Assembly: GCA_021324235.1 (NCBI GenBank)
Contig: JAJPJM010000153.1
Coordinates: forward strand, 471 to 64,470
Direction of reading: 5' to 3'
Origin: Verrucomicrobiota bacterium
Lineage (GTDB): Bacteria > Verrucomicrobiota > Verrucomicrobiia > Limisphaerales > UBA11358
DNA length: 64,000 nt
The position numbers were made by a program, and so were the translations under genes. A model generated the notes under the pieces. The model saw nothing but the letters and a program-made list of their open reading frames with translations. It was not told where the DNA came from and made no database searches. This document shows positions 1 to 64,000 of this stretch, one piece after another (positions within the stretch are counted from its first letter, which is position 1; each line of letters opens with the position of its first letter).

Positions 1-347
1 TTGTTTGCCGCGAGGAACGCCTCGCCGTCTCTGAGGTTTTTGGTGCCGTCGGCGTATTTGGCCGCTTCGGCCGCGTTTTTGGCTTCGACGTCCTGCTTGA
101 GCTTCGTCAGGGCGTCACTCACTTCTTGCGGTGTCAGTGCCGGCTTGCCGCCCATCGCGTCGGCGATGCCGGTGGCCAGTGCCCTGGCATCCAGATCCAG
201 GCCCTGCGCTTTGAGACTTGAACCGATGTTTACGCCGAGGGCGTAACTGGTTTTCTGCTTTGGATTGGTCAGATCGGGTTTGTCCTGCGCCGCCGCGGAA
301 CTTACGAGCAATCCGAGGGCGAGGGTGGGAATGAGATATGATTTCAT
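1..347 (-). CDS. FKBP-type peptidyl-prolyl isomerase (Mip/FkpA-like), N-terminal part only; 3' end lies outside the window
   Basis: Not in ORF track because it runs off the window. Reverse-strand ATG at 345-347 gives MKSYLIPTLALGLLVSSAAAQDKPDL..KTSYALGVNIGSSLKAQGLDLD..GEAFLAAN. This is a signal peptide plus the FKBP N-terminal helix pattern. Confidence 0.6.
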   Translation of the reverse strand, partial: MKSYLIPTLALGLLVSSAAAQDKPDLTNPKQKTSYALGVNIGSSLKAQGLDLDARALATGIADAMGGKPALTPQEVSDALTKLKQDVEAKNAAEAAKYADGTKNLRDGEAFLAAN

Positions 348-450
348 TTGGTTATTGGCCGTTTGGTTATTTGTGGACGGGGTAGCATCCGGGAGGCAAG
401 CCGCCTCGTCAAGCGGTGAATTGAAAGAGAACCGGGCTCACACGGCGCGG

Positions 451-1380
451 TCAAACTTCCTTCAACGCGAGGTTGATTCGCTCGATGGCTTCGTTGATTT
501 CCTCGCGGTTTTTAAAGCCGATGACCACGGCGTCGATGTCCGGGCAGGCCATGGCAAAGCGGATGGATTTCTCGCGGTCAACCGGGTCGGTGAACATGCC
601 GTTGCCGCAGATTTTCATGCCAATCACGCCGCGCCCTTTTGCATGCATGGTTTTGATTTGTCTCATCACCGGGGCGATGTCGTGGCTGCTGTTGTCCCAG
701 TAATTGCCTTCGGCATCGGTGTAGCTGCCCTGCGGGTTCACGCGCACCAGATGCACTTCGGGCCAATCCGAGGCGACGCCGGCACGCAACGCGGGCAGGG
801 TATGGCAGGAAACGCCCCGGGCCCGGATCCATTTCCGTTCTTGGGCCACGTTGAAGGCGTCCATGACGCGTTTCCATTCGTCGGTCCATTGACCGCGGGT
901 CATGCAATGGACCAGCAGGCTGTCAATATAATCGGTGTTGAGCGTCTTGCGGTGATAGTCAATGACGGCCAGCACGTCCTCCGGCCGGCCATCCATTTTA
1001 GATTGGATGAACAGCTTCTCCCGCGGCAATCCTTTGATGGCGTCGGCAATCATATCAAACGTGTGATACGACTCGCAGGTGTCAATATACGTGATGCCCC
1101 GGTCGTAGGCATACTGGATGAGATTGACGAAGGTGTCCTTGCCCTCGGCGGTCTGGATGTACCCGTTGTTGCTGCCGGTGCCGAACCCCAGCCGGCTCAA
1201 TTTGATGCCGGTCTTGCCCAGGGTCACTTGGTCGCTGGCGGTGCGGGTGACGGCCGGGCCCGTGGTGTTGGATTCCGCCCAGGCCCAGGGCGAGAGCAGC
1301 ACGGTGCCCGCCACCGCGGTCGAAGTTTTGAGGAATTGGCGGCGATTCAGCCCGGAACGTTTATGACGCGGGGGTTTCAT
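451..1380 (-). CDS. Aldo/keto reductase with twin-arginine (Tat) signal
   Basis: ORF 451..1521(-). Start moved to ATG 1378-1380 (MKPPRHKRSGLNRRQFLKTSTAVAGTVLL..AWA). The body has an AKR-like pattern (ITYIDTCESY, GVSCH, GVIGMK). Confidence 0.8.
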   Translation of the reverse strand: MKPPRHKRSGLNRRQFLKTSTAVAGTVLLSPWAWAESNTTGPAVTRTASDQVTLGKTGIKLSRLGFGTGSNNGYIQTAEGKDTFVNLIQYAYDRGITYIDTCESYHTFDMIADAIKGLPREKLFIQSKMDGRPEDVLAVIDYHRKTLNTDYIDSLLVHCMTRGQWTDEWKRVMDAFNVAQERKWIRARGVSCHTLPALRAGVASDWPEVHLVRVNPQGSYTDAEGNYWDNSSHDIAPVMRQIKTMHAKGRGVIGMKICGNGMFTDPVDREKSIRFAMACPDIDAVVIGFKNREEINEAIERINLALKEV

Positions 1381-1586
1381 GGGAATTTTGGATCCGGCCG
1401 GTGGTCCGGGGGCGTTCCGCCGCCCGCCGCGGGGAAATGCGGCTACCGGGCAATGAGGCGGTCCTGCACATCCGTCACAGATAGCACCCGCGCATAAAAT
1501 TGCAACTGCGATTTGAGACAAAAAACCTGCCGGACCTCAACGATCCGGCAGGAATTCGTTCTTGCAAGTTCGCCGTTATCGAATGA

Positions 1587-2150
1587 TCACGATTGCGCGC
1601 GAAACTGGCGCTGGCCAACGGCCAGCAAACCGAGCAACCCGATCGCCAGCAAGGCGATGGAAGACGGTTCGGGCGTGACCACCAGGGTCGGAGAAAATAT
1701 GCCGGTACTGTCTCCCGGTGAACCCTGGCTGAAATCAATGCCGCCAACATAGGCAACCGATTCTCCGGACGGTGAAGCCGTGATGGCTGCCGGCGTTGAC
1801 GAACTGAAAAAGGTGAACGTTCCGGACTGTCCCGGGGCCAGTGCCGTGTCGGAGCTGTTTCCCCACATGATGGAATTTCCGCTCAAAACGTTGGCCCAGC
1901 CGAGTGAATTTCCCGCAGTGCTCGGATTGGAAGGCAGGTTGTTGCCATCCTGCGTCCAGCCGTACCAGAAGCTCTGGAGATTGAAGGTTCCGGTATTATC
2001 CAGCGTTATGGTGTAATCGTAGCCGCCGGCCACCGCGACATCAGAAATGGTTGCACTGGCGCTCTGGGCTTGCCCGGAAACCGCCGACAGGGCCAATCCC
2101 GTTACGACCGGCAGGGCAAAACGAAGTGAGCTCAATTTCAATTTTTTCAT
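1587..2150 (-). CDS. Secreted PEP-CTERM-anchored protein
   Basis: N-terminal signal peptide. C-terminus VTPEPSSIALLAIGLLGLLAVGQRQFR shows the PEP motif, a TM helix and a basic tail. Confidence 0.75.
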   Translation of the reverse strand: MKKLKLSSLRFALPVVTGLALSAVSGQAQSASATISDVAVAGGYDYTITLDNTGTFNLQSFWYGWTQDGNNLPSNPSTAGNSLGWANVLSGNSIMWGNSSDTALAPGQSGTFTFFSSSTPAAITASPSGESVAYVGGIDFSQGSPGDSTGIFSPTLVVTPEPSSIALLAIGLLGLLAVGQRQFRAQS

Positions 2151-2433
2151 GGGTGTATCCTTTTATTTTCAATATAAATCAATAGCTAGGCACTAATTAG
2201 ATGGTTGAGTGGCAGAAAGGTTCCCGAACTCCCGCGATTTTTTAAACCGGTTTGTTCCGCTGAAACGACAGCCGGTGTGCAAACGCTCAAGGCCGCGGGT
2301 TCGGTCTCGCTTGGCAGTATCAACATGCCACGGCAGAGGAGCTTGTAACAATCGAATCGGTCCACGGTTCCGCGAGTACACGGATGCAAATTGGATTGAA
2401 AGGCGACGGGGGTCGGACGTACGATTGCCAGGA

Positions 2434-4077
<1,644 letters not shown>

Positions 4078-4099
4078 TCCACACTAAGACAGTCACGGA

Positions 4100-4136
4100 A
4101 AAGGCGAACGGTTGCCCGTTCGCCTTAATTTTTTGG
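4100..4136. terminator. Bidirectional intrinsic terminator between convergent abfA and ahcY
   Basis: aaaa-GGCGAACGG-ttgc-CCGTTCGCC-ttaatttttt. Perfect 9-bp stem, A-run upstream and T-run downstream. Confidence 0.65.
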
Positions 4137-4140
4137 TTTG

Positions 4141-4228
4141 GTAGGGCGCGGTGTCCCACCGCGCCGCGGCCGGCTCGGCCCGTTCTCCGTAGTCCCGCAA
4201 TGCGGGACGGAGGCTGGAAGAGCCAGCC
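4141..4228. repeat. REP-like intergenic element made of three consecutive hairpins
   Basis: Three hairpins: GGCGCGGTG-tccc-CACCGCGCC; GTCCCGCAATGCGGGAC (4192-4208); GGCTGG-aagag-CCAGCC. The middle hairpin recurs with one base changed at 48416-48432. Confidence 0.45.
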
Positions 4229-4237
4229 CTGCCTTCA

Positions 4238-5707
4238 TCAATACCGGTAATGCTCCGGCTTGTAGGGGCCTTCGACGGGCACGCCGAGGTAGTCGGCCTG
4301 CTTCTTCGTGAGCCTGGTCAGCTTCACGCCGATTTTTTCCAGGTGCAGGCGGGCGACTTCCTCATCCAGTTTCTTGGGCAAACGATAGACGCCGATCTTG
4401 TTCGTGTCCTTGTTCTTCCACAAATCCAGTTGCGCGAGGCACTGGTTGGTGAAGCTGTTGGACATAACGAAGCTCGGATGACCGGTGGCGCAACCGAGAT
4501 TTACGAGCCGGCCTTCGGCCAACATGTAGATGCTGTTGCCGCCGGCGAAGGTGTACTTGTCCACCTGCGGCTTGATGTTGAGCTTGGTGACACCCTTGGT
4601 GGTGTTCAGGCGGTCCACCTGGATTTCGTTGTCGAAGTGGCCGATGTTGCAGACGATGGCCTGGTCCTTCATCTTCGCCATGTGCTCGAACGTGATGATG
4701 TCGCAGTTGCCGGTGGTGGTGACGTAGATGTCGGCCTCGCCGAGCGTATCTTCCACGGTCTTGACTTCAAACCCTTCCATCGCGGCCTGCAAGGCATTGA
4801 TGGGATCAATCTCGGTGACGATGACGCGTGAGCCGAAACCGCGCAACGAATGCGCGCAGCCCTTGCCGACATCGCCGTAACCGCAAACGCAGGCGACCTT
4901 GCCGGCCACCATCACGTCGGTCGCGCGCTTGATGCCGTCGGCGAGCGATTCGCGGCAGCCGTAGAGGTTGTCGAACTTGGACTTGGTGACGGAGTCATTG
5001 ACGTTGATGGCGGGAACCAGAAGTTTTCCGGCTTCGAGCATCTGGTAGAGGCGATGCACGCCGGTGGTGGTTTCCTCGGAAACGCCTTTCCAGTCCTTCA
5101 CGACGGCGTGCCAAAAACCGGGACGTTCCCTGGCCACGCGCTTGAGCAAGGCTTTGATGACGGCGACTTCGTGGTTGTCGCTGGGCGTGTTGACCCAGTT
5201 GTCGCCGTTTTCGAGTTCGTAACCCTTGTGAATGAGCAGGGTGGCATCGCCGCCGTCGTCCACGATGAGCTGAGGACCTTTATTGCCCGGATGCGTGAGC
5301 GCCGCGAGCGTAAAATCCCAATATTCCTCGAGCGTTTCACCCTTGTGCGCGAACACGGGGATGCCGGCCTTGGCGATGGCGGCGGCGGCGTGGTCCTGCG
5401 TTGAAAAAATGTTGCAACTCGCCCAGCGGACGGACGCGCCGAGTTCGACCAGGGTTTCGATCAGGATGGCCGTCTCAATGGTCATGTGCAACGAGCCGGT
5501 GATGCGCACCCCCTTGAGCGGTTTGCCCGGGCCGTATTTTTTGCGGATGGCCATCAAGCCGGGCATTTCGTGTTCGGAAACTTCGATGGTCTTGCGTCCC
5601 CACTCGGCGAGCGAGAGGTCGCGGACTTTGAAGCCGGGTTGGGTGGCGCCGTTGCCGCCGGCTTTGGCCGGTTTGGCGCGGGGAGGAGACAGTTTGATGG
5701 CTGGCAT
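4238..5707 (-). CDS. ahcY: Adenosylhomocysteinase (SAH hydrolase)
   Basis: 489-aa ORF with a full-length AhcY pattern ([48 protein letters not shown] terminus). Confidence 0.95.
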
Positions 5708-5748
5708 TGTCAGTTGAGAGTTAAATGTTGAATGTAGAAAATCGATTG

Positions 5749-7002
<1,254 letters not shown>

Positions 7003-7032
7003 GGAATCTTTTGTTCAAATGTCATATTGACG

Positions 7033-7055
7033 TATCAAGATAAGATGATATATCA
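7033..7055. promoter_or_regulatory. Candidate operator in the metK / sahR-like divergent intergenic region
   Basis: TATCA-N8-TGATA (7033-7050) overlaps the perfect 10-bp palindrome TGATATATCA (7046-7055). It lies in an AT-rich island between two divergent start codons. Confidence 0.3.
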
Positions 7056-7108
7056 GAATTGAAGCGCGTCAACTGCTTTCTGAAAAAACCCGGCGCGCTT
7101 TGGAAACG

Positions 7109-8080
7109 ATGTCGTCGGCATTGAAATCACTTCGGGCCCTGTCCGATCCAACGCGCCTGCGCATGGTGGCGCTGCTGGAACGGGAGGAATTGTCGGTCAA
7201 CGAGTTGCAGGAGGTCACGCGGCTCGGCCAGTCGCGCATCTCCACGCACCTGGGCCTGTTGCAGGACGCCGGGCTGCTGCAATCGCGGCGCGAAGGCAAG
7301 CGGACGTTTTACCGGTCGAGCCCGCCCGCGGACGGCGCGGCGCGCGAACTCATCCAACTGGCGATTCGCGCGGCCAGGGAGCTGCCCGAATACGAAGGCG
7401 ACCAGATCAATTTCAAGCGCATTCTCGCCCGCCGCCGCGAGCAGGCGCAGGTTTATTTCAACCAGATTGCCGGGCGCTTCGACCGGGTCTATGGGCCGGG
7501 CCGTTCCTGGCAGGCGTTCGGGCATCTGCTCCTGCGGATCCTGCCGCCGCTGGTGGTGGCTGACCTCGGCGCGGGTGAAGGCCTGTTAAGCGAACTGCTG
7601 GCGCGCCGTTGCAAGAAGGTCATTGCCGTGGACAACTCGGAGAAGATGGTGGCGTTTGGCACGGCCAAGGCAAAGAAGAACGGGCTGAAGAATCTGGAAT
7701 TCCGGCTGGGCGATTTGCAGAACCCGCCGATCGAGTCCGGCAGCGTTGACCTCGTGATTCTGAGCCAGGCCTTGCATCATGCCGAGACGCCGGCCCGGGC
7801 GGTTGCCGCCGCCGGTAAAATCCTCCGGCCGCGCGGGCAGATTATGATTCTGGATTTGCTCAAGCACAACTTCGAGCAGGCGCACGCGCTGTACGGCGAC
7901 CGCTGGCCGGGATTTGCCGAAAGTGATTTGCATCGCTGGCTCGAAGACGCCGGCTTCAAAAAGATCGAAATCAGCATCGTGGCCCGGGAGGAACAGCCCC
8001 CCCATTTCCAGACGATATTGGCCGGGGCGGAAAAACGTAGCGGCGTGTCGGCAGACCGCCGCAAAACTCCCGGCGTGTGA
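7109..8080 (+). CDS. sahR: ArsR-family HTH fused to a class I SAM-dependent methyltransferase-like domain (SahR-like regulator)
   Basis: ORF 7100..8080(+); ATG at 7109 preferred over TTG 7100. N-terminus is an ArsR HTH (LSDPTRLRMVALL..LSVNELQEVTRLGQSRISTHL). C-terminus is MTase motif I (VVADLGAGEGLLS). The gene is divergent from metK-ahcY. Confidence 0.7.
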   Translation: MSSALKSLRALSDPTRLRMVALLEREELSVNELQEVTRLGQSRISTHLGLLQDAGLLQSRREGKRTFYRSSPPADGAARELIQLAIRAARELPEYEGDQINFKRILARRREQAQVYFNQIAGRFDRVYGPGRSWQAFGHLLLRILPPLVVADLGAGEGLLSELLARRCKKVIAVDNSEKMVAFGTAKAKKNGLKNLEFRLGDLQNPPIESGSVDLVILSQALHHAETPARAVAAAGKILRPRGQIMILDLLKHNFEQAHALYGDRWPGFAESDLHRWLEDAGFKKIEISIVAREEQPPHFQTILAGAEKRSGVSADRRKTPGV

Positions 8081-8105
8081 GATGGCGGCTTTCTGCCGAA
8101 AGCCG

Positions 8106-10952
<2,847 letters not shown>

Positions 10953-11036
10953 AAAGCCGGGATTTTGCGGAAAGAAACGCCCCGGAGCAATCGCGGAATT
11001 GGCGTTACCGATGATATCTGCGCCGGCGGCCAACCG

Positions 11037-12047
11037 TCACAGAAATTTTTGAATCGCCTGCTCGTCACCTTCCGTGCCCAGCAGGTAAAGTTTGTCGCCC
11101 TGCGCCCAGACGGCGGTGGTGATCCGGCCGATCTGGATGAATTGCGGCGGAGTGGTGTCGGGCGCGCCCTTGACCGAGGCACGGTTCACCACGAACAGCC
11201 AGAGATCGCCCGGTTGACCGGGCGGCAAAGGCTTGCCGGTGCGGAAACAAATCATGGAGACCTTTGCGCCTTTCCAATCCTCGATCGCGCAGCCGGTCGC
11301 GTCGGCCTTTTCGAGCGTTGCCGGCAGGGTGTAATCCGCCGGCGCCTGATTCCGGGCGAGAAAGCCGCGGATTTGCGTCAGGTCATTCGTCACGTAGCTC
11401 ATCGCATAACCGCTCGTGGCAACGTAAATCATCCGGTTTTGATAATTGGCCAGGGTGTTTTTGTTGGCCGCATTTCCGGCGAACGACGGCCAATACTGTG
11501 CCGAAACCAGGACGGACGCGCCGATGGCCACGATGGCCAGGGCGGCGACCATCACGTTGCGCCGGACGGACATTTTGGCCAGGGCCGCCTGCTCGGAAAT
11601 GATTTGTTCCTTCAGTCCGTCGGGCACCGGGATTTGCCGGAACCGGGCGCGCAAGGCCTCCTGCCGGGCGCAGTGCGCGCCAAACCAGCGCGCCAGCTCC
11701 GCGTCGTGTTCCACCCGTGCCAGCGCCCCGGCAACCTGGGGATCGGCAACGTCCGTCGGGCCGGGCCGGTAGAGCAGCAAAATGTTTTTGGTGTCTTCAC
11801 GCAGGACGGGCATTTTGGCCTGGGCGGTCTGTTCGGAGATGATTTGTTCCTTCAGCCCATCGGGCACCGGGATTTGCCGGAGCCGGGCGCGCAAGGCCTC
11901 CTGCCGGGCGCAGTGCGCGCCAAACCAGCGCGCCAGCTCCGCGTCTTGTTCCGCCAGTGCCAGCGCCCCGGCGATTTGGGGATCGGCAACGTCCATCGTG
12001 CCGGGCCGGTAGAGCAGCAAAATCTTTTTGGCGTCGTCGCAATTCAT
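11037..12047 (-). CDS. Membrane anti-sigma factor with a tandemly duplicated N-terminal (cytoplasmic) domain
   Basis: Its start overlaps the sigma gene stop by 4 nt (12044-12047). Two copies of the LLLYRPG..DVADPQ..ELARWFGAHCARQEALRA..IPVPDGLKEQIISEQ module are followed by one TM helix (VMVAALAIVAIGASVLV) and an extracytoplasmic domain. Confidence 0.7.
   Translation of the reverse strand: MNCDDAKKILLLYRPGTMDVADPQIAGALALAEQDAELARWFGAHCARQEALRARLRQIPVPDGLKEQIISEQTAQAKMPVLREDTKNILLLYRPGPTDVADPQVAGALARVEHDAELARWFGAHCARQEALRARFRQIPVPDGLKEQIISEQAALAKMSVRRNVMVAALAIVAIGASVLVSAQYWPSFAGNAANKNTLANYQNRMIYVATSGYAMSYVTNDLTQIRGFLARNQAPADYTLPATLEKADATGCAIEDWKGAKVSMICFRTGKPLPPGQPGDLWLFVVNRASVKGAPDTTPPQFIQIGRITTAVWAQGDKLYLLGTEGDEQAIQKFL
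11574..12047. repeat. Tandem direct duplication (about 234 + 240 bp, roughly 90% identical by eye) inside the anti-sigma gene
   Basis: Unit boundaries are marked by cattttggcc at 11571 and 11811. The units share an identical run of over 60 nt. Each copy begins with an in-frame ATG. Confidence 0.85.
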
Positions 12048-12571
12048 AAATCCGATTGTCGTGAAGGCGGATTGGCTGCGGTATCTCCCGTCAACAACTG
12101 GTGCAGCCGGTCCAGTCCGCGCGCCAGGCGCGATTTGACGGTCCCGATCGGCACTTCAAGAATTCCGGCAATTTCGAGATAGGAATAATCCTGCAGATAA
12201 AACAGGGCGACCGGGGCCCGGTAAATTTCGTCCAGCTGTTCCAGCGCGGCCAGCACCTGCGCGGTATCCAGTTGATTGAGCGGGGCCGGCGCCACGGCGG
12301 GAAGCTCGGCGGCCACCTGCTCCAGTTCCACGTGCGGAAAGCGAACCTGTTTCCTCCGCGCTCCGAGGAATTCGCGGTGGAGGGTGGTAAACAACCAGGT
12401 TTTCACTTTTGATTCATCACGCAATTGGTGGCCTTTGGCCGCCCAGATGCAAAACGTCTGTTGGGTAAGGTCGCAGGCATCCGCCTCTTCGCGTGTCAGG
12501 CTAAAGGCAAATTGGTACAACGACTGGTAATGACACGCCACCAGACTTTCGAAGTCCACACCGTTAGCCAT
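12044..12571 (-). CDS. ECF-type RNA polymerase sigma factor (sigma-70 regions 2 and 4)
   Basis: 175 aa. Region 2 (DLTQQTFCIWAAKGHQLRDESKVKTWLFTTLHREF) and region 4 HTH (YSYLEIAGILEVPIGTVKSRLARG) are present. Translationally coupled to the anti-sigma gene. Confidence 0.9.
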   Translation of the reverse strand: MANGVDFESLVACHYQSLYQFAFSLTREEADACDLTQQTFCIWAAKGHQLRDESKVKTWLFTTLHREFLGARRKQVRFPHVELEQVAAELPAVAPAPLNQLDTAQVLAALEQLDEIYRAPVALFYLQDYSYLEIAGILEVPIGTVKSRLARGLDRLHQLLTGDTAANPPSRQSDL

Positions 12572-12587
12572 AACGCAGCATCAAAGT

Positions 12588-12616
12588 TAAGAGTCTTTAA
12601 TGTGCCAATTGTTCCC
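12588..12616 (-). promoter_or_regulatory. Candidate ECF-type promoter of the sigma/anti-sigma operon
   Basis: Reverse strand reads GGGAAC-N17-CTCTTA. The -10-like hexamer ends 16 nt before the sigma ATG. The identical bipartite motif occurs on the other strand at 12708-12736. Confidence 0.5.
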
Positions 12617-12707
12617 CCCATTGGCCAGTTTATAATTTTTTTCCGGCCCGTTAACCGGATTTTGTGAAGGAGTTACACAGAAACCGGCCTGCGGAATTCC
12701 AGCTCAA

Positions 12708-12736
12708 GGGAACAAGTTGTCCTACTGTCCCTCTTA
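12708..12736 (+). promoter_or_regulatory. Candidate ECF-type promoter facing the cupredoxin/cytochrome operon
   Basis: GGGAAC (12708-12713), a 17-nt spacer, then CTCTTA (12731-12736). Same hexamers and spacing as the sigma-proximal copy. Confidence 0.5.
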
Positions 12737-13021
12737 GTCGGGAGAATGGTGTCCCTTGGCGCTAAAGCAAACTTGAAAAAGCCGGGTCCCAAAACGGGGC
12801 GTAAGACCAGGGCCGCCGGTTGCCTTTCGGGCAGCGGCTTCTCAAATGCGAACGGGTGTCGTCACCCGCATGCTTCCGGCCGGAAAAAACCGTTGGCCGG
12901 CCGGAATTTGGTCAAGGCGGTTGAAAAGAAACGGCGGCTCGCGGTCCAATGGGAGGCGCGGTATTGGATTCAGCCGATTGGCAAACCGTAAAGCAGAAAA
13001 ACAAGGAAGGAGCAGGAGTAT

Positions 13022-13915
13022 ATGAACACAATGAAAATGTTTTCCCGAGGAGCGGGCCTGGCGGTGGGAGTCATGCTATTCACCCATTCGCTGGCGGGGG
13101 TGGCGGCCACGGTCACGGTGTTCGTGGGCAACACCAATTTCACCGGTACAGCCGCGGATGTGTTCGTGCCGCCCAGCACCAGTATCAATGTGAACGACAG
13201 CGTGGTATGGGTTTGGGAGCACAATGACCATTCCACCACCAGTGGCACCGGTGGCGTGACGAATGGATTATGGGATTCAGGAACGTACCTGGGCGCGCTG
13301 CCCCATGCCTTCACCAATACTTTTACCACGGCGGGCAGTTTTTCCTATTTCTGCAAGGTGCACGTGTCGGTGGGCATGACCGGAGCGATAATGGTTGCGT
13401 CGGTTGATTTGCCGCCGACGGTTTCAATTACCAATCCTCCTGACGGCACCACGCTGAGTGCGCCGGCCTCCTTCACTTTGGCGGCCACCGCTTCCGATCC
13501 GGATGGAACCGTCACCAACGTCCAATTTTTCCAGGGGGCGACGTCACTGGGCAATGTGCCGACCAGTCCGTATTCGGTGCCGGTGAACAGTCTGGGCGCT
13601 GCGGATTACACCTTTTCCGCCGTGGCCACGGACAATGCCGGGCTGACGGCCACCAACAGCGTTACCATTCACGTCGTCACGCCGGTTGCCATCGTCCTGA
13701 GCGCACCCCGGTTTTTGTCGCCAACGGATTTCCGGTTCAATTATACCGCGAATCCCGGGTTGAGTTATATGATTCAGCGGGCATCGGATTTGAGTTTGGG
13801 CAATTGGACGACCCTCGGCACCATCATGGCCACAAATAGTCCGATGCTGTTCGATGACCCCGCCATCTCCGGAAGCCCGGCATTCTACCGGGTCGGTTTG
13901 ATGCCTAATCCGTGA
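13022..13915 (+). CDS. Secreted type-1 copper (plastocyanin/azurin-like cupredoxin) protein with Ig-like C-terminal domains
   Basis: Signal peptide present. Cupredoxin ligand pattern: ..WEHNDHST.. and FSYFCKVHVSVGMTGAIMV (Cys-His-Met). Followed by the Ig-like segment ATASDPDGTVTNVQFF. Confidence 0.8.
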   Translation: MNTMKMFSRGAGLAVGVMLFTHSLAGVAATVTVFVGNTNFTGTAADVFVPPSTSINVNDSVVWVWEHNDHSTTSGTGGVTNGLWDSGTYLGALPHAFTNTFTTAGSFSYFCKVHVSVGMTGAIMVASVDLPPTVSITNPPDGTTLSAPASFTLAATASDPDGTVTNVQFFQGATSLGNVPTSPYSVPVNSLGAADYTFSAVATDNAGLTATNSVTIHVVTPVAIVLSAPRFLSPTDFRFNYTANPGLSYMIQRASDLSLGNWTTLGTIMATNSPMLFDDPAISGSPAFYRVGLMPNP

Positions 13916-14886
13916 TTACCTTGCGCCAAAAGCGCAAATCCGTTATTCCAGCCGTTAAACCCGGCTGGATGAACGAAGTGCTGAAACGTATGTGGTCACG
14001 GGGACTGGTCATCGCCCTTTTAGGTTTCGCTGTGTTCCTGGCGCCGAACGCGAAATCAGCAGGGTCCATGGGCACGGGCGAATCCAGCGTCCGGGTGTTC
14101 GCCGCCCAGGGAGTGGTGCGCGAATTCAGTTCCGGGGATCACACGGTCACCATCAGCCATGAGGCGGTGTCCAATTACATGGATGCCATGACCATGCCGT
14201 TCAAGGTCAAGGATCTGAAGGAATTGGCCGGCCTGCATCCCGGTGACCAGGTCACTTTCCGCCTGCACGTGACGGCGACGGAAAGCTGGGTGGATCAAAT
14301 CATCCGCATCGGAGCGGTTCCGGTAAGCGAAAGCAAACCGCCAGCGGCGGAACCGCAACCCGTTAGTGGTCGAAATCCGCTGTGGTACTACAAATTCACC
14401 AATGAATTGGGACAGGCGGTGAGTTTGAGTGATTTTCACGGACAGGCGCTGGCCGTGACCTTCATTTACACCCGTTGTCCCCTGCCGGATTACTGTCCGC
14501 GTTTGTCCCGGAATTTTCAGGAAGCGTCGCAAAAGCTCGATTCCCTGGCCGGTGCCCCGACCAACTGGCATTTCCTTTCCGTTTCTTTTGACGCCCAATT
14601 CGACACGCCGGCGGTGTTGCAAGCTTATGGGAAAAGTTATCAATACGACCCGGCGCACTGGAGTTTCCTGACCGGCCCGCAGGACAAAATCGCCGAACTC
14701 GCCCGATTATCGGGCGTGCATTACGAGTCCGACGACGGACTGATTAATCACAACTTCCGTACCCTGATTGTGGACGGCAACGGCCATTTGCAGACGGTTT
14801 TTCCGATCAGCGGGGACTTTTCCGATTCCATTGTGGCGGAGATGATCAAAGCCGCGGCCGTGACCAATCCACCCGCGGAACGTTGA
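13912..14886 (+). CDS. SCO1/SenC-family copper chaperone with an N-terminal CusF-like metal-binding domain
   Basis: FIYTRCPLPDYCP is the thioredoxin-fold CxxxC of SCO proteins. N-terminal HEAVSNYMDAMTMPFKV resembles CusF. GTG 13912 overlaps the upstream stop; an alternative ATG lies at 13969. Confidence 0.8.
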   Translation: MITLRQKRKSVIPAVKPGWMNEVLKRMWSRGLVIALLGFAVFLAPNAKSAGSMGTGESSVRVFAAQGVVREFSSGDHTVTISHEAVSNYMDAMTMPFKVKDLKELAGLHPGDQVTFRLHVTATESWVDQIIRIGAVPVSESKPPAAEPQPVSGRNPLWYYKFTNELGQAVSLSDFHGQALAVTFIYTRCPLPDYCPRLSRNFQEASQKLDSLAGAPTNWHFLSVSFDAQFDTPAVLQAYGKSYQYDPAHWSFLTGPQDKIAELARLSGVHYESDDGLINHNFRTLIVDGNGHLQTVFPISGDFSDSIVAEMIKAAAVTNPPAER

Positions 14887-15698
14887 AACTCATGGTCAAC
14901 GCGACGAAACGCGGGATGAAGCCGGGGTCCATGGTACTCATCATCGCGACCCTGGGGACCGCGGCCGCGGCCGCTTTTTTTTTGAATGCTTGTTCCACCA
15001 CGCCCGGCGCGGTGATGGTGCCCCTCGAAATTCCCGGCGCGCATTATGTCGGAAACCGGGCCTGCATGGATTGTCACGCGGAGATCGTCCGGGAATTCCC
15101 GGGCAGCCCGCATGCGCGGGTTCATTTTGAAAATGCGGCGATGGCCGGCGGGACTGGCTGCGAGTCCTGTCATGGCCCCGGCAGCAAGCACATCGAATCC
15201 GGCGGCAACGCAACCTTCATCCTCAATCCCGGCAATGATCCCGCCTCCTGTTTCCAGTGCCATCTGGATGTTCAAGGCCAGTTCAATCTGCCGCAGCATC
15301 ATCCGGTCATCGAGGGGCACATGAGTTGCGTGTCGTGCCATGACCCGCATGGCGGCGACATTTTCAAACCGCGCGGCGGGCTGGCCATGGCCCGGCAGGA
15401 CGAGAGTTGCGCGCAATGCCATCGCGAACAAACGCGTCCGTTTGTGTTTGAGCATGAGGCCCTGCGTGAGGGATGCACGGTCTGCCACGACCCGCACGGC
15501 TCGATCAATCAGAAGATGCTTACCGAAAGCGACCCGAATCTTTGCCTGCGTTGCCATGCCCAGATGCAACCGGCGCCCGGTCTCATTTTCATCGGCAACA
15601 CCGACCACACCGCCTTCCTGCAAATGGGCACCTGCTGGACGGCGGGATGCCATACGGCGATCCACGGCTCCAATGTGGACCCCCGATTGAGGTATTGA
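14883..15698 (+). CDS. Multihaem c-type cytochrome lipoprotein (7 CXXCH + 1 CX4CH)
   Basis: Lipobox-like FFLNAC. Haem motifs: CMDCH, CESCH, CFQCH, CVSCH, CAQCH, CTVCH, CLRCH and CWTAGCH. C-terminal ..CHTAIHGSN resembles MtrA/DmsE-family ends. Alternative ATG at 14892. Confidence 0.85.
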   Translation: MKLMVNATKRGMKPGSMVLIIATLGTAAAAAFFLNACSTTPGAVMVPLEIPGAHYVGNRACMDCHAEIVREFPGSPHARVHFENAAMAGGTGCESCHGPGSKHIESGGNATFILNPGNDPASCFQCHLDVQGQFNLPQHHPVIEGHMSCVSCHDPHGGDIFKPRGGLAMARQDESCAQCHREQTRPFVFEHEALREGCTVCHDPHGSINQKMLTESDPNLCLRCHAQMQPAPGLIFIGNTDHTAFLQMGTCWTAGCHTAIHGSNVDPRLRY

Positions 15699-15707
15699 AC
15701 GTGAAAT

Positions 15708-18125
15708 GTGATGCATGAAATAGAAACAACCTCCAGCGGCCGCGCCAGCGCCAGTCGCCTCCCGGGCCTCACGTTTCACGTTTCGCTGGTTATTTTCGCC
15801 TCCGGTTTTTCACTCTCCGCGGCGGAAACCAACACCGTGAAATTGCCTCCACCGGCCCGCGGGGAAATTGTTTTCGACCGCGATATCCGGCCCATTCTCG
15901 AAACTTCCTGCGTCCGATGTCACGGCGGGGAAAAGCCGAGAAGCCACTTCCGGCTCGATGACCGCGCGGCGGCCATCGGCGGCGGCGATGAAAACACCAA
16001 CGACATTGTTCCCGGAGACAGTGCCGACAGTCTGTTGATCCCGTACGTGGCGCGGCAGGTAAAAGACATGGAGATGCCGCCGATGGGCAGGGGCAGTCCG
16101 CTGACCCCGGAACAAATCGGCCGGCTGCGCGCGTGGATTGACCAGGGCGCGAACTGGAGCACGACGAATCCGGCGGCCCAACTGGCCTTTACCTTCGCCC
16201 CCACGCTGCGCGGGATTGACGTTCAGGGCGACAAGTCAAAATTTCGCGAGTTGCAGGGCGTGAACGACGGATTTTCCGGCGGCGTTGACGGGTTTTCGTT
16301 TGTCCAGCAAACCAGTCCCACCGAAAAATTCTCGCTCAGCGGGCATGTCATCGCTCCCGATCGGGACTACCGATTGAAGCTGGCGGTGGATGAAACGGAT
16401 CAAGGTTTCATTCATGCCGGCTTTGATGAATGGCGGAAGTATTATGATGACAGCGGCGGGTACGATTCGACGGTGGTGCCGCCGCAGTTGAGTTTGAACC
16501 AGGATTTATACGTGGACAACGGCCGGGTCTGGGTTGATTTCGGCCTGACCCGGCCGCGCTGGCCGCAAATCGTGCTGGGCTACGAATACGATTACAAAAA
16601 GGGCACCGAATCCACGCTGGATTGGGGTGAATCGGGCGGCGTCAACATCGCCCCGGCGACGAAGGCCATCGACGAACAGACACAGATCCTCAAGCTCGAC
16701 GTGACGCACGATTTCGACGACTGGCATCTGGAGGACAACGCGCAGGTCGAATTTTACAGCGAAAACAATCGCGGCTATGTAACCAGCGTTTTTCAACAGG
16801 GTGGCGGTACCACCAGTGGCACCACCTACACGTCGGATGATTACCATCATGTGCAGGGCATGAATACGTTGATGCTCGAAAAGCAAATCCGCGACTGGTG
16901 GTCTTTGTCGGGCGGTTACTACTATTCGAAACTGGACGGCAGCGATATTTTCAGCCAGACCAACAGTCCGAATTTTGAGGGTTCCAGCCCGTCTTCCTGG
17001 AACAGCGGTGAAATCACCCTGCGGCGCGAATCGGAGATTTTCAGCGTGGCCAGTCTCTTTCTGCCGCTGGAATATTTGAGTTTCTCGCTCGGCACGCAAA
17101 ACGAATGGACACACCAGGAAGGTTTTGGCGACAGCGTTCCCGATTTCGAATTGGGCAACAACAACTCCGCTTTCTCGGATTACGATGAGTTCAAAGCCTC
17201 CCAGAACGCGAACCTGCGCTTCACCAAAATTCCCTATACCGTCCTTTTTGCCGACGGGCGGTTTGAAGAAGGCAGCATTGACGAATCCCAACTGGAAGGC
17301 GACGCGCAGTTGACCAACCAGACCGATGTGACCAGTGAACGTTACGATCTTCGGGCGGGTTTTAACACCTCGCCCTGGTGCTGGATGGCCTGGAACGTGG
17401 AGTATCAGCGGCAATATAGCGACGCGGATTACAACCACCTCACCGACTGGTTTGTCAGCCCATTTGGCGATCCGTTCTTCGGCGCCCCGGCCAATGGTTA
17501 TCCGGCGTTCATTCTCAACCGGAAAATCCAAAGCGATGGGGTTGAAACCAGACTTGCCTTGCGCCCGCTCAACTGGCTGAGTGCGGCGCTGACCTATCAG
17601 ATCAATGCGACGGAATATTCCTCCCGAACAGATCCCAATCCGGTCGCATTGCTCGGGGCTCCCTTTGGTGGCCCCATTGATGACGGGCGGTATCGGGCAC
17701 AGACCTGCGGTTTGAGCGCCACGTTGACGCCATTCCGGCGATTTTACTTTTCCGGCTCATTCACCTACACCCATTCGCTCACCGTCACGTCCGACAACGG
17801 CGTCACCTCCGTGGTGCCTTATCGCGGGGACATTTACACCCTGATGAGCGCCGCGGCTTACGCGTTGAACGCCAAAACCAGCCTGCAGGCCACCTACAGT
17901 TTTTCCGACGCCGGTTACGGGCAAAACAATGCCGGGGCAGGTGTGCCGCCCGGCCTGGATTACACGCACCACGTTTTGCTCGTGGGTTTGACGCGGCAAC
18001 TTACCCAAAATCTTTCCGGAACGTTGCACTATGAGTTTTCCCGGTATTCCGAACCCAGCAGCGCCCACCTGAACGACTTCACTGCCCACGGTGTTTTCGC
18101 GACGCTGGTTTACAAATGGCCCTGA
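15708..18125 (+). CDS. Fusion of a monohaem cytochrome c domain (PSCyt1-like) with a large predicted outer-membrane beta-barrel
   Basis: Signal peptide, then FDRDIRPILETSCVRCHGGEKPRSHFRLDD..MEMPPMG. About 650 aa follow with an alternating aromatic/polar strand pattern (YSFSDAGYGQ, LSGTLHYEFSRYSE), ending GVFATLVYKWP. Confidence 0.65.
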   Translation: MMHEIETTSSGRASASRLPGLTFHVSLVIFASGFSLSAAETNTVKLPPPARGEIVFDRDIRPILETSCVRCHGGEKPRSHFRLDDRAAAIGGGDENTNDIVPGDSADSLLIPYVARQVKDMEMPPMGRGSPLTPEQIGRLRAWIDQGANWSTTNPAAQLAFTFAPTLRGIDVQGDKSKFRELQGVNDGFSGGVDGFSFVQQTSPTEKFSLSGHVIAPDRDYRLKLAVDETDQGFIHAGFDEWRKYYDDSGGYDSTVVPPQLSLNQDLYVDNGRVWVDFGLTRPRWPQIVLGYEYDYKKGTESTLDWGESGGVNIAPATKAIDEQTQILKLDVTHDFDDWHLEDNAQVEFYSENNRGYVTSVFQQGGGTTSGTTYTSDDYHHVQGMNTLMLEKQIRDWWSLSGGYYYSKLDGSDIFSQTNSPNFEGSSPSSWNSGEITLRRESEIFSVASLFLPLEYLSFSLGTQNEWTHQEGFGDSVPDFELGNNNSAFSDYDEFKASQNANLRFTKIPYTVLFADGRFEEGSIDESQLEGDAQLTNQTDVTSERYDLRAGFNTSPWCWMAWNVEYQRQYSDADYNHLTDWFVSPFGDPFFGAPANGYPAFILNRKIQSDGVETRLALRPLNWLSAALTYQINATEYSSRTDPNPVALLGAPFGGPIDDGRYRAQTCGLSATLTPFRRFYFSGSFTYTHSLTVTSDNGVTSVVPYRGDIYTLMSAAAYALNAKTSLQATYSFSDAGYGQNNAGAGVPPGLDYTHHVLLVGLTRQLTQNLSGTLHYEFSRYSEPSSAHLNDFTAHGVFATLVYKWP

Positions 18126-18874
18126 ACCCGGTTCGCGGCCCACATCAACCGCAGTCCTTCGAGCGTCAGGTTCGGTTCGACGGCGGAAATCTCCGGCAGT
18201 TTTGAGGCCATCAATCGCGCGTAACCGCCCGTGGCGACCACCGGCAGACGTTGGGTCCGCAACTCGCGCTTCAGTTCCGCGATCAACTCGCGCACCAGTC
18301 CACGATAGCCATGTACCGCGCCAACCAGCATCGCTTGTTCCGTGTTTTTGCCGATGACGGCGGTCACTTCACGAATCCGGATTTTGGGCAGCAACGCCGT
18401 TTTCTCGTGCAAATAATCCGTCATGGCGGCCAATCCCGGCGCGATAATGCCGCCGGCGTAGTGACCGGCGCGATTCACGACGTCAAACGTCACGGCCGTG
18501 CCAAAGTCCACCACCACCACCGGCGCGCCGAAATGGTGCCGCGCCGCGACCGCGTTGGCCAGCCGGTCGGGACCGATGGTGTCGGGTTCCGGATAATCAA
18601 TGCCTAAACCACGCAATGATCGGGCCGTAAGTTCCAGCGCGTTTATTTTCCAAAACCGGCGAATGGCGCGGTGAACCAACGGCGTCACGCGCGGCACAAC
18701 ACTGCACAGGACCGCGCCCTCGATTTTTTTGGCGCCGACCAATCGGGCCACTCCCGCTTTGGCGTTTCCGCCGGCCCATGCGCCCGTGGGCAGGTTGATT
18801 TGCCGCAACACGCGCCCGTCGTTTGCCAGGCCGGCGTGCGTGTGCGTATTGCCAATGTCAAAAAGCAGAATCAT
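18110..18874 (-). CDS. coaX: Type III pantothenate kinase
   Basis: MILLFDIGNTHTHAGL N-terminus and VVVDFGTAVTFD motif. The 3' end overlaps the convergent gene by 16 nt. Confidence 0.9.
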   Translation of the reverse strand: MILLFDIGNTHTHAGLANDGRVLRQINLPTGAWAGGNAKAGVARLVGAKKIEGAVLCSVVPRVTPLVHRAIRRFWKINALELTARSLRGLGIDYPEPDTIGPDRLANAVAARHHFGAPVVVVDFGTAVTFDVVNRAGHYAGGIIAPGLAAMTDYLHEKTALLPKIRIREVTAVIGKNTEQAMLVGAVHGYRGLVRELIAELKRELRTQRLPVVATGGYARLMASKLPEISAVEPNLTLEGLRLMWAANRVQGHL

Positions 18875-19848
18875 TTCTCCAAGGTGACGTCACCGCCGTT
18901 GATGCGTTCCAGGTGGCCGTGTTCGGTCCGCAACAGCAGCTCGCCGCTTTCGCCGAGCGATTCCGCCCGGCCCCGCAGGCGTCGGTCGCCGATTTGAATG
19001 GTCACGTCCCGGCCGATGGTTTTGCAATGCGCCTCCCATTCATCCGCGATTTCGGCGAATCGGCCGCTGCCCACGCGTACGTAATCGTTGTCCAGTTCGC
19101 TGAGAATGGCCGTGGCCAGGTCCGCGCGCGAAACCGGCCGGCCCGTTTCAATTTTCAGCGACGAGGCCTGCTTGCGCAGATCCGCCGGAAATTCACCCGT
19201 CCCCAGGTTCACGTCCACGCCGATGCCGAGGATGACATGCTTGACGCGGTCCAGTTCCGCACTGAGCTCGGTCAGCACGCCCGCGACTTTCTTTCCACCC
19301 ACCAGGATGTCGTTCGGCCATTTGATTTCGGGATGCAGGCCGGTTTCGGAGGCGATGGCGCGGCGCAGGGCCGTGGCCGCCAACACGGTCAATTGGGTGG
19401 CTTCCTGCGGATGCAGCTCCGGTCGCAGCAACACGGAAAACCAAAGCCCCTTGTAGGCGGGCGAAAGCCATTTCCGCCCCAGCCGGCCGCGGCCCTTGGT
19501 TTGCGATTCCGCGAATACCACCACGCCTTCCTTCACCCCGTCGCGCGCCAGCTTGTCAATCACGTCGTTGGTCGAGGTGGTCTGCTCAAACACCCGGATG
19601 TCCCGGCCAACGACCTTGGTTTTGTAAAGACGCGCCAGCAAATCGTCGGCGTGCAGCACATCCGGCACACTGACGAGGCGGTAGCCGAGGTGCGGGCCGG
19701 CCTCGATGTCGTAACCAAGCCGGCGTAATTCCTCGATGTGCGCCCAAATGGCGGTGCGGCTGATGTGCAGTTGCTCGGCCAGGTCCGCGCCCGACACGCC
19801 ATCGGGGTTGGCCCGCAGGGCCGAAAGAATTTTGGCGTCCGTGGTCAT
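18871..19848 (-). CDS. birA: Bifunctional biotin operon repressor / biotin-[acetyl-CoA-carboxylase] ligase
   Basis: N-terminal HTH (VSGADLAEQLHISRTAIWAHIEELR) and the ligase motif GRGRLGRKW. 4-nt overlap with coaX. Confidence 0.9.
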   Translation of the reverse strand: MTTDAKILSALRANPDGVSGADLAEQLHISRTAIWAHIEELRRLGYDIEAGPHLGYRLVSVPDVLHADDLLARLYKTKVVGRDIRVFEQTTSTNDVIDKLARDGVKEGVVVFAESQTKGRGRLGRKWLSPAYKGLWFSVLLRPELHPQEATQLTVLAATALRRAIASETGLHPEIKWPNDILVGGKKVAGVLTELSAELDRVKHVILGIGVDVNLGTGEFPADLRKQASSLKIETGRPVSRADLATAILSELDNDYVRVGSGRFAEIADEWEAHCKTIGRDVTIQIGDRRLRGRAESLGESGELLLRTEHGHLERINGGDVTLEK

Positions 19849-19853
19849 CCGCT

Positions 19854-20795
19854 TTAATCCTCAAAATCCAGACCAATGTCCACCGCGCGGGCGGAATGCG
19901 TGAGCGCACCGACGGAAATGAAATCCACACCGCTCCCGGCAATGGCATGGACGTTCGCCGGATTCACCCCGCCGCTGGCCTCGGCCCGGGCGCGGCCTTT
20001 GATTTTTTGCACGGCCAGTCGTAATTGGATCAGGTTCATGTTGTCGAGCAGAATGATGTCTGCGCCCGCCTCGACGGCCTGTTCGACCTGCTCCAGGGTG
20101 TCGGTTTCGACCTCGATTTTCAATTGCGGAAACCGGCTGCGCGCGCGCGCCACGGCGGCGGCGATGGCGTTCGGTTTTTCATCGCACAGGGCGGCGAGAT
20201 GGTTGTCCTTGATCAGGATCAGGTCGGACAGGTTGAGCCGGAGATTTTTTCCGCCGCCGCAGGTGACGGCATATTTTTCAAACCGCCGCCAGCCGGGCGT
20301 CGTTTTGCGGGTGTCGAGGATCTGCGCCGGGGTCCCTTTGACGGCGTCGACGAATTGCGCGGTCAGCGTGGCGATGCCCGAAAGCCGTTGAACAAAATTC
20401 AGCGCCACACGCTCGGCGCTCAAAAGGGGGCGCGCCGGGCCGGAAAGGCGCAGCAGAACATCATCGGTTTTCAGGGACTGTCCGTCCCGGGCGAGCCGTT
20501 CGATTTTCACCGCGGACGAAAGTTCGCCAAAGGCGGCTTCAGCGAAGGCGAGTCCGGCGACGACGAGTGGTTCACGGGCGCGCATGACGGCCCGGGCGGT
20601 CGCGGTTTCCGGCACCGTGGCGAGCGTCGTCACATCGCCGCTCCCGATATCCTCGGCGAGGGCGAGTTGGACGGCTTGACGGACTTCGGCGATGGACAAT
20701 TCCACACGGTCAGGATGACGGTGAAAGGAAAGGGGGAAAAGAAAAAATGGGCGGTGGGAAGGTTGCGAAGGGGCTCCGGGATCAATGACTGGCAT
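19854..20795 (-). CDS. nadC: Nicotinate-nucleotide pyrophosphorylase (quinolinate phosphoribosyltransferase)
   Basis: ALAEDIGSGDVTT and KDNH motifs. The annotated ATG 20795 adds about 30 non-conserved residues; the alternative GTG at 20705 is equally plausible. Confidence 0.85.
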   Translation of the reverse strand: MPVIDPGAPSQPSHRPFFLFPLSFHRHPDRVELSIAEVRQAVQLALAEDIGSGDVTTLATVPETATARAVMRAREPLVVAGLAFAEAAFGELSSAVKIERLARDGQSLKTDDVLLRLSGPARPLLSAERVALNFVQRLSGIATLTAQFVDAVKGTPAQILDTRKTTPGWRRFEKYAVTCGGGKNLRLNLSDLILIKDNHLAALCDEKPNAIAAAVARARSRFPQLKIEVETDTLEQVEQAVEAGADIILLDNMNLIQLRLAVQKIKGRARAEASGGVNPANVHAIAGSGVDFISVGALTHSARAVDIGLDFED

Positions 20796-21132
20796 TCAGG
20801 GAGAAGAATTCCTCAGCCAATGCATCCACATTTTCCGCGGCTTCGGTGTTGGGTTGGGTTGCCAAAACCAGCAGCGCGCCGTCCGGTCGCGGGAACAGAA
20901 AGATTTGGCCCTGCTCAAAGGTCCAGGTCAGCCGGCGGGGTGCCAGTCCCTGGCCGGCCAGGGTGGCCGTGGTCTCCGCCAATTGGTGCAGAATCTGATC
21001 CAAACCCTCGCGCGGGCACAGTTCATTGAAGCTGTAACTCAGGCAGGTGGCATCGGGCAGGCGCATGCCGCAGCCCAGCATCCCGGACGCGATGGCGCCG
21101 GTGGCAAGCCATTCCTGCAAGGTGTCATTCAT
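20782..21132 (-). CDS. Small hypothetical protein, possibly Roadblock/LC7 (MglB-like) fold
   Basis: ORF 20782..21177(-); start moved to MNDTLQEWL. Its pattern (..RRLTWTFEQGQIFLFPRPDGALLVLAT..) is similar to the C-terminal part of the upstream response regulator. Confidence 0.45.
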   Translation of the reverse strand: MNDTLQEWLATGAIASGMLGCGMRLPDATCLSYSFNELCPREGLDQILHQLAETTATLAGQGLAPRRLTWTFEQGQIFLFPRPDGALLVLATQPNTEAAENVDALAEEFFSLNASH

Positions 21133-22192
21133 TGGATTGCCTTGCGGTTTTTTCACTGCCGGAGGAGACCCGTACAAAGACCATGCGGTCGGTTTTCACC
21201 TGCGCGACCGCCCGGCTGTCCGCGAGCTGGATTTCCAGCCGATCGAAATTTCCCAGGGGTATTAACTGGCTGAGCGACGCCGCCTGTTGCGCCACGTTTT
21301 GCAGCAATGTTATCCGGGCAGACGTGTTCGGGCATTGCCAGGCGTACAGTGGCTCGCCCTGACCTGAACAAATCAAAGTCTCCTCAACCTGCGCGGCCAG
21401 GTCAGCTGCCAGGGCGGACGATTTATCCGCCGGAGCCGGCCCCGGTGCGGAAGCAGGCCCGTTCGCCGACGCCTGCGCCGCGATGGTTTCGTCGCGTACG
21501 CGCGCGGATTCCATGAGCAAAAATTCCCATTGACCATCGATGCTGCGTTTGGGCGGCAGTTCGAATGGGTGCAATTGAAATTCGCCACTGGGGAGGGACA
21601 ACAGCTCGTAGAAGGCGTTTTCGCCGACCCGATCGCCGGCCTGGGCGTGGATAATCCGGCCGTCTTCGATGTAAACCCGGCCGCGCAACTGCTGGTTGTG
21701 GATTTCCAGGATGGACGAGTTGCGCCCGAGGCATTCCATTTGAATGACATCCTGCAAACCGACCCGGCGCAACACACCCTGGAAGCCTTCCCGCGGCGTC
21801 CAGGTGATCAATTCCTCCAGCATGATGAAGATGGACCTCAACCCTTCGGGCGAGCGCGGTTTTTCAATGAACAATTCGGCGCCCTCGGCCAGGCACGCGG
21901 AACGCTTCTCCTCGGTGGCGTTGGCGGTAATCACCGCTTTCTTCAAATCGGGATGGCTCCGGTTCAGGATGTGGAGGAATTGAATGCCATCGAGCATCGG
22001 CATGTTGACATCCGATACCACCAGGTCAATTTTGCGGACCTTCAGCAGCTCCAGCGCTTGATCCGCGGAGGTGACGCAGTGGATTTGCCAGATTTTTTCA
22101 CCCAGGGAGGCAAAGAAATCCTGGATCATGGCGAGAAAATCGCCGTCATCGTCCACGAATAAAAGCTGATATTGTTTTGCCGGTGCGTTCAC
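21125..22192 (-). CDS. Response regulator receiver fused to a DUF4388 (PatA-type) domain and a C-terminal roadblock-like segment
   Basis: REC domain (LLFVDDDGDF..DLVVSDVNMPMLDG..KAVITA). Then GVLRRVGLQDVIQMECLGRNSSILEI..GRIIHAQAG..GENAFYELL, typical of DUF4388. Confidence 0.7.
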   Translation of the reverse strand: MNAPAKQYQLLFVDDDGDFLAMIQDFFASLGEKIWQIHCVTSADQALELLKVRKIDLVVSDVNMPMLDGIQFLHILNRSHPDLKKAVITANATEEKRSACLAEGAELFIEKPRSPEGLRSIFIMLEELITWTPREGFQGVLRRVGLQDVIQMECLGRNSSILEIHNQQLRGRVYIEDGRIIHAQAGDRVGENAFYELLSLPSGEFQLHPFELPPKRSIDGQWEFLLMESARVRDETIAAQASANGPASAPGPAPADKSSALAADLAAQVEETLICSGQGEPLYAWQCPNTSARITLLQNVAQQAASLSQLIPLGNFDRLEIQLADSRAVAQVKTDRMVFVRVSSGSEKTARQSNE

Positions 22193-22283
22193 TGTTCGCT
22201 CGAAAATTTACAGGATAATACCGCAATTCCCGTACCGGAGGCTGCCACTACCGGGCACAAAACACCACCCTTTCCGACGGGTC

Positions 22284-23657
22284 TCAGTTTAATGCCGCCA
22301 GGGCATTTTGCGCCGCCTGCTGTACCAGATAATCACTGTCCTGGACGGCCTCTCTCAAAATGGATTTGGCGTTCTTCTCCCGCAAGTGTCCGAAGGCCGC
22401 CGCTGCGGCCAGGCGCAGGTCGCGGTCACCGTCGTGGAGCAGGTCGGCCAGAATGGCAAAGGCGGCGTGCCGGGGATGGTCCGGGATTGGTGCCGTCGGG
22501 GCGGCTGTCGGCACCGGAATATCCGCAGGGTCGGGCGCAATGCTGCTGAGTTGTTCCAGCAATTTGGTGGCACTATGTCGGACCCAGTATTCCCGGTGAT
22601 TCAGGGCGGTTTCGATTTCCGGCAATGCCTGGCGGGCTTCCCGGGTCTTCAACCATTGTTGGTCAATCAATTTGAGTGAATTGGTCGCGGTGTTGCGCAC
22701 GTTGGTTTCGGTATCCAGCAACGCACGCACCAGGAATGAAATGGCGCGCGGGTCACGGATCCGGCCCAGGGCCACGGCGGCGCCTTCGCGCACGTCGCGA
22801 TCCTTGTCGCGCAACGCCTGGCAAAGTCCATCCACGGCTGACGGTTCGCCCAGGGCACCCAACACCTTGACCGCGGCCTGGCGCACTTCCCAGGAGGAAT
22901 CTTTCAGGGCGTGGATCAATCCCGGCACGGCCCGTTTGCCATCGCATTTGGCGGCGGCCTCCACGGCGACGGAGCGGACACTGGCATTTTGGTCCCTTAA
23001 CAGGCGTTCCACGGCTTCGAAAGTGGAGGGATCGGCGAAACGTTGAAGCGCTTCCAGGGCAGCGATGCGCAGCGCGGACGTGTTTTTCCGGAGGGCTTCC
23101 AGCAACGGTTTGATGACGTTCCGGTCATCCATTTCGCCCAGGGTCTTGACGGCTTCGAGTTGCTTGTCCGGCGGCCCATGCCGGAGCAGTTCCAACAAAG
23201 GTTCAATCGCTTCGGTGCCCAGCGCGGCGACCTGGCGCAGGGTGCCGGTCGCCATGAGGTTCAACGCGCGTTCGGTGTCGCTGTCGGGTTGCCAGCCCAG
23301 TTGCTTCAAACTGTGGGAGGCGCGCGCCCGGACGGCCGGTTCGATGTCCCGGAGTAATCGGACGAGCCAGCTTACGACCTGTGAATCGCCCAGTTGACCC
23401 AAAGCCTCCGCTGCCGCTGCGCGCGCCAACGGCGCCGGGTCGCGCAACATTTGCATCAGCGGTTCCACCGCCCGCCGGTCTTGAAACCGGCCCAGCCCGC
23501 GCGCCGCGGTGCTGCGGACTTCGGCCTCCGCATCCTTTAAAGCAAAAAGCAGTGGCTCCACGGAATCGGAATGCTCGGAATGCGCGAGCTTTTCGACGGT
23601 CGCCAGCCGGGTCTTTGGATTGCTGACGCGAAGTTGCTGATACGTCCACCACAACAT
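22284..23657 (-). CDS. HEAT-repeat (PBS-lyase type) protein
   Basis: At least 10 repeats of the ..VRxxAAxALGxxGDxRAVxxLxxxLxD.. pattern through 457 aa. Confidence 0.8.
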   Translation of the reverse strand: MLWWTYQQLRVSNPKTRLATVEKLAHSEHSDSVEPLLFALKDAEAEVRSTAARGLGRFQDRRAVEPLMQMLRDPAPLARAAAAEALGQLGDSQVVSWLVRLLRDIEPAVRARASHSLKQLGWQPDSDTERALNLMATGTLRQVAALGTEAIEPLLELLRHGPPDKQLEAVKTLGEMDDRNVIKPLLEALRKNTSALRIAALEALQRFADPSTFEAVERLLRDQNASVRSVAVEAAAKCDGKRAVPGLIHALKDSSWEVRQAAVKVLGALGEPSAVDGLCQALRDKDRDVREGAAVALGRIRDPRAISFLVRALLDTETNVRNTATNSLKLIDQQWLKTREARQALPEIETALNHREYWVRHSATKLLEQLSSIAPDPADIPVPTAAPTAPIPDHPRHAAFAILADLLHDGDRDLRLAAAAAFGHLREKNAKSILREAVQDSDYLVQQAAQNALAALN

Positions 23658-23908
23658 AATCTGGCGGAATTACAGCGATTTCTGAGCCAACCGGGCCGGG
23701 AAATGCCCAAAACGGCCTTGCCTCCACTACCTTCGCGATTTCAAGGCAATTCAAGGAGGCCGGAGAGAAAAGTCACTGCCGGATTTGTCCACGCTTGAAC
23801 CCAACGTGTGGATTTGAGGCACCTTTTGCTCAAGGGCTTGGAACTGCGGCGGGTTGCCGGCGTTTTCTCGTCGCTCGACTCCGCAGCGCAGCTGTGGCAG
23901 GTTGCCTC

Positions 23909-24247
23909 ATGGATGCGGATGAACGCGATATTTTTCAGTTTCTCAAATCATGGGGAAGCCAGTTTCTGGCCGCGCGCGAGATTTGCCGGCGTGCCGGCGG
24001 CCGGCGGCGATTCAACGAGGAACCGGATTGGGCCAAACCGGTTTTACTCCGCATGGAGGAACGCGGCATTCTGGAATCCAACGCCACCGGACAGTTCCGC
24101 ATCAAGCCCGTTCACAAGAGCAGAGAGAAGGACGAGCGTTGGGTCTCGCCGGAGATCGCGAAGCTGCTCAAGGAGAGCGGCGTGGAAATCGAAAGCGCCG
24201 GTGACGAAAACGGTCTTGGTCCCGACGAGTATTACGATCAACTCTAG
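23909..24247 (+). CDS. Small hypothetical protein (112 aa)
   Basis: ORF 23795..24247(+), trimmed to ATG 23909 (MDADERDIFQFLKSW...). No recognisable motif; acidic C-terminus. Confidence 0.45.
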   Translation: MDADERDIFQFLKSWGSQFLAAREICRRAGGRRRFNEEPDWAKPVLLRMEERGILESNATGQFRIKPVHKSREKDERWVSPEIAKLLKESGVEIESAGDENGLGPDEYYDQL

Positions 24248-24264
24248 TTGCTCCTGCGGGTTCC

Positions 24265-25185
24265 ATGCTCGCCGCGTTTTTAACCACGCTGTTGTTTGCC
24301 ATCTCCGCGATTTGCGGTCATCGCACCGCCACGCAAATCGGCGGCGTGGAGGCCAACTTCTGGCGGGCCTGCCTGGCCACCCTTTTTCTCGCCCTTTGGG
24401 CGAACACGCTCGGCCATGGTTTTGAGGGCGCCGCCTTCCCCATTTTCGTATTCAGCGGCCTGGCCGGGATTGGCCTGGGCGACAGCGGTTATTTTCAGGC
24501 CCTGCCCCGGCTCGGCAGCCGGCGGACGGTTTTGTTGACACAATGCCTCACCGCGCCATTCGCGGTGGTCATCGAATGGGGGTGGCTGGGCACGAGGCTG
24601 CATGCCCCCGCCCTGGCTTGCATCACGGTCATTTTGGCAGGCGTGGCCGTGGCGTTGGCGCCCCGGGAACACCTGAAAATTGCGCCGCGCCAGATGTTCG
24701 TTGGAATTTCCGGCGCCGTGGTGGGCGCGCTCGGCGGCGCGCTCGGCGCGGTGTTGAGCCGCAAAGCCTACGCCGTTGCGCACGCGGCCGGAGAACATCC
24801 GGATCCCGGCACCACCGGCTATCAACGCGTGATCGGCGGTGCCATTGCGTTGGGCGTGCTTTTATTGGCGGTGAAATGGCGCAGCGCCCGTGCGCACGGC
24901 AGTGTGCTCGAGGCCAAAAGCCTTCAGGTTTCCCGAGACAAATGGCGCCGCCTCTGGCCGTGGGTGGTCGCCAACAGTCTGGCGGGCCAGACGGTCGGCG
25001 TGAGCTGCATGCAATGGGCGCTCGAAAACACGTCCGCGGGCATTGTCACCGCGGTCATCGCCACCACCCCCATCCTGCTGCTGCCGATGACGCGCCTCGT
25101 TGACGGGGAACGCATCGGTTTGCGCTCGACCCTCGGTGCGATGATCGCCGTGGCGGGTGTCATCGGTCTGACGTTTTCACGTTGA
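24265..25185 (+). CDS. EamA/DMT-superfamily transporter
   Basis: 306 aa with about 10 hydrophobic helices in two homologous halves, typical of EamA. Confidence 0.75.
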
Positions 25186-25231
25186 CCCGGGTTGCAACTT
25201 GATCTCGCGGGTGACGGCGGTGAAGATTAGG

Positions 25232-25603
25232 ATGGGAATAATGAAAACGGAGTTGCAAAGCGCCGTGGAAACCCACGGCCTTGAAAAATTCCGCCGGCAC
25301 ATTTTTTTGTGCGCGGACCAGACCGAGCCGAACTGTTGCCCGCGGGAAACGGGTCTGGCGGCCTGGGAATTTTTGAAGCGCCGGCTGAAGGAGTTGAACC
25401 TCACCGGGCCGCAACCGTTGGTCTATCGCACCAAGGCCAACTGCCTGCGGGTCTGTACCCGCGGGCCGATTGCGGTGGTTTATCCCGAAGGGGTCTGGTA
25501 CCACTCCTGCACGCCCGAAACCCTGGAACGCATTGTCCAGGAACACCTGATCGGCGGGAAAATTGTGGAGGAATTCACTTTCGCCCGAAACCCGCTGCGG
25601 TAA
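25232..25603 (+). CDS. Thioredoxin-like [2Fe-2S] ferredoxin family protein
   Basis: [17 protein letters not shown] ... [22 protein letters not shown] pattern. Start uncertain (TTG 25199, ATG 25232 or 25241). Confidence 0.7.
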
Positions 25604-25697
25604 GACGATCGGCGGGTTGAACAGGTCCGCTTATTTTGTTCTCGACTTTTTCTTCCCCGGAGCGGAGAATGGCCATGGACCGAGATTCGGAGGCTCC

Positions 25698-26312
25698 ATG
25701 GCCAGGCTCTTGATCAAAACGGAAGGTTTGAAAAATCAGACGCTTGAACTGCGTCTGGGTGTCAATCAAATCGGCCGCAGTCCGGAATGCGATTTTTCCA
25801 TCGATCATCCCACCGTATCCGTCAACCATTGTCAAATTGTGCTGTCGAACGATGGAGTGATGATTCGTGACGCCGGTTCGACCAACGGCACGTTCGTCAA
25901 CGGCGATCCCGTCCGGGAAGCCTGGTTGCTTCCGGGCCAGATGGTGAGTCTGGGCGACGTGGAGTTGTTTGTCGAATCCACCGAGGTCAACGTCGCGATC
26001 CCGCAATATGAACGGGAGCGGCCCAAGCCGCCGGTGGTGCTGGCCGATGGTGTGATTCTCTGTCCGCGGCATTCGCATGCCCATGCCACCCACCGCTGCA
26101 CCCACTGCCGTGAGGTGATGTGCAACGACTGTGTGCACGTGTTGCGTCTCAAGGGAGGCGACCCGCTTTTGCTGTGTCCGTTGTGCAGTCATAAGTGCGA
26201 GCCCATCCCGACCATCCAGACGAGGAAGAAAAAGGGGTTTCTCGGTTTTCTGCAAGACACGGTCAAACTCAAATTCAGGAGTTCCGCCGGTCGTGGGAAG
26301 GCCAAGCGGTAG
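25698..26312 (+). CDS. FHA-domain protein with a C-terminal Cys/His zinc-ribbon (B-box-like) region
   Basis: Start moved to MARLLIKTEG. FHA core: NQIGRSPECDFSIDHPTVSVNHCQIV..IRDAGSTNGTFVNG. C-terminus: CPRHSHAHATHRCTHCREVMCNDC..CPLCSHKC. Confidence 0.75.
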   Translation: MARLLIKTEGLKNQTLELRLGVNQIGRSPECDFSIDHPTVSVNHCQIVLSNDGVMIRDAGSTNGTFVNGDPVREAWLLPGQMVSLGDVELFVESTEVNVAIPQYERERPKPPVVLADGVILCPRHSHAHATHRCTHCREVMCNDCVHVLRLKGGDPLLLCPLCSHKCEPIPTIQTRKKKGFLGFLQDTVKLKFRSSAGRGKAKR

Positions 26313-26342
26313 GCGGCGCGGTTTCACGTTGCCGCCCGGTTT

Positions 26343-27347
26343 TCAAAAACGTTCGACCATGTTCTCCAGCGCGGCAATCCAGCGCGGGTGTTCGTTTAAA
26401 CACGGGATTTGCGTGTACTCCTTTCCGCCGGCCGCGAGGAATGTTTTGCGGCCGCGAATGCCGATTTCCTCCAGGGTCTCCAGACAATCCGAAACAAACG
26501 CCGGACAGATCACCAGGAGATTTTTAACACCCCGTCTGGGCAGCTCCGCCAGCTCAAAATCCGTGTAGGGCTTCAGCCACGGATCGCTTCCCAGGCGGGA
26601 TTGGAACGACACGGAAAATTGTCCCGCCGGTATCCCCGCCTGCTTCACAAACGCGGCGACGGTCCGGAAACACTGTGCCCGGTAACACGTGGCATGTGCC
26701 GGACTGGTGCCTTCGCAGCAGTTTGGGACCGCCAGGCAATGATGGCCCGTGGGATCGGATTTTTTGAGATGCCGCTCCGGCACACCGTGAAAACTGAACA
26801 ACAAATGGTCATAACCCGCCTCCAGATAATTCACCGCACTGGCGGTGAGCGCCGCGATGTAATCCGGCAAATCCCCGTAAGGCGGCTGTACTTTAATCAG
26901 CATGTGCGGCGCGAGTTTGGCCGCCACCTGCTTGACGCGTTCGACGGCCGTTTCGTAACTCGACATGGCGTAGTGCGGGAACAGGGGGATCAACAAAACC
27001 TCGTCAACTCTCTGTTCGGCCAGTCCCGCGATGGCGTCGGGGATGGACGGATTCTGGTACCGCATCGCCAGGGCGACCGGCACGGTGACGCGTTCCTGCA
27101 ACTTCACCTGGACCCGGCGGCTCGTGACCACGAGGGGCGAACCTTCCGGCGACCAGATTTTTTGGTAGGCCTCGGCGGATTCTTTCGGCCGGCTGATGAG
27201 AATCAGGCCGACGATGAGCCGCCGCAGCAACCACGGCGAGTCAATCACGCGGGCGTCCATCAGGAATTCATTCAGGTAACGTCGCACGGCTTCAACGGAA
27301 GCCGAATCCGGCGAACCCAGGTTGACCAGCAAAACGCCCTTGCTCAT
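26343..27347 (-). CDS. hemH: Ferrochelatase
   Basis: GVLLVNLGSPDS N-terminus and FSFHGVPERH motif. Last gene of the hem operon, with a 4-nt overlap to hemY. Confidence 0.9.
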   Translation of the reverse strand: MSKGVLLVNLGSPDSASVEAVRRYLNEFLMDARVIDSPWLLRRLIVGLILISRPKESAEAYQKIWSPEGSPLVVTSRRVQVKLQERVTVPVALAMRYQNPSIPDAIAGLAEQRVDEVLLIPLFPHYAMSSYETAVERVKQVAAKLAPHMLIKVQPPYGDLPDYIAALTASAVNYLEAGYDHLLFSFHGVPERHLKKSDPTGHHCLAVPNCCEGTSPAHATCYRAQCFRTVAAFVKQAGIPAGQFSVSFQSRLGSDPWLKPYTDFELAELPRRGVKNLLVICPAFVSDCLETLEEIGIRGRKTFLAAGGKEYTQIPCLNEHPRWIAALENMVERF

Positions 27348-28723
27348 TTGGTCGTCAGAAATTTTTCCACACGGTCCACCACGTTGCCGCCGGAGACAAT
27401 CGAATCACCCAGCGAAACCCCCTCGCGATAGTGGCCGGCGAGGAAAAGACCGGCGGCTTGATTTTCGATGGCGTTCATCAATTCGCGATAACGGCCGTAG
27501 CCAAGATTATATTGCGGAATGGCCTTCGGGTAAAGCGCCGTGTGCCGGAACACCGGCCGGCCGGTTACGCCCAATAAGACGCGCAAATCCTCGCACGCCA
27601 GCGCGACCAGTTCGTCCGCGGATCGCGACGCCAGGTCCGGCTGCCGCTCGCCGCCCACGTAACTGGTCAGCGTGACATGGCCGGCGGGCGCGCGGTTGGG
27701 AAACAACGATGACGAGAAAATCGTGCCAAGGATGCGAAAGCCTTCGACCTTCGGAATCAACATGCCATAGCCCTGGCACGAATGTGTCACGTCCTCGCGC
27801 CGGAATCCCAAAACCACGCTTGCCACCGGTGGATAGCGGATCTCGGAGAACATTTCGGCAGGGCGGCGTGGCTGCGCAGCCCCACCACCGATGATTTCCA
27901 ATTCCGCCAGTTTGTGCGCCGTGCCGCAATAAATCACCGCGCCAAATTCCGCGTCGCCATTCGCGGTCACCACGTGCCAACCGTTGCCCGTTTGCGCCAG
28001 CTTCGTGACCGGCGTATTCAATTTCAATGAATCTCCAAGTTGTGCCGCCAACGTGTCCGGCAACACCTGCAAACCTTCATCGAAGGAAAATTTGGGGGCG
28101 CGGTCCCTGGCGATTTCGCCGCGCCGTTTGCGTTCGCGCGCGCCAAAAATCTGGCCTTTGATGAGCGAGCCATGACGGGCTTCGAGTTCCGCCAGTCGCG
28201 GGAACGCCTGTTGCACGGAAAGCTGGTGTGGGTCGCCCGCATAAATTCCGGCCACGAGCGCGTCAATCATCTGGTCGAGGAATTCCCGGTTCAACCGGCG
28301 CACGACAAATTCCGCGATGCTTTCTTCCCGGCCATCGCGACGGCGTGGCACAAAGGGTTCGCGGAGCAGGGCGAACTTCGCCTTCGCGCTCAATAATTCC
28401 GACGTGAAGATGCCCAGTTGCGACGACGGCATCGCGATGGGACGCCGGTAACGGACGACGTAACGCGCTTCGGCTTTGGGGTCCGAATCGAGCCGGCGCG
28501 ATGCCAGACCGGCGTCCCGGACCAGTTGGGCGATTTTCGGCGACGTTTCGAGCAGGGTGTTCGGGCCGCACTCGGCCAGGAAGCCGTCACGCCGGATGGA
28601 TTGAATGACGCCACCGACGCGTCCACCCGCTTCATAGACCGTGACGGGAATGCCTTTGCGCCTCAGGTAAAACGCCGCCGTCAATCCCGTGATGCCCGCA
28701 CCGATGATCGCGACGGGTTTCAA
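27344..28723 (-). CDS. hemY: Protoporphyrinogen/coproporphyrinogen oxidase, FAD-dependent (HemY type)
   Basis: VAIIGAGITGLTAAFYL dinucleotide-binding N-terminus, 459 aa. Sits between hemN and hemH. Confidence 0.85.
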   Translation of the reverse strand: MKPVAIIGAGITGLTAAFYLRRKGIPVTVYEAGGRVGGVIQSIRRDGFLAECGPNTLLETSPKIAQLVRDAGLASRRLDSDPKAEARYVVRYRRPIAMPSSQLGIFTSELLSAKAKFALLREPFVPRRRDGREESIAEFVVRRLNREFLDQMIDALVAGIYAGDPHQLSVQQAFPRLAELEARHGSLIKGQIFGARERKRRGEIARDRAPKFSFDEGLQVLPDTLAAQLGDSLKLNTPVTKLAQTGNGWHVVTANGDAEFGAVIYCGTAHKLAELEIIGGGAAQPRRPAEMFSEIRYPPVASVVLGFRREDVTHSCQGYGMLIPKVEGFRILGTIFSSSLFPNRAPAGHVTLTSYVGGERQPDLASRSADELVALACEDLRVLLGVTGRPVFRHTALYPKAIPQYNLGYGRYRELMNAIENQAAGLFLAGHYREGVSLGDSIVSGGNVVDRVEKFLTTK

Positions 28724-30096
28724 ATCGTTCGGGAATGTTTCCGCTCGCCCACGGGCGCGAGGGTGTTGTCAAAACACATCGCAATGTTGCGGATGAACAG
28801 GCGCCCGGCATCGGTGACTTCGAGGCCGGCGGGTGAGCGTTTCACCAAACCGTCGGCTGCAAACGGCGCGAGCGTGGCGAGTTCATGGGTGAAATGTTCC
28901 TCGAAATGGATTCCGAGTTTCTGCGACATCGCGGCGAAGTCGAGCGAAAGGTCACACATCACGCGCATGATGGTTTCGCGGCGGATTTTGTCCTCTTCGG
29001 TCACGAAATACGCGCGTTGCAGCGGGACGTTCCCGCTGTCCACGGCCTCCTGCCATTTCGGCAGTTCCTTCTCGTTCTGCCAGTAGGCTTCGGGAATCTG
29101 CGAGATGGAGGACATGCCAAAAGCATAAATATCCGACCCGGCACGGGTGCTGTAACCTTGAAAATTCCGCTGAAGTTTCTTCCCGCGTTGGGCCACGGCG
29201 AGTTCATCGGCCGGTTTCGCAAAATGGTCCATGCCAATATAGACGTATTGGCCGTCCGCCGTAAGTTTTTCGATGACGAGTTTGAGCACCTGCAGTTTCG
29301 TTTCCGGCGTGGGCAGGACCTCGCGTTCGAGAATTTTTTGCGACGGTTTGATCCACGGCACGTGCGCGTAGCTGAACACCGCGAGCCGGTCGGGCTTCAT
29401 CGTCAGCACGATGTCGAGCGTTTCATTGAACGATTCCGGGGTTTGAAACGGCAGGCCGTAAATCAGGTCGAGGTTGATGGAGCCAAAGCCGAGTTCGCGC
29501 ATCCAATCCATCGCTTGCTGGGTCATTTCGCGCGGCTGAATGCGATGAATGGCCTCCTGCACCCTGGGGTTGAAATCCTGCACGCCCATCGAGGCGCGGT
29601 TGAAACCGATTTCACGCAGCGCCACCATGTGCTCGCGGGTGAGCCGGCGCGGATCCACTTCCACGCTCGCTTCGATGTCCGGTGAAAACGTGAAGTGTTG
29701 ATGGATGATTTCGCCGAGCCGGCGGATTTCGTCCGGCTTCAGAAACGTCGGCGAGCCGCCGCCGAAATGGAGTTGGACGGCTTTGCGCTGCGGGTTCAGC
29801 TTGGGCGCCATTTTTGCGACTTCACGGCCCAGCGCCTCGACATAAGCCATGCCCCGGTCGTGATTCAGCGTAATGACGGTGGTGCAGCCGCAAAACCAGC
29901 AGAGTGTTTCGCAGAACGGGATGTGAAAATAAATCGAGAGGTCGCGGGACGCGCGGTTGTTCTCCTCGATCTTTGCGGAAAGCTGTTCCCACGAGATGGT
30001 GTCGGTGAATTTCGTGGCCGGCGGATAGCTGGTGTAACGCGGTCCGGCCACGTTGTATTTCTTCACCAGATCCAGATTGACGTTCAACACACTCAT
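28720..30096 (-). CDS. hemN: Oxygen-independent coproporphyrinogen III oxidase (radical SAM)
   Basis: SIYFHIPFCETLCWFCGC radical-SAM cluster motif and GGGSPTFL; 458 aa. Confidence 0.9.
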   Translation of the reverse strand: MSVLNVNLDLVKKYNVAGPRYTSYPPATKFTDTISWEQLSAKIEENNRASRDLSIYFHIPFCETLCWFCGCTTVITLNHDRGMAYVEALGREVAKMAPKLNPQRKAVQLHFGGGSPTFLKPDEIRRLGEIIHQHFTFSPDIEASVEVDPRRLTREHMVALREIGFNRASMGVQDFNPRVQEAIHRIQPREMTQQAMDWMRELGFGSINLDLIYGLPFQTPESFNETLDIVLTMKPDRLAVFSYAHVPWIKPSQKILEREVLPTPETKLQVLKLVIEKLTADGQYVYIGMDHFAKPADELAVAQRGKKLQRNFQGYSTRAGSDIYAFGMSSISQIPEAYWQNEKELPKWQEAVDSGNVPLQRAYFVTEEDKIRRETIMRVMCDLSLDFAAMSQKLGIHFEEHFTHELATLAPFAADGLVKRSPAGLEVTDAGRLFIRNIAMCFDNTLAPVGERKHSRTI

Positions 30097-31163
30097 TTGA
30101 AATTTTTTACGGTCTCGACCAGGGCGGCGATGTTTTCCAGTTTGGCTTCGGGCGGCACACCGTGGCCCAGATTAAAAATGTGGCCGCGTGCGCCGCGCAT
30201 GTCAGTCAGAATCCGGCCGGTTTCCACCGCGACGATTTCCGGTTTCGTCAGGAGCAAAGATGGATCAAGATTGCCTTGCACGCCAACGTGTTCCGGCAGT
30301 TGGGCGCGCACGTCTGCCAGTCGGACCGTCCAGTCAATCCCCAGCACGTTCGCCCCGGTGTCCACCAGCGTCTGCCAGTGGCCGTGAACGTCCTTGGAAA
30401 ACACGATGACGGGCACGGCATTTTTCAGCGCGACAACGATTTGTTTGATCCAGTTGGCCGACGCGGCCGCAAACGCGTCCCCGGCCAGCAACCCACCGAG
30501 GCTGTCGAAGATTTGTACGGCATCCACACCTGCCTGGATTTGCATTTGCAACAGGCGCGTGACGGCGGCGGTCAGTTTGGTCATCAGCATCGCAAAGATT
30601 TCCGGTTCGGCGTCGAACAATTTTTTGGCCCGGGTAAATGCATCCGCGCTGCCGCCTTCGAGCATGAAATTGGCCAGCGTCCAGGGTGAACCGGCAAAAC
30701 CGATGAGCGCGGTCCGGTCGCCCAGCGAGGATTTGACGAGTTGCAGGGCGCGCGGGATGTAAGCCAGGCGTTCCGGCAGGGCGGGAACATTGAGCTGCTT
30801 GATGTCGTCCGCCGTGCGCAGCGCAAAACTCATTTCGATGCCGCCACCGTCACGGAATTTATAGCCCTGTCCCAGACCTTCAGCGACGACCAGGATGTCG
30901 CTGAACAGGATGGCGGCGTCAAAGTCGAATCGCTGGATTGGCTGCAGGGTGACTTCGGCGGCCAATTCGGGGGTGCGGACCAGGGTCAGAAAGGGGTATT
31001 GGCCCTTTAGTTTGCGGTATTCCGGCAACGCCCGCCCCGCTTGCCGCATGAGCCAGACCGGCGGGCGGTCCACCGCGCGACAACGACTGGCGTCGAGGAA
31101 GCGCTGGCGGTTGGTCAGCGCCGGTGCCCCGGACCTGGCTTGGTTGGCGGCAATAGCGGTCAT
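30093..31163 (-). CDS. hemE: Uroporphyrinogen decarboxylase
   Basis: PPVWLMRQAGRALPEY signature; 356 aa. First gene of the hemE-N-Y-H operon. Confidence 0.9.
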   Translation of the reverse strand: MTAIAANQARSGAPALTNRQRFLDASRCRAVDRPPVWLMRQAGRALPEYRKLKGQYPFLTLVRTPELAAEVTLQPIQRFDFDAAILFSDILVVAEGLGQGYKFRDGGGIEMSFALRTADDIKQLNVPALPERLAYIPRALQLVKSSLGDRTALIGFAGSPWTLANFMLEGGSADAFTRAKKLFDAEPEIFAMLMTKLTAAVTRLLQMQIQAGVDAVQIFDSLGGLLAGDAFAAASANWIKQIVVALKNAVPVIVFSKDVHGHWQTLVDTGANVLGIDWTVRLADVRAQLPEHVGVQGNLDPSLLLTKPEIVAVETGRILTDMRGARGHIFNLGHGVPPEAKLENIAALVETVKNFK

Positions 31164-31257
31164 TTTTCGCCATCAGGATAGGCTGGGAAACGGGCGACGG
31201 CGAGTGTGTTTTCGTCGCAACTTTGTCGATGCCCCGGTTTTTAACCAAAAGAACACG

Positions 31258-31731
31258 ATGAAAGACGAACCGGTTCAGAATCTCCAGCGCGAACGGGTTT
31301 GGCGTCGGAAACTCACCGAGGCCGAACACGCCGGATTAAGCGCACAGCCGGAAGCCCGGGCGGATTGGGAGCTTGAATCGCTTTTGACCGAAGGGCTGGC
31401 CCGGTTGTCGGACGCGCCGGTGCCGTCGAATTTCACCGCGCGTGTGCTTCAGGCCGCCGAACGCGAGGCGATGCGGCCGCGGGCGGCCGCCTGGCAATGG
31501 ACCTGGCGCGTGCTGGTGCCCCGTCTGGCGGTCGGGGTGGCGGTGATTGGCCTTGCCGGTTTGACCTATCAACGCCACGAATTCAATCAGCGCGCCCGGC
31601 TCGCCCACAATATCGCGCTGGTGACCGGGACGCAGCCGTTGCCCAGTGTCGAGGCCTTGAAAAATTTCGACGCCATCCAGCGCATGAGTCAGCCGCGCGC
31701 CGACGAAAAATTACTTGCGCTGTTGCAATGA
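31258..31731 (+). CDS. Hypothetical single-pass membrane protein (anti-sigma-like topology)
   Basis: ORF 30895..31731(+), trimmed to ATG 31258 (MKDEPVQNLQ..). One TM helix (VLVPRLAVGVAVIGLAGL). Stop overlaps the next start (ATGA). Confidence 0.5.
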   Translation: MKDEPVQNLQRERVWRRKLTEAEHAGLSAQPEARADWELESLLTEGLARLSDAPVPSNFTARVLQAAEREAMRPRAAAWQWTWRVLVPRLAVGVAVIGLAGLTYQRHEFNQRARLAHNIALVTGTQPLPSVEALKNFDAIQRMSQPRADEKLLALLQ

Positions 31732-32699
31732 ACCGTTCGCGGCAGGTGCGTTGGTGGCTGGCGTTGTGCGTTGCCGGGCAATGGTTGATTGCTCCGGTCT
31801 TCGGCGGGACTGTTCCCGGTGTTCCACCGCCCGTGAAATTGCTTTCGGTGCAGACGAACAACCTTTCTCCCTTGCCCCGCCCCCGCTCGCCGGTGGCTTT
31901 GTTCCGTCAATTGCTGGCCATGACCCCGGAGGAACGCGACGCCTTTTTGACCAATCGTCCGCCGCAAATCCGCGAAGGCATTCTCGACAAGGTCGATGAA
32001 TACGAGTCGCTCGATCCCAACGAGCGCGAGTTGCGGCTGCGCGCCACCGAATTGCGCTGGTATCTGCTCCCGCTCATGCAGGAACCACCGGATCAACGTG
32101 CCGCGCGGCTGGCCCAGGTCCCGGCGGACATGCGCGACCTGGTCAAAGCCCGCCTGGACGGGTGGATTATTTTGCCGCCGCCGTTGCAGCAGGAATTCCT
32201 GGAGAACGAACGCGCCCTGCGCTACTTTGCGAACGTGGACGTGAGCAACAACCCGGCGCTTCGACAAATCGCTCCGCCCGGTTCCGATCTGGCGCGCTGG
32301 AGCACAATGACCGAAGATCAGCGGGAAAAGGTCGCCGCCAATGTAAATCAATTCTTCGAGCTGACTCCGGACGAGAAACAGGCGGCCCTCGGCACCTTGT
32401 CCGACGCGGAACGTCAACAAATGGAACAAACCCTGCAGGCCTTCGACCAATTGCCCTCCAGCCAGCGGGACGAATGTATTCATGCGTTCGCGAAATTTGC
32501 CGGCATGAGCACGACCGAAAAACAGGAATTCCTGAAGAACGCCGAACGCTGGTCCCGAATGTCGCCGGCCGACCGCCAGGCCTGGCGCGACCTCGTGGTG
32601 AACGTGCCGGAATGGCCCCCGCTGCCGCCGGATTTTTTCACGTCGTCCCCGTCCCCGCCCTCGATTTTTCATTCCGTGGCGACCACCAACCCGAACTGA
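31728..32699 (+). CDS. Secreted helical-repeat protein (DUF3106-like)
   Basis: ORF 31497..32699(+), trimmed to ATG 31728 (MNRSRQVRWWLALCVAG..). Repeats of the ..P(E/D)ER(D/Q)..F/L.. W..(M/L)SP..R..W type. Confidence 0.5.
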   Translation: MNRSRQVRWWLALCVAGQWLIAPVFGGTVPGVPPPVKLLSVQTNNLSPLPRPRSPVALFRQLLAMTPEERDAFLTNRPPQIREGILDKVDEYESLDPNERELRLRATELRWYLLPLMQEPPDQRAARLAQVPADMRDLVKARLDGWIILPPPLQQEFLENERALRYFANVDVSNNPALRQIAPPGSDLARWSTMTEDQREKVAANVNQFFELTPDEKQAALGTLSDAERQQMEQTLQAFDQLPSSQRDECIHAFAKFAGMSTTEKQEFLKNAERWSRMSPADRQAWRDLVVNVPEWPPLPPDFFTSSPSPPSIFHSVATTNPN

Positions 32700-32752
32700 A
32701 CCGGCGCGAATTTCAGTTTTCCATTTCCCCCGCCACGCTTTAACCTCGCATC

Positions 32753-33565
32753 GTGCATCCGATTGCGTTTCATCTGGGACCGCTCACCATTCATTGGTAC
32801 GGCGTCATGATTGCCGTGGCGTTTTTGGTGGGCCTGTGGACGGCCAGCCGCCGTGCTCCGCGTGAAAATATCCCCGGCGAACGCATCGCCGACATCGTGC
32901 TCTGGCTCATGGTGGGCGCCATCCTCGGCGCCCGCATCGTCTATGTGACGACCTATTGGAAGGATGAATTCGCCAACCAGCCGCTCACGGAAATTTTCAT
33001 GATCCAGCACGGCGGGCTGGTTTATTACGGCGGCCTGATTGGCGCGATCCTGGCCGGGTTCGTTTACATTCGCTGGAAAAAACTGCCGATGTGGAAGGTC
33101 GCCGACGTGCTGGCGCCGAGCATCGCGTTGGGAAACTTTTTTGGCCGGGTCGGTTGTTTTTTCAATGGCTGTTGTTATGGCCGTCCGACCCATCTGCCCT
33201 GGGGCGTTCAATTCCCCAACCAGTCCTACGCCTGGTTCCAGCAATATCAGCAGGGCCTCGTCGGCAAAAGTGACCCGTCCCTGCCCGTGCATCCCACGGA
33301 AATTTATGATGCGGTAAATAATGTCCTGCTTTACCTCCTGCTGGCGTGGCTGTTCCGGCACAAAAAATTCGACGGGCAGGTGTTTGCCACCTATCTCGTC
33401 GGCTATGCCGTCACCCGCACGTTCATGGAATATTTTCGCGGTGATTATCCGCCCGACCACCTGCACTACGGCCTCACACCGGGCATGTTGGTCAGTATTC
33501 CCATTTTCATTGTCGGCCTCGCGCTCGGTGCCATCCGGTCGCAACGCGAGGCGAAACGGGCATAA
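32753..33565 (+). CDS. lgt: Prolipoprotein diacylglyceryl transferase
   Basis: HPIAFHLGPLTIHWYGVMIAVAF, GRVGCFFNGCCYG and HPTEIY motifs. Confidence 0.9.
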   Translation: MHPIAFHLGPLTIHWYGVMIAVAFLVGLWTASRRAPRENIPGERIADIVLWLMVGAILGARIVYVTTYWKDEFANQPLTEIFMIQHGGLVYYGGLIGAILAGFVYIRWKKLPMWKVADVLAPSIALGNFFGRVGCFFNGCCYGRPTHLPWGVQFPNQSYAWFQQYQQGLVGKSDPSLPVHPTEIYDAVNNVLLYLLLAWLFRHKKFDGQVFATYLVGYAVTRTFMEYFRGDYPPDHLHYGLTPGMLVSIPIFIVGLALGAIRSQREAKRA

Positions 33566-33582
33566 CGACTGGAGGATTAAAG

Positions 33583-34572
33583 ATGGCCAAGCCCGATCTC
33601 CCATCTCCCATCTCTCATCTCCCGATCCTCATCGCGGGCCCCACAGCGGTGGGAAAATCAGAAATTGCACTCCGGCTGGCCGAACGGCTGGGCGGCGAAA
33701 TCATCTCCGCCGACTCCATGCAGGTGTATCGCGGACTCGACATTGGCACGGCCAAACCGTTGCCCGCCGACCGCGTTCGCGTGCCGCATCACCTCATTGA
33801 TATTTGCGGCCTGACTGAATCCTTCGATGCCGCGCAATTCATCCGGCTGGCGCAAAAGGCGGTTGCCGAAATTCAGGCGCGCGGCCGCGTGCCGGTTTTC
33901 TGCGGCGGCACGGGCCTTTATTTCAAGGCCTTTTTGAGCGGCCTTGGCGAGGCGCCTTCCGCCAATCCCGAACTTCGAGCCAGGCTGGAAGCCATGCCGT
34001 TTGAGGAGCTGCTCCGTGAACTGCGCGAACGCGACCTGGCGGCCTATGAAAAAATTGATAAACAAAATCCGCGCCGCGTCATTCGCGCGGTGGAAGTGAT
34101 CCGGTTGACCGGCAAAAAGTTTTCGGCGCAAAAATCGCGGTGGGGCGAAACGCCGTCAAGCCCCAGTTTCAAAACGGAAGAAGGAAAATCAGGGCTCGAG
34201 AGACGCTCGCCCCACCAGATCAGATTTTATTGTTTCACACGGGCGCCTGCAGATTTGCAGGCGCGCATCAGTGCGCGCGTGGATACGATGTTCGCGCGCG
34301 GCCTGGTGGATGAGACGCGCGAATTGCTTAAGCGCGGGCTCGCGGAAAACCAAACGGCGATGCAGGCCATCGGTTACCGGCAGGTGGCGGAACATCTGCG
34401 CGGCGAGCGGTCATTGGCGGAAACCATTGAACTGGTGAAAATCAAGACGCGCCAATTTGCCAAGCGGCAATTGACCTGGTTTCGCCGTCAGCTTGACCCG
34501 GAATGGATGGAATTAAAGCCGGAAGAATCGCTGGAAGCGGTTGTGCAGAAAATTTGCGAGGCGATAAGTTAA
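33583..34572 (+). CDS. miaA: tRNA dimethylallyltransferase
   Basis: GPTAVGKS P-loop, SADSMQVYRGLDIGTAKP, and KRQLTWFR near the C-terminus. Carries a 5' heptamer repeat and an internal palindromic element, listed separately. Confidence 0.9.
   Translation: MAKPDLPSPISHLPILIAGPTAVGKSEIALRLAERLGGEIISADSMQVYRGLDIGTAKPLPADRVRVPHHLIDICGLTESFDAAQFIRLAQKAVAEIQARGRVPVFCGGTGLYFKAFLSGLGEAPSANPELRARLEAMPFEELLRELRERDLAAYEKIDKQNPRRVIRAVEVIRLTGKKFSAQKSRWGETPSSPSFKTEEGKSGLERRSPHQIRFYCFTRAPADLQARISARVDTMFARGLVDETRELLKRGLAENQTAMQAIGYRQVAEHLRGERSLAETIELVKIKTRQFAKRQLTWFRRQLDPEWMELKPEESLEAVVQKICEAIS
33596..33623. repeat. Heptanucleotide tandem repeat (ATCTCCC)x4 in the first codons of miaA
   Basis: atctccc atctccc atctctc atctccc. 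It encodes ..DLPSPISHLP.. ahead of the P-loop. Confidence 0.8.
34139..34216. repeat. 78-bp palindromic element with 10-bp terminal inverted repeats, translated as part of miaA
   Basis: GGTGGGGCGA ... TCGCCCCACC. It shares the 15-mer gacgctcgccccacc with the leuS element and encodes WGETPSSPSFKTEEGKSGLERRSPH. Confidence 0.65.
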
Positions 34573-35255
34573 ATTTCCCTCGCCCGTTTGACGACGACTT
34601 CAATTCCAGCCTTGTTTTTCGCAATCATGTTCGCGGGCAGGATGCCGCGCCAGAAGACATTTGGATAAATCACCGCGCTGCGTCCGACGATGCTGCCAGG
34701 GTTCAGCACGGCGTTGCAGCCCACTTCCGCACCGTCACCGAGCAACGCACCGAATTTGCGCAGGCCGGTGTCAAACGGCTTTCCGTCCAGTTCCAGCTCG
34801 ATGTTGCCGGGAAAGAGCTTGTAATTGGAGATCTTCACGCCCGCGCCGAGGTGCGCCTTGTGGCCGAGGATGGAGTCGCCGACATAATTGAAATGCGGCG
34901 CCTGCGCACCATTGAACAGCAACGAGTTTTTCAGTTCGGTCGAGTTGCCGACGACACAGCCGTCGCCGATGATGACGTTTTCCCGGATATAGGCGCCATG
35001 TCGGATCTTGCAGTTTTTGCCGATGATGGCCGGGCCTTTGATCATCGCACCGTCCTCGACCACCGTGCCTTCACCGATAAACACTTTTTCGCTGATGAAC
35101 GCCCGGCCTTCGCAGGTGTTGCGCAGTTCAGATTTCAGATGTGCGACAATGTAGGATTCGATTTTTTTCAGGGCTTCCCACGCGAATTTGCAGCCGTCAA
35201 AGACGGCGGCGTGTTCCGTTTGGCTGAGGTCAAACAGGTCGGCTGGTTCGAACAT
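34569..35255 (-). CDS. Left-handed beta-helix (hexapeptide-repeat) transferase, GlmU C-terminal-like
   Basis: ORF 34569..35276(-); start moved to MFEPADLF. Hexapeptide repeats are present (IGEGTVVEDGAMIKGPAIIGKNCKIRHGAYIRENVIIGDGCVVG..). Confidence 0.65.
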   Translation of the reverse strand: MFEPADLFDLSQTEHAAVFDGCKFAWEALKKIESYIVAHLKSELRNTCEGRAFISEKVFIGEGTVVEDGAMIKGPAIIGKNCKIRHGAYIRENVIIGDGCVVGNSTELKNSLLFNGAQAPHFNYVGDSILGHKAHLGAGVKISNYKLFPGNIELELDGKPFDTGLRKFGALLGDGAEVGCNAVLNPGSIVGRSAVIYPNVFWRGILPANMIAKNKAGIEVVVKRAREI

Positions 35256-36035
35256 GCGGCCACAGTAACAAAACACCTGCGGTGGGAAAGCGCGATTTTA
35301 CCGGTATTTTTAGAAAATAATCAAAAGAAGCAAATCGCCAGCCGACGGTTTGCGCCGGGGAATGGATCAGTCTCCTGGCGCGGCCGGTCATATGGCCGAG
35401 CCGCGCAGGTTTCTATTTTTCAGGAGACATGATGCCGGTATGGAAGCCCGTTTCATCCTCATAGCCCAACGGTACGCGAGACCGGATTATGATGAGAAAT
35501 TTTGAGAGGATTCCACTCCAGTGGCGGTTTTCCGCGGATTCAAAATGCCCGGGCTCGCCGTCGCTGGATGGTGGCCCGTTTTCCTGAACGTCTTGATCGG
35601 ACGAATGATAGCCGTCAGCCATGAGCTGACTATCAGGGACGGAAACGAAGAAAGCTCGTCATCCTTTGGCCATTTTTTTGCAAAAATTGCGCGGATTTAT
35701 CAACTGCCCTTCATATCCTGGCGGGTAATCGATTTGGCGGAACAGTTTTTTATTTCGGGATTTACCGCCGGCACTGTCAACGGAATGGTACTCGAGTGTC
35801 CAAATGGAACACAAACAGAGGAGTTTGGTGACGCCCCTGGCTCGGGATTTTGGTTGAATTGCCCGGTTTCTGCGGGTTTTCAAGGTTCTGAAAAGGTGGG
35901 GTTTAAATCCGAACCTGCCTCTTGAAGCACAGCGCCAAGGCATGGCAACTGCTCATAGCTTCAAGCGATTAACGCGTTATCGGAAGATAAAACCTGGGCG
36001 ACACAAATCGCGGTTTGGCGACGTCGAATAATGAT

Positions 36036-36800
36036 ATGAAAATTCGGACTCTGCTTGTGGATGACCAGTCAACCGGACTGGCCGTATTGAGGGACATGCT
36101 TCGTTACGAACCAGACATTGAGATCGTTGGCATGGCCGCCACCGGCCATCAAGCCATCGAAGCCATCAACCAGTTCGCGCCCGATCTGGTGTTTCTCGAC
36201 GTGCAAATGCCCGAATTGGACGGCTTCGAGGTGGTCGCCCAAATCAAGCTTTCGCCGATGCCGATCATCATCTTTGTGACGGGTCACGACGATTATGCGT
36301 TGAAGGCCTTCGAGGCGCACGCCCTGGACTATCTGGTAAAACCCTGCCAGCTGGCCCGGCTGCGGTCGGCGGTGCAACGGGCCCGACAACAAATTCAGAA
36401 CCACCAGAACGGGGACATCCAGCAGAAGCTGGACAGTCTGGTACAGGACCTGAAGGCGAACTCAAAGTATCCGGAACGTCTGGCGGTAAAATCCAACGGA
36501 CGGATCGTTTTTCTGCGCCTGACCGACATCGACATGGTCGAAGCCGCGGACAACTACGTAAAGCTCTACGTTGGCAATGAAACGCACATGCTGCGTGAAA
36601 CCCTGACGGCGCTGGAGGAAAAGCTTCCCCCCGACCGTTTCGTGCGCATCAGCCGTTCGACCATCGTGAACATCGAATCCGTCAAGGAACTGCATCCCAT
36701 GTTCCATGGCGAATATACGGTCACGTTGCACAACGGCACCCATGCCACCCTCACCCGAGGATACCGGGAACAACTCCGGCAACTTGGTGTGATGACCTGA
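36036..36800 (+). CDS. LytTR-family response regulator (REC + LytTR DNA-binding domain)
   Basis: REC domain (MKIRTLLVDD..DLVFLDVQMPELDGFEV) and LytTR domain (ERLAVKSNGRIVFLRLTDIDMVEAADNYVKLY..FVRISRSTIVN). No adjacent histidine kinase. Confidence 0.85.
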   Translation: MKIRTLLVDDQSTGLAVLRDMLRYEPDIEIVGMAATGHQAIEAINQFAPDLVFLDVQMPELDGFEVVAQIKLSPMPIIIFVTGHDDYALKAFEAHALDYLVKPCQLARLRSAVQRARQQIQNHQNGDIQQKLDSLVQDLKANSKYPERLAVKSNGRIVFLRLTDIDMVEAADNYVKLYVGNETHMLRETLTALEEKLPPDRFVRISRSTIVNIESVKELHPMFHGEYTVTLHNGTHATLTRGYREQLRQLGVMT

Positions 36801-36967
36801 GCCGGGCCGTGCTGGTTCAGGCAGGTTGGTCCTCATTTTCCCTCTGAATTCCGCCCCTCCCCGGGCGTCATTCACCCCTCAAATCCCGCAATGCGTCCCT
36901 AAACCGTTCCGTTTCAAGCGGTTTGTGTTAAATAACTCATAGTCTGAAAACGCAAAACAAAATCGTT

Positions 36968-39871
36968 ATGAACAAATCGTCGATGCTGGTTATTTTGGGC
37001 GCGCTGCTGGTGGCAGACAGTCTGGCCCCGTCCGCGCGGGCGCAGAGCAACGTTGTTTATGCCGCTGAGTACAATCAATCGACCAATCATTTCGGCACCA
37101 TCAATTTGTTGAACGGCAACTTCACCAGGATCGCCTCGATCGGTTCGGTGAAGATCAACGACATCGCGTACTGCCCCACGAACGGCGTGTTGTATGGCAT
37201 ATCGAACTCCACCGCCCTGGTCACGTTCAACAAGACCAACGGCGCCATTACCAAAGTCGCCAACTTGAGTGTCAATAGCATTGAGTCCCTGGCCTTCCGG
37301 CCCAGCGACGGAAAACTGTTCGGAGCCACGCAGAGCAAGTTGTACACGATCAATCCCGTCACCGGAACGGCGACTTCGGTCGGAAGTTATGGCAGCCCCA
37401 ACAATCTCAACGATGCCGGACAAAACATCCGTTTTGCGCAGGATGGCAATCTCTACGTGAGTAATACGAGTACCAACACCGACATTTACCGGCTCAACAC
37501 CACGAATGGAAGTGCGACCTGGGTGGGCGAAGCCGTCGGCTATCCCTATCTGATGCTAATGAATGCCAGTTCAAACATGTACGGGGTCTTCGTCAATTTG
37601 GGAAACGGAAGCAACTCCTACCCCGAACTGGCGAGTTTCAATTTGAGCAGCTTCGTCACCGGCGGGACCAATGCCAATGGCAGCACTCACCAGATCACTC
37701 TTAATCTGGTGGGCGCCGGCACCAACTTTCCCGCCAACATCGTCTTTTCCGGCAATGTCCCTCAACCCGTTACCAATCTTACCATCGCGGTGAGCGCCAC
37801 CGGACCGACGAGTCAGACGGTTTGTCCGGGTGACGGCGTCGTATTCAGCACGGTGGCTTCCGGCACCGGACCTTACAGCTATGCCTGGTTGAAGAGTGGT
37901 TCGGTTCTCAGCGGCCAGACCAACAGCAGTCTGACTCTGCTGAATGTGGGTGCCGGGGACGCGGCGACTTATAGCGTCATCGTGAGCGGAGCGATGGGCA
38001 TGGTGACCAACAGCGCCACCTTGACGGTGAACGCGCCGGTGACCGTGACCACGGCGCCCCTTAACCAGACCAGCGTGGCCGGTGGCAGCGCGAGCTTTAG
38101 CGTGACGGCGAGCGGAACCGGTTTGAGCTATCAATGGTTGTTTAACGGCCAGGTCATCGGGACCAGCACCAACCTGATCTTGAACAATCTGCTTACCAGC
38201 CAGGCGGGCGTTTACACGGTGATTGTCAGCGGCACTTGCGGGAGCGTAACCAACAACGCCACCTTGACGGTGAACAAAGCCGCGGCCTCGATTACATTGG
38301 GCAGCCTCAATCCGACCTACAACGGTTCGGCCGAAGCGGCCACGGCGACTACAACTCCGAACGGGCTGGCAGTGACCTTTACTTACAACGGTTCAGCCAC
38401 CGTTCCGACGAGCGCCGGTACTTATACCGTGGTGGGAACGATCAATGACCCCAATTATCAAGGCAGCGCAACGGGTACGATGGTGATTGCCCGGGCTTCA
38501 GGCGGTATCGTGCTGGGCAGCTTGAACCCGACCTATAACGGTTCAGCCGAAGCGGCCACGGCGACGACCACTCCGGGCGGGCTGGCGGTAACCTTTACTT
38601 ACAACGGTTCAACCACCGTTCCGACGAGCGCCGGCAGTTACACGGTGGTGGGAACGATCAATGACCCCAATTATCAAGGCAGCGCAAGTGGTACGATGGT
38701 GATTGCCCAGGCTTCCAGCACGATCGTACTGGGCAACTTGAACCCGACCTACAACGGTTCGGCTGAAGCGGCAACAGCGATGACCACTCCGGGCGGGCTG
38801 GCGGTAACCTTTACTTACAACGGTTCAACCACCGTTCCGACGAGCGCCGGCAGTTACACGGTGGTGGGAATGATCAATGACCCCAATTATCAAGGCAGTG
38901 CCACGGGTACGATGGTGATCGCCCAAGCTTCAGGTGGCATCGTGTTGGGCAACCTGAACTCGACCTATAACGGTTCAGCCGAAGCGGCCACGGCGACGAC
39001 CACTCCGGGCGGGCTGGCGGTGACCTTTACTTACAACGGTTCAACCACCGTTCCGACGAGTGCCGGCAGCTACACGGTGGTGGGAATGATCAATGACCCC
39101 AATTATCAAGGCAGCGCAACGGGCACGCTGGTGATTGCCCAGGCTCCCCTGACTATCACGGCCGCGGCCAACACCAAGACTTACGACGGTACCACCAATG
39201 CCGCAGCGGTTCCAACGGTCACTGGTTTACAAGGTTTCGATACCGTGACGGGTCTGGCTGAAACTTATGACACCAGGAATGTCGGTACCGGTAAGACGCT
39301 CACCGTCATCACCTATACCGTCAATGACGGCAATGCCGGTGCCAACTACACCGTTAACACCGTTTCCAGTTCCGCAGGTGAAATCGACCCGGCGACGCTG
39401 ACGGTGACGGCTAATAACGAGAGCAAGATGTGCGGACAACCCAATCCGGCACTGACAGCCAGTTATTCGGGTTTTATTACTGGAGAGGATACCAATGTGC
39501 TGACGTCCCCGGCGGTTTTGAGCACGACGGCGACGATTAACAGCACGCCCGGTGCGTATCCAATCACTGCCAGTGGCGTGGCCGCTGCCAACTACACGGT
39601 CAATTATGGCAACGGAATGCTGACCGTGACCGTGGCCCCGGTAGTACAATTGAGCTGCGCCAGCGTCAATGTCAGTGGGACCAAACAATTCGTCGTGAGC
39701 TGGTCGTCCGCCACCAATCAAACCTATCAACTGGAGTGGACCACCAATCTCACCACCGCTCCCGTTTGGACCCCAGCGGGCAGTTCCCTGCCCGGGACCG
39801 GCGGCATAATGTCCGTGACCAACAGCATGACCGCCGCACCGCGATGCTTCTTCCGGTTGGAGTTGCAATAA
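36968..39871 (+). CDS. Large secreted surface protein: N-terminal propeller-like region, two Ig-like modules, four MBG-like tandem repeats, C-terminal sorting-type domain
   Basis: 967 aa with a signal peptide. Two Ig-like repeats (..YSVIVSG..TNSATLTVN). A 72-aa unit (LNPTYNGSAEAATATTTPGGLAVTFTYNGSTTVPTSAGSYTVVG.INDPNYQGSA) occurs four times. Confidence 0.7.
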   Translation: MNKSSMLVILGALLVADSLAPSARAQSNVVYAAEYNQSTNHFGTINLLNGNFTRIASIGSVKINDIAYCPTNGVLYGISNSTALVTFNKTNGAITKVANLSVNSIESLAFRPSDGKLFGATQSKLYTINPVTGTATSVGSYGSPNNLNDAGQNIRFAQDGNLYVSNTSTNTDIYRLNTTNGSATWVGEAVGYPYLMLMNASSNMYGVFVNLGNGSNSYPELASFNLSSFVTGGTNANGSTHQITLNLVGAGTNFPANIVFSGNVPQPVTNLTIAVSATGPTSQTVCPGDGVVFSTVASGTGPYSYAWLKSGSVLSGQTNSSLTLLNVGAGDAATYSVIVSGAMGMVTNSATLTVNAPVTVTTAPLNQTSVAGGSASFSVTASGTGLSYQWLFNGQVIGTSTNLILNNLLTSQAGVYTVIVSGTCGSVTNNATLTVNKAAASITLGSLNPTYNGSAEAATATTTPNGLAVTFTYNGSATVPTSAGTYTVVGTINDPNYQGSATGTMVIARASGGIVLGSLNPTYNGSAEAATATTTPGGLAVTFTYNGSTTVPTSAGSYTVVGTINDPNYQGSASGTMVIAQASSTIVLGNLNPTYNGSAEAATAMTTPGGLAVTFTYNGSTTVPTSAGSYTVVGMINDPNYQGSATGTMVIAQASGGIVLGNLNSTYNGSAEAATATTTPGGLAVTFTYNGSTTVPTSAGSYTVVGMINDPNYQGSATGTLVIAQAPLTITAAANTKTYDGTTNAAAVPTVTGLQGFDTVTGLAETYDTRNVGTGKTLTVITYTVNDGNAGANYTVNTVSSSAGEIDPATLTVTANNESKMCGQPNPALTASYSGFITGEDTNVLTSPAVLSTTATINSTPGAYPITASGVAAANYTVNYGNGMLTVTVAPVVQLSCASVNVSGTKQFVVSWSSATNQTYQLEWTTNLTTAPVWTPAGSSLPGTGGIMSVTNSMTAAPRCFFRLELQ
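38291..39154 (+). repeat. Four tandem 216-bp (72-codon) near-identical coding repeats
   Basis: Units at 38291, 38507, 38723 and 38939. Only a few substitutions per unit at the protein level. Confidence 0.9.
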
Positions 39872-40048
39872 ACAGCGCGACGACGTCATTCAACATAAAC
39901 GTCCAAACAATTGGGGGTCGCACCGGCCGGTGGATGAACATCCGCCGGCCGGCAAAGTTATCAACCGCCGCGGACAAGACCGCGGTGCCATCCTCCATGG
40001 TTTGTGATTGCCATGCCCCACTGACGGCTTAGAGTATTCAACGTTCAA

Positions 40049-40921
40049 ATGAAACTGCCCTGGCTCATACTCGGTTTGGCGATGGCGCCAATGTTCAACG
40101 TTTCAGCGCAAGTCACCGTCAGCCTGACACTGGATCAGGACCAGTTTCTGCCCAGTGAATCCTTGCCGGTGGCGGTGCATATTACGAATCAATCCGGCCA
40201 GCCGCTGCACCTGGGGGCGGATCCGGATTGGCTGACGTTCAGCGTGGAAGCGGCGGACAATTTCATCGTCGTCAAAAATTCCGATCCGCCCGTGCGCGGC
40301 GAATTTGAATTGGATTCCTCGCAGGTCGCCACCAAGCGTGTGGATCTGGTGCCCTATTTTGATCTCAGACAGCCGGGACATTATCGGATTATTGCGACGG
40401 TGCACCTCAAGGATTGGAACACCGATGTGACCAGCCCGCCGCGGGGGTTTGACGTGATTGATGGCGCGAAATTATGGTCGCAGGTGTTCGGGGTGCCGCT
40501 GCCCGCCGGGGTGAGCAATCGCCCGCCGGAAGTCCGGAAATATACGCTGGAAGAAGCCAATTACCTGCGGTTGCAATTGCGGATGTATGTCCAGGTGAGC
40601 GATGAATCCGGGAGCACGATATTCAAGGTGCGATCCATCGGCCCGATGGTTTCGTTCAGCCAGCCGGAGGAGCAACTGGATCGGTCCAGTAATCTGCATG
40701 TGCTTTACCAGAGCGGTGCCTCCAGCTTCATCTATTCGGTCATCAATCCTGACGGCGACATTGTCCGGCAGGACATTTACGATTACCTCGATGTGCATCC
40801 CCGGCTTCGGGTCGGTGATGACGGAACGGTCACCGTCTTCGGCGGCATCCGCCGGGTGAAGCCGCAGGATGTGCCGCCGGTAAGGTCGCCGGAAGAATTA
40901 AGCCCGCCCGCCAAACCGTGA
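40049..40921 (+). CDS. Secreted hypothetical protein
   Basis: 290-aa ORF with the signal peptide MKLPWLILGLAMAPMFNVSAQ. No recognisable motif. Confidence 0.55.
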   Translation: MKLPWLILGLAMAPMFNVSAQVTVSLTLDQDQFLPSESLPVAVHITNQSGQPLHLGADPDWLTFSVEAADNFIVVKNSDPPVRGEFELDSSQVATKRVDLVPYFDLRQPGHYRIIATVHLKDWNTDVTSPPRGFDVIDGAKLWSQVFGVPLPAGVSNRPPEVRKYTLEEANYLRLQLRMYVQVSDESGSTIFKVRSIGPMVSFSQPEEQLDRSSNLHVLYQSGASSFIYSVINPDGDIVRQDIYDYLDVHPRLRVGDDGTVTVFGGIRRVKPQDVPPVRSPEELSPPAKP

Positions 40922-40929
40922 GCGCGGCG

Positions 40930-41988
40930 TTATTGAGTCAAGTCCTGCCCTGACAGGACCTGTGCCTGCAACTGCTGGACGATGAGCCGCGCGCGCGCCA
41001 CGGCGGTGTCCTGCGTTTCCCCTAGAAACGATTTCAACTCGACGCGCACGGCCGCCACCGGATCGCCATTGCGGTCGGTCAAGGCCATGACCACCGCCAC
41101 CGTGCCCTGGCCGCGCCCGAAAGAGACCGTGCCGGCGGCGATGGCGCCCTTTTCAGCATCGGTGCCGGGCTGGCCGATTTCCTTTTCGTTGTTGCTGGCG
41201 ATGATTTGCGGTTTGCCCTGGTCATCCAGCGTATAAACCCGGAGTTCCAGAATGCGTGGATATTTCTGCATCAGGCCCTGCACCAGGGTTTGCGCCATCG
41301 GTACGCGCGGGGTGTAGTTGATCGTGGTGTCGCCAAAATAACTGACGGCATCCGATTTTGTCCAAAAGCCGATGTGGCCGGAGGTGAAGGTATTGTCGAC
41401 CACCGGCGGCATTACCAGGTGATCATCCAGCAGGCAGATGATTTGATTGCCCTGGCATTGGATGCCCAGCGTATGCCAGACATTGGAGGCAATGTCCATG
41501 TCCGGTCCCAGGAGATTGCCGCGCAGCCCGTTCACCACCTTATAGAAGCGAATGTTATGCCCCAGCGCGCTGGCGCGGATCACGTAAAAATTCGACGCGT
41601 TCTGATAGCGGAACACGATGCCCGCCATTTGTTCCGCCACGCCGCTGACGATTTTAAACTGCGTCGTCAGTTTGAAATCCTTGAAGGTCTCCCGGTCATA
41701 GACCAGCATCGGAAACCGTTCATCGGTGGGATCCTCGCTGAGTTGGGCGAGCACGGCGTGCCGGTTCATGGTCGGGGTCCGGCCCGCCTGAGGCGTCAAG
41801 GGGGCAAACGCCGACGGAACTTCATCCACGATGATTTTCCAATCGCCCGGCCGGCCGCCGCCGGCCAGCGTATTGTGAAAACCAGCCGGCGTTTCATTCG
41901 TTGGGTAATTGCCAAAATTAATGTTTATTTCCGCGCCGTAAACGGGCAGGGTCGACGCGAGCGCGAGGCCGAAAAACAAATTACGCAT
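40930..41988 (-). CDS. Secreted protein with a DUF1080/concanavalin-like lectin-fold domain plus a C-terminal sensor-like domain
   Basis: ORF 40930..42045(-); start moved to MRNLFFGLALASTLPVYGAE. FKDFKLTTQFKIVSG..AGIVFRYQNASNFYVIRA..GHIGFWTKSD is typical of DUF1080. Confidence 0.6.
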   Translation of the reverse strand: MRNLFFGLALASTLPVYGAEININFGNYPTNETPAGFHNTLAGGGRPGDWKIIVDEVPSAFAPLTPQAGRTPTMNRHAVLAQLSEDPTDERFPMLVYDRETFKDFKLTTQFKIVSGVAEQMAGIVFRYQNASNFYVIRASALGHNIRFYKVVNGLRGNLLGPDMDIASNVWHTLGIQCQGNQIICLLDDHLVMPPVVDNTFTSGHIGFWTKSDAVSYFGDTTINYTPRVPMAQTLVQGLMQKYPRILELRVYTLDDQGKPQIIASNNEKEIGQPGTDAEKGAIAAGTVSFGRGQGTVAVVMALTDRNGDPVAAVRVELKSFLGETQDTAVARARLIVQQLQAQVLSGQDLTQ

Positions 41989-42060
41989 TGACGGCAGCGT
42001 AACAAAAACCGGCCGGACGACAAGTTTTTGCGCCCGGCCGGCCAATGATGGTGGTGATAA

Positions 42061-43950
42061 TTACGCCTTCCAGATCATGTCGGCCACGGTGCGGCCTGCC
42101 GGAATGAACGGGATGACGTGCGTGCTGTAAGGCGTGACCACGTCGAGAATGTAAGGCTCCCTGGCGTCGAGCATCCGCTGGATGGCGGCGCGCAAATCCT
42201 TTTTGTACATCACGCGCTCGCATTTGACCCCGAATGAATTGCAGACGCGGACGTAGTCGGGATAAATCTCGGGACGATGTTCCGGATCACCGAGATAGGT
42301 ATGGCCGCGGTTGCCGGCGTAGAAGTTGTCCTCCCACTGCACCACCATGCCGAGGTGCTGATTGTTCAGAATGATGGCCTTGGCGTTGATTTTTTCGACA
42401 TGCGCGGTGGCCAGCTCCTGGATGTTCATCAGGAACGAGCCGTCGCCGTCGATGTCGATCACTTCCTTGTCCGGGTGGGCGATCTTGATGCCGAGCGCCG
42501 CCGGAAAACCAAAACCCATTGAACCCAGCCCGCCGCTGGTGATGAACTGGCGCGGATGTTCGTATTTGAACCATTGACCGGCCCACATCTGGTGCTGGCC
42601 CACGCCGGTGGTGATGATGGCGTCGCCCTTGGTCAATTCGTACAGCGTCTCGACCACCATTTGCTGAAGGATGACCTGGTTTTCGTGTCCTTGCATGTGG
42701 TCTTTCATGTGGTCGCTGCCGGCAATTTCACTCGTGATGCGATAGGCGAACGGCCCCTTCTTCTTCCACTCGTCAATCTGCGCGAGCCAAGCGGTGTGCT
42801 TTTTGTTGAGCGGGCGCTTGGCCAGCATGGCATTGAGCCGTGTCAGCGCGTCCTTGATGTCGCCCACCACGGGGAGGTGTGCCTTCCGGTTTTTGTTTAA
42901 CTCGGATGCGTCGATGTCCAGATGGACAATCGTGCCTTGTTTGCAGAATTCCTCGAACTTGCCGGTCACCCGGTCGTCAAACCGCACGCCGAAGGCGAGC
43001 AGCAAATCCGCACCGTCCTTGATCTTCACCATGGGGTCGTTGAAAGACTTGCGGAGTTCATATTCGCCATTGACGGCCCAGTTGGCAAAGGCCGCCCCGT
43101 GCATGCCCAGCCAGCGCAACGAAAGTGGATGCGTTTCGGGAAAGCCGCCGATGCCCATGAGCGTCGTGGTCACCGGAATGTTCGTGGCCTCGGCAAACTT
43201 CTTCAATTCCGCCGCCGCATCGCCGCTGATGATGCCGCCGCCGCAGTAAATCACCGGGCGTTCGGCCTTTTCAATCAGGCCCACGATTTCGTTCAACGCG
43301 AGGTCGTCGGCACGCAGGTCGGGTTGAGTGTAGCCGCGCAGACCTTTCTTGATCTGCGCCAGGGTCGGCCAGACCGGCTGGGTTTTGGCCTGTTGGATGT
43401 TTTTGGGCACGTCAATCACCACCGGGCCGGGCCGGCCGGTTTGCGCGATGTAAAACGCCTCCTTCACGATGCGCGGAATGTCGTTCACGTCCGTGATGAG
43501 GTAGCTGTGCTTCACAATGGGCAGTGTCACGCCGATGATGTCGGTTTCCTGGAAGGCGCCGCGGCCGATCATGTTCTGGTTGACCTGGCCGGTGATGGCG
43601 ATGAGCGGACAGGAATCCAGGTAGGCATCGGCGACGGCGGTGACGAGGTTGGTTGCCCCCGGTCCGCTGGTGCCCATGCACACGCCGGCCTTGCCGGTGG
43701 CGCGGCCATAACCTTCCGCCGCGAAACTGCCGCCCTGCTCGTGGCGCGGCAGGATGGTGCGGATTTTGGACTTCGTGAGCGACTGGTGGATTTCCATGCT
43801 CGCGCCGCCGGGATAGGCAAAAATGACTTCGACGCCTTCGCGTTCCAGGGCTTCGACGAGGATGTCGCGCCCGAACATGGCGGCGCCGACCTCGGCGCGG
43901 GCGGGGGAGGCGGGTTTTTTACTGGCAACGGTTTCAGTTGACTTGCTCAT
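42061..43950 (-). CDS. ilvB: Acetolactate synthase, large (catalytic) subunit, biosynthetic type
   Basis: 629 aa. ThDP-enzyme motifs are present (GGASMEIHQSL, GTSGPGATNLVT, GLGSMGFGFPAALG, IDGDGSFLMN). No ilvN-like small subunit gene follows. Confidence 0.9.
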   Translation of the reverse strand: MSKSTETVASKKPASPARAEVGAAMFGRDILVEALEREGVEVIFAYPGGASMEIHQSLTKSKIRTILPRHEQGGSFAAEGYGRATGKAGVCMGTSGPGATNLVTAVADAYLDSCPLIAITGQVNQNMIGRGAFQETDIIGVTLPIVKHSYLITDVNDIPRIVKEAFYIAQTGRPGPVVIDVPKNIQQAKTQPVWPTLAQIKKGLRGYTQPDLRADDLALNEIVGLIEKAERPVIYCGGGIISGDAAAELKKFAEATNIPVTTTLMGIGGFPETHPLSLRWLGMHGAAFANWAVNGEYELRKSFNDPMVKIKDGADLLLAFGVRFDDRVTGKFEEFCKQGTIVHLDIDASELNKNRKAHLPVVGDIKDALTRLNAMLAKRPLNKKHTAWLAQIDEWKKKGPFAYRITSEIAGSDHMKDHMQGHENQVILQQMVVETLYELTKGDAIITTGVGQHQMWAGQWFKYEHPRQFITSGGLGSMGFGFPAALGIKIAHPDKEVIDIDGDGSFLMNIQELATAHVEKINAKAIILNNQHLGMVVQWEDNFYAGNRGHTYLGDPEHRPEIYPDYVRVCNSFGVKCERVMYKKDLRAAIQRMLDAREPYILDVVTPYSTHVIPFIPAGRTVADMIWKA

Positions 43951-43959
43951 AGGTTTTGC

Positions 43960-44036
43960 GATTAAGAGTAAGATTACGATTAAGATTCAAGGTGTGCTAT
44001 GGCAGCATCCTCTTAATCTTGTTCTTAATCTTAATC
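43960..44036. promoter_or_regulatory. AT-rich imperfect inverted repeat built from GATTAA(GA) hexamer/octamer units, immediately upstream of ilvB
   Basis: Left arm GATTAAGAgTAAGAttacGATTAAGA (43960-) pairs with right arm TCTTAATCttgtTCTTAaTCTTAATC (-44036) as 8+5+8 bp. The 3' arm (mRNA sense) ends about 10 nt before the ilvB ATG. Confidence 0.45.
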
Positions 44037-44038
44037 AT
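43997..44038 (-). CDS. Possible 13-codon mini-ORF MIKIKNKIKRMLP within the AT-rich repeat
   Basis: ATG ATT AAG ATT AAG AAC AAG ATT AAG AGG ATG CTG CCA TAG on the reverse strand. May simply be a by-product of the repeat. Confidence 0.2.
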   Translation of the reverse strand: MIKIKNKIKRMLP

Positions 44039-44067
44039 GTTTGGGTTGTGGCCGGCGGCGCGGGTCA

Positions 44068-44102
44068 AACAAAAAACCCACGACTGTTGCCAGCCGTGGG
44101 TT
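44068..44102 (-). terminator. Intrinsic terminator = candidate attenuator of the ilvB leader
   Basis: Reverse strand: aaCCCACGGC-uggcaaca-GUCGUGGGuuuuuug. The stem is 8 bp with one G-U pair, followed by U6. Lies 22 nt after the leader-peptide stop and 118 nt before the ilvB ATG. Confidence 0.7.
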
Positions 44103-44123
44103 CTTGTTAAAGTTTGGTTATGT

Positions 44124-44195
44124 TCAACAAGCGCCAACGGCGTCGCTAACTACGACGACGACCAGACTGACAACATGTAGAACGTTTTTCAACAT
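44124..44195 (-). CDS. Val/Leu-rich leader peptide (23 aa) MLKNVLHVVSLVVVVVSDAVGAC
   Basis: Reverse-strand ATG 44193-44195, TGA 44124-44126. 9 Val and 3 Leu in 23 codons, including five consecutive Val codons (GTC GTC GTC GTA GTT). Too short for the ORF track. Confidence 0.65.
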   Translation of the reverse strand: MLKNVLHVVSLVVVVVSDAVGAC

Positions 44196-44204
44196 TACGC
44201 GTTC

Positions 44205-44232
44205 AGTTTACCGCAGTTACCGGCCGGGTCAA
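44205..44232 (-). promoter_or_regulatory. Candidate sigma-70-type promoter of the ilvB leader
   Basis: Reverse strand TTGACC-N16-TAAACT. The -10 element ends 9 nt before the leader ATG, implying a very short or absent 5' UTR. Confidence 0.4.
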
Positions 44233-44320
44233 GCCCTGTTTTTGGCCAATTTTAGCCCCTTTTTTGCCCTGACCCACGGAAACAAGGGAAACCGCGCAGG
44301 GACAGGGGATTTACGCCAAC

Positions 44321-44347
44321 GAAAAAGCCGCGGAACAATTCCGCGGC
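44321..44347 (-). terminator. Intrinsic terminator of the ribosomal-protein operon (after rplI)
   Basis: Reverse strand GCCGCGGAA-uug-UUCCGCGGC followed by uuuuu. Perfect 9-bp stem, 30 nt after the rplI stop. Confidence 0.75.
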
Positions 44348-44376
44348 GGGTTGGAACCAATGGCGCCGTTAAGGGC

Positions 44377-45078
44377 CTATTCCGCCTTTTCCTTTTTTTC
44401 GGACTTGGGCGTTTTGGCGGTTTTTTCCGCTTTAGGGGCGCGACTTTTCTTCGCCTCCGGGGCTTCGGCTTTTTCGGCCTTTTCCGGTTTTGACGCCTTT
44501 TCACCTTTAACGTCCCGCTTGGCAAAACTGCGTTTCTCCGTCCTGGCTTTTTTACCTTCCTCGGTCTTGGCCTCGGCAGGCGCCGCCGCGACGGTTGCTT
44601 CCGACGCCGGCGTGGCCGCCGGGGTGGTGCTTTCCACGCGAACTTTCAGCGTGCCTTTGACTTCGGCATGCAAATGCAGTTCGACCTCATACTCGCCCAG
44701 TGTGCGAACCGGGTGTTCCAGGTGGATTTTCTTTTTGTCGAGCGAGATGTCGAACTGATGCTTCAATTCGTCGGCAATCATGCCGGCGGTCACCGACCCG
44801 AACATCTTGCCGTCCTCGCCCGCCTTCACCTTGATGACGCAGATGAGTTTTGACAGCGCCTTGGAAAGTTCGGTCATGGTGTTGAACTCGTGCGCCTCGC
44901 GTTCGGCCCGGCGCTGGCGCAGGGCTTCCAGGTGGCGCCGGTTGGCCTGCGTGAGCGGGATGGCCAGCCGTTGCGGAAAAAGAAAATTGCGCGCGTAACC
45001 GGCGGCAACCTTTACCTGATCGGACTCGGCCCCCAGGCCGACAATGTTATGGGTGAGAATGACTTCAGTCTTTGGCAT
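44377..45078 (-). CDS. rplI: 50S ribosomal protein L9 with a roughly 85-aa Lys/Ala/Glu/Pro-rich C-terminal extension
   Basis: MPKTEVILTHNIVGLGAESDQVKVAAGYARNFLFPQRLA N-terminus. Tail: ..EAKTEEGKKARTEKRSFAKRDVKGEKASKPEKAEKAEAPEAKK... Confidence 0.9.
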   Translation of the reverse strand: MPKTEVILTHNIVGLGAESDQVKVAAGYARNFLFPQRLAIPLTQANRRHLEALRQRRAEREAHEFNTMTELSKALSKLICVIKVKAGEDGKMFGSVTAGMIADELKHQFDISLDKKKIHLEHPVRTLGEYEVELHLHAEVKGTLKVRVESTTPAATPASEATVAAAPAEAKTEEGKKARTEKRSFAKRDVKGEKASKPEKAEKAEAPEAKKSRAPKAEKTAKTPKSEKKEKAE

Positions 45079-45133
45079 ACAAAAATTACTGGTTGAGAGT
45101 TAAGGATTGAGAGCCAGGGCTCCCAAAATTCAT

Positions 45134-45589
45134 TTAAAAAGGAACGTCATCGCTTTCCGGCGGCGCGTCGCCGTCGGCAGGTTCGGCGGCGGCGGGTGCG
45201 GAACCGGCCGTCGCGCGCGGGCGGGGCGTTTCGGCCGCGCCTTCGCCGCGGCCGCCGCCAGAGTCCAGAAATTGAAAGTTTTCCAGCACAACGCCGAGTT
45301 TGCTCTTCTTCTGGCCGCTTTGTTTGTCTTCCCAGGTATCGTAACGCAGGCGGCCTTCGATGAGGATCGGCCGGCCTTTTTTCAGATATTGGCCGATGGT
45401 CTCGGCGGTTTTGCCGAAGGCGTCCACATCCACAAAAGTCACCTCTTCCTTCATTTCGCCGGTTTCGCTCTTCCACTTGCGGTTGCAGGCGATGCCGATG
45501 CGGGCCACCGCCGTGCCCTTGGGCGTGTAGCGCAATTCGGGGTCGCGGGTCAAATTTCCGGCGAGAATCACTTTGTTGAAACTGGCCAT
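45134..45589 (-). CDS. ssb: Single-stranded DNA-binding protein
   Basis: MASFNKVILAGNLTRDPELRYTPKGTAVA OB-fold start, Gly/Pro/Ala-rich linker, and the acidic tip DDVPF. Confidence 0.9.
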   Translation of the reverse strand: MASFNKVILAGNLTRDPELRYTPKGTAVARIGIACNRKWKSETGEMKEEVTFVDVDAFGKTAETIGQYLKKGRPILIEGRLRYDTWEDKQSGQKKSKLGVVLENFQFLDSGGGRGEGAAETPRPRATAGSAPAAAEPADGDAPPESDDVPF

Positions 45590-45623
45590 AGGAAGTTTAG
45601 GGTTGGGGTTGGGGGTTGACGGA

Positions 45624-45929
45624 CTATTTGGCGGGTTTGGGCTCGGGCGACTGCGTGAAGAAAACGCGAAAAACCTCGTCGTTCAACGCCAGTTTCGTCC
45701 GTAGTTGCGTGACAATCGTCGGCGTGCCGGTGAAAATGACATTCGCGTAAAAGCCGGCGTTGTGTTTTTTGTCCGCCACGCGCGCAAAGCTTTTCCGGTC
45801 CATCTTTTGCACCGTTTCGACCTTGCCGCCCGCCGCCGTGATTTCAGAGGAAATCTTGTCGAGAGCGTCCTTGACGCCTTCTTCCCGTCCCGCCGTATTC
45901 AGGATGAACAGACCTTCGTATCGTTTCAC
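45624..45929 (-). CDS. rpsF: 30S ribosomal protein S6
   Basis: MKRYEGLFILNTAGREEG.. 101 aa. Start overlaps the pth stop by 4 nt. Confidence 0.9.
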   Translation of the reverse strand: MKRYEGLFILNTAGREEGVKDALDKISSEITAAGGKVETVQKMDRKSFARVADKKHNAGFYANVIFTGTPTIVTQLRTKLALNDEVFRVFFTQSPEPKPAK

Positions 45930-46531
45930 TTTTTTTGTTTTTCGTTCGCGGAGTCCACGACTCCATTAAACTGGTTCATTGCTTTTTGTATGCCGTCGTT
46001 CAGCCAGCACTCGGCCTGGCCGGCCGCCCGGTCCAAAACTTTTTCCATCAGTGCCGCTTCCGCCCGGTCAAAACGACTGAGCACGTAATCCGTGATTTCC
46101 CGCGCGCCGTCCCGGCGCCCGATGCCGAGCCGCAGCCGGCCAAAGTCACGCGAACCCAGATGTTGCTCGATGGATTCCAGCCCGTGATGGCCGCCGCTGC
46201 TGCCACCCGCCCGCAACCGGATCTCGCCCAAAGGCAAATCCGCATCGTCCACCGCCACCAGAATCCGCGTCCGCGGCAACCGGTAAAAATTCACCACCGC
46301 CCCGACCGTTTCGCCGCTCGCGTTCATGAACGTCTGCGGCTGGCACAGCAACACGTGGCGGTCGTGGCGCTCCGCGCGGGCCATCTGCGCATTGAACCGG
46401 CGTTCGCGCTTCCAATCCACCCGCCAGCGGAGGGCCAGTTGTTCGACCAGCAACCAACCGGCATTGTGGCGCGTCTTCGCATATTCCGCACCCGGATTGC
46501 CCAGGCCCACGATGAGATGCAATGACTCCAT
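45926..46531 (-). CDS. pth: Peptidyl-tRNA hydrolase
   Basis: LIVGLGNPGAEYAKTRHNAGW and GHHGLESI motifs. Confidence 0.9.
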   Translation of the reverse strand: MESLHLIVGLGNPGAEYAKTRHNAGWLLVEQLALRWRVDWKRERRFNAQMARAERHDRHVLLCQPQTFMNASGETVGAVVNFYRLPRTRILVAVDDADLPLGEIRLRAGGSSGGHHGLESIEQHLGSRDFGRLRLGIGRRDGAREITDYVLSRFDRAEAALMEKVLDRAAGQAECWLNDGIQKAMNQFNGVVDSANEKQKK

Positions 46532-46573
46532 GCGCGGCGCGGGCGCGGCGATCCTCGCGGACCGCCCGCAAAA

Positions 46574-47368
46574 TTATTTCTTTTTCTCCGCCGGCTTCTT
46601 CTCGCCAGCTTTCTCGGCGCCTTTTTCCGCCGTGGCCGCGCCTTTCTCGGCGCCTTTGGCCGGGGCTTTCTCGCCGGGCTTGGCGCCCTTTTCGCCCTTG
46701 GCCGGCGCTTCCCCTTCTTCGCCCTCTTCCTTCTTTTCCTTGATCATTTCGACGTCGCCGGCGGCCGCCGCGGCGCCTTCGGCCGGGGCGACTTCTTCTT
46801 CCGCACGCGGCAGCGCCACGGCCACGACCGGTATGTTTTTGTCGCCGATGAGTTCGACGCCAGCGGGCACCTTGATTTCACCCAGATGGATGGCCTTGCC
46901 GAGTTCGAGATGGCTGACATCAATGATAATCTGCTCCGGCAAATCCTTGGGCAGACAGCGGACTTTGAGCTTGAACAGGACGTGTTCGAGCACGCCGCCG
47001 CCGGTCTTCACGCCGGCGGCTTCACCGACGGTTTCCAGCGGCACCTGGACAATGACCTTTTCATTCTCGGCCACTTCGTGAAAATCCACGTGCAACACCT
47101 TGCCGTCGAGCGGGTGATGCTGGATTTCCTGGACGAGGGCGAGGCGCTTGGCGCGGGCGTCGTTTTCCACGGACAGATCCACCAGCAGATTCTCCGAGGC
47201 GGAATGGTGAATCAGGTCGCCGATTTCCTTAGCGCTGATTTCGAGGTTTTGCGGTTTCGCCTGGCGGCCGTAAATGACCGCCGGTACGCGACCCGTGTCG
47301 CGCAGTTTTTTGACTCCACCCCGACGCGTCTGCGTCCGGGGATACGCTTTTAATGGCACCGATTTCAT
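46574..47368 (-). CDS. rplY: 50S ribosomal protein L25 / general stress protein Ctc with a Lys/Ala/Glu/Gly-rich C-terminal tail
   Basis: ORF 46574..47419(-); start moved to MKSVPLKAYPR. GRVPAVIYG motif. Tail: ..KEKKEEGEEGEAPAKGEKGAKPGEKAPAKGAEKG..KKPAEKKK. Confidence 0.85.
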   Translation of the reverse strand: MKSVPLKAYPRTQTRRGGVKKLRDTGRVPAVIYGRQAKPQNLEISAKEIGDLIHHSASENLLVDLSVENDARAKRLALVQEIQHHPLDGKVLHVDFHEVAENEKVIVQVPLETVGEAAGVKTGGGVLEHVLFKLKVRCLPKDLPEQIIIDVSHLELGKAIHLGEIKVPAGVELIGDKNIPVVAVALPRAEEEVAPAEGAAAAAGDVEMIKEKKEEGEEGEAPAKGEKGAKPGEKAPAKGAEKGAATAEKGAEKAGEKKPAEKKK

Positions 47369-47390
47369 GCTAAAATGACTTTCTTGCGGG

Positions 47391-48335
47391 CTAACTGGTG
47401 CGCCCGCCTTTGAATTCAAAGAGCGAATTCACCGACGAATTGCTGTTGATTCGTTTGATGGCTTCGCCCAAAAGCCCCGCCACCGTCAGGGTGGTTATCT
47501 TCACACCGTCAATTGCGGGGCGTTGGACTGTATCAGTTGTAATCAATTCGTCAATCGCTGATTTTCGCAATCTTTCGATGCCTACATTGTTGAGAATCGC
47601 ATGGGAAACACAGGCCAGAATCTTCTTGGCGCCTTTTTTCTTCAATAACGCCGCCGCCGATGTCAGCGTACCCGCCGTCTCCGTCAAATCGTCCACCAAC
47701 AGGATGTTTTTGCCCCGGATTTCGCCGATGACCGCCATGGATTCCACTTCCGTGGCGTTCTTGCGCCGTTTCGCCACGATGGCCAGTCCGGATTCCAGCA
47801 CCTGGGAATACGCGTGCGCCATCTTCAATCCCCCCACATCCGGGCTGACCACCACCAAATCGGGCAGGCTTTTCTTTCGCAAATAATCGTACATGACCGG
47901 CGCGGCGTAGAGATGATCCACCGGAATGTCGAAGAACCCCTGGATCTGCTGCGCATGCAAATCCATCGCGAGGATGCGGTTGACGCCCGCGGCCACCAGC
48001 AGGTTGGCGATGAGCTTGGCCGTGATGGGCACGCGCGGCTGGTCCTTGCGATCCTGCCGGGCGTAGCCGTAAAACGGCAGCACGGCCGTGATGCGCGATG
48101 CACTCGCCCGCCGCAACGCGTCAATCATGATGAACAACTCCATCAAATTGTGATTGGTCGGCGGCGACGTCGGCTGCACCACGAACACGTCCTCGCCGCG
48201 CACGTTCTCCTCGATTTTGATGAACGTCTCACCGTCCGGAAAGGGCTGGATGGAGCATTTGCCCAGCTCGATGTTGATGGATTTGCAAATCGCGCGAGCC
48301 AAAGGCTCATTGGCGGTGCCGCTGAAAACTTTCAC
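47391..48335 (-). CDS. prs: Ribose-phosphate pyrophosphokinase (PRPP synthetase)
   Basis: GTG start. VFSGTANEPLA, YARQDRK and DLHAQQIQGFF motifs. Confidence 0.9.
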   Translation of the reverse strand: MKVFSGTANEPLARAICKSINIELGKCSIQPFPDGETFIKIEENVRGEDVFVVQPTSPPTNHNLMELFIMIDALRRASASRITAVLPFYGYARQDRKDQPRVPITAKLIANLLVAAGVNRILAMDLHAQQIQGFFDIPVDHLYAAPVMYDYLRKKSLPDLVVVSPDVGGLKMAHAYSQVLESGLAIVAKRRKNATEVESMAVIGEIRGKNILLVDDLTETAGTLTSAAALLKKKGAKKILACVSHAILNNVGIERLRKSAIDELITTDTVQRPAIDGVKITTLTVAGLLGEAIKRINSNSSVNSLFEFKGGRTS

Positions 48336-48407
48336 GAGTTAATTATCTTTCTGGTTAAAAAATGGGCCGTCGCACTGAAGCGGCGCCGGGCCGCGCCGCG
48401 AAGGCGG

Positions 48408-48434
48408 AAAAAACCGTCCCGCCATGCGGGACGG
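48408..48434 (-). terminator. Orphan terminator-like hairpin upstream of prs (no upstream same-strand gene)
   Basis: Reverse strand CCGTCCCGC-aug-GCGGGACGG followed by uuuuuu. The core is one base different from the hairpin at 4192-4208. Confidence 0.4.
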
Positions 48435-48504
48435 ATGAAAATGCGGCATGACTTTAACAATGAACGAACTTGGCGCAAGTGGAAATTGCGCGTTAGCATG
48501 GGCC

Positions 48505-49398
48505 ATGCGTTATCGGATGCTGGGCAAAACGGGTTTGCGCGTATCGATCATCGGCGTCGGCACCTGGCAGTTTGGCGGCGAGTGGGGACACGATTTCTCG
48601 CAGGCCGAGGCCGACGCCATCCTCGACGCGGCGGCCGAATGCGGCATCAACTTCATCGACACTGCCGAATGCTACGGCGATCACCTGTCCGAGCGGCTGA
48701 TCGGCGATTATCTTTCGCGACGCGACCGCACGCGCTGGCATGTGGCAACCAAGTTCGGCCACCATTTCAAGAGTTTCATGAATCGCGACGACGACTTTTC
48801 AATCGCCGGCGTGAGACAACAATTGGAGGCTTCGCTCCGGGCCCTGCGCGTCGAGACGATTGACCTCTACCAGTTTCATTCCGGTTCCGACGCGCTGTTT
48901 CAAAACCAGGAATTGTGGGCGATGCTGGCGGAACAAAAGCGCGCCGGGAAAATCCGGCATCTGGGGGTCTCCATTTTGCAGAAAGGCAGCGAGTTTCAGG
49001 CGCGTGAGGCCGCGAAATTCGGCGTGGAGGCATTGCAGGTTTTTTACAACCGGCTTGATCGCCGCGCGGAGACCCTGTATTTCCCGCAGGCGCAGAAAGA
49101 GAACCTCGGCGTCCTCGCCCGGGTGCCGCTCGCCAGCGGATTGCTTTCGGGCAAACACAAACCCGGGGCGACCTTTGCCGCCAATGATGTGCGCGCGATG
49201 TTCGACGCCGAAAAATTGAAACGCGATCTCGCCGAAGTGGAGCGCCTGCAAAAGGAGGAAGTGCCGCCCGGTATGCCGATGGCCCAATGGGCCATGGCGT
49301 GGTGCCTGAAAAATCCCGTGGTGTCCGCGCTCATCCCCGGCTGCAAAAATCCGGAACAAGTGCGCGCCAACGCCGGCGCGGCGGAGCTGGCGCCATAG
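48505..49398 (+). CDS. Aldo/keto reductase (cytoplasmic)
   Basis: ORF 48448..49398(+); start moved to MRYRMLGKTGLRVSIIGVGTWQFGG. INFIDTAECYG and GVSILQ motifs. Confidence 0.85.
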   Translation: MRYRMLGKTGLRVSIIGVGTWQFGGEWGHDFSQAEADAILDAAAECGINFIDTAECYGDHLSERLIGDYLSRRDRTRWHVATKFGHHFKSFMNRDDDFSIAGVRQQLEASLRALRVETIDLYQFHSGSDALFQNQELWAMLAEQKRAGKIRHLGVSILQKGSEFQAREAAKFGVEALQVFYNRLDRRAETLYFPQAQKENLGVLARVPLASGLLSGKHKPGATFAANDVRAMFDAEKLKRDLAEVERLQKEEVPPGMPMAQWAMAWCLKNPVVSALIPGCKNPEQVRANAGAAELAP

Positions 49399-49550
49399 TC
49401 CGGCTGGCCCGGTTATTTCGCCGCCTACCCACGCGATTGTTTGCGTCACCGATGATGATTGATGCATGCTGGGATTCTAATTCGAGTTATTTCTGGCACA
49501 AGGCGTTGCCGGGTAAAATGGCACGGAAACGGCTTTACAGGGCGATAAGT

Positions 49551-50216
49551 ATGAAAAGGCCATTCTATCAAACTTTCAAATTGACCGTCATCGGAATGGC
49601 GCTTTACGCCGGTGTCACCGGCTTGCGGGGACAATCCTCTTTTTCAATGCAGATTATCGCGGACAACGATTTCGCGGTGTTCGGCCGCACGGCGACCAGC
49701 GTCAACGACCTCATTTATCAGAACGATGCGGGTTGGCCCGACCAACTAAATAATCTTTCGACGATTACTTTTGATCTGCAACCCGGTGATACGACGTTCT
49801 ATCTGCTGGGCATGGGCGGCGGCGGGCAGGAAAACATCAGCGGAACGGTCAATGGCGTGGACATCACCACCATCAGCGTTTCCATGAGTTCGGACATCAG
49901 CCCTTACCTTACGGGATATGACCTTGGCGCGGTTGCGGCTGGGACGTTTGATGCAAATCTTTCCGACGTGCAGACGGCGCTGCCCAACCTGACCTGGGGC
50001 AGCCCGACGATCAACAACACCGATTACGTGATAACGCAAAGCCCCACCGGCCAGGGTTTTCATTTTGACGACAGTACCGCCGAACTTTTCGAGTTCGATG
50101 CGGTTGATGTTGGGGTCACCTCAACTCCCGAACCGGCCACGTGTTGGCTGCTGGCAGGCGCGGGCGCGGTCATTATCGCCAGCCGTGGTCGCCGCTCCTC
50201 TGCGCCTTACGCTTAA
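49551..50216 (+). CDS. Secreted PEP-CTERM-anchored protein
   Basis: ORF 49287..50216(+), trimmed to MKRPFYQTFKLTVIGMALYAGV. C-terminus TPEPATCWLLAGAGAVIIASRGRR. Confidence 0.7.
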   Translation: MKRPFYQTFKLTVIGMALYAGVTGLRGQSSFSMQIIADNDFAVFGRTATSVNDLIYQNDAGWPDQLNNLSTITFDLQPGDTTFYLLGMGGGGQENISGTVNGVDITTISVSMSSDISPYLTGYDLGAVAAGTFDANLSDVQTALPNLTWGSPTINNTDYVITQSPTGQGFHFDDSTAELFEFDAVDVGVTSTPEPATCWLLAGAGAVIIASRGRRSSAPYA

Positions 50217-50272
50217 GCCGTTTGTAGGAGCCGTGGTCCCCCTCCAACCCGCCCGCTCCGCCGGGTCAGGAT

Positions 50273-50821
50273 TTATTTCGCCGCCAGCGCAGCTTCGATG
50301 GCTTGAGTCACTGCCGCCGAATCGGGTTTCACCGGCGAGGCAAAACGGTTAAGGATTTTACCGTCGCGGCCGATCAGGAACTTGGTGAAGTTCCAGCCGA
50401 TGTCCCCGGGGAACGGCGAGTCCTTGCCCGCCAGCAACACGTACAGCGGATGGCGGTTGGCGCCGTTCACTTCAAGCTTGTCGAACATCGGAAAGGTCAC
50501 GTCGTATTTTGAGGTGCAGAATTGTTTAATTTCCACGTCCGTGCCGGGTTCCTGCTGGTGAAACTGGTTGCAGGGAAATCCGAGCACGACCAGACCCTGG
50601 GCCTGGTATTTCTGATAGAGCGCCTCCAACGCGGTGTATTGCGGGGTGAAGCCGCATTTGGACGCGACGTTGACGATGAGCAGGACCTTGCCCTGATACG
50701 GTTTCAATGAAGTGCTGTTGCCGTCAATATCCTTGAGCGGGATGTTGTAAATGGAATCCGCGGCGCGGGCGGCCAGGATTTGAAGAAATGTAATCGCGAT
50801 CAGTAGAGCAATTGCTTTCAT
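50273..50821 (-). CDS. Glutathione peroxidase-family protein (Cys type) with signal peptide
   Basis: Start moved to MKAIALLIAITFLQILAA. LIVNVASKCGFTPQY and FPCNQF motifs. Confidence 0.85.
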   Translation of the reverse strand: MKAIALLIAITFLQILAARAADSIYNIPLKDIDGNSTSLKPYQGKVLLIVNVASKCGFTPQYTALEALYQKYQAQGLVVLGFPCNQFHQQEPGTDVEIKQFCTSKYDVTFPMFDKLEVNGANRHPLYVLLAGKDSPFPGDIGWNFTKFLIGRDGKILNRFASPVKPDSAAVTQAIEAALAAK

Positions 50822-50971
50822 GACCGGAACGATGCCTCGGCTTGGGCGGGTTGTCAACCCGGTGCCGGCGGACGGGCGAAAATGCATTTTGGGGGGAACC
50901 TTTCAAGGGCTCGCGCCTCCTACCAACTGCAAGCACAAAGAGTTGTCCAAACAAGAAAAAGGAGAATTGTT

Positions 50972-52117
50972 ATGAAAAACAATCACAGTAAAATTCTGGT
51001 TTCAACCGGAGCCTGGTGCTCCGTTTTTGTCGCCGTCGGCGCGCTGGTTCTGGCCGGCACCGCATCGGCAGGCAATGTGCCACTGAGCCGCCACTTCAAC
51101 CAGCCCGGCAACCTCCTGATGGCCGACCAGTTCAATAACCGCGTCATCGAGACCGACCCGGCGGGCCGCATCGTCTGGCAGTTCGGATTGGGGCCGAATG
51201 ATTTTTCCGCCAAATCCATTGTCGGCTGCAATGACGCCCAGCGCGTCGGACCCTTCACCTTGATGGCGGGTACCGGCACGCCTCCCGGAGTGATTCCACA
51301 GGCCCCCGGTGGCGTGGCAGATAACCGGGTCATCCTGGTGGATCCCTTCGGCCACATCGTCTGGCAATACGGCCAGTTTGGGGTGACCGGTTCCGGTCCC
51401 AACCAGTTGAGCACGCCGGTGCAATCCACCTGGTTGCCGGATACGGATGTGCTCATCTCCGATCAGGGTAACAACCGGATCATTGAAGTGAACCTGCGCA
51501 AACATATCGTCTGGCAGTATCCGGGTTCAAACACGAATGCGTCCGACCAGCTCAGCAGCCCGAATTCCGCCGAGTTGCTTGAAAACGGCCACATCCTCAT
51601 CTCCGACGAAGGGAATTCCCGGGCCCTCGAGGTTGCCCGTGACGATCATATCGTCAAAACTTTCACCGCCGGCGGCACGGTGGGCGCGGTGGCGTTTGCC
51701 AGCCGCCTTGACGACGGTGATACGTTGCTGACCGATGCCGGTAATTCCCGCGCCGTCGAGGTGGACGCCAACGACAACGTGGTCTGGCAATTTTTCACCG
51801 ACACCGACCCGCTGAGTGTTCCCGCGCCGGCGCCCACCCGGGCCATCCGTTTACGCAACGGCGACACGTTGATCAGCGACCAGTTCAACAACCGCGTCAT
51901 CCGGGTCAGTCCGGCTGGCATGATTGTGGCCGACTACGGCCTGCCGTTGACGGGCATGGCGCTGCCGGGCACCGGCGGCGTGATTGGCAGCAACGTGGGC
52001 TACGACCTTCACACCACGCAAAACGGATTATACTCGCCTTATGATGCGAAAATAATCGGCGATTTTACCGGGTTGACCCCGCCGTTTGATTTCGACAATG
52101 ACGCGGATGACTTTTGA
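50972..52117 (+). CDS. Secreted six-bladed beta-propeller (NHL-like repeat) protein
   Basis: Start moved to MKNNHSKILV. Repeats of the (A/S/T)DQ(F/G)NNR(V/I)IE(V/T)..(G/K)xIVWQ(F/Y) type occur 5-6 times. Confidence 0.65.
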   Translation: MKNNHSKILVSTGAWCSVFVAVGALVLAGTASAGNVPLSRHFNQPGNLLMADQFNNRVIETDPAGRIVWQFGLGPNDFSAKSIVGCNDAQRVGPFTLMAGTGTPPGVIPQAPGGVADNRVILVDPFGHIVWQYGQFGVTGSGPNQLSTPVQSTWLPDTDVLISDQGNNRIIEVNLRKHIVWQYPGSNTNASDQLSSPNSAELLENGHILISDEGNSRALEVARDDHIVKTFTAGGTVGAVAFASRLDDGDTLLTDAGNSRAVEVDANDNVVWQFFTDTDPLSVPAPAPTRAIRLRNGDTLISDQFNNRVIRVSPAGMIVADYGLPLTGMALPGTGGVIGSNVGYDLHTTQNGLYSPYDAKIIGDFTGLTPPFDFDNDADDF

Positions 52118-52155
52118 CGAGATGATTTGTTTCCGGGAACGACGCTGAATGGAAG

Positions 52156-52189
52156 GCGGGCCGGCCTAAAGCCGGCCCGCTTTCTCTTT
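52156..52189 (+). terminator. Intrinsic terminator after the propeller gene
   Basis: GCGGGCCGGC-ctaaa-GCCGGCCCGC followed by tttctcttt. Perfect 10-bp stem. Confidence 0.7.
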
Positions 52190-52207
52190 GCCCGACTTGA
52201 AGTATCG

Positions 52208-53299
52208 TCAACGCGTAATCCACCCGCCGCCGAGAACCAGATCGTCCTGATAGAACACGGCGGCCTGGCCGGGCGTGATGGCGCGTTGCGGCGTGTGCAA
52301 CTTCACCTTCACCGCGCCGTTTGCCATCGGCGTCACCGTTGCGGGCGTGCCGGGATGGTTGTAACGGATCTTTGCAGTCACTTCGACCGGCTCTGCCAGT
52401 TGGTCGAAGGGGATCCAATTGCAATTCATCGCCGTGAAGTCGTCCCGGTCAAGCGCCAATTCATCGCCGATTACAACGCGGTTGTTCTCCGCGTCCAGTT
52501 CAACCACATAAACCGGTTTGGGCGTGGTGATGCCCAGGCCCTTGCGTTGACCGATGGTGTAAAATGCAATGCCGTCGTGATGGCCGAGCACGTGACCATG
52601 GACGTCCGTGATTTCGCCGCGATGCTTCTGGACGAGATTCGCCGACTGGAGAAAGCCGCCGTAATTATTGTCCGGCACGAAGCAGATTTCCATGCTCTCT
52701 TCCTTGTCGGCGGTCTTGAGCCGGCAATGCCGCGCCACTTCGCGGGTGTCACTTTTGGTCTTTTCACCGAGCGGAAACAACGCACGCGCCAACTGGTCCT
52801 GACGCAATGAGAACAGGAAGTAACTCTGGTCCTTCTTCAAGTCCCGTCCGCGCTTGAGAAGATAACGAGTTGTGGTAGGGCTTTCGACACGTTCAATCCG
52901 CGCGAAATGGCCGGTGGCGATGTAATCCGCGCCGAGCTGGCGGGCCCGGTCAATCAGCCGGCCAAACTTGAGATTCTGATTGCACATCACGCACGGATTC
53001 GGCGTGCGGCCGGCCTTGTATTCGTCGGCGAAGTATTGGATGACGTGCTTCTGGAATTCCGCCGCCTCATCAATCAGGTAGTACGGGATGTCGAGCGTGT
53101 GGCAGACGGCGCGCGCGTCACTGACCGCCTGCGGGCCGCAGCACTTGTCCTCGGCGCGGTTCACGCAATCCTGCGGCCAGAGCTTGAGCGTGATGCCGAT
53201 GACTTCGTAGCCCTGCTCGAGCAACAGCGCCGCCGTGGCGGAGGAGTCCACTCCCCCGCTCATGCCGCAGACCACGCGCTGGCGCTTTTGCGAATTCAC
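52208..53299 (-). CDS. mnmA: tRNA-specific 2-thiouridylase
   Basis: VVCGMSGGVDSSATAALL PP-loop; 363 aa. Confidence 0.9.
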   Translation of the reverse strand: MNSQKRQRVVCGMSGGVDSSATAALLLEQGYEVIGITLKLWPQDCVNRAEDKCCGPQAVSDARAVCHTLDIPYYLIDEAAEFQKHVIQYFADEYKAGRTPNPCVMCNQNLKFGRLIDRARQLGADYIATGHFARIERVESPTTTRYLLKRGRDLKKDQSYFLFSLRQDQLARALFPLGEKTKSDTREVARHCRLKTADKEESMEICFVPDNNYGGFLQSANLVQKHRGEITDVHGHVLGHHDGIAFYTIGQRKGLGITTPKPVYVVELDAENNRVVIGDELALDRDDFTAMNCNWIPFDQLAEPVEVTAKIRYNHPGTPATVTPMANGAVKVKLHTPQRAITPGQAAVFYQDDLVLGGGWITR

Positions 53300-53375
53300 A
53301 GTGTGACATTATACAAGGCGCGGGCGGCGTGTAAAATGGTTTGCGAAGGACGTTAAAGAAATGGTGACTTCCGAT

Positions 53376-55103
53376 TTAACGGATGGCGGCTGAATAATCC
53401 CAGTGATTGGTGCTTGCATGATGTTCCGGGGGCCTTCCACGCATAACCCTCCAATCTGTTATGTACGTTTTCGTCGTTAGTTCAGGGACCGGCGAGAAAT
53501 GGACTGTTTTCCTGATTGTTTCGAGATTTCCAGTTATGGTGCAGGCGACGACAAAATTTGGTTTTGCGTTCGGTGCATCCGCATAAGATGGACGATATAC
53601 CGTCAATTGGAAACTGCTTGGCAAAGTCGCTCCGGCGAAATTCGTCCAAGTCAAATTCTGAAAACGTCCTTCAATAAAGCCTTTATCATACGGCGCTCGT
53701 ATTTTTTCGTATCCCAATTTATATCCGAGACCCTGGTCGAGCTGTGAAACCGGATAATATCCATCCGAATACCAAGTGATTTCCTTAACAAACGAAGAAT
53801 CATTCATGCTCCATTTTGAGGGGAGTTTCATCCTTGGAACAAATTCCGCCAGAAAATCCCTGTCCGCAAATATTGGCGAAAACGCACTGGCGTCATTCAG
53901 ACTGGCAAAATATGGTTCGGAACAATAAGCCAGCCAGACAGCGGGAATCAAACTGGTTTCCATGCAAGGTGGTGAATCGGCTTTCTCTACCCTGCCTTGT
54001 GCGAGGGAATAATTGCCAGACCGGATTATTTCACGGGAGAAAGTTGGCAGCACTTTCCCTTTATCCTCTTGTTCCAAAGTATAGAGATTTGTCCCGTCAT
54101 ATCCCATCTCTTCAAACAAATCCAATGATTCGGCAGGAGATCCGCCAAAACCAGTTCGTTCCTGTTTTTGATCAATGGTCCGGATCTTCCACAACCCGCC
54201 ATTTCTTGTGGCGACAAAGAGTTTTGTGTCTTTGTAAGAGGAGTCGCCCAATTCCATTGAATAGGTAATGGTGCCCTCGGCTTCAAAGGAGATTTCTTTT
54301 GCTTCCAGCTGGTTGATTGCAACAGCGCCGCCGACAAATAATGTTGCCGCACAAATTCCAATTGCGAATTTGATTTTTAGCCAGGTCATCGTTTTCATGG
54401 TTCCTTTTACCAGGGTCAGGGTTGATGCCGCGGCAATTGACCCTTTTACCAGCGCAACGGCGGTCACGGATTTTGCCAATGCCACCGGCGCCGCTTGAAC
54501 GGAATGGGTGGAAATCGCCCCGGCCAGGATGGCCGTGGTGGAACTCACACCGCGCTTGGTGAAGAATTTCCGCAGCTTCTCCAGCGCGCGGTTCACGCGC
54601 ATCTTGGCCGCGTCTTCGCTCGCGCCCAGCGCCGCGCCCACTTCCGCAAAATTCTTGTTTTCGAAAAATCGCAACACGAGCGCATCGTGATCTTTCCGGC
54701 CGAGCTGTTCCAGCGCGCCGTCCAGCAGCGGGGCGATCTGGTTCCAAGTTTCTTCACCGATGGACGGCGACGAGGCGTCGCTGTCACTTGTCAAAATGTT
54801 TTGCATGTGCGCCTCCTGTTCGCGGTGTTGCCGTCGCCGTTGAATGGTCAGCGCATTGGCGCTGGCGTATCGTGCCGTGCGGCACAGCCAGCCGCTTAAA
54901 ATCGTTTTGTCGCCGAGCGAACCCGCCTTGCGCGCCAGAATGATGAAGACCGCCTGCGTGATTTCCTCGGCCAGGTGCGGGTCGCGCACCTGTCGCAGCG
55001 CCACGGAATAAACCAGATTGACATGGCGCGAAACGAGCGCCGCGAACGCTTCCTCGGATTGGCGTCGGGCGTATTCCCGCAGCAGGGTCAGGTCGTCGTT
55101 CAT
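53376..55103 (-). CDS. ECF sigma factor fused through a TM helix to a roughly 310-aa extracytoplasmic domain
   Basis: N-terminal sigma regions 2 and 4 ([28 protein letters not shown]; [27 protein letters not shown]). An Ala-rich segment and a TM helix ([23 protein letters not shown]) follow, then a low-GC C-terminal domain. Confidence 0.75.
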
Positions 55104-55291
55104 GATTTCACTGATATATTTACGCCAACGCGAAGAGGTAACAGATTATTTTTGAGGCGACGTAGCGGCTTTCGGGAGAAAGCCGGATCCTTTATTTTGT
55201 GAAGTTGGCGGCGTTCTGCCGAGACGCCGCTACGGGGAACTAAAACGGCTTTTTACAAACGTACCCGCCCCCATTACTTTGGATTCGATTT

Positions 55292-56062
55292 ATGAATGCC
55301 GCAGGCAGGACATCTTTGTTGCTCATGGGAATGAGTCTGATGTTTGCCGCGCCAACCTTCGCCGGTCCGCCGTTTTTGACCGACGACCCGGAACCGGTGG
55401 ATTATCAGCATTGGGAATTTTATCTGTTCGGCATCGGTGACCACGCCAGCGTTAATAATTACGCCATCGGCGGTCCGGCGGTGGAATTGAATTACGGCGT
55501 GTTGCCTGATACACAACTCCATTTGATTGTGCCAATGACCACCGTGGGCGTTGATGGTGCGCCGACCGAGGTTGGATTGGGCGACATGGAATTGGGCATG
55601 AAATACCGGTTCGTGCATGAAACGGACACCTGGCCGCAAATCGGCATCTTCCCGATGGCGGAATTGCCGGCGGGCGAGGCCAGCCGGGGTTTGGGCAACG
55701 GCCGGACCTGGTTTCGCCTGCCGTTGTGGCTGCAAAAGAGCCGGGGGCCGTGGACGACTTATGGCGGCGGCGGCGCGGCCTTGAATTCCGCGCCCGGCCA
55801 GCGCGATTATCCCTTCGGCGGCTGGCTGGTGCAGCGCGATTTTGGCCCGCACCTGACGCTCGGCGGCGAACTTTTTGCGCAAGGGCGGGACACAGACACC
55901 GACCGCGGTTTTGCCGCGCTCAATTTCGGCGGTTCCTGCAATTTCAGCGAACATTTCAGCCTGTTGTTCAGTGCCGGGCACAGTGTGGCCGGCGACAATC
56001 ACCTGCTCTGGTATTTCGGACTTTACTGGACCTGGGGGCCGGAAAAATCCTCCCAACCCTGA
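55292..56062 (+). CDS. Outer-membrane beta-barrel protein (MetA-pathway/phenol-degradation-like OMP family)
   Basis: Signal peptide ..MFAAPTFA, then GPPFLTDDPEPVDYQHWEFY, characteristic of this family. Ends ..LYWTWGPE... Confidence 0.6.
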   Translation: MNAAGRTSLLLMGMSLMFAAPTFAGPPFLTDDPEPVDYQHWEFYLFGIGDHASVNNYAIGGPAVELNYGVLPDTQLHLIVPMTTVGVDGAPTEVGLGDMELGMKYRFVHETDTWPQIGIFPMAELPAGEASRGLGNGRTWFRLPLWLQKSRGPWTTYGGGGAALNSAPGQRDYPFGGWLVQRDFGPHLTLGGELFAQGRDTDTDRGFAALNFGGSCNFSEHFSLLFSAGHSVAGDNHLLWYFGLYWTWGPEKSSQP

Positions 56063-56190
56063 TTTGTCCGGCCATAGAACCTTCCAGAATCCGGAACGGG
56101 CCATGTACAATCTCCCGGCTTGGTGTAAGGTGAGACGGGCGTGTGGATTTTGAAAACATTTATTGCGTAATGATGAAATTTGAGTAAAAA

Positions 56191-59100
56191 ATGAGTGAAC
56201 GAAGGCTAATTCGCCAAGCGATGACCCGAAGCTTAACAGCAAGCGCTAATGTCAACCGGCCGGCGCAGCTCACTGCACCGCCGAAACAAGGGCTTTACGA
56301 TCCGCAATTTGAACATGATTCCTGCGGGGTGGGATTTGTGGTCAACATGAAGGGACGCAAGTCGCACCAGTTGGTGTCCGACGCCCTGCAGATCCTCGTG
56401 AACCTCGACCATCGCGGCGCGTGCGGGTGTGAGGCCAACACCGGCGATGGCGCCGGCATCCTCATGCAGACGCCGCACGAGTTCCTGCTCAAGGTCACGG
56501 ACCGGGCCGGGTTCAAGCTCCCCGCCGCCGGGCAATACGGCGTCGGCATGTTGTTCCTGCCGAAAAATCCGGCCGAACGCGAGGCCGTCAAGGCGGCGTT
56601 TGCCGGGATCGTCGCCGGGGAAGGCCAGACCTTGCTCGGCTGGCGCGACGTGCCCACCGACAACTCCTCGCTGGGCAAAACCGCCGTGGCAGCCGAGCCG
56701 CACATGGCGCAGGTGTTCATCGGCCGCAACCCGGCGCTGAAGGACGACCTCGCGTTCGAACGCAAACTTTACGTCGTCCGCAAGGTTGCGGAACAGCGCA
56801 TCCGTTACGCCGGCAAAGTCGCCGGCGGCAAGTGGTTTTACGTCTCCAGCCTCTCCTGCCGGACAGTGATTTACAAGGGCATGCTCATGCCCGAACAGGT
56901 CGCCAAATATTATCCCGACCTGCGCGACCCCGGTATGATTACGGCGCTGGCGCTGGTGCATTCCCGTTTTTCGACCAACACCTTTCCGAGTTGGGACCGC
57001 AGCCATCCATACCGTTACATCGCGCACAACGGCGAAATCAACACGCTGCGCGGCAACATCAACTGGATGCACGCCGCCCAGTCGAATTTTGCCTCCGAGC
57101 TGTTCGGTGACGACATTAAAAAAATCATCCCGATCATCAACACCGACGGCAGCGATTCGGCGATGTTCGACAACTGCCTCGAATTGCTGGTCATGGCGGG
57201 CCGCGAATTGCCGCACGCGATGATGATGATGATTCCCGAGCCATGGGAGAACCACGAGAGCATGAGCGCGGAGAAGCGCGCATTCTATGAATATCATTCG
57301 TGTCTCATGGAACCCTGGGACGGCCCGGCGTCCATCGCGTTTACGGACGGCAAGGTGATTGGCGCGTGCCTCGACCGCAACGGCCTGCGCCCGTCGCGTT
57401 ATTATGTCACCAAGGACGACCTGGTCATCATGGCGTCGGAGGCGGGCGTGCTGGAAATTCCGCCGGAACGGATTGCCATCAAGGGCCGGCTGCAGCCGGG
57501 CCGGATGTTTCTGGTGGACCTCGAGCAGGGCCGCATCGTTGCCGATGAGGAACTGAAGAACAAATTTGCCCGGGCGCAGCCGTATCAAAAGTGGCTGGCG
57601 GAACATCACGTGCTGCTTGAGAAGCTGCCGGAGCCGTCGTCCGTGCACGAACCGGATTACGCGACGATATTGCAGCGTCAGCAGGCGTTTGGTTACACCT
57701 TTGAAGATTTGCGTTTTATCATCGGGCCGATGGCCAATGACGGCGTGCAGCCGCTGGGTTCCATGGGCACGGACACGCCGCTGGCGGTGCTGTCGAACAA
57801 ACCGCAATTGCTGTACAACTATTTCAAGCAATTGTTTGCGCAGGTGACAAACCCGCCGATCGATCCGATCCGCGAGGAGATCATCACCTCGACGGAAACG
57901 ATGGTGGGTCCGCGGGGCAGTCTGCTCCAGCCGACCCCGGAAAGTTGCCGGCTGATCAAGTTGAAATATCCGATTCTCACCAACGAGGAATTGGAAAAGT
58001 TGCGCCACGTGGACGGCAAGGCCTTCCAGTGTGCGACGCTGCCGATTTTGTTTCCGGTGGCCGAAGGTGCGAAAGGGCTGGCGACCGCGGTGGACCAACT
58101 GTTTGCCGCGGCGGACCGGGCCATTGCCGGTGGCGCCAACATCCTCCTTCTCTCGGATCGCGGCATCGGCGCGCAACAGGCGCCGATTCCGGCGTTGCTC
58201 GCGGTGGCGGGCCTGCACCATCATTTGATCCGGGCGGGAACGCGGGGCCGGGTGGGTTTGGTCCTCGAATCCGGCGAACCGCGCGAGGTCCATCATTTTG
58301 CGTTGCTCATCGGTTATGGCTGCAGCGCCATCAACCCGTATCTGGCCTTTGAGGCGATCGACGACCTGATCCAGGAGGGCTTGCTCCTCAAGCTCGACCA
58401 CAAAACCGCCGTCAAGAAATACATCAAGGCGGCCGTCAAGGGTGTCGTGAAGACAATGGCCAAGATGGGCATCTCGACGGTCCAAAGTTATCGCGGCGCA
58501 CAGATTTTTGAGGCCGTCGGCCTCAACGGTGAGGTGGTGGACAAGTATTTCACCTGGACGCCGTCGCGCATTCAGGGTGTGGGCATGGACGTGCTGGCGG
58601 AGGAGGTTCTGGCACGGCATCGTCACGCGTTTCCGGACCGCCCGGTGAACGGCGTGCTGGATCCGGGCGGCCAGTATCAATGGCGCGACGGCGGCGAATA
58701 TCATCTGTTCAATCCCCAGACGATTCACAAATTGCAAATCGCCTGCCGGCTCGGCAGTTACAAGATTTTCAAGGAATATGCCGAACTGATCAATAATCAG
58801 GCGGCGCACCTCTGCACGCTGCGCGGCCTGTTGGATTTCAAATTCACGGCCAACCCGATTCCGATCGAGGAAGTCGAACCGGTCGGCGAAATCGTGAAAC
58901 GGTTCAAGACCGGCGCGATGAGTTACGGCTCGATTTCGAAGGAAGCGCATGAAGCGCTCGCCGTCGCGATGAACCGTTTGGGCGGCAAGTCCAACACGGG
59001 CGAAGGTGGCGAAGATCCCGACCGCTATATCCCGTTGCCCAACGGTGATTCGAAAAATTCCGCCATCAAACAGGTCGCGTCGGGCCGGTTCGGCGTGACG

Positions 59101-60858
59101 AGCCATTACCTCGTCAACGCCCGGGAACTGCAGATCAAGATGGCCCAGGGCGCGAAACCGGGCGAAGGCGGCGAACTGCCGGGCAAGAAGGTTTATCCCT
59201 GGGTCGCCAAGACGCGGTTTACCACGCCGGGGGTCGGCCTCATTTCGCCGCCGCCGCATCACGATATTTATTCCATCGAAGACCTGGCGGAGTTGATTCA
59301 TGATTTGAAGAACTCAAACCGTGGTGCGCGGGTGAGCGTCAAGCTGGTCGCCGAAGTTGGCGTGGGCACCATTGCCGCCGGCGTGGCGAAGGCGCATGCG
59401 GACGTGGTTTTGATTTCCGGTCACGATGGCGGCACCGGCGCGTCGCCATTGTCGTCCATCAAACATGCCGGCGCGCCGTGGGAACTCGGCCTCGCCGAGA
59501 CGCACCAGACGCTCGTGCTCAATAATCTCCGCAGCCGCATTTACGTGGAGGCGGACGGCCAGTTGAAGACCGGCCGCGACGTGGCCGTGGCTGCGCTGCT
59601 CGGCGCGGAGGAATTTGGTTTTGCGACCGCGCCGCTGGTGGTGCCGGGCTGCATCATGATGCGTGTCTGCCACTTGAACACGTGCCCGGTCGGCGTGGCC
59701 ACGCAGGACCCGCGCCTGCGTGCGCGGTTCACCGGTGACCCTGATCACGTCGAGAATTTCATGCGGTTCGTGGCCGAGGAGCTGCGCGAAATCATGGCCC
59801 GACTGGGTTTTCGCAAGCTCAACGAAATGATTGGCCGCACGGACAAATTGGTTCCCTGGAAAGCCATCGAGCATTGGAAGGCGAAAGGGCTGGACCTGAC
59901 GCCGATTTTGCATCAGCCGGAAGTCGGGCCGGAAGTCGGCCGTTACCGGCAGATTGACCAGGACCACGGTCTGGAGAAGTCGCTGGACGTGTCGAAGCTC
60001 CTTGCCATTTGCGAGCCGGCCATTGAACGCGGCGAGCGCGTTCATGCGGCTTTGCCCATCCGGAACGTCAACCGCGTCGTCGGCACGATCGTGGGCAGCG
60101 ATGTGACGAAAAAGCAGGGCCCGAATGGCCTGCCGGACGACACGATTCATCTGAAGTTCACCGGCAGCGCCGGCCAGAGCCTGGGCGCATTCATGCCCCG
60201 TGGAATGACGATTGACCTGGAGGGCGATGCCAACGACTATTTTGGCAAGGGTTTGAGCGGCGGCAAAATCATCGTTTATCCGCCCAAAGGCTCAACTTTT
60301 GTCGCCGAGGAGAACATCATCATCGGCAACGTGGCCCTGTACGGCGCGACGAACGGCGAAGTGTTCGTGCGCGGCATGGCGGGCGAACGTTTCGGGGTGC
60401 GTAATTCCGGCGTCAGCGCGGTGGTGGAGGCCATTGGCGACCATGGTTGCGAATACATGACCGGCGGGCGCGTGGTGGTGTTGGGCCGGACCGGACGCAA
60501 TTTCGCGGCGGGCATGTCCGGAGGGGTTGCCTATGTGCTGGACGAGGCCGGCGATTTCGCGACGCGCTGCAACCCGGATTTGGTGGGCCTGGAAAAACTC
60601 GAGGACGTTGACGAAATCGAGGAAATCTGGAAATTAATCCAACGCCACCGGACTTATACGAACAGCGAACGGGCGGCGAAGGTGCTGGCGGATTGGAAGA
60701 TCCTGGTGCCAAAATTTGTGAAGGTGATGCCGAAGGATTACAAGCGTGTGCTGCAGGCCTTGAAGAAGGTCAAGGAACAGGGGCTGAGCGGCGACCAGGC
60801 CATCATGGCCGCATTTGAGGAAAACATTCGCGACGTCGCGCGTGTCGGCGGCGGTTGA
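56191..60858 (+). CDS. gltB: Glutamate synthase large subunit
   Basis: 1555 aa. Propeptide followed by the catalytic Cys ([11 protein letters not shown]). FMN and Fe-S domains and a C-terminal GXGXG domain. Confidence 0.95.
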
Positions 60859-60884
60859 TTTAAGTTAAATCGGAAAGTCTCAAG

Positions 60885-62369
60885 ATGGGCAAACCTACAG
60901 GATTCATCGAGTATCTGCGCGAACTTCCGGCGGACCGTCCGCCGGTCGAGCGCGTCGCGGATTGGAAGGAATTTCACTTCCACATGGAGGAGAAGAAACT
61001 GCGCGAACAGGGAGCGCGCTGCATGGATTGCGGCATTCCGTTCTGCCACACCGGTTCGCTCCTGAGCGGCATGGCCACCGGCTGCCCCATTCATAATCTG
61101 ATTCCCGAATGGAACGACCTGGTCTATCGCGGTCTGTGGAAGGAAGCGCTCGAACGCCTGCATAAGACCAACAACTTTCCCGATTTCACCGGGCGCGTCT
61201 GCCCGGCGCCCTGCGAAGGTTCTTGCGTGTTGGGCATCAATAACCCGCCGGTCACCATTAAAAACATCGAGTGCACCATCGCCGACCACGGCTGGGAAAA
61301 TGGCTGGATCGTGGCGGAACCGCCCAAGCACCGTACCGGCAAAAAAGTCGCGGTCATCGGTTCCGGTCCGGCGGGGCTTTGTGCCGCCGCGCAACTCAAC
61401 AAGGCCGGCCATCTGGTCACCATTTTCGAACGTGCCGACCGCCCCGGCGGACTGCTCATGTACGGCATCCCCAACATGAAACTCGACAAGGAGCAGGTCG
61501 TATTGCGCCGCATCAAACAGATGGAAGCGGAGGGCATCCGGTTCGTTTGCAACACCGAGGTCGGGGCGAATTATCCGGCGGAGAAATTATTGAAGGAGTT
61601 TGATGCCACGATTCTGGCGACCGGCGCGACCAAGCCGCGCGATTTGCCCGTCGAAGGCCGCCATCTCAAAGGTGTTCATTTCGCGATGGATTTTCTCACC
61701 GCGAACACCAAAAGCGTTCTGGATGGCAGGAAAAACGGCAATTTCATTTCTGCCACGGGCAAGGACGTCGTCGTCATCGGCGGCGGTGACACGGGAACGG
61801 ACTGTGTGGGCACGGCGGTGCGTCACAGTTGCAACAGCCTGGTCCAGATCGAGATTTTGCCCAAACCGCCGGGGGACCGCGCCCAGGACAATCCCTGGCC
61901 GGAATGGCCGAAGGTTTACCGGCTGGATTACGGTCAGGAGGAAGCGGCGGCGAAATTCGGCGCCGACCCGCGCGTGTACCTTGCCACCGCGACGAAGTTT
62001 GAAGGTGATGCGACCGGCCATGTCAAAGCCATCCATACCGTGCAAGTGCAATGGGAGCGGAACGAGAAGGGCCAGTTTGTGCCGAAAAACGTTCCCGGCA
62101 CGGAAAAAGTATTGCCGGCGCAACTGGTCCTGTTGGCCATGGGCTTTCTGGGTCCGGAACAGCCATTACTGGAAGTCCTTGGCATTGAACGCGATCCGCG
62201 CAGCAACGCCAAGGCCGAATTTGAGAAATACACCACGAATATCAAGGGAGTGTTCGCCGCCGGGGATTGCCGCCGTGGCCAAAGCCTGGTGGTGTGGGCG
62301 TTCAATGAAGGCCGCGGCGCGGCTCGCGAGTGTGACCGCTATCTGATGGGACAAACCGATTTGCCGTGA
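60885..62369 (+). CDS. gltD: Glutamate synthase small subunit (NADPH)
   Basis: [12 protein letters not shown] and CPAPCEGSC Fe-S motifs, plus the [14 protein letters not shown] dinucleotide fold. Confidence 0.95.
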
Positions 62370-62414
62370 GTAACGGGGTTGTCGCGTCAAAACAACTTTG
62401 CTATTTATCCGGCC

Positions 62415-62804
62415 ATGGCGCACGTTGACCGCATGACGCAGCCGCTCGCGCTCGTTTTTTACGAGAAGTTGATGCCCGGCAGCCAATTGGTAAACCGGCT
62501 GCAGGACTTGAACTATCGTGTCCAGGCGGTCAATGACCTGGCGTCGCTGCTTCAATGTGCACGCAGTACCAGTCCATTGCTGGTGATTGCGGATTTGGCC
62601 GGGCGCGAGGAGGTTTGCCGCGTGATTGCGGCATTAAAGGCGGACGCCGCCACCCAACACATCCCCGTCATCGCTTTCGCGGGCGAACCGGCGGCGGAAT
62701 GGCAGGCGGCGGCGCAAAAAGCCGGGGCCACGCTGGCGGTCAGCGAAGCGGCCATCATCAATTACCTGCCTCAACTGCTCGATCAGGCGTTGCAATTGGA
62801 GTGA
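62415..62804 (+). CDS. Stand-alone receiver-like (CheY-fold) protein lacking the usual N-terminal acidic pair
   Basis: ..LALVFYEK.. replaces the DD pocket. ..LLVIADLAG.. and ..IPVIAFAG.. fit a REC topology. Start uncertain (62379 TTG, 62415 or 62433 ATG). Confidence 0.5.
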   Translation: MAHVDRMTQPLALVFYEKLMPGSQLVNRLQDLNYRVQAVNDLASLLQCARSTSPLLVIADLAGREEVCRVIAALKADAATQHIPVIAFAGEPAAEWQAAAQKAGATLAVSEAAIINYLPQLLDQALQLE

Positions 62805-62848
62805 GTTGGCCGGTTGGCAAATGTTAAAATCGTGTTAAAAACTTGTGC

Positions 62849-62877
62849 TTGACGGCGACGCAATAACTTTCTATTGT
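62849..62877 (+). promoter_or_regulatory. Candidate sigma-70 promoter of cspA
   Basis: TTGACG-N17-TATTGT. Implies a roughly 100-nt 5' UTR, as is usual for cold-shock genes. An AGGAG Shine-Dalgarno lies 7 nt before the ATG. Confidence 0.5.
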
Positions 62878-62981
62878 CGTGCAAACAGGCATGAGTGGAT
62901 TTGACTAGTGACTGTAGGCACGGCTGGATTCAGTCGTGTCTTTTTCGCTTCAAAGTCAAGCCTCGGAAGTCAGGAGAGATT

Positions 62982-63191
62982 ATGGCCAGTGGCAAAGTTA
63001 AGTGGTTCGATAATAAAAAAGGGTTTGGGTTTATCGCCCAAAGTTCCGGGCAGGACGTGTTTGTTCACCATTCGTCCATTGTGGGCACGGGATTCAAAAC
63101 ACTGAACGAGGGAGACGATGTCTTGTTTGATGTCGTCGTCAGTGACAAGGGGTTGAAAGCCCAAAACGTTCAGCGCGTGCACCAGCAGTAA
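62982..63191 (+). CDS. cspA: Cold-shock protein, CspA family
   Basis: ORF 62895..63191(+), trimmed to MASGKVKWFDNKKGFGFI (RNP1) ..DVFVHHS (RNP2); 69 aa. Confidence 0.9.
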   Translation: MASGKVKWFDNKKGFGFIAQSSGQDVFVHHSSIVGTGFKTLNEGDDVLFDVVVSDKGLKAQNVQRVHQQ

Positions 63192-63278
63192 CTCTGTACT
63201 GCCGTCGTCGGAATATAATTGAGCGGCCCCGAGGATTAAGATTCGCCACCGGTGGTTGGAAGGGGGTAGATTGTCTTC

Positions 63279-64000
63279 ATGCTGGATTCAAAGGTAACGC
63301 GGATTACCAGTCTGTATTTCCATGTGCCGTTTTGCGCGCAAAAATGCGCGTATTGCGCATTTTACTCCGAACCGTCCAGCGGCGAACTCATCAACCGTTA
63401 CGTGGCCGCCTTGATCCGCGAGCTGGAAATCGTTGCGGACGACTTGCGTCCGCACACCATTTTCTTTGGCGGTGGCACGCCCTCGCTGCTCAACCTCCGC
63501 CAGTGGGAACAAATCCTCCAGGCCATGGAACGCCTGAATCTCCTCGGAGCGGAGGAATTCACCGTCGAATGCAACCCCGCCACCGTCTCCGCCGACAAGG
63601 CCAGATTGTTTCGGGATTTTGGCGTCAACCGCGTTTCCATGGGCGTCCAGTCGCTCGACGAAGCCTTGCTCGACCGGTTGGGCCGGATTCATTCGCGCGC
63701 CATGGTCTTCAAATCATTCGATCTTTTGCGCCAGGCGGGTTTCGACAACCTGAACCTCGACCTGATGTTCGCGATTCCCGGCCAGACGCAGGCGATCTGG
63801 CGGGCCACGCTGGACGAGGCCCTGGCCCTGGGCAGCGAACACCTGTCCAGTTACGAAGTCATTTACGAGGACGACACCCCGCTGTTTGCCCAACTGCAGG
63901 CGGGAGAATTCGACGTGGACGAAGACCTGGCCTGTGCGATGTATGAGGAAATGATCGAGCGGGCGACGACCGCCGGTTTCCAGCAGTACGAAATCGCCAA
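63279..64000 (+). CDS. hemW: Radical SAM HemN-like protein (HemW-type haem chaperone), 5' part; continues beyond the window
   Basis: Not in ORF track (no stop in the window). ATG 63279. LYFHVPFCAQKCAYCAFYS cluster motif and FFGGGTPSLL. Confidence 0.8.
   Translation, partial: MLDSKVTRITSLYFHVPFCAQKCAYCAFYSEPSSGELINRYVAALIRELEIVADDLRPHTIFFGGGTPSLLNLRQWEQILQAMERLNLLGAEEFTVECNPATVSADKARLFRDFGVNRVSMGVQSLDEALLDRLGRIHSRAMVFKSFDLLRQAGFDNLNLDLMFAIPGQTQAIWRATLDEALALGSEHLSSYEVIYEDDTPLFAQLQAGEFDVDEDLACAMYEEMIERATTAGFQQYEIA

Follow-up and report, generated by a model that had tools for sequence, protein, structure and literature searches.

The ilvB gene of a Verrucomicrobiota bacterium is preceded by a leader that is very probably (we put the probability near 0.85) a ribosome-mediated transcription attenuator. 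Translation of a valine-rich leader peptide would tune ilvB transcription to how much charged tRNA-Val, and probably also tRNA-Leu and tRNA-Ile, is available. This reading draws on sequence comparison and RNA folding, and the assignment to the ivbL-like attenuators of the Escherichia coli type is well supported in silico. A preliminary description of the 64,000-nucleotide stretch of DNA analyzed here (the window) had proposed a classical leader-peptide attenuator architecture at this site. The features of such an attenuator that can be tested in sequence are present and conserved, although exclusion of the antiterminator by the 1:2 helix would have to be kinetic.

Anatomy of the ilvB leader

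The element occupies positions 44232-44067 of the reverse strand, where a promoter, a 23-codon ORF and an intrinsic terminator are followed by ilvB. It had been described as a self-contained reverse-strand unit between the rplI terminator and ilvB, and each of its elements was located there. The features of the locus are as follows.

45078-44377, reverse strand: rplI, flanking gene
44347-44327, reverse strand: rplI terminator (terminator scan)
44227..44232, reverse strand: -35 box TTGACC, with a 16-nt spacer to TAAACT (promoter scan)
44205..44210, reverse strand: -10 box TAAACT, family pattern TAnnnT (promoter scan)
44124..44195, reverse strand: leader ORF, 23 codons plus TGA, predicted product MLKNVLHVVSLVVVVVSDAVGAC (ORF translation and conservation)
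44148..44162, reverse strand: five putative regulatory Val codons, GUC GUC GUC GUA GUU, codons 12-16 (codon-like variation)
44122..44183, reverse strand: 1:2 hairpin, an anti-antiterminator and candidate pause (minimum-free-energy fold of the full leader)
44123..44141, reverse strand: antiterminator 5' arm (region 2), GCCGUUGG-CG-CUUGUUGAA (constrained folds)
44093..44111, reverse strand: antiterminator 3' arm (region 3), UUUAACAAG-AA-CCCACGGC (constrained folds)
44067..44102, reverse strand: intrinsic terminator, AACCCACGGCUG-GCAA-CAGUCGUGGGUU and then U6-G-U3 (-21.4 kcal/mol)
43960..44036, reverse strand: hairpin of about 77 nt with GATTAAG-type tandem repeats in the terminator-to-ilvB spacer (-31.5 kcal/mol, z = -4.28)
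42061..43950, reverse strand: ilvB, acetolactate synthase large subunit, the predicted regulated gene (TIGR00118, 672.5 bits)

Folding of the leader gave z = -3.77, and none of 200 shuffled sequences reached equal stability. These results confirm that the leader element is real and far beyond chance. It was also the strongest attenuator-like unit in the window. Scanning the window for mini-ORFs with amino-acid runs followed by terminators returned no other such unit, and the remaining matches were weak, with 4/7 identical residues. The ilvB gene stands alone, with neither ilvN nor ilvC beside it, and no tRNA genes were found within the window.

The promoter-like element noted earlier, TTGACC-N16-TAAACT, is present at 44232-44227 and 44210-44205 of the reverse strand. 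The TTGAC of the -35 box is invariant in all 77 aligned leaders, and a TAnnnT hexamer lies 16-18 nt 3' of it in 75/76 leaders. The distance from the end of the -10 box to the leader start codon ranges from 6 to 12 nt across the family, with a mode of 9. A start codon this close to the -10 box leaves no space for a conventional 5' UTR or Shine-Dalgarno sequence, so translation of the leader ORF is probably near-leaderless. Leader peptides of Corynebacterium are also translated from leaderless transcripts. A Shine-Dalgarno motif was found at only 1 of 62 ilvB starts in the family, and the lineage as a whole appears to be poor in such motifs.

The leader ORF and its valine codons

As first described, the ORF has 23 codons that include 9 Val and 3 Leu, with five Val in a row. 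Its ATG is at 44195 and its TGA at 44126-44124; Val codons occur at positions 5, 8, 9 and 20 in addition to the run. The preliminary description had named loss of the mini-ORF from close relatives as evidence against an attenuator, and we instead found the ORF in all 76 leaders. The start codon is ATG in 72 of them, GTG in 3 and TTG in 1. The leader frame is open in 76/76 sequences, while the other two frames are open in only 1/76 and 41/76. The predicted peptides are 21-27 amino acids long, and every one of the 76 contains 5-9 Val, which makes up 30% of residues. Insertions and deletions in the aligned ORFs come in multiples of three.

The pattern of substitution distinguishes two parts of the ORF. 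Entropy in the Val run is 0.87 bits at first codon positions, 0.47 bits at second and 1.90 bits at third. The first two positions are thus constrained and the third is nearly free, indicating that the run varies as codons. GUA and GUU are enriched among the leader Val codons relative to ilvB, where both are rare. Third codon positions in region 2, which spans codons 19-23, the stop codon and one base more, are invariant or nearly so among the aligned leaders, and this invariance points to constraint at the RNA level. The C-terminal DAVGAC motif of the peptide is conserved and its N-terminal half varies freely. In all leaders the stop codon falls within region 2 or the P2 helix.

Conservation and covariation of the leader helices

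Three helices are conserved across the aligned family, and slid-register controls for the three paired in 25-58% of cells. The terminator helix is the most uniform, with 98.6% of cells paired. At alignment pair 213/233, A-U (61 sequences) is replaced by G-C (15 sequences) in 5 clades. A simple terminator scan missed this terminator; it was found by RNAfold and by a separate attenuator scan. In leader L006 the hairpin is retained but the U-run is broken up (TTTCTT), which makes it the sole exception among the aligned leaders. The terminator reported earlier stood up to this analysis, but its placement 22 nt past the stop codon did not: CCCACGGC begins 23 nt after the stop, or 21 nt if two A-U pairs are included. 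Similarly, the order of a U6 tract followed by ilvB was correct, but the 118 nt given between them needs revision. The distance to the ilvB ATG is 120 nt from the end of the six-U run (44076-44071) and 116 nt from the end of the complete U6-G-U3 tail, at 44067.

The antiterminator pairs GCCGU.GG..CUUGUUGAA with UUUAACAAG..CC.ACGGC at -19.9 to -23.1 kcal/mol. The last 8 nt of region 3 are also the core of the terminator 5' arm. The antiterminator therefore uses the terminator 5' arm, and the two structures are mutually exclusive. An 8-nt antiterminator pairing had been proposed by eye; that pairing exists but was underestimated, as GCCGU.GG is extended by the 9-bp CUUGUUGAA/UUUAACAAG helix. The antiterminator is paired in 93.7% of cells and has 22 double-changed cells. 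At alignment pair 183/202, U-A (44 sequences) gives way to C-G (17 sequences), a change seen in 10 separate clades. Column 213, the A/G position in CCCACGGC, covaries with its terminator partner and with its antiterminator partner (U-A, U-G or C-G).

The 1:2 hairpin joins the 5' half of the ORF, Val codons included (44183-44155), to its 3' half (44146-44122). This agrees with the earlier proposal that the Val-codon run pairs with the segment that follows it. Pairing in this conserved helix extends to 83.8% of cells, compared to 30-55% in slid registers, and 10 of its pairs show double-sided changes. The clade counts for compensatory states (5-10 separate clades) were taken from the ilvB tree. 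The covariation recurs but comes from a few columns, because most paired columns do not vary and the sequences are related. We also considered a long-range pair, GUUGUCAGUC/GGCUGGCAAC, that appears in the ribosome-free nascent fold of the window sequence. The family consensus GUCAUUCUG breaks this pairing, and we rejected it as specific to the window.

Distribution and linkage to ilvB

The leader unit lies 5' of ilvB in 76 of 77 species-level genomes of Limisphaerales (Verrucomicrobiota subdivision 3), and it was recovered from at least 120 metagenome contigs of soil, peat and lake origin. The Val-run ORF was found in 112 of 116 metagenome contigs. All 104 contigs with enough downstream DNA carry ilvB 3' of the leader. 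Two contigs that appeared to lack ilvB (L178 and L193) were resolved: one ends inside ilvB and the other has a frameshifted ilvB. The flanking genes are far less constant, with rplI upstream in only 20/72 loci and a shared downstream gene in only 21/72. The leader stays with ilvB while its neighbors differ, indicating linkage to ilvB rather than to the surrounding genes. When a set of 5.8 billion proteins was searched with IlvB, the 120 matches listed were all at least 87% identical.

A model for the switch and its alternatives

We folded the leaders with ribosomes placed at different positions, and the predicted structure depended on where the ribosome stood. The terminator formed in 76/76 leaders with no ribosome and in 76/76 with a ribosome at the stop codon, whereas constrained folds with a ribosome stalled at the Val run gave the antiterminator in 72/76. 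The 1:2 helix was present in 71/76 full-length folds. Folding of the reverse strand, proposed earlier as a check for mutually exclusive structures, thus predicts a switch between terminator and antiterminator in both the window and the family.

These folds are consistent with the following model. Transcription would begin at the TTGACC/TAAACT promoter a few nucleotides before the ATG, and the leader ORF would be translated from a nearly leaderless RNA. With Val-tRNA plentiful, the ribosome would reach the UGA and cover region 2 (GCCGUUGG..CUUGUUGAA). The terminator and its U-tract could then form, and RNA polymerase would halt before ilvB. With Val-tRNA scarce, the ribosome would stall early in the Val codons (codons 8-9 and 12-14) and open the helix formed by the Val codons and region 2. 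The freed region 2 would pair with the emerging UUUAACAAG..CCCACGGC, and this antiterminator would sequester the terminator 5' arm and let polymerase enter ilvB. A ribosome stalled on the last Val codons (15-16) would itself mask part of region 2. If the leader were untranslated, the two halves of the ORF would pair (1:2) and the terminator would form.

The energetics place a requirement on this model. For the leader in the window, the terminator state was favored over the antiterminator state by about 10-13 kcal/mol, even when a stalled ribosome was included. The terminator is thermodynamically dominant, so the switch would have to be kinetic. In the trp leader the terminator is likewise more stable than the antiterminator, and the choice between them is kinetic. 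Ribosome-free equilibrium folds of the nascent RNA left the terminator 5' arm free in only 15/76 leaders. The 1:2 helix alone therefore does not exclude the antiterminator thermodynamically, and this exclusion would also be kinetic.

Terminator dominance would also suit a real switch that is set by something other than stalling at Val codons, such as a protein, an uncharged tRNA, a small molecule or general coupling through translation rate or ppGpp. In that case the Val-rich ORF would be incidental, or would serve only in coupling. The best-conserved nucleotides lie in the RNA helices and not in the peptide, as this explanation would allow, and there is a precedent in the ilvB leader of Streptomyces coelicolor, which looks similar and in which mutations of the candidate regulatory codons had no effect (discussed in PMC1262725). 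Such an arrangement would leave little reason for the Val run to be kept as codons in 76/76 leaders, or for the start codon, the frame and the position of the stop over region 2 all to be conserved. The geometry also equals that of E. coli ivbL, and Rfam returned no T-box or riboswitch match. We consider this explanation improbable.

The conserved C-terminal DAVGAC could alternatively reflect a functional small hydrophobic peptide, acting in the membrane or as a partner of IlvB, with the hairpin serving as the terminator of its gene and ilvB having a promoter of its own. The absence of an adjacent ilvN fits this idea, as does a weak Rfam likeness to ohsC, a small RNA repressor of a hydrophobic small ORF. 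The ohsC match, however, reached 22.6 bits where the gathering score is 50, far under threshold, and fell largely within the terminator stem. Synonymous sites in the DAVGAC codons are conserved, as fits RNA constraint, and these codons form both alternative helices, while the N-terminal half of the peptide is free to vary. In most relatives the U-tract and the ilvB ATG are just 40-52 nt apart, and no promoter-like element was noted in these spacers, which lay outside the promoter scan. A length of 21-27 amino acids with a Val run of variable length is typical of leader peptides. A functional peptide is thus very unlikely. Equally far-fetched is an effect of the upstream ORF on translation rather than termination, by re-initiation or by unmasking the ilvB start: leader genes near structural genes can raise translation by re-initiation (PMC4833913), and the scarcity of Shine-Dalgarno motifs in the lineage would fit, but 82 nt or more (173 nt in the window) lie between the upstream stop codon and the ilvB ATG, far beyond the re-initiation peak at 10-16 nt (PMC4833913), and a canonical terminator and U-tract conserved with compensatory changes intervene in all aligned leaders but L006.

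Comparison with known attenuators

We compared the Limisphaerales leader to characterized systems. E. coli ivbL (b3672), the leader of ilvBN, is a classical Val/Leu-responsive attenuator with the same enzyme gene downstream. It encodes 32 amino acids with 9 Val in runs (MTTSMLNAKLLPTAPSAAVVVVRVVVVVGNAP), with about 52 nt from the stop to the U-run and 53 nt from the U-run to ilvB. The corresponding values here are 23 amino acids, 9 Val and 47 nt from stop to U-run, with 40-52 nt to ilvB in most relatives. The two leaders are therefore alike in Val count, geometry and, as predicted here, three-helix logic. They share no sequence homology, and the Limisphaerales ORF is shorter (21-27 versus 32 amino acids), with a -10 box that ends about 9 nt before the ATG. 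Its Val codons are mostly GUC, GUU and GUA, compared to GUG and GUC in ivbL, and the regulated unit would be ilvB alone rather than ilvBN.

The E. coli trpL leader shows the same 1:2, 2:3 and 3:4 logic of four segments, with regulatory codons inside segment 1 and a stop codon placed so that the terminating ribosome covers segment 2. It differs in the amino acid sensed. In the Limisphaerales leader, moreover, the lower antiterminator helix CUUGUUGAA/UUUAACAAG fits both states; competition with the terminator is confined to the 7-bp extension.

Outside the Proteobacteria, ilvB leaders of Corynebacterium, Mycobacterium and Streptomyces also combine an upstream ORF rich in branched-chain amino acid (BCAA) codons with a terminator (PMC1262725, PMC11857589, PMC10272879). 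The three-hairpin attenuator of Corynebacterium ilvBNC and the ilvB-II motif are the actinobacterial comparators. These leaders differ from ours in phylum, in sequence, in their mixed Ile/Val/Leu codons and in preceding an ilvBNC operon. The ilvB-OMG motif and the Leptospira ilvB motif from the Breaker laboratory are conserved RNAs that were later reinterpreted as attenuators with upstream ORFs of BCAA codons, and the Leptospira motif contains at least three consecutive Val codons (PMC10272879). We found no Rfam match between our leader and ilvB-OMG, ilvB or ilvB-II, but Rfam 15 may lack those motifs, and overlap with ilvB-OMG is possible.

The preliminary description had suspected that the element is uncharacterized in the PVC group, and database and literature searches agree. 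In Rfam, no model scored above threshold for the window leader at E <= 10, eight relatives gave nothing at E <= 1, and the whole window gave nothing. The best Rfam leader match was His_leader, whose 21.5 bits fell short of the gathering score of 49 and which lay mostly on the terminator. No T-box was matched in positions 43500-44800 at E <= 10 or in the eight relatives at E <= 1. At E <= 10 the leader peptides matched nothing in Pfam or NCBIfam, the families IvbL, IlvL and LeuL included. A literature search returned no paper on this leader; the widest attenuator survey (Lopatovskaya et al. 2010, PubMed 20198868) lay outside that search, and papers that cite it listed no Verrucomicrobia taxa. 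The only Akkermansia paper that matched the attenuator search concerns ErmB.

Implications for Limisphaerales

We favor, with some reserve, the view that this is the first family of ribosome-mediated attenuators described for Verrucomicrobiota and the PVC group: an independent look-alike of ivbL that is virtually leaderless, uses the rare Val codons GUA and GUU, and precedes a stand-alone ilvB. If so, it would imply tight transcription-translation coupling in a PVC lineage, and the PVC group was once proposed to have a compartmentalized cell plan. The proposed mechanism needs a ribosome close behind RNA polymerase, so the element would offer indirect genomic evidence for coupled transcription and translation in Limisphaerales. 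It probably also hints at leaderless initiation there.

The mechanism itself is not new and belongs to a known attenuator type. What the family adds is an unannotated cis-regulatory element in a poorly studied phylum, represented in 76 reference genomes and at least 120 metagenome contigs, whose alignment could seed a covariance model for annotation. Sharing the geometry of E. coli ivbL without homology, it bears on how constrained attenuator design is. It also provides a candidate genetic part that would respond to Val, and it predicts a regulatory input to BCAA synthesis in these environmental bacteria.

An accessory insertion before ilvB

The spacer between terminator and ilvB contains an ORF, MIKIKNKIKRMLP, that we considered as a second, Ile-sensing leader. 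It lies inside an insertion that most relatives lack, and the other type of insertion encodes an unrelated sequence; we therefore rejected it as a leader peptide. The hairpin at 43960..44036 is missing in about 50 relatives, in which the spacer is 40-52 nt, and is present in two sequence types at about 17 loci. This hairpin is an accessory insertion outside the core attenuator.

A conserved Val-codon leader ahead of ilvB

We conclude that ilvB in the window is most probably preceded by a genuine, strongly conserved Val-codon leader-peptide attenuator serving a stand-alone ilvB, and we put the probability of this mechanism at about 0.85. Reading the reverse strand over 43800-44500 and listing its ORFs confirmed the order given in the preliminary description: a promoter-like element, a 23-codon Val-rich ORF, a terminator and ilvB.

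Features of the ilvB leader region
44232-44227 and 44210-44205, reverse strand: promoter-like element, TTGACC, 16 nt, TAAACT (promoter scan)
44195-44124, reverse strand: leader ORF (ORF listing), product MLKNVLHVVSLVVVVVSDAVGAC
44102-44067, reverse strand: terminator, AACCCACGGCUG-GCAA-CAGUCGUGGGUU, then U6-G-U3
44036-43960, reverse strand: ~77-nt imperfect hairpin with GATTAAG-type tandem repeats, -31.5 kcal/mol, z = -4.28
43950-42061, reverse strand: ilvB (TIGR00118, 672 bits)

Two distances were revised. CCCACGGC begins 23 nt past the stop codon rather than 22, and the 118 nt given for the distance to ilvB is 120 nt from the end of the six-U run (44076-44071) to the ATG, or 116 nt from the end of the U6-G-U3 tail. 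The promoter-like element is one of three such sites in 1.3 kb, against 0.4 in shuffles, and the leader folds much better than its shuffles (z = -3.77). The terminator (12 pairs, 4-nt loop, U6 tail) was found by RNAfold and by a separate scan of our own. A consensus terminator scan of 43500-44800 did not list it, so negatives from that scan are untrustworthy on their own. The genes rplI, ssb and pth lie upstream.

Relatives and linkage to ilvB

Relatives were collected by an IlvB scan with one genome per species, which returned 80 loci (L001-L080) whose IlvB proteins are 84-95 % identical to that of the window. The labels read Verrucomicrobia subdivision 3, Limisphaerales or Pedosphaera in nearly every case, and are plainly wrong for a few MAGs. 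Nine MAGs titled Bifidobacteriaceae, Bifidobacterium, Akkermansia muciniphila, Pseudomonadales or Sulfotelmatobacter (L007, L017, L031, L050, L067, L068, L069, L075, L079) carry a typical Limisphaerales ilvB (85-91 % identity), and those with upstream DNA (all except L031 and L050) have the leader as well. The likely cause is wrong taxonomic labelling or mis-binning of contigs.

The window and the 76 loci with enough upstream DNA gave 77 aligned leaders. The search upstream of ilvB orthologues that had been proposed for short branched-chain-rich ORFs followed by terminators found a Val-run mini-ORF in 76/77 and a terminator hairpin in all, 41-48 nt past the stop; the U-run is intact except in locus L006. 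rplI lies upstream at only 20/72 loci, and only 21/72 share the gene downstream, which codes for a protein with a 3-keto-disaccharide-hydrolase domain. Neither ilvN nor ilvC adjoins ilvB at any relative locus inspected. A metagenome scan with the conserved leader core as query matched at least 120 contigs. Among the matches listed, ilvB came next in 104/104 with enough DNA, two artefacts having been resolved, and the Val-run ORF was found in 112/116. Because ilvB is constant after the leader while the neighbouring genes differ, the element, with its own predicted promoter, belongs to ilvB. Judged from these matches, it is abundant in soil, peat and freshwater Verrucomicrobia. Throughout the clade (the window and all 80 loci) ilvB stands alone and its downstream genes are heterogeneous; in the window the next gene (40930-42045) codes for a signal-peptide-like protein with a 3-keto-disaccharide hydrolase domain.

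Alternative RNA structures

The window leader was folded with the ribosome held at set positions, giving three states. In the ribosome-free fold, the two halves of the ORF pair with each other (the 1:2 helix, with the Val codons in the 5' half), alongside a small P2 hairpin (CUUGUUGAA/UUUAACAAG) and the terminator. When Val codons 12-14 occupy the A-site, the nascent RNA adopts GCCGU.GG..CUUGUUGAA / UUUAACAAG..CC.ACGGC (-19.9 to -23.1 kcal/mol), an antiterminator that sequesters 7/8 nt of the terminator 5'-arm core. With the ribosome at the stop codon, the terminator alone forms. Thus the antiterminator suggested as an 8-nt pairing is borne out by the constrained folds, though not in its size: the predicted structure is larger, consisting of P2 plus a 7-bp extension, which would explain why UUUAACAAGAACCCACGGC is nearly invariant.

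Across the 77 sequences, 98.6 % of cells were paired in the terminator helix (slid-register controls, 26-54 %), 93.7 % in the antiterminator (controls, 25-58 %) and 83.8 % in the 1:2 helix (controls, 30-55 %), the last in line with the earlier suggestion that the Val run pairs with the CGACG that follows it. Double-sided changes occur in P2 (U-A to C-G, 17 sequences) and in the terminator (A-U to G-C, 15 sequences), and the A/G position of CCCACGGC covaries consistently with both of its alternative partners. The P2 and terminator states fall in 10 and 5 separate groups of the ilvB neighbour-joining tree, so these compensatory changes are not single inherited events.

Family-wide folding gave the antiterminator with a stalled ribosome in 72/76 leaders, the terminator in 76/76 both without a ribosome and with one at the stop codon, and the 1:2 pairing in 71/76. 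The folding test put forward in the preliminary description therefore returned terminator and antiterminator as alternatives set by ribosome position, in the window and across the family. In the window folds the terminator state is favoured over the antiterminator state by ~10-13 kcal/mol. Since the terminator arm is free in only 15/76 ribosome-free truncated RNAs, the decision must, on this model, be kinetic, as in trp, and "super-attenuation" is at most a hypothesis. In the window folds, a ribosome halted at the final Val codons would itself occlude part of region 2, the 5' arm of the antiterminator; sensing therefore probably falls to the codons near the beginning of the run.

Coding constraint and translation start

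Leader ORFs start with ATG (72), GTG (3) or TTG (1). All 76 keep their frame open over at least 19 codons; the other two frames do so in 1/76 and 41/76. The peptides are 21-27 aa long, 30 % of their residues are Val, and alignment gaps are multiples of three. Codon positions 1, 2 and 3 of the hydrophobic run score 0.87, 0.47 and 1.90 bits; the first two are constrained and the third nearly free, the signature of selection acting on Val codons and not on one fixed sequence. At the C-terminal DAVGAC codons, even third positions are kept (C112, T121 and T124 of the alignment), which suggests constraint at the RNA level.

Val codon usage in the leaders (GUC 223, 41 %; GUU 159, 29 %; GUA 145, 26 %; GUG 21, 4 %) is almost the inverse of that in the adjacent ilvB genes (GUG 1797, 59 %; GUC 1035, 34 %; GUU 197, 6 %; GUA 31, 1 %). 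Rare codons may in this way make the leaders more sensitive to starvation, as has been discussed for attenuators (PMC1183508), or the bias may be a by-product of pairing constraints.

TTGAC is invariant among the aligned leaders, and a TAnnnT hexamer follows 16-18 nt past it in 75/76, with 6-12 nt (mode 9) left between its end and the start codon. A transcription start ~7 nt beyond the -10 box would leave a 5' UTR of ~0-5 nt, so translation of the ORF probably takes place on a leaderless or nearly leaderless RNA. Shine-Dalgarno-like tetramers precede 0/76 leader ORFs. Because ilvB starts likewise lack such a motif (present in 1/62), the lineage seems generally poor in Shine-Dalgarno sequences and to initiate largely without that pairing. 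Ahead of the ilvB ATG lies an A-rich CCACAACCAAAAGAAA-type stretch instead.

Comparison with known leaders

E. coli ivbL (NC_000913.3) encodes MTTSMLNAKLLPTAPSAAVVVVRVVVVVGNAP, with 9 Val; there are ~52 nt from its stop to the terminator U-run and a further 53 nt from the U-run to ilvB. The verrucomicrobial leader also has 9 Val, with 47 nt from stop to U-run and, in most relatives, 40-52 nt from U-run to ilvB. The suggested likeness to enterobacterial ilv leaders thus holds for Val count and spacings; the architecture is the same, whereas sequence similarity is absent. No Pfam or NCBIfam model matched the leader peptides, and no Rfam model reached threshold in the window leader, eight relatives or the whole window. 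The attenuator would work like ivbL and trpL while its sequence belongs to no curated family.

Proteobacteria, Actinobacteria and Firmicutes have documented cases of leader-peptide control of ilvB, and such control has been suggested for the ilvB-OMG and Leptospira ilvB motifs (PMC1262725, PMC11857589, PMC5794164, PMC10272879). In a similar-looking ilvB leader of S. coelicolor, codon mutations gave no response (PMC1262725). The literature searched, which did not include the broadest survey (Lopatovskaya 2010), gave no case from Verrucomicrobia or Planctomycetes, in keeping with the initial impression for the PVC group. We could find no earlier description for this phylum of what is otherwise a known kind of attenuator. 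As a mechanism it is textbook material; what gives it value is the new lineage, the probable leaderless start and the rare-codon bias, together with a leader set that forms an RNA family ready to curate.

Hairpin insertions before ilvB

The terminator-to-ilvB spacer of the window is ~80 nt longer than that of most relatives, the difference being the ~77-nt hairpin at 44036-43960. Imperfect hairpins of ~77-100 nt, made up of short tandem repeats, are inserted at one and the same point, after the leader terminator and before the ilvB ATG, in ~17 loci and are missing from about 50 relatives, a patchy distribution. They comprise two unrelated repeat types.

Loci with insertions, by repeat type
GATTAAG: window, L001, L002, L008, L024, L026, L030, L039, L046, L058, L066
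GGATGATTGG: L005, L013, L035, L043, L052, L077

AAACATG on the 5' side lines up with the ilvB ATG where no insertion interrupts the locus, and the 3' end carries a similar AAAAC(C)TATG; these flanks resemble a target-site duplication. No GATTAAG-type motif was found elsewhere within the window. The insertion may represent a MITE/REP-like mobile element; alternatively, it may act as a hairpin controlling translation.

Other genes in the window

The rplI product (44377-45078, reverse strand) is a 233-aa L9 in which the L9 profile spans residues 5-149 only; the remaining ~85 aa form a charged C-terminal tail rich in Lys, Ala, Glu and Pro. Unrelated to the ilvB leader, a gene at 36968-39871 (forward strand) codes for a 967-aa protein with four MBG_3 repeats and MBG_2, YDG and Ig-like domains, built like an adhesin or surface protein.
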